42,677 bases of DNA from Candidatus Aminicenantes bacterium (GTDB lineage: Bacteria; Acidobacteriota; Aminicenantia; Aminicenantales; Aminicenantaceae): the NCBI GenBank assembly GCA_030671065.1, contig DAOVAM010000001.1, positions 1 through 42,677 on the forward strand, written 5' to 3'. Each line of letters begins with the position of its first letter. Positions within the stretch are counted from its first letter, which is position 1. Made by a program: the position numbers and the translations under genes. The notes under the pieces were generated by a model. It worked only from the letters and a program-made list of their open reading frames with translations, was not told where the DNA came from and searched no databases. Shown here in pieces: positions 1 through 42,677 of this stretch.

Positions 1-23
1 TATTATTCTCAGGTGCACAGGCA

Positions 24-776
24 ATGGATGAGTTACTCAAGCTCCTTCTTTTATTCGGAGTCGGCTCGATTGCAGGTTTCATCAACGTCATGGCAGGAGG
101 CGGCTCGACAGTCACTCTTCCCATCCTCATACTCCTGGGCCTCGATCCCTCTCTCGCCAACGGCACCAACCGATTAGGAATAATGGCTCAGAGTTTCTCT
201 GCGGTCATCTCTTTCCGCCAGGAAAAATACCACGACTTCAAATTGAGTCTAAAATTGACAGCCTTCACTCTGCCTGGAGCCATAGCTGGTGCCATTATCG
301 CAACCCGGATAGGGGATGAGCTCTTCCAGAAGATTCTGGCTTATGTCTTGATCGGTGTCACCGTCTCTCTCTTCTTGAGGAAAACAAACCAGAAAAAGAT
401 TGATGCGCGCAGCGATGGAAAAACCTCTTGGTTGATCTACCCAGTCATGGTTGCGATTGGATTTTATGGTGGTTTTATCCAGCTCGGTGTGGGTTTCGTG
501 TTCATGGCCTCACTCTTCCATCTGATGAGACTCGACATTATCCGGACCAACATGCATAAAGTCTTTATCACATTCATCTACACCATTCCCGCCTTTCTTA
601 TCTTCCTGATTACAGGAAATGTGGAATGGAAGTTTGGTTTGATACTCGCGGTCGGAATGGCTTTCGGAGCATGGTGGTCAGCAAAGATTTCTGTTAAAAA
701 GGGAGAGAAGGTCATCCGGATAGTCCTGAGCGGGGCCTTACTCTGGATGGCCTTGACACTTTTGGACTTCTTCTAA
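24..776 (+). CDS. TSUP / TauE-SafE family (DUF81) membrane transporter
   Basis: 250-aa ORF that is hydrophobic throughout, with multiple predicted TM segments. Gly-rich motifs 'GFINVMAGGGSTVTLPIL' and 'GFYGGFIQLGVGF' recur in the two halves, as is typical of this family. Confidence 0.75.
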   Translation: MDELLKLLLLFGVGSIAGFINVMAGGGSTVTLPILILLGLDPSLANGTNRLGIMAQSFSAVISFRQEKYHDFKLSLKLTAFTLPGAIAGAIIATRIGDELFQKILAYVLIGVTVSLFLRKTNQKKIDARSDGKTSWLIYPVMVAIGFYGGFIQLGVGFVFMASLFHLMRLDIIRTNMHKVFITFIYTIPAFLIFLITGNVEWKFGLILAVGMAFGAWWSAKISVKKGEKVIRIVLSGALLWMALTLLDFF

Positions 777-901
777 ACATTTTGGATCAGGCGTTAGGTC
801 CAAAAGCCTGGTCCCATTGACTTAAGAAAAACGAGCATATATCATGAACCTTAATATTTTGGCAGTGAGGCCTTTTGCGTGAGAACGGAGGAAAAAGAAC
901 A

Positions 902-2152
902 GTGTTTGGACTGAAAAAAATCAAACTGCACACCAAGATTTTCATCGGATTGATCCTCGGAGTGGTGGTGGGCCTTGTCTTCGGGGAAAAGGCCATGATC
1001 ATCGAGCCTGTCGGAACAATCTTCCTCCGTCTCATCACAATGATCGTTGTTCCTCTGGTTCTCGTCTCTCTTATGCTGGGTACAGCCAGCCTGGGTGATA
1101 TCCGCAAGCTCGGTCGAATCGGATTCAAAACAGTCGCCTATTTCACGATAACAACGATGATCGCCATCTCCATAGGTCTCGGTTTGGCTAACATTGTCAA
1201 GCCCGGCACCGGCCTGAACAAAGAGGTGAAGGCTGAGCTCTATAAAAGCTACGAATCCAGAGCCCAGGTCAGCATTCAGAGAATGGAAGAGAAGCCATCC
1301 CTCAAGGATATCCTGATCAATATCGTTCCAACCAACCCTGTGAAGGCGCTCATAGACGGAAACATGCTTCAAGTGATCTTCCTCGGGCTACTCCTTGGCC
1401 TTATCCTCACTCTGATCAAAAAAGAAAAATCAGATTTGCTCATAAAATTTCTTGATGGCGTGAACGACGTGATCATCCAAGTCGTCCACATCGCCATGAG
1501 GCTCGCACCCTACGGTGTTCTGGCCCTAATCGCAGCTGTGATCGGCCAGTATGGTGTCAACATCCTCGTCACTCTTCTCAAATATTCGCTCGTGGTCGTG
1601 GGCGGTCTTGTGATCTATACCTTATCGGTAAACAGCTTTTCACTCAGCCTTCTGGGTCGAATGAATCCCATCCTGTTTTTCAAGGCCGTTAAAGAAGCGA
1701 TGATCATCGCCTTCAGCACATCCAGCTCAAATGCGGCCTTGCCGGTCAGCCTGGACTGTGTCGAGCACATCGGAGTTTCCCGGCAATACTCGAGTTTTGT
1801 CATTCCTCTGGGAGCCACAATCAATATGGATGGAACAGCCCTTTATCAAGGTGTGGCTGCAGTGTTCATTGCCAATATCTACGGCATCCCCTTGGGATTC
1901 ACGGATCAAATCACAATCGTCCTTATGGCCACTCTGGCCTCTGTAGGAGCCGCAGGCGTCCCTGCTGCAGGCATCATCACCCTGGCTATGGTCCTCACGC
2001 AGATCGGAATTCCCCTAGAAGGAATCGCCCTAATTCTGGGAGTTGACCGATTCCTGGATATGTGCCGGACAACCACCAACATCATCGGCGATATGACCTG
2101 TGCTGTTGTCATCAAGCAAACAGAAGAGAGGGGAAAAACGAAATTGAAGTGA
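902..2152 (+). CDS. Dicarboxylate/amino acid:cation symporter (DAACS family, GltP/GltT/DctA-like)
   Basis: Family motifs 'FSTSSSNAALPVSLD', 'NMDGTALYQG' and 'DRFLDMCRTTTNIIGD' are present. I prefer the GTG at 902, which lies 10 nt after GGAGG (887-891), over the TTG at 875 used by the ORF track. Confidence 0.85.
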   Translation: MFGLKKIKLHTKIFIGLILGVVVGLVFGEKAMIIEPVGTIFLRLITMIVVPLVLVSLMLGTASLGDIRKLGRIGFKTVAYFTITTMIAISIGLGLANIVKPGTGLNKEVKAELYKSYESRAQVSIQRMEEKPSLKDILINIVPTNPVKALIDGNMLQVIFLGLLLGLILTLIKKEKSDLLIKFLDGVNDVIIQVVHIAMRLAPYGVLALIAAVIGQYGVNILVTLLKYSLVVVGGLVIYTLSVNSFSLSLLGRMNPILFFKAVKEAMIIAFSTSSSNAALPVSLDCVEHIGVSRQYSSFVIPLGATINMDGTALYQGVAAVFIANIYGIPLGFTDQITIVLMATLASVGAAGVPAAGIITLAMVLTQIGIPLEGIALILGVDRFLDMCRTTTNIIGDMTCAVVIKQTEERGKTKLK

Positions 2153-2952
2153 CAAAAAAGACAAAGAGAAAGGCCCTCGGCCAGCATTTCCTGAAAAGCC
2201 ATGCGGTTTTAAAAAAAATCATCCACCGTATTTCTCCCACCGATAAGGATCTGATCATCGAAATTGGAGCAGGTAAGGGAGTCCTGACTTTCCCTCTGGC
2301 CGAGAAAGCAGGAAAACTCATCGCCATCGAGAAAGATCCGTCTCTCATTCCCTTCCTCCAGAAAAAAAAACTTCCCAACCTGATGATCCTGGAAAAAGAT
2401 ATCCTGAAGGTAGACTTTCATAACCTTCTTAAAAAAGAGAAAAAATTCAAAGAAAATGTGAAGCTCGCGGGAAACCTGCCTTACTCCCTTTCCTCACCTT
2501 TACTGTTCAAAGTTCTGGAGGAGAAAGAGCATTTCTCCGAGTGCGTCTTCTTGCTCCAGAAAGAGGTCGCAAAAAGACTCTGTGGTCAACCTGGATCGAA
2601 AATCTATGCTCCGCTTTCCATCCTTTTCCAGATTCATTTTTTCGCCAAGCTCCATTTTATTGTTCCTCCGGAATGTTTCTTGCCTCCACCCAAAGTGGAT
2701 TCCGCCCTTATTTCCCTCCGGAGAAGGGAGCGCCCCCTCTTTTCTCTTGAAAACGAAGAACTCTTCCGGAATTTTTTAAAGGGTGCTTTTAAGCACAGAA
2801 GAAAAATCCTGCGAAAAAATCTGGAAAAGCTCGATATTCCTTTATCCATAATCGATAAGGCTTACCTCAAATTTGACATCGAGAGAAACACACGCGCTGA
2901 ACAGCTCTCTATCTCTCAATTCGTGGATCTCTTTCACTATTTCTTCAAATAG
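2149..2952 (+). CDS. rsmA: 16S rRNA (adenine1518/1519-N6)-dimethyltransferase RsmA/KsgA
   Basis: Carries 'ALGQHFL', the SAM-binding 'IIEIGAGKGVLT' and 'GNLPYSLSSPLL'. The in-frame GTG at 2149 overlaps the upstream stop codon (GTGA). The ORF-track start at 2062 would lie inside the transporter gene. Confidence 0.9.
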   Translation: MTKKTKRKALGQHFLKSHAVLKKIIHRISPTDKDLIIEIGAGKGVLTFPLAEKAGKLIAIEKDPSLIPFLQKKKLPNLMILEKDILKVDFHNLLKKEKKFKENVKLAGNLPYSLSSPLLFKVLEEKEHFSECVFLLQKEVAKRLCGQPGSKIYAPLSILFQIHFFAKLHFIVPPECFLPPPKVDSALISLRRRERPLFSLENEELFRNFLKGAFKHRRKILRKNLEKLDIPLSIIDKAYLKFDIERNTRAEQLSISQFVDLFHYFFK

Positions 2953-2996
2953 AAGTAATAGGGAATCGCGTCTCTATATTTAGCAAAATTTGAAGC

Positions 2997-3025
2997 CTGA
3001 CCCCAGAAATCAAATATGGTATAAT
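2997..3025 (+). promoter_or_regulatory. sigma70-type promoter with extended -10 (cTGACc-N17-TATAAT, TG at 3017-3018) directly abutting the ftsK ATG
   Basis: TGgTATAAT ends at 3025 and the ATG is at 3033. Only 7 nt intervene and there is no Shine-Dalgarno sequence, which implies a leaderless or near-leaderless transcript. Confidence 0.5.
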
Positions 3026-3032
3026 TCAAACA

Positions 3033-5342
3033 ATGAAAAAGATGAAAAAAGGCGCATGGCCTCTCTCTTTCCGAAGACCTAGAAGAAAAAAAGGCGTGAG
3101 TTCTTCTGACATCACCGGAATTTTCCTGATTTTTATCGCAATTTTTATTTTTTTCAGTCTGATCAGCTACGATTCACAGGATCCCTCTTGGACGAATACA
3201 GGATGGGCTGACGCACAACTTTCAGGGCAAAAAATCCACAATTATACAGGCAAAGTAGGGGCCTATCTTTCCGATGCTCTCCTTCAGATTTTTGGGTTCG
3301 CCTCATTCCTCTTCTCATTCACCATTTTCTACATGGGAATTCAGTGTTTTTTCTCGAAAGAGGACAGACGCTTCCTGTTGAAATCTATGGGAGGCCTGTT
3401 CCTCATTCTTGTGTTCAGTTCCCTTCTGTTCATGCTTTTCCGGGATGTCTTCTGGAGAGGGAGTGAGATCCAGGCCGGCGGCCTGATCGGCAAATTGCTC
3501 TCATCCGCTCTCGTTCGAATTTTCAGTCATGTCGGAACGCTGCTTGTGCTGATTGTCCTTCTCATTCTCTTTTTCATCCTCGCAACCAAAATCTCTGTGT
3601 CAACGATTCTCCGGTTCTTTTCAGATCTGTTTCATTTTGTGTTCAAAGAAATCAGGATCAGAACCACTCATTACCGCAAATCCAGGCTTAGGGAACGGAT
3701 GCGGAAGAAAGTTGTCGAAAAATATTCCCTTCCTGAGGAAATCGAGACGAAAAAACCAAAACAGAAAAAAAAGAAAAAGGAAAGAGGGAAAAAACCAAAA
3801 CCTGAACCGGCGCTGACAGAGCCTCCTTCTGTTCAAGAAAAGTATCTCTTTCCTGAGATGGAAAAGAAAACCGATTATAACTATCCACCTTTTACGCTCC
3901 TTGACCCGGGAAAAGCATCTGAAAAAATCGACAAAAACGAACTCTTAGAAAAAAAGCAGCGAATTGAAGAGAAACTTGCCGAATTCCGGGTCGAAGGAGA
4001 AGTCCGGGAGTATCATCCCGGGCCAGTGGTCACCACATACGAATTCTACCCCTATCCGGGGGTTAAAATCAGTCAAGTAGCAAATCTTTCGGAAGACCTT
4101 TCCATGGCTTTAGGCGTGGAATCCGCTCGAGTCCAAAGAATGCCAGGCAAATCTTCTCTCGGGGTTGAAATCCCCAACAATAAAAGAGAAATCATTAAAC
4201 TCAGGGATATCATCCAGTCTGAACAATTCACACATTCTCCCTCCAAGCTGACCTTTGCTTTGGGAAAGACGATTCATGGTGAAGTCTATACCACAGATTT
4301 ATCCATCATGCCCCATCTTCTGATCGCTGGCGCAACCGGAACTGGGAAAAGTGTGGCTCTCAACACACTTATCACCAGCATCCTTTACAGAGCCAAACCC
4401 GAAGACGTCAAACTTATCCTCATCGACCCCAAAAGATTGGAATTTGCTCTCTGGGATGGGATCCCTCATCTTCTCTGTCCTGTCGTGAAAGATCCGAAGA
4501 AAGCCGGGGCGATCTTGTTGGATACCATAAAAATGATGGAAGAACGCTATCAACGACTGGGTCTTCTGAGAGTGAGAAATATCGAACAGTACAATCATCA
4601 GGTCAAGCGCACACTGAAAGAGAGGAAAGGAAAGCCCAAAGAAGAAGACAATGAAGACCTCAAACCTCTTCCTTATGTTGTTATTATCATCGACGAATTG
4701 GCAGAATTGATGATGATCGGAGCCCAGGAAGTGGAGTACTGCATCGCGCGTCTCGCGCAACTGGCCCGGGCTGTCGGTATCCACCTAGTGATGGCGACTC
4801 AGCGGCCATCCATAGATGTGATCACTGGGACAATCAAAAACAACTTTTCCAGCCGGATTGCCTTCCGTGTTCCTACGAAGGTTGACTCCCGAATCATAAT
4901 CGATACTTCTGGAGCCGAGAAACTTCTTGGCCTGGGAGACATGCTTTTTATGCCTCCAAACTATCCTCGTCTCATAAGACTGCACTGTTCTCACATTTCT
5001 ATATCCGAAATCACCAGACTAGTGAAATTCGTCAAAGAGCAGGGATCGCCCGAATTCGATGAGAAAATCATCAAAACTCTCAAAAGCAAAACAGCCAAGG
5101 GATTTGAAGACCTCGGTGAAAAAGATGAACTCTATGAAAAAGCACTAGAGCTCGTCCTTCTCACCGGGCAGGCCTCCGCTTCTTACCTCCAGAGGAAGTT
5201 CAAATTGGGCTATGCTCGGGCTGCCCGAATCATTGACCAGATGGAACAAGAAGGCATTGTGGGCCCATCCGAAGGAAGCAAACCCAGGGCATTTCTTGTC
5301 GATCCCCAAACATACCTGGAAAAAATGAAGAGAGAGGCATGA
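3033..5342 (+). CDS. ftsK: DNA translocase FtsK/SpoIIIE
   Basis: Has N-terminal TM segments and a Lys/Pro-rich linker ('KKPKQKKKKKERGKKPKPEP'). Walker A is 'GATGTGKS' and Walker B is 'VVIIIDELAELM'. The C-terminal gamma winged helix reads 'SASYLQRKFKLGYARAARIIDQMEQEGIVGP'. Confidence 0.93.
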   Translation: MKKMKKGAWPLSFRRPRRKKGVSSSDITGIFLIFIAIFIFFSLISYDSQDPSWTNTGWADAQLSGQKIHNYTGKVGAYLSDALLQIFGFASFLFSFTIFYMGIQCFFSKEDRRFLLKSMGGLFLILVFSSLLFMLFRDVFWRGSEIQAGGLIGKLLSSALVRIFSHVGTLLVLIVLLILFFILATKISVSTILRFFSDLFHFVFKEIRIRTTHYRKSRLRERMRKKVVEKYSLPEEIETKKPKQKKKKKERGKKPKPEPALTEPPSVQEKYLFPEMEKKTDYNYPPFTLLDPGKASEKIDKNELLEKKQRIEEKLAEFRVEGEVREYHPGPVVTTYEFYPYPGVKISQVANLSEDLSMALGVESARVQRMPGKSSLGVEIPNNKREIIKLRDIIQSEQFTHSPSKLTFALGKTIHGEVYTTDLSIMPHLLIAGATGTGKSVALNTLITSILYRAKPEDVKLILIDPKRLEFALWDGIPHLLCPVVKDPKKAGAILLDTIKMMEERYQRLGLLRVRNIEQYNHQVKRTLKERKGKPKEEDNEDLKPLPYVVIIIDELAELMMIGAQEVEYCIARLAQLARAVGIHLVMATQRPSIDVITGTIKNNFSSRIAFRVPTKVDSRIIIDTSGAEKLLGLGDMLFMPPNYPRLIRLHCSHISISEITRLVKFVKEQGSPEFDEKIIKTLKSKTAKGFEDLGEKDELYEKALELVLLTGQASASYLQRKFKLGYARAARIIDQMEQEGIVGPSEGSKPRAFLVDPQTYLEKMKREA

Positions 5343-7469
5343 GTGTTTCCCCGGAGAAAGCAAAAGAAAAAAATTAAAAAAGCCCTCAATGATTCAAACC
5401 TTCAAAAGGCTTTAGAAAAAGCCTCTGCCCAACATTTTAAAAAATACAACCGCACACAGAGTGAAATTCTATGGGGAGAGTATAAAAAAAAAGCCAGAGC
5501 CATTCGAGAAGCCTGTGTCAAAAAGCTACCCCAGCTTATCCAAAAATTCACTGAAGAGGCAGAAAAAGCCGGCTCACACGTTACCATCGTCTCAACCCCA
5601 GAGGAAGCATTGGCCACAATGGAACACATTGCCCGCACAAAGAAAGCCAAGCTCATTGTTAAATCCAAATCCATGGTCAGTGAAGAAATCCAGCTCAACA
5701 GCTTTTTTGAGAAAAAAGGCATCAGGATAGTCGAAACTGATTTAGGAGAATGGATCATCCAGCTCGCTGAGGAAAAGCCTTCTCATATCACTGCTCCTGC
5801 CCTGCACAAGACCAAAGAAGAGGTGGCTGAACTCCTCAGCCAACATCTCGGAAAAAAAGTCTCTGCTGAGCCAAAAGAGATCGTGAAGATTGCCCGGGAA
5901 GAGATGCGAAAATACTTCATAAAGGCTGATATCGGAATTTCCGGAGCCAACCTGGCAGTTGCCGAATCCGGGACGCTTGTTATCATCAGTAACGAGGGAA
6001 ATGCCCGCTTGGTCACTACCCTTCCCCCTGTTCATATCGCTCTTATCACGACAGAAAAATTCGTCGAAACCCTGGAACAAGCCATCACTCTCACCAAGGC
6101 CCTTATCCCCGCCTCCTCCGGAATGAAAGTGACCTCATACATCTCCTTTATCACTGGGCCGAGTCGGACCACTGATATCGAGAAAGAGCTGGTTATAGGT
6201 GTTCACGGGCCACAAGAGCTCCATATTATCATTCTGGATAACGGAAGATTCAATATCAGTAAAGACAAAAATCTGGATAAAATTCTCTATTGCCTGAAGT
6301 GCGGCGGCTGCATGCTCATCTGTCCTGTATTTAAAGCTCTGGGAGGCCACGTCTACGGAGGACCGGTCTATCCCGGAGGAATCGGCGTTCTGCTGACTGC
6401 GATAACCCGATCTTTTGAGGAATCCTACTCTCTGCTCGATTTCTGTGCGGACTGTAAAAAATGTGAGGAATTCTGCCCGGTCGGGATCCCCACAGGGGAC
6501 CTCATCCAGAAACTCAAGACCAAGAGAATGCCAAGGCTCTGGGAGAAGACTCTTTCCTTCTTTTTTAGAGAAAAGGCCTTTGCCGACAGCACAGCCCAGA
6601 TCTTATCTCTTTTCCAAAAGCCTTTTCAGAAAAATAGCGACCTCATTAATCTCCCTATTTCCTTGGGAAAGAGGAAATCCCTCCCAGTGATCAAACCAAT
6701 GAAACGCATGCGGGACGAAAAGAAGAACGGAGAAAAAATCTTTCTCTTCCAAGGGTGTTTGGTGAAATATTTCTTTCCTGAAATTCGAGAAAGTGTCATC
6801 AGCAGTCTCTCCCGCATTGGTTTTCAGGTGGTCGCCCCACCAGACCAGGCTTGTTGTGGAGCCCCCAGCCTTCATCTGGGAAATGAAAAAGATGTACAAA
6901 AACTGGCCATGCACAATTTAAAAGCTTTTGAAAAAGAGAATCCCGATTACATTCTCACTGTTTGCCCGACTGGAAATTCCCTGTTGAAAAAACTTTACCC
7001 TGAAATCGAACCCAAATCTTCCCTCTGGACAGATAAAATCTTCGACTACACAGAATTCATGGTCAAAAAAGGACTGTTTCCAGAATCACAGAAGACAGTC
7101 AACACAGAAAAAGTATACTATCACTATCCATGTCACTATTTGAACGCCCTGAAATTAAAGGACGAGCCCAAAAAAATGCTTGAAGCTTTGGCGTTCGATC
7201 TTAAGGAAGAAGAGGAGCCCTATGCGTGTTGCGGGTTTTGCGGAGTTTTTTCTGTAAAAAATCCTGAAATTTCGAGCCGCATGTGGGAGGAAAAAAAGAA
7301 AAAAATAATCAAAAGTGGATCAGAACTCGTCGCTACCGACTGTCCAGGCTGCCTTTTTCAGCTCAAAACCGGCCTGAAAGACGAAATTCCTCCTTTCAAG
7401 ATTTTTCACACAGCCGAGCTTTATGACAGGGTCGCAAAGCAAACCTCAAAAAAACGAAAGCTCTCGTGA
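5343..7469 (+). CDS. Fused LutB-like (LUD domain + 2x[4Fe-4S]) and LutA/GlcF-like (CCG cysteine-rich) iron-sulfur oxidoreductase
   Basis: The N-terminal ~440 aa hold a LUD/DUF162-like region followed by 'CLKCGGCMLICPV' and 'CADCKKCEEFCPV'. The C-terminal ~240 aa hold two CCG-type motifs ('PDQACCGAP', 'PYACCGFCG', 'TDCPGC'). The GTG start lies immediately after the ftsK TGA. The exact start is uncertain. Confidence 0.72.
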   Translation: MFPRRKQKKKIKKALNDSNLQKALEKASAQHFKKYNRTQSEILWGEYKKKARAIREACVKKLPQLIQKFTEEAEKAGSHVTIVSTPEEALATMEHIARTKKAKLIVKSKSMVSEEIQLNSFFEKKGIRIVETDLGEWIIQLAEEKPSHITAPALHKTKEEVAELLSQHLGKKVSAEPKEIVKIAREEMRKYFIKADIGISGANLAVAESGTLVIISNEGNARLVTTLPPVHIALITTEKFVETLEQAITLTKALIPASSGMKVTSYISFITGPSRTTDIEKELVIGVHGPQELHIIILDNGRFNISKDKNLDKILYCLKCGGCMLICPVFKALGGHVYGGPVYPGGIGVLLTAITRSFEESYSLLDFCADCKKCEEFCPVGIPTGDLIQKLKTKRMPRLWEKTLSFFFREKAFADSTAQILSLFQKPFQKNSDLINLPISLGKRKSLPVIKPMKRMRDEKKNGEKIFLFQGCLVKYFFPEIRESVISSLSRIGFQVVAPPDQACCGAPSLHLGNEKDVQKLAMHNLKAFEKENPDYILTVCPTGNSLLKKLYPEIEPKSSLWTDKIFDYTEFMVKKGLFPESQKTVNTEKVYYHYPCHYLNALKLKDEPKKMLEALAFDLKEEEEPYACCGFCGVFSVKNPEISSRMWEEKKKKIIKSGSELVATDCPGCLFQLKTGLKDEIPPFKIFHTAELYDRVAKQTSKKRKLS

Positions 7470-7531
7470 ATGGCTGTAGAGGAAAACAAATCTCTTGGAG
7501 GGGGAAATAAAGACTTTTTAGGGATGATAAA

Positions 7532-8524
7532 TCAGTGAACGGCGGAGAGCGGAAGTGAAATCCTGGAGTTTTCTTTAATATCCTGCCATTTTTCCTTCGA
7601 AATAGAAAGGAAGGCATCCGTGAGAAGAGGATCGAACTGAGTATCCCGTCCTTTTTCTATTTCTATTAAAGCATCCTCAAAGGTTTTTCCTTCCCTGTAA
7701 GGCCTATCCGATGTAATGGCATCCAACGTATCTGCCAGAGCAAAAATTCTCGCTCCCAGAGGGATTTCTTCTCCTCTCAAACCAAAAGGATAACCTGTCC
7801 CATCGTAACATTCGTGGTGATACAAAACCACTTGGGCCGATTTTTTCAAAAAATCGAATCCTTTGATCATTTCATAGCCCAAAAGAGGATGTTCTCTCAC
7901 CACTTCTTTTTCTTTTTCTGTCAGAGGGCCATCTTTTCTCAACACGAATTCAGGTATCCCGATCTTTCCGATGTCGTGGAGCAAAGCTCCCCTTTCGAGG
8001 TCAATTAAAAAACTCCTGTCCTCAAATCCAAGTTCTCGAGCAAAAAGGATCGTGTATTTGGACACAAGCTGGGAATGTCCCAATGTGTCTTCATTGCCAT
8101 CAGTAATGGCAATCAAATAGAGTAAATTCGATTTTAAAAAGGATTCTTTTTCAATTCCTCTTTCATCATAAGAAGAGTCTTGACTTTGGAATATCTTCCT
8201 GTAGCGCTGGTCCAGACGCATGAGTACTTCTCGGGCCAACGAAATCTTCCTGTTTTCCCAGAATCCTCTTTCCCAGAACGAAACAATCTCGTCCGCTTTC
8301 GATCTCTGGGAAAAGGGAAAGGAATGAGAATCTGCTCTCTCCTGCAGGATCTCTTCTCTGCTGACACCACTGAAATCATCAGGACTGCCGGGGAATCCAA
8401 GGGCAAGGTCGCTTATTCCTGTTAGTGCGACAGGGGCATTTCCATTAGAATTTTCTGGGGGGACATGCTCGAAAGAACTGTGTGTTTCCTTATTTGATTC
8501 TTGGATTGTGCTTAATTCTATCAC
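7532..8524 (-). CDS. HD-GYP domain protein (putative cyclic-di-GMP phosphodiesterase) with uncharacterised N-terminal ~130 aa
   Basis: Carries 'LLHDIGKIGIP' and 'HHECYDGTGYPFGLRGEEIPLGARIFALADTLDAITSDRPYR'. The start codon is GTG. Confidence 0.85.
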   Translation of the reverse strand: MIELSTIQESNKETHSSFEHVPPENSNGNAPVALTGISDLALGFPGSPDDFSGVSREEILQERADSHSFPFSQRSKADEIVSFWERGFWENRKISLAREVLMRLDQRYRKIFQSQDSSYDERGIEKESFLKSNLLYLIAITDGNEDTLGHSQLVSKYTILFARELGFEDRSFLIDLERGALLHDIGKIGIPEFVLRKDGPLTEKEKEVVREHPLLGYEMIKGFDFLKKSAQVVLYHHECYDGTGYPFGLRGEEIPLGARIFALADTLDAITSDRPYREGKTFEDALIEIEKGRDTQFDPLLTDAFLSISKEKWQDIKENSRISLPLSAVH

Positions 8525-8593
8525 AATTAATTCTCTATTTTTTTGGCATTGATGTTAGTCGCAGACGATTGTAAAAAATTGAAAAATCTAACC

Positions 8594-8622
8594 TTGCCAA
8601 CTCCTCCTTCTGGCTATATAAT
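8594..8622 (+). promoter_or_regulatory. sigma70-type promoter TTGCCA-N17-TATAAT upstream of the ECF sigma gene
   Basis: The -35 is at 8594-8599 and the -10 at 8617-8622. The in-frame ATG at 8633 lies 10 nt after the -10 with no SD. The in-frame ATGs at 8621 and 8624 overlap or abut the -10 and would sit upstream of the predicted transcription start. Confidence 0.5.
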
Positions 8623-8632
8623 GATGGCAACC

Positions 8633-9133
8633 ATGGGAAACAGCAGCGAGAAGATCAAACTGGAAGAAATCTTTGTGAAATACAAATCCATTGTCTCTTT
8701 CCGTGTGAAAAAATCGTTGGGAGCTTTTAATCCGGATTCAGACGATGTGGCTAATGAAATCATTACCAACGTCGTCGAAAAAATAAAGAAAGGGGAATTT
8801 AGAGGAGAATCTTCAATAGGGACATTCATTTACACCATCACCAGCCGCAGGATCGTCGATTACATCCGGCAAAAGAGTAAAGTCCTGAAGCATGTCCCGG
8901 AACCATCTTCCTATCCTGATCCCCAGGAACAAATCGAAGACCAAGAAAGAGCGGAAATGATTGCCATCGCGATAAAAAAATTAAAGCCCAAATACAGGGA
9001 AGTGCTTTACCTTTATTATTATAAAGACCTTTCAAGGGAGGAAGTGGCTGAAAAATTAGGCATTTCTCCCCGAAGAGTGAGTGAACGCGTGAATTATTCT
9101 CAAAAACTTCTAAAAAAGTTGATAAAAACATGA
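8633..9133 (+). CDS. ECF-type RNA polymerase sigma-70 family factor
   Basis: Has a region 2-like segment ('DDVANEIITNVVEKI...FIYTITSRRIVDYIR') and a region 4 HTH ('REVLYLYYYKDLSREEVAEKLGISPRRVSERVNYSQKLL'). The start was chosen from promoter geometry. 8621 is the alternative. Confidence 0.8.
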   Translation: MGNSSEKIKLEEIFVKYKSIVSFRVKKSLGAFNPDSDDVANEIITNVVEKIKKGEFRGESSIGTFIYTITSRRIVDYIRQKSKVLKHVPEPSSYPDPQEQIEDQERAEMIAIAIKKLKPKYREVLYLYYYKDLSREEVAEKLGISPRRVSERVNYSQKLLKKLIKT

Positions 9134-9198
9134 TTTTTTTCCATTTTTCCGGCTCTTTAACGACTAAATTTATGAAGTTAATTTGAGAGGAAATAACC

Positions 9199-9852
9199 AT
9201 GAGGAATTGCAAATTTGAAGAAATAATCGACAAGTACTTGTTTAGCCGACTCACCGAGGATGAAAAAAATACATTTGAAGAGCATTATTTTAACTGCCCT
9301 TCTTGTTTTGAAAAAATGGTGGAACGAGATGAACTCGTTGCCGCCATTAAATATAAAGGTCAAGAAATATTCAAAGATGAATACGTGGCCGAAGCAGCCA
9401 AGGGAGAAACCTGGTGGGAAAAAGTTACCTCTTTCCTCACTCCCAGGCAATGGACAACGGTGGCAGTCTCAGCCGCTTTGATCGCCGTCATAACCTTCGG
9501 TGTTCTCCCCATGCTTAAGCCCACCTCACCTCAATTCTACATTAATGATGAAGCCGTCAGAGGGAGCAAAATAACACTTATCTCCCCTGTCTGGGAATCA
9601 GAAACAGTCCCGTCGAAGTTCGAGTGGAAAAAGATGGGTGAAGATGTCGATTATAAAATCTACATCTATGACAACGGCAATGTGGTGTGGGATGATACCA
9701 CAAAGGAGAATTTCATCCTCCTCCCTGAAAAGATTAAAAAAACCTTTCTATCAGGCGAAAAGTATTCCTGGCAGGTGAAAGCCTTCTCTCCTGAAGGAAG
9801 CCTGATTTCTGTTTCAAGCCGGGTTCAATTCAAGATTCACAATCCCGAGTAA
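9199..9852 (+). CDS. Putative zinc-finger (HxxxCxxC) anti-sigma factor, single-pass membrane protein
   Basis: Lies immediately downstream of the ECF sigma gene. The N-terminal 'EEHYFNCPSC' matches the H-x3-C-x2-C anti-sigma motif, and there is one TM segment ('WTTVAVSAALIAVITFGVLPML'). A good SD (GAGGAAAT) precedes the ATG. Confidence 0.65.
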   Translation: MRNCKFEEIIDKYLFSRLTEDEKNTFEEHYFNCPSCFEKMVERDELVAAIKYKGQEIFKDEYVAEAAKGETWWEKVTSFLTPRQWTTVAVSAALIAVITFGVLPMLKPTSPQFYINDEAVRGSKITLISPVWESETVPSKFEWKKMGEDVDYKIYIYDNGNVVWDDTTKENFILLPEKIKKTFLSGEKYSWQVKAFSPEGSLISVSSRVQFKIHNPE

Positions 9853-9870
9853 AACCCCTTCCCTTTTTTT

Positions 9871-10551
9871 CTAATCCTCTTCGACCTTATCTTCTTCTGT
9901 ATACAGCCGCCCCCGACTTTCGACCTCAAAAGCAAGGCAACACATCAATCTGCCGCACAAGCCAGAAATCTTTTTGGGGTTGATGACGATCTGCTGTTTT
10001 TTTGCCTTCTGAATCGTCACAGGTTCAAAATTCTTCATGAAGCTAAAGCAGCACAGAGAGCGCCCGCAGACTCCAAGACCTCCGATCATTTTGGCTTCAT
10101 CACGGACTCCCACCTGACGCATCTCGATCCGCATCTTGAACTCCTTTGCTAAATCCTTAACGAGCTCTCTGAAATCAATACGACCGTCGGCCGTGTAATA
10201 AAATATTCCTTTCTTTTCATCAAAAAAGTAGCGAATCCTGACCAGCTTCATGGGCAAATTTCTACTCTTGATCCTATTCAGACAAAAATCAAAGGCCTTC
10301 TTCTCTTTCTTCCTTAACCACTTGAATTTTTTCTCATCCTCTTCAGTGGCTTTGCGAATGAACTTTACGGCATCCTTGGTCGCTTTTTGATGAACGCAAA
10401 CCTCACTCGAATCGTCCACGACCACAGCCAAGTCACCGCCCAATTCCGACTCAATAATGCAAAGGTCTCCTCGCTTCAGATCTTCCTTACCCTTTTTGAC
10501 CCTAAAAACTTTTCCCGAAAGTTCAGACAGAACACATACGATTTCAGGCAT
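9871..10551 (-). CDS. ricT: PSP1 C-terminal domain protein (YaaT/RicT-like)
   Basis: Carries the Cys-rich PSP1 signature 'GVCGRSLCCFSF...GLCGRLMCCLAFE'. Synteny directly after holB matches B. subtilis holB-yaaT. The ATG at 10551 overlaps the holB stop by 8 nt, and the longer track ORF would overlap holB. Confidence 0.8.
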   Translation of the reverse strand: MPEIVCVLSELSGKVFRVKKGKEDLKRGDLCIIESELGGDLAVVVDDSSEVCVHQKATKDAVKFIRKATEEDEKKFKWLRKKEKKAFDFCLNRIKSRNLPMKLVRIRYFFDEKKGIFYYTADGRIDFRELVKDLAKEFKMRIEMRQVGVRDEAKMIGGLGVCGRSLCCFSFMKNFEPVTIQKAKKQQIVINPKKISGLCGRLMCCLAFEVESRGRLYTEEDKVEED

Positions 10552-11536
10552 ATTCCCATTCCTTGAAATTTGAAAAAAATGAGCTGACGAGCAAGTTGAC
10601 ATTGAGGTTTTTACCCAAGCCGTAGATTGCGAAATCAATCTTTTCCAGACATTTCATCAGCCAATCCAGACTCACAAGCTCCTCCATTTTCCTGATTTCA
10701 TCTTCATAGTCCGGATTCATCAACAGGTTACTATCGCTCTTTTCTTTGAGTAAAACCAAATCCCGGCAGAAAGACGAGAGTATTTCTAATATTTGTTCCC
10801 AGTCCTGTTTGACTAAAGATTTGTATGAAAAGGCATAATTCCTCAGAAAGAAAGCAAAATTTTCTCTTTTGACGAGAGAAAGAAACAGCATCCAAGCCTG
10901 TTTTCGTGTTACTTGAACATCTTCCCAATCTAAACCTAAGGCCTGTTTGAGATTTCCACGAACCAGACGAGATATCACCCTGGCTTTTTCTTCCGTGAAT
11001 CCTTTCTCCATGAGCTCTCTTTCAATATCTTCCTTGGAGAGGGGAGGAAAATTCAGTATCTGACACCGGGACTTAATGGTCGATAGGATGAGAAAAGGAT
11101 TATGTGTCATGAGCAGGACATAGGAAAAAAGAGGCGGCTCTTCCAGCACTTTTAAAAGTGAGTTCGCTGCAGCTTCAGTCATTTTCTCAGCTTCAGTCAC
11201 GATAAAAACTCTTTTCTTTCCAACCATTGGCTTCAGGTAAGCGATCTTTCTCAAAGCGCGCATTTGCTCAATCTTGATCACATTTCCATCGGGCTGAATC
11301 ACCATGACATCCGGAAAATTACCCGCATTGATCCCCTTGCAGGACGTACACTTCTCGCAGGCATCATCTTTTTTCCGTTCACAGTTTATTGCTTTTGCCA
11401 GAACTAAGGCCATTTCCTCCTTACCAACTCCCTTCGGTCCACAGAACAGTATGGAGTTTGGAATCTTTTTCTTCTGCAGGGCTTTCCGCAGGATCTTCTT
11501 GACACGTTCATGTCCCAAAACATCCTTAAAGGCCAT
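10544..11536 (-). CDS. holB: DNA polymerase III delta' subunit
   Basis: Has the P-loop-like 'LFCGPKGVGK', the zinc module 'CERKKDDACEKCTSCKGI', 'VFIVTEAEKMT' and 'SRCQ'. Confidence 0.85.
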   Translation of the reverse strand: MAFKDVLGHERVKKILRKALQKKKIPNSILFCGPKGVGKEEMALVLAKAINCERKKDDACEKCTSCKGINAGNFPDVMVIQPDGNVIKIEQMRALRKIAYLKPMVGKKRVFIVTEAEKMTEAAANSLLKVLEEPPLFSYVLLMTHNPFLILSTIKSRCQILNFPPLSKEDIERELMEKGFTEEKARVISRLVRGNLKQALGLDWEDVQVTRKQAWMLFLSLVKRENFAFFLRNYAFSYKSLVKQDWEQILEILSSFCRDLVLLKEKSDSNLLMNPDYEDEIRKMEELVSLDWLMKCLEKIDFAIYGLGKNLNVNLLVSSFFSNFKEWEYA

Positions 11537-11691
11537 TCTTTTTTATCTCTCCTGCAGAGTCCAAAGTTTTCCGTTTATTCTCAATGCGAGCATCTTGAAG
11601 CGGCTCACGCCACAACCTCTTCTTCTTTCCAAAAACTCAGATATTCGCCAGCACCTCTCTTTGAATCTGAAGCTTCAACTCAATCTTGCCT

Positions 11692-14600
11692 CTAAAACAT
11701 GGGGTCTTGAACGACTCTGAGTTTTTTGGTCACCACTTCTTTCCCATCGACAACCAGAGTCACGTTGAATTCACCAGGATCGACTGTGCGAGAAAATCGC
11801 ATCCTGGTCTGCTGGTCTTGTCTTTGTCCTGATCTCCTCCTCAAGTTCCAGAATACTCTCTGGAGGCCTTTCCCCGCCATTCCATTCAACTCCTGTATGA
11901 CACTGCCTTCAAGATCTTTTATCACAAGCTTCACGGATTTTGCCGGCTGCTTGAGATAATAATAGATATTCGAACCGACAGGAGGATTATCCACTCGTGC
12001 GAATTCTCCGTAGGTCGGGCCTCTTCTTTCGAGCATGTTCCATTGGATCGTTCTCTGTATATCAAAAAGGTAGACATCTTTCTCAAAAACATCTGTCTTA
12101 AACTCTTTAAACGGGAAAATGTCGGCGATGTAGATACCTCTTCCGTACGTTCCAATGGCCAGATCCCGCTCTCTCTTCTGGATATCCAGGTCCATGATCA
12201 GGACATCAGGGGCAGAAGAAGACATTTCGATCCAGGTTTTTCCTTTATCCATGGTGACAAAAAGGCCATAATCCGTGGCAAGGTAGAGAACATCCGGATT
12301 ATCCGGATCTTCTTCGATATCCCTCACTGGATTCATCATTCCCTGGCTGATATTTTCCCAGGTTTTCCCAAAATCATGCGTGACAAAGATGTAAGAGTTA
12401 TCCTCGTTATGAGTCCTGTACCCAGAATATGTGACGTAACAGGTCTCCAGGTCGTGGGCAGAAGGCTCGACTTTGGTAACCCAGCGGTCATAGGGAATTC
12501 GCGCCCCTTTTATTCCTTTCTTGGGTTTTCCGTTCGTGTCATAGAAATTCATCGTGATATTTTTCCAGGTTTTGCCGCCATCAGTGCTCAGCTGCAGGTT
12601 TCCGTCATCAGTGCCTGCCCAGTACACTCCAGGTTCCACAGCGGATTCCTGGAATGTGTAGATGGTGGCATACTGGAGGTTCGTCAGCTTAGATTGCTCT
12701 ATTCTTTCCTTATCATTCTTGGAGAGGTCAGGGCTGATTGTCACCCAAGTCCCGCTGTCCCCCCTGCTCCTAGACATATGCACATGCTGGGAACAAACAT
12801 AGACAATACCCGGATTGTGGGGAGAAAGATGAATAGGCGAATCCCACTGGTACCTTTGTGCCGGCTTTCCTTCGGCTCTTTCTTCAGCTGTATTCCGCCT
12901 GGAAAGAGAGATTCTCTCTCCAGTTTTCAGGTTCATCCGGTTCGATCGCCCGAACTGGCTTTCGAAATAAATGTATTCCGGGTTCCACCAATCCCTCAAT
13001 ACATAATATCCATCTCCGGAAGGAAGATATGTCCAATCGGCAGGAAACACACCGTATTGATTTCTGTTCCTGGACGGACCGATCCAGCATCCGTTATCCT
13101 GGGTTCCCCCCATAACGTTGTAAGGCATCTCGTTATCAACAGAGATATCGTAAAATTGCTGAGCACTGATCGTTTCTTTCTGCGACCAGTGCTTCCCTCC
13201 ATCCCAGGTCTCACTGACGCCTCCGTCATTCCCGTTCAGGATATGATTGGAATTGAGAGGGTCGATCCACATTCCTCGTGTATCCACATGGCCCCTGTGG
13301 CGGCCTGTCCAGGGAGTGTTCCTGAATGTCTTTCCTCCGTCTTTGGAAACCTTGACCTGGACTTCAACAGCGTAGAGTTTTTTATCATCATTAGGATCCA
13401 CATAGATTCGCCCGGCATATCCAGCTTCAATCTGATTAACCACGCCGCTTCCCCCGATGAGCATGTATTCTGTCATTCGCTTCCAGGATTCTCCCTGGTC
13501 CTCAGACCGGTAAATGACTCCAGCTTTTTTTACTGGCTCCAGCAACATCAAGGCATCCGCATAGATGATCTGGAGGATATGCCTGTTTAAGAGCTGATAC
13601 CGTCCCTTTCTATTCTCGAATTCATCGATTTTGTCCTTGATCCCCCCGAGCAGGGACTGCATATCTTCCCTGTCTTTGTAAACCTTTTTTGCGCTCGTGT
13701 TGAATTTCCTGAGGTCGATATTCAGTTTGGCTGTGAGCCCCTCATCCTTCACCAGCGCATTCGCACTCTGAGCCAGTTCTTTACCGTCTTTAATTTTTTC
13801 CGCATCGAACGTTACGAGAGATTTGAGCTCAGGATCGATCTGAACCTTATCCATGTCTGTTACAGAAAAAACATCATCTTTGATCTCGATCCCCTCCGAG
13901 TCTGCAAAGAGCATGACGAGTACAAATGTGTTGATGGCTTCACACAGCTCTTTGTACTCCTTTTCCCTTTTCAGGATCTTCTCGATTTCATCGATGCTCT
14001 CGATAATCTTTTCATTCTTTTTGAACACGGACCTCGCTTTTTTGTTCAAAGCCGCCACATCTACTCCAGTATTCTTCTGGAAATCTCGATCTCCAATCAA
14101 TTCATTCAACTTTTCAACAAGGTTACTCTCATCCTTAAACTTAACAGGTTCGAACTTGACCATTTTTTTAATCTCAGGATGGATTCTGAAATCTTTAAAT
14201 TTATTCAAATAATAGCCATCCCTGAACACTCCTCTTCTGAAAAGAGCAGTGCCTTCCCTCTCGTTGAAGCCCAGGTTAACCTCTTCATCCATCCGCACAT
14301 AGACGATATTCGGATCCTTCGGGTAGATGCATACGCCATTCCATCCACTTTTGATATTCATCGGGAGGCCGCCGGTCAGTTTTTTCCAGATTTTTCCACC
14401 GTCAGTACTTTTGTACAGGTGGTTTCCCTCCTGACGATCTATGAAGGTCCATGTCCTCCGGTAGGTTTTGTAAGCCACAGCGATGACAATATCGGAATTG
14501 TTCGGATCGATCACGAAATCTCCCACGCCCCTGTCTTTCAGGTCAAGCACCTTCGTCCAGGTCTTTCCGCCATCCACAGTCTTGTACAGCCCGCGTTGGC

Positions 14601-15138
14601 AATCCATCTTGTTATCGTAGAGTTTTCCTTCAGCCGCGACATAAACAACATCCGGATTCTTATGATCGACTTCAACTCTAGCGATATAAAAGCTTTGCTC
14701 CAGGCCGATGTGGGTCCAGGAGCTCCCCCCATCTGTAGATTTCCACATCCCGTTTCCGTGGGCACTGGAGCGGGCGTGCATGGGCTCTCCTGTCCCGGCG
14801 TAGATAATATTGGGATCGGACGGAGCCACAGCAAGGTCTCCCATGCTCATGAGCCCGTATTTATCAAAAATGGGTTTAAAATGAATGCCTCCATCTTCTG
14901 TTTTCCAGAGTCCTCCAGATGCAGTGGCCACATAATAAGTTTGACTCTGGCCCTTGGGAACGGCAAACGAGGTAATCCTCCCGGAAAACGTGAAGGGTCC
15001 TACATGGCGCCAATTGAATTTGTTCAGGTCTTTTGTGGATACGGAAGTTTCCGCGAAGACCAGAGAATACACCATGAAACAGAAAATAAAGGTAAACGCT
15101 AAAATCGCATTTCTTTTAGATATTTGTTTCCTCATCAT
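11692..15138 (-). CDS. Secreted BNR/Asp-box repeat (sortilin-Vps10-type) double beta-propeller protein with helical insert
   Basis: Begins with a signal peptide ('AILAFTFIFCFMVYSLVFAE'). At least 9 Asp-box motifs are present: 'STDGGSSW', 'TVDGGKTW', 'STDGGKIW', 'SEDQGESW', 'SKDGGKTF', 'TWDGGKHW', 'STDGGKTW', 'THDFGKTW' and 'TMDKGKTW'. The biochemical function is unknown. Confidence 0.75.
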   Translation of the reverse strand: MMRKQISKRNAILAFTFIFCFMVYSLVFAETSVSTKDLNKFNWRHVGPFTFSGRITSFAVPKGQSQTYYVATASGGLWKTEDGGIHFKPIFDKYGLMSMGDLAVAPSDPNIIYAGTGEPMHARSSAHGNGMWKSTDGGSSWTHIGLEQSFYIARVEVDHKNPDVVYVAAEGKLYDNKMDCQRGLYKTVDGGKTWTKVLDLKDRGVGDFVIDPNNSDIVIAVAYKTYRRTWTFIDRQEGNHLYKSTDGGKIWKKLTGGLPMNIKSGWNGVCIYPKDPNIVYVRMDEEVNLGFNEREGTALFRRGVFRDGYYLNKFKDFRIHPEIKKMVKFEPVKFKDESNLVEKLNELIGDRDFQKNTGVDVAALNKKARSVFKKNEKIIESIDEIEKILKREKEYKELCEAINTFVLVMLFADSEGIEIKDDVFSVTDMDKVQIDPELKSLVTFDAEKIKDGKELAQSANALVKDEGLTAKLNIDLRKFNTSAKKVYKDREDMQSLLGGIKDKIDEFENRKGRYQLLNRHILQIIYADALMLLEPVKKAGVIYRSEDQGESWKRMTEYMLIGGSGVVNQIEAGYAGRIYVDPNDDKKLYAVEVQVKVSKDGGKTFRNTPWTGRHRGHVDTRGMWIDPLNSNHILNGNDGGVSETWDGGKHWSQKETISAQQFYDISVDNEMPYNVMGGTQDNGCWIGPSRNRNQYGVFPADWTYLPSGDGYYVLRDWWNPEYIYFESQFGRSNRMNLKTGERISLSRRNTAEERAEGKPAQRYQWDSPIHLSPHNPGIVYVCSQHVHMSRSRGDSGTWVTISPDLSKNDKERIEQSKLTNLQYATIYTFQESAVEPGVYWAGTDDGNLQLSTDGGKTWKNITMNFYDTNGKPKKGIKGARIPYDRWVTKVEPSAHDLETCYVTYSGYRTHNEDNSYIFVTHDFGKTWENISQGMMNPVRDIEEDPDNPDVLYLATDYGLFVTMDKGKTWIEMSSSAPDVLIMDLDIQKRERDLAIGTYGRGIYIADIFPFKEFKTDVFEKDVYLFDIQRTIQWNMLERRGPTYGEFARVDNPPVGSNIYYYLKQPAKSVKLVIKDLEGSVIQELNGMAGKGLQRVFWNLRRRSGQRQDQQTRMRFSRTVDPGEFNVTLVVDGKEVVTKKLRVVQDPMF

Positions 15139-15146
15139 GCCTCCTT

Positions 15147-17684
15147 TTAAAAATCAATCCTTCCTGTTTTGAGGAATTTTTTGCCTTCTTTAAAGACCAA
15201 CCTTAAGAACTTTCCTGTGTATGAGTTTTCGGCTTCCGCAACTTCTTCCGGGATACCCTGAGCAACCACATAGCCTCCGTGTTCGCCTCCTTCAGGGCCT
15301 AAGTCTATAATATAATCGCAATACTTGATAACATCAAGGTTGTGCTCGATAATCACCACCGTGTTTCCCAGGTTCACCAGTTCTGAAAGAACTTCAAGCA
15401 GCTTGAGGACATCATCAAAATGGAGTCCTGTGGTGGGTTCATCCAGGAGATAAAGAGCTTGACCCGTATCCTTCCGGCTTAGCTCTTTTGTCAACTTGAT
15501 TCGCTGCGCTTCTCCTCCAGAGAGGGTGGGGGCTTGCTGGCCTAGCCTGATATAGCCCAATCCCACTTTTTTTAACGTTCCCAATTTTCTATTCAAAACC
15601 GGATGAGCCTTTAAATATTCATAGGCCTCGTCCACTGTCATTTCCAGGTAATCCGAAATATTTTTTTCTTTGAACTTGACTGACAGAGTTTCGGTGTTGT
15701 ACCGCTTGCCTCTGCAGCGATCGCAGGTGACGAATACATCCGGCAGAAAATGCATCTCGATCTTTTTCACTCCTGCTCCCTTGCACTCTTCACACCGGCC
15801 CCCGGGAACATTGAAGCTAAAACGACTGGCTGTGTATCCCCTCATTCTCGATTCCTGTGTCCTGGAAAAAAGTTGTCTCAGAGGAGTGAAAAGTCCTGTG
15901 TATGTGGCGGGATTGGACCGCGGTGTTCGGCCGATGGGCTTCTGGTCTACCGAAACAACCTTATTTATTTGATCGATCCCTAGGATGGCCTCATGCTTTC
16001 CAGGTTTCTTTTTCGCCTTGAAAAATTCGTTCAAAAGCTTTTTATACAGAATATCGTAGATTAGCGTACTCTTTCCGGAGCCAGAAACTCCGGTCACTGC
16101 TGTCATGACTGAGAGGGGAATCCGGACATCGATGTTCTTCAAATTGTGTTCAGAAGCTTTTTTGACCTCAAGCCATCCAGTTGGCTTTTTCCGCTCCAAT
16201 GGAACTGGAATGCTTTTTTCTTCTCTGAGATACTGAGATGTTAGCGAGTCTGGAGAAGACAGAATAATATCCAAGTTTCCTTCGGTGACTTTAAACCCGC
16301 CACCCTCGCCTGCACCCGGACCCAAATCCAGAATAAAATCAGCCGAACGGATAGTCTGCTCATCATGCTCGACCACAATCACTGAGTTCCCAAGGTCTCT
16401 TATGTCTTTCAACAGAGAAATCAAACGCTGATTATCTCGCTGATGAAGGCCGATAGTGGGTTCATCCAGAACGTAGAGTATCCCTCTCAACCGAGAACTG
16501 ACCTGAGCAGCCAAGCGCAGACGCCGGGCCTCACCTCCGGAAAGAGACGCTGTCGTCCGGGAAAGCTGGATGTATGGCATTCCCAATTCGACCATAACCT
16601 CAAGGCGAGACTGAATCTCCTTTTGTATCCTTGAAGCGACCAGCTTTTCAGATTTAAAAAATTCGAGGGAAGACAGGACCTCCAACAGCCTCCCGACAGG
16701 AAGAGAGCTGTACTCATAGATATTCTTTCCTCCGACCTTGACTGCAAGGCTCTCTCGTTTTAGCCGGCTCCCATCGCACAATGCACAGATATCATCTGTC
16801 AGAGCCACTTCACCCCATGCACCCTGGAGTGTTTGGAAGCCAAGGCCATGGCACCGCGGGCAGGCTCCATAAGGACTGTTAAACGAAAAGTTCCTGGGTT
16901 CCAACTCCGGGAGACTGATATCGCAGACAGGGCAGAGAAGACTCAAAGAGAAATAGCTCTCTTTTCCATCTTTGGTGATAACCAGGAGGTCTCCTCCGGC
17001 CATCTCCAGAGAATTATTCACGGCATCCCTCATCCTATCCCTGGAAGAGTCTGACACTCGGACTTCATCAACCAGAAGATCGATGCTGTGTTGTTTTGCC
17101 TTCTCCAGGAAAATTTCCTCCTCGAGTTCTCTGAACTGGCCATCCACACGGACACGAAGAAATCCTTTCTTTCTCAGCCTGTCAAACAGACGCTGGTATT
17201 CTCCCTTCCTCCCTCTAACCAGAGGAGAAAGGATTTTCACTTTCTCGTCGGGAAGAGATTTCAATATTCTGGTTAAAATTTGCTGGGGAGTCTGAGAGCT
17301 AATCCGTCTCCCACAGCTTGGACAGTGAGGGATCCCCACCCGTGCAAAAAGAAGCCTTAAGAAATCATAGATCTCTGTTACAGTTCCCACTGTGGAGCGA
17401 GGGTGTGAGGTGATCGTTCTCTGGTCGATCGCAATAGCCGGAGAAATGCCCTCGAGAGACTCCATTTCCGGCTTCTCCATCTGTTCGATATACTGGCGGG
17501 CATAGGTTGAGAGGCATTCAATATAGCGCCTCTGCCCTTCAGCGTACAGCGTATCGAAGGCAAGGGAGGATTTCCCAGAACCGCTCGGCCCTGTAATCAC
17601 AATCAGTTTATTCCGGGGCAGATTCACATCGACTCTTTTGAGATTGTGTTGAGCGGCTTTTTTAACACGGATTTCTTTCAACAT
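15147..17684 (-). CDS. uvrA: Excinuclease ABC subunit A (UvrA), short form lacking the insertion domain
   Basis: Near-collinear by eye with E. coli UvrA. It has 'GPSGSGKSSLAFDTLYAEGQRRY', two ABC signatures ('LSGGEARRL', 'LSGGEAQRI') and 'GVSGSGKST', plus zinc modules. The start at 'MLKEIRVKKAAQHNLK' fits promoter geometry and gives 845 aa, against 940 aa in E. coli. Confidence 0.93.
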   Translation of the reverse strand: MLKEIRVKKAAQHNLKRVDVNLPRNKLIVITGPSGSGKSSLAFDTLYAEGQRRYIECLSTYARQYIEQMEKPEMESLEGISPAIAIDQRTITSHPRSTVGTVTEIYDFLRLLFARVGIPHCPSCGRRISSQTPQQILTRILKSLPDEKVKILSPLVRGRKGEYQRLFDRLRKKGFLRVRVDGQFRELEEEIFLEKAKQHSIDLLVDEVRVSDSSRDRMRDAVNNSLEMAGGDLLVITKDGKESYFSLSLLCPVCDISLPELEPRNFSFNSPYGACPRCHGLGFQTLQGAWGEVALTDDICALCDGSRLKRESLAVKVGGKNIYEYSSLPVGRLLEVLSSLEFFKSEKLVASRIQKEIQSRLEVMVELGMPYIQLSRTTASLSGGEARRLRLAAQVSSRLRGILYVLDEPTIGLHQRDNQRLISLLKDIRDLGNSVIVVEHDEQTIRSADFILDLGPGAGEGGGFKVTEGNLDIILSSPDSLTSQYLREEKSIPVPLERKKPTGWLEVKKASEHNLKNIDVRIPLSVMTAVTGVSGSGKSTLIYDILYKKLLNEFFKAKKKPGKHEAILGIDQINKVVSVDQKPIGRTPRSNPATYTGLFTPLRQLFSRTQESRMRGYTASRFSFNVPGGRCEECKGAGVKKIEMHFLPDVFVTCDRCRGKRYNTETLSVKFKEKNISDYLEMTVDEAYEYLKAHPVLNRKLGTLKKVGLGYIRLGQQAPTLSGGEAQRIKLTKELSRKDTGQALYLLDEPTTGLHFDDVLKLLEVLSELVNLGNTVVIIEHNLDVIKYCDYIIDLGPEGGEHGGYVVAQGIPEEVAEAENSYTGKFLRLVFKEGKKFLKTGRIDF

Positions 17685-17692
17685 GACGCTCC

Positions 17693-17720
17693 ATTCTACC
17701 ACACTTCTGGCCATGGACAA
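17693..17720 (-). promoter_or_regulatory. sigma70-type promoter for uvrA (TTGTCC-N16-TGgTAGAAT)
   Basis: On the minus strand the -35 is at 17715-17720 and the extended -10 at 17693-17701. The uvrA ATG (17684) begins 8 nt after the -10. Confidence 0.45.
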
Positions 17721-17759
17721 GCGAGAAGGGTCATTCGGGGCCAAAACTGGATAAAAGAA

Positions 17760-17793
17760 GGGGTCGAATGTTGAGATGCGACCCCAATTTTTT
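17760..17793. terminator. GC-rich inverted repeat GGGGTCG-N12-CGACCCC flanked by T/A runs: bidirectional terminator-like hairpin or operator
   Basis: 17760-17766 pairs with 17779-17785 (7 bp). AATTTTTT follows on the + strand and TTCTTTTAT on the - strand. It lies between the divergent uvrA and helicase promoters. Confidence 0.35.
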
Positions 17794-17878
17794 GCCTCTT
17801 CTTTGTTTTGGCGTTGACCCCTTCCCTCCAAAAATAATAATATAGAAGAGTATTATCAAAGAACCTGGACGAGAGTAT

Positions 17879-20233
17879 ATGCCAAAACAGGAAAACCTCA
17901 TAAAATCCCTGGAACTCCTTAAAGAAATCGGCCTCAAAAACGACTCTATCCGCGCCATAAAGCACCTCCCCGCCCAGGAAGCAAAATACCTCGAGTATCC
18001 TGCTGATGTCCAGCCAGCGCTGGCTGAGGCCCTTCAAGAAAAGGGATTTTCCAAACTCTATTCTCACCAGCACAGTTCCTGGAAACTGCTCAAAGACGGA
18101 AAAAATATTGTTGTGGTCACTCCTACAGCTTCAGGAAAAACGCTCTGTTACAACCTTCCTGTGCTGGATGCCATTCTGCAAAATCCTTCCGCACGCGCGA
18201 TTTACCTGTTTCCGACCAAGGCCCTTTCTCAGGATCAAAGGGCTGAACTCGATGAGACGATCAAGCTCCTCCATGAAGAGATCAGGATTTTTACGTATGA
18301 TGGAGACACACCCCAGGATGCGAGGAAAGCCATACGAGCCAGAGGACACATTATCTTGACTAATCCCGATATGCTGCATACAGGAATTCTCCCTCATCAC
18401 ACCAAGTGGATAAAACTCTTTGAAAACTTAAAATACATCGTGATTGATGAGCTTCATAACTACCGCGGCATCTTCGGCAGTCATTTAGCCAACGTTCTGC
18501 GCCGTCTGAAGAGAATAGCAAAATTTTACGGCTCTCAGCCTCAATTCATCCTCTGCACAGCCACCATCGCCAATCCTCGGGAAATGGCAGAAAATATGAC
18601 AGAGGAACCGGTCTCTCTTGTGGACAATAACGGATCACCAAGCGGGGAAAAATATTTCATCTTCTATAATCCTCCTGTGGTCAACAGGCATCTGGGAATC
18701 CGCCGATCCTATGTCAATGAGTCACGGCGAGTGTCTTCTCTTTTCATCAAGAACGGCCTCCAAACCATCATCTTTGCTCCAAGTCGCCTCGTTACTGAGG
18801 TTCTGGTGACATATCTCAAAGAAGACATCGAAAAAACAGTCAAGGACAAAGGGCTGATCCGAGGTTATCGAGGTGGCTACCTTCCCTTGAAAAGGAGAGA
18901 AATCGAAAAGGAACTCAGGGAGGGAAAAATCAAGGGCGTGATCTCGACGAATGCTCTAGAGCTGGGTATTGATATCGGCAGCCTTGACGTAGCTGTGCTC
19001 GCCAGCTATCCGGGCACGATTTCTAGCACCTGGCAGAGAGCGGGTCGAGCAGGAAGGAAAACAGGGCGTTCGGCTGCGGTCCTGGTGGCTTCCAGCTCTC
19101 CACTGGACCAATTCATCATCAATAATCCGGAGTACTTTTTTTCAAAAAACCCCGAGAAGGCTCTGATCAATCCGGATAACCTCTCTATCCTTGTCAGCCA
19201 CGTGGAATGCGGGGCTTTTGAGCTGCCTTTCCAGGATGGAGAAAAGTTTGGACGGGTTAAAATCGACGACATCCTCAAATTTCTGGAGGAGGAAAAACTC
19301 GTCCATCATTCGAAAGACAAGTGGTTCTGGACATCCGACGTCTATCCTGCGGATGGGGTTAGCTTGAGAAGCATCAGCTCCGACAATTTTGTAGTCATGG
19401 ACACGAGCAAAAAAACCAAAGCCATCGCCGAAGTGGACTTCTCTTCTGCGCTGACCACTCTCCACCCCAAAGCGATCTACATGTGTGAGGGAGAGCAGTA
19501 TTATGTGGAGAAACTCAACTATGAACAGAGAAAGGCGTATGTCAAGAAGACCGATGTCGACTATTTCACAGACGCTATTGACTACACAAAAATCAAGATC
19601 CTCGATGTCTTCGATAAAAATAACCAAGAAAAATGTTCCATACAACATGGTGAAGTGCATGTGGCCACTCAGGTTGTCGGCTTCAAGAAGATCAAATTCC
19701 ACACATCTGAAAACGTGGGAGCGGGAGACCTCAGTCTTCCTCAGAACGAAATGCACACGACTGCATACTGGCTGACTATCCCGTCTGAGATCTTTCAGGT
19801 CTTGCCTTTTACTTCAGAACAGAAGATAAACGGCCTGTATGGATTGGCTTACCTTCTCCATCATGTCTCTCCTCTGTTCATGATGTGCGACCTCCACGAT
19901 GTCGGAGTATCCATCGGGGATAATTCTACAGGAAAGTCCGTCCCGCCACGAGACATTCGCCTGAAAATCTCTCCGGATGAGAGTCTGCAGGATTTTTCTG
20001 ATGTTGCTTTTGAACCGAATGTCTTTATCTACGATAACTTTCCGGGGGGGATAGGGTTGAGCCCCTCTCTGTTTGACCTGGAAAAAACGCTTCTCGAACA
20101 CTCCCGGAAGACGATACAGGCCTGTCCCTGTAAGGAAGGCTGCCCCTCCTGCGTCGGTCCGACAAAAGAAAGCGGCAAACAATCCAAGCAGGTGGCGCTT
20201 GAAATCCTGAACACTCTTCTCGGATCAAAATAA
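17879..20233 (+). CDS. DEAD/DEAH-box helicase with C-terminal DUF1998/MZB zinc domain (YprA/MrfA/Hrq1-like DNA repair helicase)
   Basis: Motif I is 'TPTASGKT', motif II 'VIDELH' and motif VI 'QRAGRAGR'. The C-terminal four-Cys cluster reads 'CPCKEGCPSCVGP'. Confidence 0.85.
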   Translation: MPKQENLIKSLELLKEIGLKNDSIRAIKHLPAQEAKYLEYPADVQPALAEALQEKGFSKLYSHQHSSWKLLKDGKNIVVVTPTASGKTLCYNLPVLDAILQNPSARAIYLFPTKALSQDQRAELDETIKLLHEEIRIFTYDGDTPQDARKAIRARGHIILTNPDMLHTGILPHHTKWIKLFENLKYIVIDELHNYRGIFGSHLANVLRRLKRIAKFYGSQPQFILCTATIANPREMAENMTEEPVSLVDNNGSPSGEKYFIFYNPPVVNRHLGIRRSYVNESRRVSSLFIKNGLQTIIFAPSRLVTEVLVTYLKEDIEKTVKDKGLIRGYRGGYLPLKRREIEKELREGKIKGVISTNALELGIDIGSLDVAVLASYPGTISSTWQRAGRAGRKTGRSAAVLVASSSPLDQFIINNPEYFFSKNPEKALINPDNLSILVSHVECGAFELPFQDGEKFGRVKIDDILKFLEEEKLVHHSKDKWFWTSDVYPADGVSLRSISSDNFVVMDTSKKTKAIAEVDFSSALTTLHPKAIYMCEGEQYYVEKLNYEQRKAYVKKTDVDYFTDAIDYTKIKILDVFDKNNQEKCSIQHGEVHVATQVVGFKKIKFHTSENVGAGDLSLPQNEMHTTAYWLTIPSEIFQVLPFTSEQKINGLYGLAYLLHHVSPLFMMCDLHDVGVSIGDNSTGKSVPPRDIRLKISPDESLQDFSDVAFEPNVFIYDNFPGGIGLSPSLFDLEKTLLEHSRKTIQACPCKEGCPSCVGPTKESGKQSKQVALEILNTLLGSK

Positions 20234-20470
20234 GAGCCAGATAGATTAAGAAAATCAGAAAGTGATTTGAAATCCCGCTTTTAAGACTTCCAAGCTTGTG
20301 TTCCCGTCTCGCTGGGCCTATTTCCGATTTTCCTGTATGGAAACACCTCTCCTTCAGTGGCGAAAAAGGCGTTCGTGAAGAGAAGAGACGACATCAGAAG
20401 ATTGAGCAAGGGACGATGAGAAAATGGTGTAAAATCTGAATGGAGCGAAGCTATTCCCGGATACCTTTCT

Positions 20471-21121
20471 TTAGAGAGAATTTATCTTTTCGAGCGCTTT
20501 TTCTTCCCCCATGATAACCAAAATGTCGCTGTCTTTTATGACAAAATCCGCCAGGGGGACAAAAGTTGTATTTTCAGGGATGATCTCTTTGATGGCCAAA
20601 ACTTGAATCCCGAAAGTGTTTCTCAAATCAAGCTCTCTCAAGGACTTGCCGATAAACTTTTCAGGAGGAGCGATCTCCTGGATCCCAATTCCGGAAGTCA
20701 GGGGCAGGTACTCCAGTATACTGGGACAGCTCAACCGGAGAGCTGTTTTAACAGCCATATCTTTCTCTGGATAGATGACCTCTGTGGCTCCCACTGCGTC
20801 CAAAATCTTGGCGTGGTCCTCGGTCAAGGCTTTGGCCACTATGCGCTGCGCTCCAATCTCATGCAGATAAAGGACCGTAAGGATAGATGCTTCCATTTCA
20901 GGCCCTAGGCTGACAATGACCACATCCATATCTTGAATCCCCATAGCTTGGAGGTTTTCTTTATCCGCAGCATCCATATTCACCGCATGAGAGACAAAGG
21001 CCTTGACGTCTTCAACCTTTTCCTTATCGACGTCTACTGCCAGAACTTCATTTTTTTTCTCATACAGAGTTTTGGCAATATTGGAGCCAAAACTCCCGAG
21101 ACCGATAACTGCGAATTTCAT
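20471..21121 (-). CDS. trkA: Trk/Ktr potassium uptake system NAD-binding (RCK) subunit
   Basis: Has the Rossmann motif 'MKFAVIGLGSFGSNIAKTL' and an RCK_C-like C-terminus. The ATG at 21121 sits 8 nt after GAAGGAG. The track start at 21127 is a TTG. Confidence 0.85.
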   Translation of the reverse strand: MKFAVIGLGSFGSNIAKTLYEKKNEVLAVDVDKEKVEDVKAFVSHAVNMDAADKENLQAMGIQDMDVVIVSLGPEMEASILTVLYLHEIGAQRIVAKALTEDHAKILDAVGATEVIYPEKDMAVKTALRLSCPSILEYLPLTSGIGIQEIAPPEKFIGKSLRELDLRNTFGIQVLAIKEIIPENTTFVPLADFVIKDSDILVIMGEEKALEKINSL

Positions 21122-21143
21122 GGTCAAAACTCCTTCACTGATT

Positions 21144-22493
21144 CTATCCTATCATCACGCTTTCTTCAACATACTCGTATTTCCCGTAGGATTTCTGACG
21201 GCTGAACGCATACAACAGAGCTAAAGGCCCAATCCTTCCAATGTACATAATCAGAATAATCACAATTTTGCCCAGGGGAGAGAGTTTCGGAGTCAACCCC
21301 AGAGAAAGTCCGACTGTGCTGAATGCAGAAAAAACTTCAAAAAGCACATCTTTTATGCTTGCCCAGGGATGGGCGATGAGGAGGATGAAAGAGGCAAGAC
21401 AAATGATGCCCACAGCCAGAGTCACAACCGTAAAGGCCTTTGTGATTGACTGCATTGGCAGTGTTCTTCGATAAAGACTGACTGAATCTCTGGCCGCTAT
21501 TTTCGACTTCAAGAAAGCAAATATCACCCCAACAGTGCTGGTCTTCACACCGCCGCCTGTCGATCCCGGAGAGGCTCCGATAAACATCAGCATGATCAAT
21601 AGAAATACTGCGGCGAAGCTCAGAGAATTCAGATCCATGGTGTTAAAACCAGCAGTGCGGGGAGTTATGACCTGAAAAAGAGAAGAGAAAATCTTTTCCT
21701 TTATGGAAAACATCTTCAGTGAATGATTCCATTCTATAGCCAGAAAAAAAACAAAAGAGAAAAGGATGAGGACAGAAGTCAAAGTGAGGACCAGTTTTGT
21801 GTGGAGAGAGATCTGGGATTTTTTCTTGCGGAATAGGTCTGAGAAAATTGCTTTTCCCTCCTGGATGACGAGAAATCCCAAACCCCCCATAACAATCAGG
21901 ACGAAAAGAGTGACATTTATCCAGACATCTCCTCTGTAAGAGAGAAAACTATCGCTAAAAAGAGAGAAGCCTGCGTTACAAAAAGCCGAGATGGAATGGA
22001 AGACAGAATGAGAGAGGGCCTGAAGCCAGGGCAGATCTTTCTGCCAGTGGAGAAAAAGGAATAGAGTCCCCAAAGCTTCAAAGATTAAAGCATACAGGAA
22101 TATTCTTTTGATGAGCGACTTAACATTTTTTGGTGCACGATGGTGAAATCCTTCCTGAATGATAATCCTATCCTTGATGGAGATCCTTTTTCCCGCAACC
22201 AAAAGGATGAGGGTCGAGAAAGTCATGATTCCCAGCCCTCCCAATTGAAACAGGAAAAGAATTACGCCCTGTCCAAAAGGTGTGAAATAGGTGGCTGTGT
22301 CCTGGACGATAAGACCCGTCACACAGACTCCGGAAGTGGCGGTGAAGAGCGCATCGACAAAAGAAATATTCCCTGATTTTGTGCTAAAGGGAAGAAGGAG
22401 AAGAGATGTCCCGATTATGATAGCCACTATAAAGCTAATAGCCAGGACCTGTGCGGGTCGAAACCGTCTTTCTGCCCTTACATTTTGTTTCAT
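21144..22493 (-). CDS. trkH: TrkH/KtrB-family potassium transporter membrane subunit
   Basis: 449-aa polytopic protein with repeated selectivity-filter-like 'TGG/GLS' segments ('SPGSTGGGVKT', 'CNAGFSL', 'STVGLSLG'). It lies directly upstream of trkA. Confidence 0.85.
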   Translation of the reverse strand: MKQNVRAERRFRPAQVLAISFIVAIIIGTSLLLLPFSTKSGNISFVDALFTATSGVCVTGLIVQDTATYFTPFGQGVILFLFQLGGLGIMTFSTLILLVAGKRISIKDRIIIQEGFHHRAPKNVKSLIKRIFLYALIFEALGTLFLFLHWQKDLPWLQALSHSVFHSISAFCNAGFSLFSDSFLSYRGDVWINVTLFVLIVMGGLGFLVIQEGKAIFSDLFRKKKSQISLHTKLVLTLTSVLILFSFVFFLAIEWNHSLKMFSIKEKIFSSLFQVITPRTAGFNTMDLNSLSFAAVFLLIMLMFIGASPGSTGGGVKTSTVGVIFAFLKSKIAARDSVSLYRRTLPMQSITKAFTVVTLAVGIICLASFILLIAHPWASIKDVLFEVFSAFSTVGLSLGLTPKLSPLGKIVIILIMYIGRIGPLALLYAFSRQKSYGKYEYVEESVMIG

Positions 22494-22560
22494 GATTTAC
22501 TCAGACTCTACTTCCAAGATTAAAATCAAATCTAGTATTTAATCAGTTTTTTGTCAAATA

Positions 22561-22890
22561 AGGTAAGCATCCATATTTCCGTGATGAACAAAACTAGACT
22601 GGAGCCTGAGGAAAGATCAGGCTGGGTGCTGAGAAAACCGTATGCTCCGGCTTTTGGATTCAAAAACACGCATCTTTTGCCCCAGCGAGGCAAAAAATGC
22701 TCGGTTTCAGGCTTCGCTCTCCTCTCCTGCGGAGAGGAACCGTGCCCACTCCGCCTTCAAACGGTTTTTTCATCCAAACGCCTTCGCAGAGTATAGCTAA
22801 TGATTACGCTGGGGCAAAGCCTGCGTGTTTTCGTTGCACTCAGCCTGATCTTAAACACACTTGTTATCACGGTTTAGGGGATGCTTCCTC
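22561..22890 (+). ncRNA. Candidate large structured RNA, or alternatively a MITE-like nested inverted-repeat element
   Basis: Four long-range helices were verified by hand:
- 22565-22572 / 22879-22886 (8 bp)
- 22581-22591 / 22861-22870 (10 bp, one bulge)
- 22615-22629 / 22836-22850 (15 bp)
- 22663-22687 / 22807-22831 (22 Watson-Crick pairs, 1 G-U, 2 mismatches)
An apical hairpin forms at 22721-22737. The region is about 50% G+C by hand count in an otherwise AT-rich spacer, and it has no credible ORF. Strand and identity are tentative. Confidence 0.3.
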
Positions 22891-22954
22891 AAATGGAACC
22901 AGAGCCCTGGTTTGACTTTCAAAGTGGCATATGCTACTTTTTTTATTCAGGCAA

Positions 22955-23614
22955 ATGAACGTTTTGAACCTTATCGTTGAAGGCAGTCTTGTTGTTCAAC
23001 TGGTTCTTCTCATCCTCATTTTCTTCTCGGTCTTCTCATGGGCGGTCATCTTTTTTAAAAGAAAAACATTGAAATCTGCTGCCTTTCAATCTCAAAAATT
23101 CCTCAAAGTTTTCCGCAGGAGCAGTGATTTATCCGACGTGAACAAGGCGTCCAAAATTTACAAGACAAGCCCGATTGCAGCTCTCTTCCAGGCAGGGTAC
23201 AAAGAGCTTGCTCACACAACCAAATCCAACCAGGGAGTCCTGACTCCAGATGGTCTCGAAAGTATAAACCGAACTCTGGCAAGAGCATCAAACCAGGAAA
23301 TTTCCAAAATGGAAAGCATGATGAGCTTCCTTGCCACAGCAGGAAGCGTAACGCCTTTTATAGGCTTATTCGGAACTGTCTGGGGAATCATGGATGCCTT
23401 CTTGAATATTGAAGTAGAGAGATCGGCAAGCCTCGTGACAGTTGCCCCTGGAATTGCAGAGGCCCTGATCGCCACAGCATTAGGTCTTTTTGCCGCGATT
23501 CCCGCGGTTATCGCCTACAATTACTTCCTTCACCGAATAAAAGGAATGATCACTGAAATAGAGGATTTTTCCCTAGAATTCTTAAGCATTGCGGAAAGAC
23601 TCTATGGCTCTTAA
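22955..23614 (+). CDS. tolQ: Tol-Pal system protein TolQ (MotA/TolQ/ExbB proton channel family)
   Basis: Three TM segments with 'SFLATAGSVTPFIGLFGTVWGIM' and 'VAPGIAEALIATALGLFAAIPAVIAYNYF'. It heads a tolQRAB-pal-cpoB cluster. The start could be 22955 or 22931. Confidence 0.85.
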   Translation: MNVLNLIVEGSLVVQLVLLILIFFSVFSWAVIFFKRKTLKSAAFQSQKFLKVFRRSSDLSDVNKASKIYKTSPIAALFQAGYKELAHTTKSNQGVLTPDGLESINRTLARASNQEISKMESMMSFLATAGSVTPFIGLFGTVWGIMDAFLNIEVERSASLVTVAPGIAEALIATALGLFAAIPAVIAYNYFLHRIKGMITEIEDFSLEFLSIAERLYGS

Positions 23615-24038
23615 AACACCTCTGATTCGAAGACGACAGCTCGGAACGGCTCTTTCCGAGATCAATGTCACTCCCTTTGTTGATGTCATGCTTGTCCTCC
23701 TCATCATTTTCATGGTCACAGCGCCTATGATGCAGTCAGGAATCGGCATAAGGCTCCCTCAGGCGGAAACAGAATCCTCTCCGGCAGAAGAAGGCTTAAC
23801 CCTGACCATCACCGAGGATAAATTCATTCATATGGAAAACTCTGTCATCAACCAGTTTCTTCTGGAGCAGAAATTGAGGGAATACTTCTACGGAAAAGAG
23901 AAAAAAATCGTGTTTATCCGAGGGGACGAAAATCTTCCCTTTGGATTCGTTATACGCATCCTGGATATCACCAAAAAAGCCGGCATCGAACAAGTCGGTA
24001 TTGTCACAAGACCGTTGGAACCTGAAGAAAAAAAATAA
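23604..24038 (+). CDS. tolR: Tol-Pal system protein TolR (ExbD/TolR family)
   Basis: Carries 'SEINVTPFVDVMLVLLIIFMVTAP' with the conserved Asp in the TM segment. The ATG overlaps the end of tolQ by 11 nt. Confidence 0.85.
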   Translation: MALKTPLIRRRQLGTALSEINVTPFVDVMLVLLIIFMVTAPMMQSGIGIRLPQAETESSPAEEGLTLTITEDKFIHMENSVINQFLLEQKLREYFYGKEKKIVFIRGDENLPFGFVIRILDITKKAGIEQVGIVTRPLEPEEKK

Positions 24039-24039
24039 A

Positions 24040-24876
24040 ATGGCAGCCATCGCAAGAAGCAATGTGGCATTCAAAAGGGCGGTGATTTTCTCTCTGACTG
24101 CTCATTTCCTAGTGTTTATACTCCTCACGCTTTCCCCGCGCCTGCCAAAACCTAAAAGCAAGGGAATGATTCATTACGTGAATGTCATCTCATTTCCAGG
24201 TGGAGTCGGCACTCCTGGCGGAGGTGGAGGAGAAGAAAAAATCGTGGAAACACCTCTCTCTCAAAGAGAAACTTTAAAAGATTTAACAACATCACAAAAA
24301 ATACAGCAAGAGCCACCCAATTCCTTAAGACATCCAGTCGAAAAGCCCAAGAAGGAGACCAAGCCAAAAACAGATAAAAAAGTCTCTATTCAAAAATCCC
24401 AACCTGTGATGAAAAAAACTCAGACTGATTCAAGTGCCAGTGAAAGTTCTGAAAAAGCCCCTGGAAAGGGGACAGGAACAGGAAGCGGTGTAAGAATTGG
24501 AACTGCCGGCTCTGGCACTGGCGATTCTGATAGCGGTTCTGGGGGTGGCTCCGGATCGGCATTTTCTTCCCAGATCGGACTATCTAATTTCCCCTTCACC
24601 TACTACCTTCAATTCATCATCGACAGAGTCTCAGGCAACTGGTTCACCTCCCTTGTCGACCCAGGAATCGCTGGATATTTTCAGGCTACCGTTCATTTCA
24701 AAATCCACAAAAACGGTCAGGTTTCTGATTTAAAAATCGAAGAAACGAGCGGCATACGATCTCTCGACATGTCCGCTCTCCGTGCTATCCAGACCTCAGC
24801 CCCCTTCCCTCCTTTACCAAGAGCATACGAGGAGGAGTATCTTGGGATCTACTTGATATTCGAACACTCTAAATGA
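24040..24876 (+). CDS. tolA: TolA-like protein with TonB-type C-terminal domain
   Basis: Has an N-terminal TM anchor ('VIFSLTAHFLVFILLTL'), a Lys/Pro/Glu-rich region, a Gly/Ser-rich spacer and a TonB_C-like C-terminus. Its position between tolR and tolB supports the call. The ATG at 24040 begins 2 nt after the tolR stop. Confidence 0.7.
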   Translation: MAAIARSNVAFKRAVIFSLTAHFLVFILLTLSPRLPKPKSKGMIHYVNVISFPGGVGTPGGGGGEEKIVETPLSQRETLKDLTTSQKIQQEPPNSLRHPVEKPKKETKPKTDKKVSIQKSQPVMKKTQTDSSASESSEKAPGKGTGTGSGVRIGTAGSGTGDSDSGSGGGSGSAFSSQIGLSNFPFTYYLQFIIDRVSGNWFTSLVDPGIAGYFQATVHFKIHKNGQVSDLKIEETSGIRSLDMSALRAIQTSAPFPPLPRAYEEEYLGIYLIFEHSK

Positions 24877-26162
24877 AAAAAACACAGGTTTTCATATTCG
24901 CCATTCTTATTGGTGCGGGTGCAATCTTTATCCATTCTCAACAGGAGGTCGTCTTAAGCATTAAAGACGGAATGCCTGTCATTCCACTCGCTTTTCCTGA
25001 TTTCATCTCCCAAAGCTCCTCCCAAGAAATTAGGGAGTTCGGAAAAGACCTTCATCAAATTGTCTCTGACGACCTCAATTACAGCCGGATTTTCCAGCTC
25101 TTGCCCGAAAGCCACTACAGCTATATAAGGCCTTTGAACCCGAAAAAAATATTCTTCAAGGACTGGGAATCCATCCAAGCGACGCTCCTCCTGGTGGGAA
25201 TTGTTTCTGAAAGCGAAAGCAAAGATTTTCTTTTTGAAGGAAAAATCTACGATGTCAAGAGCAGCCGATTCATCTTTGGCAAACGCTATCAATCAGCCAA
25301 GTCCCTCCTCCGTCTGGTCGCGCACAAAATGGCGGATGAGGTCATGAAAATCTATGGAGAAAGACCCGTTTTCACTTCCAAAGTCGTCTTTGTTTCCGAT
25401 AGAGACGGAAACAATGAGCTCTACATGATGGATTACGACGGTCAAAACCAGACAAGGTTAACTTTTAATAAGATCATAGATTATATGCCTGCCTGGTCTG
25501 CAGATGGAAAGCAGATCGCCTACACTTCTTACAGGGCCACCGAAGCAGGATTATACCTCTACAATCCCTATGAAGGAGTCAGGAAAGAAGTGATGTCAGA
25601 GGGTACAAACTTCGCTCCTACCTTTTCATTCAACGGAAAAAAGTTGGCTTTCTGTTCCACTGCAGAAGAGGGAAACTCAGAGATCTATATCGCAAACAGT
25701 GATGGCACAAACATCAAAAGGTTGACTTTTAACACTGCCATCGATACGTCTCCTTCCTGGTCTCCCAACAGCCGAGAAATCGCCTTCACCTCTGATAGAG
25801 GTGGAACTCCCCAAATCTACATCATGGACGCAGAGGGCTCTAACGTCCGAAGAGCAAGTTTTGGAGGAAGCTACCACGATGCCCCAGCCTGGTCCCCTAC
25901 GGGAGACAGGATTGCATATGTCTCCCGTGTTAATCAGATATTCGATATATACGTTCTGAATCTCAGGACAAATAAAATCATTAAGCTGACAGAGAGCAAT
26001 GCTCGAAACGAATCTCCCTGTTGGTCGCCTGATGGACGTCATCTCATATTCTCCTCTAATCTCAACGGGACGGTCCAGCTCTACACGATCGATTATGATG
26101 GTCTCAACCTGAAACGCCTCACATCTAAAGGAAGCAATAAGCTTCCCGATTGGTCACGGTAA
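24873..26162 (+). CDS. tolB: Tol-Pal system beta-propeller protein TolB
   Basis: Signal peptide followed by repeated 'P.WSPDG..IAF.S.R.G...IY' blades ('PAWSADGKQIAYTS', 'PSWSPNSREIAFTSDRGGTPQIYIMD', 'PCWSPDGRHLIFSS'). An ATGA overlap joins it to tolA. Confidence 0.9.
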   Translation: MKKTQVFIFAILIGAGAIFIHSQQEVVLSIKDGMPVIPLAFPDFISQSSSQEIREFGKDLHQIVSDDLNYSRIFQLLPESHYSYIRPLNPKKIFFKDWESIQATLLLVGIVSESESKDFLFEGKIYDVKSSRFIFGKRYQSAKSLLRLVAHKMADEVMKIYGERPVFTSKVVFVSDRDGNNELYMMDYDGQNQTRLTFNKIIDYMPAWSADGKQIAYTSYRATEAGLYLYNPYEGVRKEVMSEGTNFAPTFSFNGKKLAFCSTAEEGNSEIYIANSDGTNIKRLTFNTAIDTSPSWSPNSREIAFTSDRGGTPQIYIMDAEGSNVRRASFGGSYHDAPAWSPTGDRIAYVSRVNQIFDIYVLNLRTNKIIKLTESNARNESPCWSPDGRHLIFSSNLNGTVQLYTIDYDGLNLKRLTSKGSNKLPDWSR

Positions 26163-26270
26163 CGCCATTTGAAGGCTCCTTCCTTCTTTGTGCAAAAAGT
26201 GCGGAAGAGCTCATGCTCACTTCCTTTCACTTCCTGAATAGAGATCCCCAAAAGTTCTTGGTCACACATG

Positions 26271-26299
26271 TTGACATAACACCTTTTTGGTTGTATAAG
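26271..26299 (+). promoter_or_regulatory. sigma70-type promoter TTGACA-N17-TATAAG upstream of pal
   Basis: A perfect -35 at 26271-26276, a 17-nt spacer and a -10 at 26294-26299. It is followed by a ~60-nt leader with AAGGAG before the pal ATG. Confidence 0.55.
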
Positions 26300-26367
26300 A
26301 TAAGGAGATAAAGGAAAGCTCCCCTGATAGAATTGGGAGAGCATAAAATTAAATCAAAGGAGTTCAA

Positions 26368-26946
26368 ATGAAAAAAATTACTATCTATTCATTAGCCATC
26401 CTGCTTGTCTTTTCTTTTGTGGTCTCCTGCAAGAAAAAAGTAGAGGAAGCTCCTCCTCCACCGCCGCTGGAGCCTGTGCAAGAAGAGCAGCCTGTGGTTG
26501 AAGAGCAGCCGGTAGTTGAAGAAGTCGTGGAAGAGCCCGTGGTTGAAGAACCCGTCCTCACAGAGGAAGAAATCTTCCTGCAAAAAACTCTAGATGAGAT
26601 GAACGCGGAAGCTCCTTTGCAAATGATCCACTTCGACTTCGACAAGTACTTTATCAGGGACGATGCGAAACCTTTTCTTGAAGCTAACGCCGAATGGCTT
26701 CAAAAATTCGACGCCATTACGATCCTCATCGAAGGCCATTGCGACGAAAGAGGAACTGAAGAATACAACCTCGCTTTAGGAGAGAAAAGGGCCAAAAGCA
26801 CCCTCGACTATCTCGAATCTTTGGGTATTTCCGCAGACAGAATAAAGATCATCTCCCACGGAAAAAGCCAACCCATAGACCTCGAACACAACGAAGATTC
26901 CTGGCAGAAAAACAGGAGAGCTCAGTTCAAAATAATTGGAAAGTAA
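26368..26946 (+). CDS. pal: Peptidoglycan-associated lipoprotein Pal (OmpA family)
   Basis: Lipobox 'VFSFVVSC', an acidic Pro/Val/Glu linker, and the OmpA-like domain 'IHFDFDKYFIRDD...IEGHCDERGTEEYNLALGEKRA...NRRAQF'. Confidence 0.9.
   Translation: MKKITIYSLAILLVFSFVVSCKKKVEEAPPPPPLEPVQEEQPVVEEQPVVEEVVEEPVVEEPVLTEEEIFLQKTLDEMNAEAPLQMIHFDFDKYFIRDDAKPFLEANAEWLQKFDAITILIEGHCDERGTEEYNLALGEKRAKSTLDYLESLGISADRIKIISHGKSQPIDLEHNEDSWQKNRRAQFKIIGK
26483..26557 (+). repeat. Degenerate in-frame tandem repeat (12-18 bp units, GAAGAGCAGCCNGTNGTT-like) encoding the (E-E-x-P-V-V)n linker of Pal
   Basis: Five consecutive units start at 26483, 26501, 26519, 26531 and 26546. They translate to 'EEQPVVEEQPVVEEVVEEPVVEEPV'. 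Confidence 0.8.
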
Positions 26947-26949
26947 TTT

Positions 26950-27843
26950 ATGAGCAAAAGGCTCGTCGGGATATTTCTAATCCTGCTTTTGCCTCAAGTC
27001 TCCTCGGGAATTGGTCAGAGACAGAAAACTTACGAATTAATCTACAAAGACATTCAACTCCTCAGGCAGCAATTCCAACAACTGAAAAAACAGATTGATA
27101 AAAACACAGAAGATATAAATTTTATCAAAGAACAGCTCACAGAAATCCTGAAGCTGGCCAAGCTTTTCCAATCAGAACAGGCAAGTTTCAAGCAGGAACA
27201 GAGAAAAATTCCCGCTCAGACTCAAGTTTTCCTTGAAAAATTTGAGTCCATGAGCCTTCAGCTCTCCAAGCTTTCTGAAGAACTCATTGAATTAAAAAGA
27301 AGCTCTCAAATCCCTCCAGAGCAACCCACGGAAAAACTCGACAGCCTGAAATCGGAATCCCCGCCCCCCGAAAAAAAAGAAGAAGGAAGTGAAGAGGAGG
27401 AGCAACTCGAAGAAGAGACACCCACTCGTCCTTCAGCCCTCCTGTCGCCGGCAGAAGTGTTCAACATGGCGTATTCTGATTACAGGAACGGAAATTTCGA
27501 ACTCGCCATTGACGGATTCAAAATGTACAGGGAACAGTTCCCTGAAAGCCCTCTTGTCGATGATTCTCTGTACTGGATCGGAGAGTGTTATTTCAGTCAG
27601 AAAAAGCATGAAGAAGCCATCGTGCAGTTTAATGAGCTGATCCTGAACTATTCCCGTGGAGATAAGATCCCCGCAGCTTATTTGAAAAAGGGACTCAGCC
27701 TTACCGAACTCGGGAAGAAGGAGGAGGCTCTGTCCGTATTCAAACTGCTGGTAAGCAAATTCCCTCTTGAAGAAGAAACAAAGATCGCACAGCAAAAAAT
27801 CAAGGAGTTGAAATCGGAAAATGAGAGATATCAACAGTCTTAA
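26950..27843 (+). CDS. cpoB: Tol-Pal system protein CpoB/YbgF (coiled coil + TPR)
   Basis: Signal peptide, an N-terminal coiled coil, and a C-terminal TPR region ('AYSDYRNGNFELAIDGFKMYREQFPESPLVDDSLYWIGECYF...'). It lies directly after pal. Confidence 0.8.
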   Translation: MSKRLVGIFLILLLPQVSSGIGQRQKTYELIYKDIQLLRQQFQQLKKQIDKNTEDINFIKEQLTEILKLAKLFQSEQASFKQEQRKIPAQTQVFLEKFESMSLQLSKLSEELIELKRSSQIPPEQPTEKLDSLKSESPPPEKKEEGSEEEEQLEEETPTRPSALLSPAEVFNMAYSDYRNGNFELAIDGFKMYREQFPESPLVDDSLYWIGECYFSQKKHEEAIVQFNELILNYSRGDKIPAAYLKKGLSLTELGKKEEALSVFKLLVSKFPLEEETKIAQQKIKELKSENERYQQS

Positions 27844-28282
27844 TAAAGTCCTCTTGATCGGCCGTCTGGGTCAAAATCCTGAATTGAGGTACCTTCCTCA
27901 GACTGAGAGAGCTGTGGCAAAATTCTCTCTTGCCACGAATGAGCGGTATTACAGCCCGAGCACAAATGAATCCGATATTCGCGTCGAATGGCACCGCATC
28001 GTGACATGGGGAAAGCTGGCTGAATTCTGCGAAAAATATTTGAACCAGGGGAAGCAAATATACCTGGAGGGGAAACTGAGAACCCGAACCTGGCAGGACA
28101 GGGATGGGAACAAAAAATCAACGACTGAAATAGAAGCCCAAAATATCGTTCTTCTCGGTAAAAAAGGAGACTTTGAAGAAAAACCAAGTGAAGAACCAGA
28201 ATCTCCCCCCTCTGAGCCACCTGAGGAAGAAGCCTCATCATCGGATAAAGACTGGGAAGACGAAGACGAGGTTCCGTTTTAA
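27821..28282 (+). CDS. ssb: Single-stranded DNA-binding protein
   Basis: OB-fold N-terminus 'LNKVLLIGRLGQNPELRYLPQTERAVAKFSLATNE...WHRIVTWGKLAE' and an acidic tail ending 'DEDEVPF'. It overlaps cpoB by 23 nt. Confidence 0.9.
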   Translation: MRDINSLNKVLLIGRLGQNPELRYLPQTERAVAKFSLATNERYYSPSTNESDIRVEWHRIVTWGKLAEFCEKYLNQGKQIYLEGKLRTRTWQDRDGNKKSTTEIEAQNIVLLGKKGDFEEKPSEEPESPPSEPPEEEASSSDKDWEDEDEVPF

Positions 28283-28319
28283 TTTTAATACTACGAATCA
28301 ACCACATATTATTCCTGGT

Positions 28320-28344
28320 GGACTGCATACAAGTTTTGCAGTCC
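28320..28344 (+). terminator. Stem-loop downstream of ssb (GGACTGCA-N9-TGCAGTCC)
   Basis: An 8-bp perfect stem (28320-28327 / 28337-28344) lies 38 nt after the ssb stop. There is no immediately adjacent T-run, so terminator function is uncertain. Confidence 0.35.
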
Positions 28345-28508
28345 ATAAATCAAGATTTTCCCCTTTTTATCCACTCTTCCTGCGCTGATCAACCTCATAA
28401 CCAGGGACAGAACATCTCAATAAGGCAATAATCCAGTAATGGAGTCCCGAATAAACAGCTGGAAAAAAGGGACAATACGATCCAATCCACATAAGATGAG
28501 GAGTATCC

Positions 28509-28892
28509 ATGGCAACAGATAGGAATGATGACTTTGACGATCTTAAAAAAGAAATCAGGGAAGATATCCGACCCTGGGGGAAATTTCGTTCCTTCCCGTA
28601 TAAACAGGCCAGCAGCATAAAAATCATCACTGTCAACCCGAGTGGAGTCCTTTCCCTCCAGTACCATCATCACCGGAGCGAATTCTGGATCGTTCTGGAT
28701 GAAGGTTTAGAAGTTACAGTCGGGGAAAGAGTCTGGCATCCTGAAAAAAATGAAGAGATCTTTATCTCCAGAAAAACTCCTCATCGTATTCGCTGCATCG
28801 GTCAGGAACGGACTAGAGTCATGGAGATATGGTACAGCGATTCTGACGAATCCGATATTGTCCGTCTGGAAGACAAGTACGGGAGAACATAA
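28509..28892 (+). CDS. Cupin-domain protein resembling the C-terminal cupin of type II phosphomannose isomerases
   Basis: Carries 'RPWGKFRSF...IKIITVNPSGVLSLQYHHHRSEFWIVLDG..EVTVG' and 'DIVRLEDKYGR'. An SD (GAGGAG) precedes the ATG. Confidence 0.7.
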   Translation: MATDRNDDFDDLKKEIREDIRPWGKFRSFPYKQASSIKIITVNPSGVLSLQYHHHRSEFWIVLDEGLEVTVGERVWHPEKNEEIFISRKTPHRIRCIGQERTRVMEIWYSDSDESDIVRLEDKYGRT

Positions 28893-28916
28893 AGGGGACG
28901 TTCCCCATAAATAAGA

Positions 28917-29669
28917 TCAGCTCTCCTTTAAATTCCTGACTATCTGTGGAAGAATCCTGCCCGCCTCTTCATGTATAACTCCATCTGCCTCAGAGTCTAA
29001 AGCCGTTTGCTCTTTATTTATGATGACGAGTGTCGCATTATTTTTCTTCGCTCTCATCGGAATCTCAGCGGCTGGATAAACAACCAAAGAACTCCCCACA
29101 ACGAGAAGAAAATCACATTGTTCAGCCTCTTCAAAAGCCACACGGAGAATTTGTGGATTCAATGTCTCTCCAAAAAAAATAACGGCAGGCCTGAGCTTTC
29201 CTTGGCATTCTGGACAGAGGGGAGGACACGTATCCTTAAGCATGACAAAAACATCATCCATGGAATATTTTTGAGAACAACTCATGCAATAAATCACCCT
29301 TGTCGTTCCATGCAACTCAATCACAGAGGAAGATCCTGCTTCTTGATGAAGTCCATCAATATTCTGGGTAATGACAGTTTTTATTCTCCCGAAAGTCTCC
29401 ATCTCGGCCAGGGCCAGATGTCCTTTACCCGGTTTTGCTTTTTGAAGCATTGGATAACGAACCTCTCGAAAAAAATTCCAATAATACGACGGATCCTGAA
29501 GGAAATAACCGATGCTTGCATATAAATTTGGATCATATTTTTTCCACAGCCCATCCTTCCCTCTGTAGGTAGGGATCCCACATTCCGCCGAAATGCCTGC
29601 GCCCGTAAAAACAACAGCATGTTTAGAATCCTTAATCCCTGAAGAAACGGCTTCGAGAATGTCATTCAT
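28917..29669 (-). CDS. cobB: NAD-dependent protein deacylase, Sir2 family (CobB-like)
   Basis: Has 'FTGAGISAECGIPTYRG', 'TQNIDGLH', 'ELHG', the zinc ribbon 'CMSC...CPEC' and 'VVGSSLVVYPAA'. Confidence 0.88.
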   Translation of the reverse strand: MNDILEAVSSGIKDSKHAVVFTGAGISAECGIPTYRGKDGLWKKYDPNLYASIGYFLQDPSYYWNFFREVRYPMLQKAKPGKGHLALAEMETFGRIKTVITQNIDGLHQEAGSSSVIELHGTTRVIYCMSCSQKYSMDDVFVMLKDTCPPLCPECQGKLRPAVIFFGETLNPQILRVAFEEAEQCDFLLVVGSSLVVYPAAEIPMRAKKNNATLVIINKEQTALDSEADGVIHEEAGRILPQIVRNLKES

Positions 29670-30019
29670 AGCCTATCCTCGATGAAAGTTCCTCCCTGAA
29701 TATCAACGGTTCATGACTATAATACCAATCCTTCTTCAGGGATGCAAAGAAAAGGGCTTTGTTCCCATTTCTTTACATCTGAGCACATCATTCTTCCCTA
29801 ATATATGCTTTCAGCGCCTCGAAATGTACCTTTCTGCACAGGGGGAAGAAAATCATTCAATTTTGTACTTTTGAAGTTGCTCAGAGCGATTTTCTTCTTT
29901 TTATCAAGTAGCTCTTCCTTCTATGAAAAAAATGTTTACAATTGCAAAAAATATTTACATAACATCCTTTGATATTAATCTTAAGCCTTATAGGGTAACT
30001 CGACTTTTCTTACTACTAT

Positions 30020-30035
30020 TGGCACGATTTTTGCA
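30020..30035 (+). promoter_or_regulatory. sigma54 (RpoN)-dependent promoter, -24/-12 type
   Basis: TGGCACGATTTTTGCA matches every specified position of the consensus TGGCACG-N4-TTGCW, with GG at 30021-30022 and GC at 30033-30034. It sits 24 nt upstream of the ATG at 30060, preceded by a ~350-bp AT-rich non-coding region. Confidence 0.7.
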
Positions 30036-30059
30036 GTATTGAAGGCAGGGAGAAAGAAA

Positions 30060-30293
30060 ATGCAATCCGTACAAGACACAAATTTTCAAAGACAAATCGA
30101 CGAAGCACTGAAAAGGGCAAAATTCAAGAAGGCCATTTACCTCTATGATGAAACCGGCCACAAGAGATTAATAGGAGTTTTCGACAAAAAAAAGGCTGCT
30201 GAAGTCAAAAAATATTATCAAGACAGAAATTTAATCAATCGCTTGACAGAATCCGAGATCAGAACAACCGAACCGGATAGCAGTTTTGGATGA
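30060..30293 (+). CDS. Hypothetical small basic protein (77 aa), unknown family
   Basis: ATG preceded by GGGAGAAAG. The translation is 'MQSVQDTNFQRQIDEALKRAKFKKAIYLYDETGHKRLIGVFDKKKAAEVKKYYQDRNLINRLTESEIRTTEPDSSFG', and I recognise no motif in it. The track start at 30039 (TTG) lies upstream of the predicted transcription start. Confidence 0.5.
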   Translation: MQSVQDTNFQRQIDEALKRAKFKKAIYLYDETGHKRLIGVFDKKKAAEVKKYYQDRNLINRLTESEIRTTEPDSSFG

Positions 30294-30307
30294 TTCTCAT
30301 TCCTTTC

Positions 30308-30375
30308 TGCACTGATTATTCGGTGCTCTAACCAAACCTCAAACACCGAAAGCAAAGTGCACGACGTCTTTTCTT
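30308..30375 (+). terminator. Two-tier stem-loop followed by a T-rich tract, candidate terminator of the sigma54 transcript
   Basis: The outer stem is 30308-30313 / 30356-30361 and the inner stem 30321-30325 / 30344-30348. The loop is 18 nt and C/A-rich. CGACGTCTTTTCTT follows the stem. Confidence 0.3.
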
Positions 30376-30573
30376 GACAAAAGAATTGATCCACTGAAAG
30401 CCAAACCTGTTCAATCTCTCACTTCCTCGCGTGTTGAAATCACTGTTCAGAACACCATGAGCTTCCATTGACCAGAAGACGCTGACATCCTCAAGAAAGA
30501 CATACAGATGATTAACTCTGGAAGTAGAATACCAGTAACCCTCAAAAATGACTTAAGGAAAGAATAAGGAAGG

Positions 30574-32337
30574 CTAAATCACTTTTCCCATCAAGAATGC
30601 ATTGGGGTGCTTAACCAGTATCTTTTCTATGATATACTCTTCGATTTCTTGAGCTGTTTTTAATGCCATCGCTTCCCGAATCACTTTTTTCACGGTTTTA
30701 AACTCGACTGAGCGCAGCGTTTTCTTTATTTTTGGGATAAAAATCGGGTTCATGCTGAAGTTCACTAATCCGAATCCGAGCAAGACGATCGCTGCAAGGG
30801 GATCAGCAGCCATCTCTCCACAGACTGAGATCTCCTTTCCTGCTTTTTGGGCAGTCTCGATGACAAATCTAACCAGCCTCAGAACCGAAGGATGGAGAGG
30901 TTTGTACAGATAGGAAACAAATTCATTCCCACGATCGACTGCCAGACAGTACTGAATCAAGTCATTGGTACCGATGCTGAGATAGTCCACTTCTTTCACC
31001 AACAAATCTGTCATTGCGGCCGCTGCGGGCACTTCTATCATCACGCCTAAAGGGATATTTTCATCGTACTTATGCCGTTTGAGTTTGAGCTCTTCTTTGA
31101 CCTCACGCAAGAGAATTTTGATCTCCACGATCTCTTCGATTTCCGTAATCATGGGAATCAGAATTCTTACATTCCCCATAGCACTGGCCCGCAGGATAGC
31201 TCTGAGCTGAATCTTGAACAGGTCTGTTTCTCGCAATGAGAATCTTATCGCCCTTAAACCAAGAGCCGGATTGGGCTCTTTCTCAATCTTCAACTGGGGC
31301 AAGCTCTTCTCGCCCCCGATATCGATTGTCCTTATGTAAACCGGAAAAGGAGAGGTTTCTTTCGCAATCTGTGAATAAATTAAATAATGCTCTTCTTCTG
31401 AAGGAAGAGACGTGCTCTGGAGATAGATGAATTCTGACCGGAAAAGTCCAACTCCTTCCGCTCCGAGGGATAGAGCCGGTTTCACCTCTTCAGGAAGCTC
31501 GATATTGGCTAAAGGATAAAACCGAAAGTTATCCAGAGTCGTAGATCTCAATTTTGCAGTTTTTCTGAGTTCTCTTCGGTAATCCTCATATTTCTCTTTT
31601 TTATCGAAAAACTCTTTCCGGAGAGCATGAGGGGGATTGACAATGACTTCCCCATCAGAACCATCCACGATGATGTAATCGCCGTTTTTGACTCTCTGTG
31701 AAATATTGCGCAGAGCAAGCACCGCTGGGATGTTTAATGAGCGAGCCAGAATGGCTGTATGCGATGTTTGTCCACCCATATCAATAGCCACGGCCAAGAC
31801 ATTTCCCCTGCTCAATTTTAACGCGGCCTCTGAAGGGAGGAGGTCATGAGCCACCAGAATTTTTTCCCTTCCATCATCCTTTTTCTTTTTGTCCGGACTT
31901 TCCAGGTTTCTGTAGAGTTTTGTCAAAACATCCGATATATCCGATTCTCTTTGTCTGAAATATTCGTCACTGATAGACTCAAAAAGCCGCTTGTATTTCT
32001 CATGGATACAGGAAAGAGCCCATTCTGCTCTGCAGTGTTCTTCCCTGATGATCCTATCAAGGCCTGAACGCATCGATTTATCTTCAAGCATGAGCAGGTG
32101 AGCCTCTAAGATGAAAGAATGCTCTTCCCCCATTTTCTTTCTGATCTGATCCTTTATCCGAGTCAACTGAGACTTGGTCCTTTCTATCGCTTTGTTCAAT
32201 CTCTTCAGCTCGTGCTCAACTTGATGTGGAAGGATCTTTTCCTTCCGTTCCGTAAAAATAACTCTCTCCGTGAGCAGAACCTCACCTATGGCAATTCCGG
32301 GGGATACCCCGATTCCTCTCAACCTGAAATATTCCAT
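30574..32337 (-). CDS. ptsI: Phosphoenolpyruvate-protein phosphotransferase (PTS Enzyme I)
   Basis: Has 'GGQTSHTAILARSLNIPAV' containing the active-site His, 'GLFRSEF', and 'IGTNDLIQY' within the C-terminal PEP-utilising domain. Confidence 0.93.
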   Translation of the reverse strand: MEYFRLRGIGVSPGIAIGEVLLTERVIFTERKEKILPHQVEHELKRLNKAIERTKSQLTRIKDQIRKKMGEEHSFILEAHLLMLEDKSMRSGLDRIIREEHCRAEWALSCIHEKYKRLFESISDEYFRQRESDISDVLTKLYRNLESPDKKKKDDGREKILVAHDLLPSEAALKLSRGNVLAVAIDMGGQTSHTAILARSLNIPAVLALRNISQRVKNGDYIIVDGSDGEVIVNPPHALRKEFFDKKEKYEDYRRELRKTAKLRSTTLDNFRFYPLANIELPEEVKPALSLGAEGVGLFRSEFIYLQSTSLPSEEEHYLIYSQIAKETSPFPVYIRTIDIGGEKSLPQLKIEKEPNPALGLRAIRFSLRETDLFKIQLRAILRASAMGNVRILIPMITEIEEIVEIKILLREVKEELKLKRHKYDENIPLGVMIEVPAAAAMTDLLVKEVDYLSIGTNDLIQYCLAVDRGNEFVSYLYKPLHPSVLRLVRFVIETAQKAGKEISVCGEMAADPLAAIVLLGFGLVNFSMNPIFIPKIKKTLRSVEFKTVKKVIREAMALKTAQEIEEYIIEKILVKHPNAFLMGKVI

Positions 32338-32343
32338 GAAAAA

Positions 32344-32613
32344 TTACTCTTTTTCCAAAAATTTATTGTTAATGAGTTCGAGTAATGCACTGAGCGCTTT
32401 GTCCTCATCCTTCCCTGAAACCTTTAAAACGATCTCTGTCCCTTGTACAGCCGCTAATGTCAATATTCCCAAAATACTCTTTCCGTCGATCTCATTCCCA
32501 TCCTTCTCGATCTTAACCGATGATTTGAACCGGTTAGCCACATTGACAAATTTGACCGCAGCTCGTGCATGCATGCCCAGCTTATTCTTTATGGTGATTT
32601 TTTTCTTGAGCAT
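32344..32613 (-). CDS. ptsH: Phosphocarrier protein HPr
   Basis: 89 aa. The His15 context is 'NKLGMHARAA' and the Ser46 context is 'DGKSILGILTL'. Confidence 0.9.
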   Translation of the reverse strand: MLKKKITIKNKLGMHARAAVKFVNVANRFKSSVKIEKDGNEIDGKSILGILTLAAVQGTEIVLKVSGKDEDKALSALLELINNKFLEKE

Positions 32614-32626
32614 GGATTCGGTGGAA

Positions 32627-33031
32627 TTAATGCTTTGTACTCAAAAGAGCGCTGGCAAGGTGGATATTCTTTTTTCCCTGCTCATAGACCTTCTTTGCCA
32701 CTTCTTTCAAATTATTGCTTCTCTGGAGAGAAACAAACTTAATGAGCATCGGAAGATTGACGCCTGTGATGATCTCAATCTGGTTATCCTTCAAAAAAGA
32801 GAAACTCAGATTTGATGCTGTCCCTCCGAACATGTCTGTAAAAATCACAACACCGTTTTTCTGCTCAATTCTTTTCAGACTCTGACTGATTTTCTTTTTT
32901 GACTCTTCAACATCATCATACCACCCGATCGAAATAGCCTCTATGTTGACGGCCTCCCCAATGATAATGGTCAGAGCATTCAAGAGTTCTTCAGCTAACT
33001 TCCCATGAGAAACGATGAGTCCGCCGATCAT
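32627..33031 (-). CDS. PTS EIIA component, mannose/fructose family
   Basis: N-terminus 'MIGGLIVSHGKLAEEL' contains the phosphorylatable His. It is 134 aa, and no EIIB, EIIC or EIID gene lies nearby. Confidence 0.85.
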   Translation of the reverse strand: MIGGLIVSHGKLAEELLNALTIIIGEAVNIEAISIGWYDDVEESKKKISQSLKRIEQKNGVVIFTDMFGGTASNLSFSFLKDNQIEIITGVNLPMLIKFVSLQRSNNLKEVAKKVYEQGKKNIHLASALLSTKH

Positions 33032-33165
33032 TGTTCTTTTCCTTTATGTCGTATCATGGTCACATTCATCAGAGACACAATCATTAAATTCCTGTTGTAG
33101 ACATTTTACCATTTAACACGTTGAATCTTAAGTATTTTTCAAGAAAAGGGAACATCCCTCTATTG

Positions 33166-34023
33166 CTATTTATGCAGATCGCGATGATAGATCCTGACAG
33201 AACTGTCTTTGGTCTTGAGATGACTCTTCAACTCCTCAGCAATAATCACAGACCTGTGTTTCCCCCCTGTACATCCTGTGGAAATTGTCAGATGGCTTTT
33301 CCCCTCTTTCACGAACTTTGGAAGCAAATAATCCACGAATCGTTTCAACTCATGAAGATATTTCTTTGTCTCTTTTTCTTGAAGGACGTATTCCTTCACT
33401 TCCCTGTCTTTACCAGTTTTGTCTCTTAACTCATTGACATAAAACGGATTGGGCAAAAATCGTGTATCGAACAAAAGGTCCGATTCCAACGGGATCCCAT
33501 ATTTGTAGCCAAAACTGATAATTCTAATCTGCAGCTTTTCGTTTTTTTTCTTTAAAAACCTTCTGTTCAATATTTCCCTGAGCTGAGCTATGTTCATGTC
33601 AGATGTATCCTCAACCTCATCCGCCAACCTCTTTATTTCCGCCAACCTTCCTCTTTCTAACTGAATGCTCTCCAAGACAGACTTTTTGCTTTTTAAAGGA
33701 TGAGGACGTCTGCTTTCGCTGTATCTCTTGAGCAATGTCTCATCCGAAGCTTCGAGAAAAATTAACCACGGCAAAACATCCTTCCTGATCTGGTTCAAGA
33801 CCTCAAGAAATTCAGTTTCAAATCCAGCTTCCCGAATATCAATCACCAGGGCCACCTTTTCAATCTCAACTTCTTTCCTCTTCCAGAGTTCAATAAAATT
33901 GGGAATCAGCTTCGCAGGAAGGTTGTCAATACAGTAATAGCCAAAATCTTCAAGGAATCGGCTGACCACGGTCTTCCCTGAACCAGATAATCCTGTAATA
34001 ATCAGAAATTTTTCGCTTTTCAT
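33166..34023 (-). CDS. rapZ: RNase adapter / nucleotide-binding protein RapZ (YvcJ/YhbJ family)
   Basis: Walker A 'ITGLSGSGKT' and the C-terminal 'TISTGCTGGKHRSV' signature. The ATG at 34023 lies 20 nt after the hprK stop. Confidence 0.9.
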   Translation of the reverse strand: MKSEKFLIITGLSGSGKTVVSRFLEDFGYYCIDNLPAKLIPNFIELWKRKEVEIEKVALVIDIREAGFETEFLEVLNQIRKDVLPWLIFLEASDETLLKRYSESRRPHPLKSKKSVLESIQLERGRLAEIKRLADEVEDTSDMNIAQLREILNRRFLKKKNEKLQIRIISFGYKYGIPLESDLLFDTRFLPNPFYVNELRDKTGKDREVKEYVLQEKETKKYLHELKRFVDYLLPKFVKEGKSHLTISTGCTGGKHRSVIIAEELKSHLKTKDSSVRIYHRDLHK

Positions 34024-34043
34024 ACTATTTTTCTTCCCGATCC

Positions 34044-34961
34044 TCAATGGCTCGACAGTACACGATCGACCTTCCTGACGATATCCTGAGGTGCCAAGTA
34101 ACCCTTTTTTCTTAGAAGATGGACCTTGCAGGCGACCTCTATTAAAGTCGCAATGTTTCGACCAGGAGCCACAGGAATGTTGATTCGCGGGACTTTCACT
34201 CCCAATATTTCGTGATCCTCTGGAAATTTGAGGCCCAGACGGTCTGAATCGCCTCCTTTTTTCTGTAATTTTTTCAACCTGATGATCAAATCTACTCTTG
34301 ACTGCTTCAGCACAGATTTTGGCCCAAAGATCTCTCTGATATTGATAATCCCCAGTCCCCTTATTTCCATGAAATTGCGGGTGAGACGGGGAGCTTGTCC
34401 GACCAATTTATTGTCTGTCTTTTTCTGAAGAATAACAACATCATCGCATACAAAGCGGTACCCTCTGGAAATGAGCTCTAAGGCGCATTCGCTCTTTCCG
34501 ATTCCGCTGTCTCCCATGATCAGCACTCCTAAGCCAAAAATCTGGAGCAATCCTGCTGAAATTTTAACCGGGTGAGAAGAGAGGCTCAGAACAAAATTCT
34601 TCACTTCTTCTCGACATTTTTTCTGTGAAAGTTTGCTCACAAAAAGCGGAAGCTTTCTTTTTTTGGCTTCTTGGATGACATCAGGAAAAAAACGGAGACC
34701 ATCCGCGAGGATCACGCAGAATGTTTCATCCCCTAATTTTTTATTCAGGACTCTTTTCCTTTCCCGAAAGGAAAGACTCTTAAGACCATTAAAGTTCCTC
34801 TTGCCCCATATTTGAATGGGAAGGCATTTCTTTCCTAAGGAAGACAGATCTGTTTTTCTAGAAAATCCCACTTTCCCTGACGTGGAGACAAGCTTCAGAA
34901 GATTCTTTGTTTTCTGAAAAAAATCTTTAACTTCGAGCAAAGAATCTTTGTCATTAATCAC
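34044..34961 (-). CDS. hprK: HPr kinase/phosphorylase
   Basis: Has 'GVLIMGDSGIGKSECALELI' and 'LVCDD-like VCDDVV...MEIRGLGIINI'. Confidence 0.9.
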   Translation of the reverse strand: MINDKDSLLEVKDFFQKTKNLLKLVSTSGKVGFSRKTDLSSLGKKCLPIQIWGKRNFNGLKSLSFRERKRVLNKKLGDETFCVILADGLRFFPDVIQEAKKRKLPLFVSKLSQKKCREEVKNFVLSLSSHPVKISAGLLQIFGLGVLIMGDSGIGKSECALELISRGYRFVCDDVVILQKKTDNKLVGQAPRLTRNFMEIRGLGIINIREIFGPKSVLKQSRVDLIIRLKKLQKKGGDSDRLGLKFPEDHEILGVKVPRINIPVAPGRNIATLIEVACKVHLLRKKGYLAPQDIVRKVDRVLSSH

Positions 34962-35424
34962 TTAGCTTCTCTTCTTCTTCTCGAATAATTTCCAGGACAG
35001 CGCTGGTATTTTGGGCATTCAGAACCTTTTTCAGAAGAGATCCAGATTTCCGAACAAGACTCGCAATGGCTGCTAATATCTGGAGATTCAAACTGGGATT
35101 ATCAGGAGAAGAAACGACCAGAAAAAATATATTGGAGGGTTTTCCATCTAAAGAATGAAAATCAATTCTTTTCTTCGAAATAGCCAGTAAAACAATAGGG
35201 CTCTTCACTCCTTTTATTTTACAGTGAGGAATGGCAACGCCCTCTCCTATGGCTGTGCTGCCTAATTCTTCTCTTTGGAGAAGCTTTTCATACAACTCCT
35301 TCTCTTTGCCTATCTTTTTCCTTTTTTTCAAGAAGTTGGCCATCTCTTTGAGAGCGCCTTCTCTATCAGTAGAATTAAGATCTTCAATAATCATATCCTG
35401 TATCAATAAATTATGGAGTTTCAT
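34954..35424 (-). CDS. ptsN: PTS EIIA(Ntr)-type nitrogen regulatory protein PtsN
   Basis: Carries 'REELGSTAIGEGVAIPHCKI' with the active-site His. Its position between hpf and hprK/rapZ supports the call. Confidence 0.88.
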   Translation of the reverse strand: MKLHNLLIQDMIIEDLNSTDREGALKEMANFLKKRKKIGKEKELYEKLLQREELGSTAIGEGVAIPHCKIKGVKSPIVLLAISKKRIDFHSLDGKPSNIFFLVVSSPDNPSLNLQILAAIASLVRKSGSLLKKVLNAQNTSAVLEIIREEEEKLSD

Positions 35425-35447
35425 CGTTCTTCCCTATCCAAAAAAAT

Positions 35448-35975
35448 TCATTCGGGTTCCACTAAACCGTAATGTCCATCTTTTCTACGGTAAATGACCG
35501 CCCACTTTTCAGTGCCTAATTTTTTAAAAACAAAGATTTCTTTATTATCTAAATCGAATTGTAGAAAAGCCTCTTCAAGAGGCATCGGCTTTAAAGAATA
35601 ATCCCGACTTCTTATGACTCTCTTTTGTGCCTCTTCTGTCTCGACCGGAGGAGACATGGTTTCCATCTCTCTGATCTTTCTTCTCTTTCTTTCTCTGAGT
35701 TTACCCCTCTCCTTCTTGACTCTTTTCTCGACATTATCAAAAGCCAAGCCAAGGGAACTCATCATGTCATTCGTCTCCTCCACTGCATTTACAAGAGCTC
35801 TTTTAATCTTCACGTTGATTTCAACTTTATGTCTGTATTTTTCGACAGAAAGAACAAGATCAGCCGATAATTTGTGTCCCGATACTTTTTCTAAAGATCG
35901 CAGCCTTCTTTCGCAGTATTTTTTTATTTCAGGAGTGACGTCTGCATGACGAGCAGTAAAATTAATATTCATCAA
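35448..35975 (-). CDS. hpf: Ribosome hibernation promoting factor, long form
   Basis: N-terminus 'MNINFTARHADVTPEIKKYCERRL' (S30AE/YfiA fold) plus a C-terminal dimerisation domain 'KPMPLEEAFLQFDL...FVFKK...AVIYRRKDGHYGLVEP'. Confidence 0.9.
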   Translation of the reverse strand: MMNINFTARHADVTPEIKKYCERRLRSLEKVSGHKLSADLVLSVEKYRHKVEINVKIKRALVNAVEETNDMMSSLGLAFDNVEKRVKKERGKLRERKRRKIREMETMSPPVETEEAQKRVIRSRDYSLKPMPLEEAFLQFDLDNKEIFVFKKLGTEKWAVIYRRKDGHYGLVEPE

Positions 35976-37459
35976 GCCTCCTCCATCTTGAATCTTCTCT
36001 TCCTTATGTGGGAAGGTGGAATCTCAAGCTGCTTTCTGTATTTGGTCACAGTCCGACGAGCAACTCTGAAATTTTCCCTTGCCAGCATTTCACCAATTTC
36101 TATATCACTCAAAGGATTCCCCTTGTCCTCGGTATCTACGATCTTCTTAAGCCTCTCTTTAATCCTTAATGAAGATATTTCTTCACCGAAGTCTCCAGAG
36201 ATAGCTTTATGAAAAAAATATTTGAGGGAAAATACACCTCGCGGAGTCATCATGTATTTGTTGGTCACCACTCGACCTACAGTGGATTCATGGACTCCTA
36301 TCTCTTGAGCCAGCTCGATCAAGGTCAAGGGCTTGATGTGTTCAATCCCCATCTCAATAAAGCCTTTCTGTTTATCCACAATATATTTCGCAACCTTGTA
36401 AATCGTCTTATCTCGCTGGTCCAAACTCCGCAAGAACCAGAATGCTTTTTTCATCTTGTCTTTCAAGTACCTGTAGGCATCTGGATTATCTTTTGAGGCT
36501 TGAGCCAAAAGCTTTTTGTAGTAGGTGTTGATCCTTAATCGGGGCAGACCCTCATTATTCAAGGTAATCTTGAGCTCATCATCTTCCTTGGAGACGATTA
36601 TATCCGGAACAACATAAAACGTTCTCTCTTGGCTATACTTTCTCCCTGGGGCAGGATTCAGGTGTTTGATGACCTCGATATGGTATTTTACGGATGACAG
36701 AGGAATCTTGAGAACCTTGGCAAGCTTAGAGTAATCGGATTTTTCCAGGAGATGAAGATGCTCATTAACGATTGATCGAGTGATTTCGTCTTTTACCTGA
36801 AAATAGTCCATCTGCGTTAAAAGAGCTTCTTGGAGTGTCAAGCTTCCTATGCTCACGGGATCAAACTCCTTTATCTTTTCCCGAATCTCATTGACCTTCT
36901 TCTCAGGGACATTCAGATCTTTAGCAATCTCTTCCACCGATGACGTCAGATAGCCGTCTTCATTGATGTTGCCGATAATATATTGAGCAATCTCTTTATC
37001 CTTTGCATTGAAAAATGTTAGATTCGCCTGCCAGCTAAGATGGTCCCAGAGAGAGGTTCTCTCTGATACTACATTCTCCAAAGAAGGCGCTTCCTTTTTT
37101 TCAAAAAAAACGGAGCGAAATCCATCATCAAAATAATCATGAAAGTAAGATTCAAATTCTGAGTCTTCAGCGTCTCCTTTAGACTCAAGGGACTCTTCAG
37201 ACCCCACTTTTTCCTGCGCCAACTCTCGTTCTTTTTCGGCCTCTGTCCGATCTTTTTCCCTTTCTTCCGATTCTTTATCAGGAGCCTTCTCCATGCTTTC
37301 TTCCTCTGATTCAAGCATAGGATTCTGTGAGAGTTCTGTATCGATAATCTCGATAAGCTCTAAATTCGTCAGCGGGAGAAGCTTAATCGCCTGTTGCAGT
37401 GCAGGCGCAAGGATTAATTTCTGAACCTGCCTCTGTTCTAACCGTAGCTTTAACACCAT
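35972..37459 (-). CDS. rpoN: RNA polymerase sigma-54 factor
   Basis: Region I 'LRLEQRQVQKLILAPALQQAIKLL', an acidic region II, the HTH 'LTLIELAQEIGVHESTVGRVV' and the RpoN box 'ARRTVTKYR'. Confidence 0.93.
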   Translation of the reverse strand: MVLKLRLEQRQVQKLILAPALQQAIKLLPLTNLELIEIIDTELSQNPMLESEEESMEKAPDKESEEREKDRTEAEKERELAQEKVGSEESLESKGDAEDSEFESYFHDYFDDGFRSVFFEKKEAPSLENVVSERTSLWDHLSWQANLTFFNAKDKEIAQYIIGNINEDGYLTSSVEEIAKDLNVPEKKVNEIREKIKEFDPVSIGSLTLQEALLTQMDYFQVKDEITRSIVNEHLHLLEKSDYSKLAKVLKIPLSSVKYHIEVIKHLNPAPGRKYSQERTFYVVPDIIVSKEDDELKITLNNEGLPRLRINTYYKKLLAQASKDNPDAYRYLKDKMKKAFWFLRSLDQRDKTIYKVAKYIVDKQKGFIEMGIEHIKPLTLIELAQEIGVHESTVGRVVTNKYMMTPRGVFSLKYFFHKAISGDFGEEISSLRIKERLKKIVDTEDKGNPLSDIEIGEMLARENFRVARRTVTKYRKQLEIPPSHIRKRRFKMEEA

Positions 37460-37491
37460 GGCACTTCTCGTCTTAATCCACTTTCATAGAA

Positions 37492-38220
37492 TCAAGAAAG
37501 GCTAAAATCCTCCCCTAGGTAACTTTTTCTCACTTCTTCGGAACTCACTAGCTCCTGAGGAGTGCCTTCCTTCAAGATCTTTCCTCCATCGATGATATAG
37601 GCTCTATCTGTAATTTTTAACGCTTCTCGGACGCTGTGATCCGTTACAAGGATTCCAATTCCCCTCTCCTTTAAGGAAAGTATTATGTCCTGCAAATCCT
37701 GGATAGTCAAAGGATCGATTCCAGTAAAAGGCTCATCCAGGAGTATAAACCTGGGCATTGTAAGCAAGGCCCTGGCGATTTCAAGACGTCTTCGTTCTCC
37801 TCCAGACAACGTGTAGGCTTTGGCATTTGCCAGCTCCTGCAGACCGAACTCTTCCATAATCCTCATCACATCCCCCTTTCCATCGGAATGCTCATTCCGG
37901 CTTGTCTCGATCACTGAAAAAAGATTGTCCTCAACACTCAATTTCCTGAAAGCAGATGGCTCTTGGGGAAGAAGACACAATCCCTTTCTGGCTCTAAGAT
38001 ACATAGGAAGGTTTGTGATGTCCTCTCCATCAAGGAAAACTTGACCGGAATCTTGAGGAATAAGTCCGAGGATCAGAGAAAAGGAAGTCGTCTTCCCTGC
38101 GCCATTAGGGCCTAAAAGACCGACGATTTCTCCTTTGCTGACAAACAGAGAAATACCATCTAACACTCTCTTTTTGCGATAGCTCTTTCTGAGCTCTTTC
38201 GCTTCTAAATTGTCTTTCAT
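37492..38220 (-). CDS. lptB: LPS export ABC transporter ATP-binding protein LptB
   Basis: Has 'GLLGPNGAGKTT', 'LSGGERRRLEIARAL' and 'ILLDEPFTGIDP'. It lies directly upstream of rpoN, as in E. coli. Confidence 0.92.
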   Translation of the reverse strand: MKDNLEAKELRKSYRKKRVLDGISLFVSKGEIVGLLGPNGAGKTTSFSLILGLIPQDSGQVFLDGEDITNLPMYLRARKGLCLLPQEPSAFRKLSVEDNLFSVIETSRNEHSDGKGDVMRIMEEFGLQELANAKAYTLSGGERRRLEIARALLTMPRFILLDEPFTGIDPLTIQDLQDIILSLKERGIGILVTDHSVREALKITDRAYIIDGGKILKEGTPQELVSSEEVRKSYLGEDFSLS

Positions 38221-40100
38221 CTCTCACGTTTTATTACAGTTACCGATCTTTCTCGATCTTTATTTTCAACGAGAATTCTACCATCAGCCATGTAAAAAGT
38301 CAATTTGTCACCCTCTGTTGTTCCCTTATCTTTATCTATAAAAACCGGATTTCCAAGGAGTTCGAGTGATTCCTCTTCAGGATTGTATATGGCTTCTTCT
38401 CCACGCGCTTCGCCCATGCTCTGAAGGATGATGACTTTTTCTCGGGCAACAATTTTCTGTATTCCCTTATTCTCTTCACCCAGATAAACCGAAATGAATC
38501 GTGCTCGAAGAATCGCATCTTTCACGGTTAAACAGCCTTTCTCCTGATAAACAACGAGATTTTCCTCAGGGAAATACATCATTTTCTGTGAGGAAATCTT
38601 TATCTTCTCCTCCTTTCCTTCTTTTGTCGTATGAGGCAGTGTCGATTCTACTCTACCCGTACACAGGATTTGTCCTGTCTCCTCAAAAAGCTCAATTTCT
38701 TCCGCACCCAGAACTTTTTTCTGTTGCCAGATTTTTATATCCCTGTTAAAAAGAAAACGCTTTTGCTCTGCGAAAAATCTCATCTCTCTGGCTTGGATGA
38801 ACACAGGCTGTTCCTTTGAAAAAATACCTACAGGCCTATTTTCTCCAGTTTTGGACTTCAAGATCACCTTGACTCCACGTTTCACTTCAAGGTTACTGGA
38901 ATCAAGAAAAATAGTCATTTCCTCTGCAAAAACATTACTTCCCAGTGAGCTCATTTTGGCATCATACGGTCCTTTTCCCTTGACATGAAGGACATCGGAA
39001 TATCTTTTCTTATTGAAAGAATCTCCCTCGATTACCCGGGCTTCATCCGGATTTTCCGCCTGCTTCACAATTTTGGCGTTTTTTAAGGCTTGAAATTCTT
39101 CCAATTCCCCTTCGTTGTTAAAAATAAATTTTGCCGACTCAGCCAGAATCCTTGTAAAGTCTCCAGTCGACGAAATAAATTTAAAAGAACTGTCTCGCTG
39201 GGCCTCAACTTCCTGGAGCTCCGAGTTTTCTTGAAAAAACCTCATCCTTATCTCTTCTCCTTCAATTTCCCGCTTCACGCTCTGGACAAAAAGAGGAGAT
39301 TGATCCGGAGAAGGTCGGTTTTCCTTTTCCTTTACAACAAGAGAGGCCCAGGCATTCTTCTCTAAAATCAGGGTTTTTATCTGTTCTCCATCCGGGTATA
39401 ATTCAAATCTCATGATTTCAGCTGTGGCACGGCTCTCTCCATAAAAAAGTTTCACATCCCCTTCTATCTTTCCCTGTTTACTTTTTTCATTATAATCCAG
39501 CATCCTCCCTGTGACTTTTAGAGTAGAGGAAGTTTCAGTTTTTGGTTCTATTTGGAGATGGACATCTCCCTGAAGCTTAATTTTTTCCTGCTTCATCTGG
39601 TAGTACATCTTTTGGGCAGAGCCCGTGAGCCTCCGTGATGAAAAACGGGCTCCTTCCTCTGTCCAGAAATTCTCCTCTTCATTGTCATAATTCAAAAGGA
39701 CAGATTCCACCAACAGATCTTTGAATCTCGCTTTAGCCTGATCCGATGATCTAAAGCGAGTCATATCTTTGTCATAAATGACTTTACCTCCGGAGAGGAG
39801 AACATCCTGACCTTCTCTTTCTTTAAAAAAAATGATTTCTACGCTTCCCTCTGCATGATAGTTGTCATCTTCTGCGATAAATTGTTTATCTGCCTTCACG
39901 TGGAGGCTCTTCTCCTCTCCTTTAAACTCAAAATGTTCAGGTTTTTCTCTTTTCTCGACCTTTTTCTGGACTATTTCATCAGTTTTCACGGGTACTCCAG
40001 TCTCTTCTTGCGAACGAACCATGAAATATCTTGCGATCACAGCCAGAACAACCACGAATAAGACTGCCACTGTGATTCTCATGATTTTTACAAAACTCAT
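38217..40100 (-). CDS. Membrane-anchored, multi-module OstA/LptA/LptC-like protein (apparent LptC-LptA fusion or expansion)
   Basis: N-terminal TM anchor 'MRITVAVLFVVVLAVIARYF', followed by about 15 two-strand units of the Lpt jellyroll type (for example 'ADKQFIAEDDNYHAEGSVEI', 'GSAQKMYYQMKQEKIKLQGDVHL', 'ARGEEAIYNPEEESLELLGNPVF', 'TEGDKLTFYMADGRILV'). An ATGA overlap joins it to lptB. It occupies the lptC-lptA position of the operon. Confidence 0.6.
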   Translation of the reverse strand: MSFVKIMRITVAVLFVVVLAVIARYFMVRSQEETGVPVKTDEIVQKKVEKREKPEHFEFKGEEKSLHVKADKQFIAEDDNYHAEGSVEIIFFKEREGQDVLLSGGKVIYDKDMTRFRSSDQAKARFKDLLVESVLLNYDNEEENFWTEEGARFSSRRLTGSAQKMYYQMKQEKIKLQGDVHLQIEPKTETSSTLKVTGRMLDYNEKSKQGKIEGDVKLFYGESRATAEIMRFELYPDGEQIKTLILEKNAWASLVVKEKENRPSPDQSPLFVQSVKREIEGEEIRMRFFQENSELQEVEAQRDSSFKFISSTGDFTRILAESAKFIFNNEGELEEFQALKNAKIVKQAENPDEARVIEGDSFNKKRYSDVLHVKGKGPYDAKMSSLGSNVFAEEMTIFLDSSNLEVKRGVKVILKSKTGENRPVGIFSKEQPVFIQAREMRFFAEQKRFLFNRDIKIWQQKKVLGAEEIELFEETGQILCTGRVESTLPHTTKEGKEEKIKISSQKMMYFPEENLVVYQEKGCLTVKDAILRARFISVYLGEENKGIQKIVAREKVIILQSMGEARGEEAIYNPEEESLELLGNPVFIDKDKGTTEGDKLTFYMADGRILVENKDRERSVTVIKRER

Positions 40101-40116
40101 TTTCCCCTTGAATCTC

Positions 40117-41811
40117 TTATCGTCTTTTTATATCTTCGATAGATAGACTGAGCTTCATTTCCCCAAGATATTCAGAAAATTGAAACGTGTAGGCCACATC
40201 GATTTTTTCACCTTCCTGGAAATCTCGAGCCCAATCGATCCGGTTCCATCCCAGGGCTTCAAAAAAACTTCCATTTTTTTTCAACAAGAGCTTGCTGTGC
40301 TTTCCCTTGATTCTCTGGGGATTGCTCGCAATCTCTGCTCCTTGAGTGAAAAAGACAGGTTTGGGATTCCCCATTCCGAATGGAGAGAGAAGGGAATACA
40401 TTTCGATGAATCGGGATGTGATGTCAGAAAATTCTAATCCTGAATCGATGCGTATCTTCCTCTTCAAGTCATCATCGGATATTCTCTCGCTCACAATGGC
40501 ATTGATGGATTCTTTAAAAAGCTTCACATTTTCCTGGGAAAGGACACAGCCAACAGCCATGCTGTGACCTCCGTAACTCATGAACAATTCCTTACATTCA
40601 TCCAAACATTCAATGATCGGAAATCCACTGATGCTCCTTCCCGAGCCACATGCTTTTCCATTTTCATAAGTGAAAAGAAGAACCGGCCTGTGAAATAAAT
40701 CCTTAATCTTCGAAGCCACTATACCAATGACACCACGATGCCATTCCTCACACCCCAGGATCAGGAATTTGTAGCGTTCATCCAAAGACCTTTGTTGAAT
40801 CGTATTTAGCGCCTGCTTATACGCTCTCTCTTGTATTTTCTGCCTTTTGGAATTCAGATTGTCAAGATGAGACGCCAGCTCGATCGATTCCTCAAGAGAG
40901 TCTGTGAAAAAAAGACGCACGGCCAGATCTGTCATTCCCATCCTGCCCGCTGCATTGATCCTCGGCCCGACCCTGAAACCGATGTCTCCAACAGATACTT
41001 TTCGTCCCTTCAAGCCGCAAACTTCTAAAAGTCTGGATAATCCAATGTTTGAATCCTCTTCCAGCGCCTTTAGCCCAAACTTGACAATGAGCCTGTTTTC
41101 GCCCCTTAACTCCGCGACATCAGCTATCGTTCCTATAGAAACCAAGTTCATGTACGGAGCCTCAAATGCAGACTTTTCCTCTTCTTCGAAGAGAGCCTGG
41201 ATAAGCTTAAAGACAACTCCGATCCCGGCTAAGTTTTTCTCCGGATATCCGGATTCACTGAGTACAGGATTGAGGATAGCCTTCACATCAGGGAGAGAAT
41301 CTCCAGGAAGATGATGGTCAGTCACAATGACATCAATTCCCTCTTCCTTAGCTCTTCTGGCAAAATGTATTGCTTTGATCCCGCAATCGACGCTGATCAC
41401 CAATCTGGCGTTTTTTTCCTGGACGATTTCGATGAATTCTTCTTTGATCCCATACCCATATTTCAATCTATCCGGGATGAAATAATCGACTTCTGCCCCC
41501 AAGGATTCTAGCGCCTTGGAAAGTACAACAACTGAAAGAATTCCATCCACATCATAATCGCCGAAAATAAGTATCTTCTCTCCCGAGGAAACGGCCTGTT
41601 TGACTCTAGCTACGGCCTCATTCATACCCTTGAGCAAGAAAGGATCATGGAGGCCGTCCAATTTTCCATAAAGAAATCTCTGAGCGGCTTCGGCATCTTT
41701 AATGTCCCGATTCACTAATATCTGGGCTATTTCTAAAGGAATTCCAAACTCGGAGGAGAGTGTTTTTGCTTCCTCAGGAGAAGGATTGAATACCCAAATT
41801 GTATCACTCAT
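40117..41811 (-). CDS. recJ: Single-stranded-DNA-specific exonuclease RecJ
   Basis: DHH motifs 'IFGDYDVDGI', 'ISVDCG' and 'VIVTDHH', and the DHHA1 motif 'GGHSMAVG'. The start at 'MSDTIWVF' is preferred over the track start at 41901. Confidence 0.9.
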   Translation of the reverse strand: MSDTIWVFNPSPEEAKTLSSEFGIPLEIAQILVNRDIKDAEAAQRFLYGKLDGLHDPFLLKGMNEAVARVKQAVSSGEKILIFGDYDVDGILSVVVLSKALESLGAEVDYFIPDRLKYGYGIKEEFIEIVQEKNARLVISVDCGIKAIHFARRAKEEGIDVIVTDHHLPGDSLPDVKAILNPVLSESGYPEKNLAGIGVVFKLIQALFEEEEKSAFEAPYMNLVSIGTIADVAELRGENRLIVKFGLKALEEDSNIGLSRLLEVCGLKGRKVSVGDIGFRVGPRINAAGRMGMTDLAVRLFFTDSLEESIELASHLDNLNSKRQKIQERAYKQALNTIQQRSLDERYKFLILGCEEWHRGVIGIVASKIKDLFHRPVLLFTYENGKACGSGRSISGFPIIECLDECKELFMSYGGHSMAVGCVLSQENVKLFKESINAIVSERISDDDLKRKIRIDSGLEFSDITSRFIEMYSLLSPFGMGNPKPVFFTQGAEIASNPQRIKGKHSKLLLKKNGSFFEALGWNRIDWARDFQEGEKIDVAYTFQFSEYLGEMKLSLSIEDIKRR

Positions 41812-41931
41812 CGATATTCTAAATTTAACACAATCTTCCTCACTAAAAAAGGAATTATTGGAGTCAGGCCTTGAGACTGAACATTTTAATATGGCTCTCA
41901 TCTATTTTGTGCAGGCTTCGCGAATCCTCCT

Positions 41932-41960
41932 TTGACTTTGTAATGAGTGAAAAATATAAT
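41932..41960 (+). promoter_or_regulatory. sigma70-type promoter TTGACT-N17-TATAAT abutting the ftsY start
   Basis: The -35 is at 41932-41937 and the -10 at 41955-41960. The ATG at 41970 lies 9 nt after the -10 with no SD. The upstream in-frame ATG at 41943 falls inside the spacer. Confidence 0.55.
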
Positions 41961-41969
41961 GATTGTGGC

Positions 41970-42677
41970 ATGTTCGTAAGCCTCAAAGATAATCTCACAG
42001 AAACACGGAAAACTTTTAAAGAAAGATTCGAAGAGCTTCTTCGCGGCAGTCAAAGCCTGGACGAAACTCTGGATCAACTTGCTGAATCCATGCTTCTGGC
42101 AGATATTGGCGTGAGCTCGACTGAAAAAATAATTCATGCGATAAAAGAAAAAAGTAAAAAAAATGATTCGTTCCAGACAATCAAGGACAATCTGGAAGAG
42201 GAGATCATAAAGATACTCTCCCATTTCCCCTCCGAAATCGGCCTTGACCGTTCCCAGTCTGTCATCATGATGGTCGGTGTCAACGGCGGTGGAAAGACGA
42301 CCTCTCTGGCAAAATTGGCCTTCCATTTCAAGCAGAAAGGCAAAAGTATCCTGATGGTGGCAGCTGACACGTTCAGAGCTGCAGCTCAAGAACAGCTTAT
42401 TTTATGGGGAAAGAAATTGAATATTCCTGTTATAAAAGGCCAGTATGGGGCAGATCCTGCTGCAGTGGTCTATGACTCCATACATTCATTCAAGGCCCAT
42501 TCTTACCAACTTCTATTAGTCGACACAGCCGGAAGGATCAATACGAATGCAAATTTAATTAATGAGATGGAAAAGATCAATCGTGTCATCTCGAAACAAA
42601 TCGAAGGAGCCCCCCATGAGATCCTTCTCGTCCTGGATGCCACTGTAGGACAGAATGCACTGATCCAGGCTAAGGAA
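41970..42677 (+). CDS. ftsY: Signal recognition particle receptor FtsY (short form lacking an A domain), 3'-truncated by the window end
   Basis: I translated this myself because it is open to the window edge and absent from the ORF track. It reads 'MFVSLKDNLTETRKTF...', G1 'MMVGVNGGGKTTSLAKLA', 'VAADTFRAAAQEQL', G3 'LLVDTAGR' and 'LVLDATVGQNA'. Confidence 0.88.
   Translation, partial: MFVSLKDNLTETRKTFKERFEELLRGSQSLDETLDQLAESMLLADIGVSSTEKIIHAIKEKSKKNDSFQTIKDNLEEEIIKILSHFPSEIGLDRSQSVIMMVGVNGGGKTTSLAKLAFHFKQKGKSILMVAADTFRAAAQEQLILWGKKLNIPVIKGQYGADPAAVVYDSIHSFKAHSYQLLLVDTAGRINTNANLINEMEKINRVISKQIEGAPHEILLVLDATVGQNALIQAKE

Follow-up and report, generated by a model that had tools for sequence, protein, structure and literature searches.

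What is the long, nested inverted repeat that separates trkH from tolQ in this genome? The stretch of DNA analyzed here (the window, 42,677 nucleotides) carries trkA and trkH on the minus strand beside a tolQ-tolR-tolA-like-tolB series on the plus strand, and the relatives of its TolQ protein place the source in Candidatus Aminicenantes. For a G+C-rich block in the spacer between these divergent genes, the original prediction offered two readings: a large, multi-branched RNA of about 330 nt running on the plus strand toward tolQ, or a MITE with a 6-bp target duplication. We conclude that the block is very probably a 326-bp non-autonomous MITE (22563-22888), inserted between divergent promoters and belonging to a family that is dispersed in Candidatus Aminicenantes.

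The pairing that drew attention to this block is real. The long-range helices, the apical hairpin, and the flanking direct repeats were all recovered where they had been described, as listed below.

22565-22585 with 22866-22886: helices 1 and 2, 21 nt, 71% complementary by inverted-repeat search
22613-22638 with 22827-22852: helix 3, 26 nt, 85% complementary
22663-22687 with 22807-22831: helix 4, 25 nt, 88% complementary
22720-22727 with 22731-22738: apical hairpin, 8 of 8 pairs
22554-22559 and 22889-22894: TCAAAT direct repeat

Helices 1 and 2 include a segment in which AAGCATCC and GGATGCTT pair at eight of eight positions, and the small hairpin noted between the element and tolQ is also present (AACCAG/CTGGTT). 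The contrast in composition holds as well, since the measured G+C content is 0.50 at 22581-22870 versus 0.275 for the comparison spacer at 29881-30000 (window mean, 0.44). One detail is weaker than described: the hairpin proposed for an insertion in the left arm (22633-22640 with 22648-22655) pairs at only six of eight positions. When folded as RNA, the 362-nt block reaches -140.4 kcal/mol on the plus strand (z = -6.6, with 0 of 100 dinucleotide shuffles as good) and -154.7 kcal/mol on the minus strand (z = -8.7). The block folds far beyond chance, and its better fold is on the minus strand, whereas the plus strand was originally favored.

A further reading is that the block is a chance or decaying palindrome that belongs to no family, and the window does contain a single copy in its 42.7 kb. 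This reading can practically be dismissed given the two fold scores and the more than 200 related copies found elsewhere. No known RNA family was recognized either: Rfam 15 searched at the gathering threshold gave no match in the window, relaxing the threshold to E values up to 10 gave only noise in 22400-23050, and seven loci with other copies had no match at E values up to 0.05. The two ORFs inside the block, which had been judged to be translated structure, have no Pfam match.

The family is large: more than 200 copies were found in Aminicenantes genomes and metagenomes. A pattern built from the arms of helix 4, with 18 specified bases, occurs in at least 109 places in species-representative genomes; among the matches listed, nearly all fall in about 13 metagenome-assembled genomes that are Aminicenantes or else carry a wrong label, with at least 5-17 loci each. 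A second motif matched at least 120 metagenome contigs. Comparison of the copies by BLAST and alignment revealed that the part common to all of them is an inner segment of about 140 nt (22644-22785) with about 90% column identity, and that the outer helices are common to only a few. A covariance model (R1) built from 75 of these cores gave 119 + 26 + 95 matches. No copies were found in viral or phage contigs, a BLASTN search of a plasmid collection gave no match, and our survey of the literature on Aminicenantes repeats found no description of this MITE family in that little-known, uncultivated group.

The ends of the element have the geometry expected of a transposon, and that geometry is seen most clearly in other family members. 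Two terminus types, T1 and T2, recur in the family. The T1 terminus, GGTTCTCTTCCATTTTGTGTGGG, is accompanied by 8-bp duplications that match at 8 of 8 positions in three copies (one in L039 and two in L067) and at 7 of 8 in four more. The T2 terminus, which is the type present in the window, has the form 5'-G[T/G][A/T]AG[C/T]AT...ATGCTT[C/A]C-3' and was counted at 51 left ends and 56 right ends across the loci. It is accompanied by 9-bp duplications, four of them matching at 9 of 9 positions (two copies in L047, one each in L072 and L101), four at 8 of 9 (L003, L018, L091, and L101), and two at 7 of 9. The family-wide position of this duplication, directly outside GTAAGCAT...ATGCTTCC, sets the boundaries of the window element.

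22554-22562, no strand: left target-duplication copy, TCAAATAAG, 9 bp, placed by family geometry; overlaps the trkH -35 box
22563-22585, plus strand: left terminal inverted repeat, GTAAGCATCCATATTTCCGTGAT, the 5' arm of helices 1-2
22563-22888, plus strand: whole MITE with a T2 shell, non-coding, 326 bp, 50% G+C; absent from the orthologous spacer of L117/L118 and present in L110-L116
22866-22888, minus strand: right terminal inverted repeat, ATCACGGTTTAGGGGATGCTTCC, placed by inverted-repeat search and family geometry
22889-22897, no strand: right target-duplication copy, TCAAATGGA, 9 bp

The terminal repeats extend over about 21 bp (GTAAGCATCC...GGATGCTTCC, beginning GTAAGCAT). Thus, the TCAAAT repeat first read as a 6-bp target duplication is a genuine flanking repeat, but it is the intact beginning of a duplication whose length is 9 bp throughout the family. 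The window copies, TCAAATAAG and TCAAATGGA, lie exactly where the family geometry predicts and match at six of nine positions, these being the first six; the window duplication is decayed. A match of only 6 of 9 is a caveat on the MITE reading of this copy.

Orthologous spacers provide the site before insertion. In L117/L118, where TolQ is 86% identical and the trkA-trkH<>tolQRAB synteny is kept, the spacer is 120 nt long and lacks the element; its empty site reads TTTGTCAAT-CGGGATCAGGA-GTTTGAC, with the target in single copy. The element is present in L110-L113 (TolQ 98% identical) and in L114-L116 (95%). Small size, lack of coding content, terminal repeats, a duplication of fixed length, many dispersed copies, and filled and empty sites are all observed, and these are the features of a MITE. 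The part of the original prediction that read the terminal inverted repeat and its flanking direct repeat as a mobile element is therefore borne out by both the multi-copy family and the orthologous empty site.

The same spacers bear on the proposal of a single structured plus-strand RNA covering all of the roughly 330 nt, or of a long 5' leader of tolQ. We examined the transcription signals on either side of the element, which are as follows.

22529-22557, minus strand: trkH promoter, TTGACA, 17-nt spacer, TAGATT; found by promoter scan with 10 of 12 matches and kept in orthologous spacers
22912-22940, plus strand: putative tolQ promoter, TTGACT, 14 nt, TGC, TACTTT, proposed from a conserved block

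The trkH promoter lies outside the MITE and abuts its left end. The earlier description of the trkH -35 box TTGACA as adjoining the left end, with the element outside the trkH leader, was correct except that the box was placed one base off and actually occupies 22552-22557. On the other side, a block upstream of tolQ, GTTTGACTTT...TGGCATATGCTACTTTTT, is kept in L110, L114, L117, L119, L121, and L083, and it is found in every orthologous locus whether the element is present or absent. We infer from its conservation that this block is the tolQ promoter (TTGACT-N14-TGC-TACTTT), located downstream of the MITE; a promoter scan of the window did not list it. If so, the element is flanked by -35 boxes that face in opposite directions, and neither transcript includes it. 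The start codon of tolQ is also further away than had been assumed. TolQ has 219 amino acids in all close relatives, which points to ATG 22955, rather than 22931, as the most likely start in the window. An exact look-up of the 227-amino-acid form found none on record, as expected if the true start is eight codons further downstream.

These arrangements make a whole-block RNA highly improbable. Its long-range helices are real, its fold is strong (z = -6.6), and helix 3 exhibits two-sided changes among the composite copies described below. However, the presumed tolQ promoter would begin transcription downstream of the element and ahead of the start at 22955, the element is missing from L117 and inverted in L008 between the same flanking genes, and family copies lie beside unrelated genes in either orientation. 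Moreover, helices 1-2 are transposon termini bounded by target duplications, helix 4 is not maintained, and Rfam holds no match. We likewise rejected a cis-regulatory 5' leader of tolQ, given that the element does not lie between the inferred promoter and the start codon and its orientation is not fixed. For annotation, the locus loses a candidate RNA and a 5' leader that were both false, and the tolQ start moves to 22955.

It might instead be proposed that the insertion was co-opted for regulation, as DNA lying between the divergent promoters of trkH and tolQ, whether by spacing them, by insulating them, or by forming a cruciform that may absorb negative supercoiling from divergent transcription. 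The locus has been visited repeatedly. The position filled in the window is occupied in L119/L120 (TolQ 82% identical) by another T2 element, which has a separate duplication matching at 7 of 9 positions. In the syntenic L008, the composite element seen in the window is inverted and sits elsewhere in the spacer, 18 nt from the -35 box, and L083 carries yet another family member. We conclude from these loci that this one divergent-promoter spacer was hit independently at least four times, in different lineages. Co-option is also favored by the retention of the element in lineages whose flanking genes are 88-99% identical, and by the location of 23 of 66 classified copies in divergent spacers. 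In contrast, the L117 lineage manages without the element, the spacer of L121 is unrelated and has no inverted repeats, the inserted sequences and their orientations differ between lineages, and neutral MITE insertions are common in A+T-rich promoter spacers. On balance, we consider co-option improbable. We note that selection, and not a target hot spot, could explain why at least four independent insertions are retained in one spacer.

How, then, did a simple insertion come to resemble a set of nested hairpins? Matches to the covariance model indicate that the window element contains two copies of the same conserved sequence, one intact and one split by the other.

22610-22642, minus strand: split-core 3' remnant, the left arm of helix 3 (covariance-model match)
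22640-22792, plus strand: intact core module (R1 match, 156 bits, E = 2.8e-40)
22786-22806, no strand: A+T-rich linker between intact core and split core, a hypervariable junction, 62% identical to L110
22807-22854, minus strand: split-core 5' remnant, the right arms of helices 3 and 4 (model positions 1-48; inverted-repeat search)

The split core (22854-22610, minus strand) scores 48.6 bits, with the 5' 48 and 3' 30 model positions flanking a 153-nt insert that replaces its middle. Three layers account for this arrangement: an outer shell that bears the terminal repeats, a minus-strand core within it, and an intact plus-strand core that took the place of the middle of the first. The long-range helices can be read in these terms. 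Helices 1-2 are the terminal repeats of the MITE, helix 3 is P1 of the split, inverted core, and helix 4 is a by-product in which the P2 region of the intact core pairs with its counterpart in the inverted split core. The nested-hairpin appearance is therefore a consequence of DNA history, in which two inverted copies of one conserved sequence yield helices 3 and 4. The "private insertions" of the left arm, formerly taken for RNA branches, are simply the junctions of the nested second copy.

Other composites permit a comparison of the competing pairings. The same layout with homologous junctions, AACCGTTTGAA..GCTCAGGC, is found in at least 12 other copies; the composite therefore had a single origin, after which it spread. 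Among 15 composites, helix 4 is unpaired in 7 at each of three variable pairs, whereas the local P2 hairpin that competes with it is 97% paired and has five pairs changed on both sides. Thus, the long-range helix 4 is not kept where the sequence varies, and the P2 hairpin is kept in its place. The window and L110 share 98-100% identity in the flanks and outer layers, but only 92% in the intact core and 62% in the linker. This pattern argues for gene conversion or replacement by other copies.

For the insertion itself, we propose that a DDE-type transposase supplied in trans recognizes the terminal repeats, makes a 9-bp staggered cut, and pastes the element into its target. Among about 240 loci (about 1.7 Mb), a search for an autonomous element that ends in such termini found none; pairs of termini lying 0.9-4 kb apart enclose only host genes. 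Near the more than 200 copies, clustering of ORFs (from about 90 and then about 220 copies) revealed no recurrent partner such as a transposase, TnpB/IscB, or a reverse transcriptase. The ORFs that do recur there, named by eye from their sequences, are host genes only, including those for an ABC transporter, an ECF sigma factor, HflX, and similar proteins. At the present locus, the element would have entered between the trkH and tolQ -35 boxes, leaving them about 335 bp apart with neither interrupted, and for this reason we believe that it is probably tolerated rather than used.

As a class, MITEs are ordinary, but the inner core of this one, about 150 nt long, is unusually well conserved. A five-helix model was fitted to the core, with the following pairings in the intact copy.

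22649-22659 with 22772-22782: P1
22662-22667 with 22764-22769: P1a
22670-22679 with 22691-22700: P2 hairpin
22709-22713 with 22752-22756: P4
22720-22727 with 22731-22738: P3 apical hairpin

Across 75 genome copies, 91.8% of positions in this model (P1, P1a, P2, P4, P3) are paired, and 26 of 40 pairs have changed on both sides. None of 500 shuffles reaches the observed values, and controls in which the model was slid are only 35-59% paired. An independent set of 95 metagenome copies gave the same result, with 91.9% pairing and two-sided changes at 29 of the 40 pairs. The core thus combines four covarying helices with nearly invariant unpaired segments and is conserved across Aminicenantes species, where column identity is 93% at unpaired and 83% at paired positions. 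Neutral decay of a MITE alone is inadequate as an account of the core, because unpaired positions are more conserved than paired ones and because 92% pairing persists in the stems despite many two-sided changes. The RNA-like structure first attributed to the whole block is therefore supported in its conservation and covariation for the inner module of about 150 nt only, and even there it carries no strand signal.

The core also behaves as a unit. It occurs in elements whose termini are of two or more unrelated types, and shells are known in which 9 nt replace it (L067:7372-7639 and L101:5519-5778). In one genome, the shell has one orientation relative to the core in nine copies and the other in six. 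The core is repeatedly found, in either orientation, at the center of other palindromic repeats, including its own copies, giving "Russian-doll" palindromes; other small repeats have in turn been found inside cores (L077, L039, and L027). Hence, the core is a separable module that is mobile within the family. No consistent target duplication was found around cores that are bounded only by P1.

These findings raise the possibility that the intact core (22640-22792) is a functional structured RNA carried by MITEs, in one form a minus-strand RNA that ends at the P2 hairpin and T-run. Its nearly invariant unpaired segments and its varying but paired stems, with two-sided changes in two independent sets and none of 500 shuffles equal to them, are what such an RNA would display. 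In addition, the better fold is that of the minus strand in all 75 copies (consensus, -51 versus -23 kcal/mol), and on that strand P2 is followed by GTGTTTT with a terminator-like score. Several observations are nevertheless at odds with this reading. No Rfam family matches, no conserved promoter was seen by eye in three layouts, and the two promoters on either side of the window core direct transcription outward. The orientation of copies to neighboring genes is near random, the downstream gene being co-stranded in 47 of 80 copies. A common P3 variant has two internal mismatches (13-20 unpaired cells at pairs 90/100 and 91/99). Finally, complementarity of inverted repeats at the DNA level would yield the same covariation. 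We therefore regard a functional RNA as rather unlikely.

The choice of strand deserves separate comment. The original argument for a plus-strand RNA, namely that both wobble positions are G-U on that strand, fails at the level of the family. When all pairs are summed, A-C exceeds G-U on the plus strand by about 2:1, which would favor the minus strand, but the asymmetry is gone among rare independent variants, whose counts in the two sets are 23:10 and 22:30. We consequently rejected the ratio of G-U to A-C as evidence for the folding strand.

Three further candidate functions of the core were also set aside. A terminator role would predict that neighboring genes read into the side bearing the P2 hairpin and T-run, and they do not do so preferentially. 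The sequence GGAGAGGAACC-ATG/GTG/TTG resembles a ribosome-binding site and start codon of a conserved small ORF, but variation in the T-run shifts the frame after about nine codons; with T-run and P3-loop lengths varying across copies, any reading frame would break. A candidate internal promoter of the minus strand, TTGCCC-N16-TATACT (22817-22790), recurs in some composites and not in other layouts, and was not established.

What the core does can be suggested only at low confidence. Most likely it is a cis-acting structure that serves the propagation or maintenance of the repeat itself at the DNA level, rather than a host RNA gene. Maintenance of palindromes as DNA, together with a function in the repeat's own propagation, seems more likely than a trans-acting RNA. 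That the core represents an undescribed structure-dependent element, either a novel kind of mobile module that targets hairpins or a non-coding RNA, likewise new, that is borne by MITEs, is doubtful but deserves consideration. If its conservation reflects function, a new structured element would have been found. If it reflects gene conversion between arms and between copies, the family would offer a clean example of DNA palindromes that mimic RNA covariation.

Well-known bacterial MITEs include Correia/NEMIS of Neisseria, RUP of Streptococcus, and Nezha of cyanobacteria. In their general features, the window family is like them: its members are small, non-coding, and multi-copy, they have terminal inverted repeats and target duplications of fixed length, they are intergenic, they vary in presence between relatives, and they would form long hairpins if transcribed. 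Unlike Correia elements, which duplicate TA, the window family duplicates 9 bp. It departs from bacterial MITEs generally in its nested layers (shell, split core, and intact core), in the presence of one inner module in elements whose ends belong to two or more unrelated types, and in having no identified parent insertion sequence. A sequence relationship to the named MITEs is not expected.

A candidate parent is suggested by the termini. The ends of IS66-family elements begin GTAA in ISfinder tables, and those of the window type begin GTAAG. Within this family, ISDge4 (ISBst12 group) has the termini 5'-GTAACTGCTCAGCA / GTGACTACTCAGCA, which begin GTAAC, and makes an 8-bp duplication (PMC12898284), compared to 9 bp for the window family. 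The resemblance of the window-type ends to the IS66 family amounts to five bases, and no IS66-type transposase with window-type termini was found in the fetched loci (about 1.7 Mb). An IS66-family parent for this terminus type may thus serve as a lead only.

Two other groups of bacterial repeats resemble the core more than the shell. ERIC/IRU sequences of enterobacteria are imperfect palindromes of about 130-150 nt that are conserved across species while their locations differ. The core is like them in its length of about 130-150 nt, intergenic position, conservation of sequence across species, and longer variants created by internal insertions. It is unlike them in phylum and sequence, in being branched (P1-P4) rather than a simple hairpin, and in usually residing inside a shell with terminal repeats and target duplications. 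REPINs consist of paired units of about 25 nt and lack a large conserved unpaired interior; REP and REPIN sequences are mobilized by RAYT transposases. As in these, compensating changes keep the arms complementary, many copies occur per genome, and cores bounded only by P1 arms have no evident target duplication. The window element, in contrast, has a target duplication and long termini, which do not fit a REP or REPIN assignment.

Recognition of the family also has a practical use for the genomes that carry it, where small ORFs called inside the element, such as a 76-amino-acid call in L110, can be flagged as spurious.

The outer shell of this repeat family, which bears the terminal inverted repeats, is found in both orientations relative to the conserved inner core inside one genome, with 9 versus 6 copies (fetched loci L003, L018, L107 and others versus L062, L091, L085, and L025). 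Reverse-complementing the left spacer of one shell form gives the right spacer of the other. Either recombination between the P1 arms flips the core, or a core was inserted twice at the same position of the shell.

A conserved module of ~330 nt, called “B,” has its own inverted ends (GTATTTGGGGATGG / CCATTCCCAAATAC) and is found inside either terminus type, with the core present or absent. Repeats in genomes carrying this module are nested up to four layers deep. Additional small inverted-repeat elements, one of them with TGAGGGATCTGACTTT...AAAGTCAGATCCCTCA termini, occupy the P3 (apical hairpin) position of some cores, and insertions seem to favour the core apex.

Module “B” entries in four fetched loci and small elements at P3 in three others:
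L067:7372-7639, module “B”
L101:5519-5778, module “B”
L042:1581-1986, module “B”
L083:6387-6780, module “B”
L077:1880-2050, small element at P3
L039:3860-3920, small element at P3
L027:6955-6990, small element at P3

Family members have inserted independently into the divergent-promoter spacer between trkH and tolQ in at least four lineages, where they vary in position, orientation, or cargo, and one lineage has this spacer without an element. Either this spacer is a hot spot for insertion, or selection has retained the inserted copies.

trkH/tolQ spacers compared:
Window 22494-22954
L008:1-420
L083:6307-7015
L119:5546-6069
L117:5881-6000, the empty site

Many copies of this Aminicenantes repeat reside in metagenome-assembled genomes labelled “Actinomycetota bacterium FK_Sedi_B_Bin.138” and “uncultured Eubacteriales” (L003, L005, L012, L018, and others from JAMDDL01; L004-L109 from CAZ... 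MAGs; L008:351-7081). L008 is syntenic with the window, with 80-83% identity across the uvrA-like, helicase, trkA, and trkH genes. Both labels look wrong.

Between the window and the strain represented by L110 (22643-22806 versus L110:5683-5850), identity is 92% in the intact core and only 62% in the adjoining linker, despite flanks that are 98-100% identical. The differences occur in clusters, and those in P2 include compensated ones. Such a pattern suggests recent gene conversion from another copy.

Gene callers place small hypothetical ORFs inside the element:
L110:5624-5854, 76 aa
Window 22551-22796, 81 aa
Window 22697-22915, 72 aa

None of the three has a Pfam match, and they are probably artefactual calls that reappear with each occurrence of the repeat. 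Nearly all core copies also carry GGAGAGGAACC followed by ATG, GTG, or TTG, or by CTG in two (window 22739-22747 and the matching position of the other cores), which resembles a ribosome-binding site plus start codon. Because variation in T-run length disrupts the frame after ~9 codons, this signal is probably coincidental.

The tolQ start at 22931 is probably mis-set (window 22931-22957), and TolQ is called as 219 aa in all close relatives, from an ATG that corresponds to 22955. The inferred tolQ -10 region lies just downstream of the 22931 ATG, which overlaps the TGC extension of this promoter element. The putative -10 (22935-22940) would give an mRNA leader of only ~7-8 nt, lacking a Shine-Dalgarno sequence. 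A palindrome, AAAGTGGCATAT/ATATGCTACTTT (22921-22940), overlaps this -10 and was also scored as terminator-like in our scan. It is kept upstream of tolQ in the fetched loci L117, L119, L121, and L083, and could be an operator site for a tol operon regulator.
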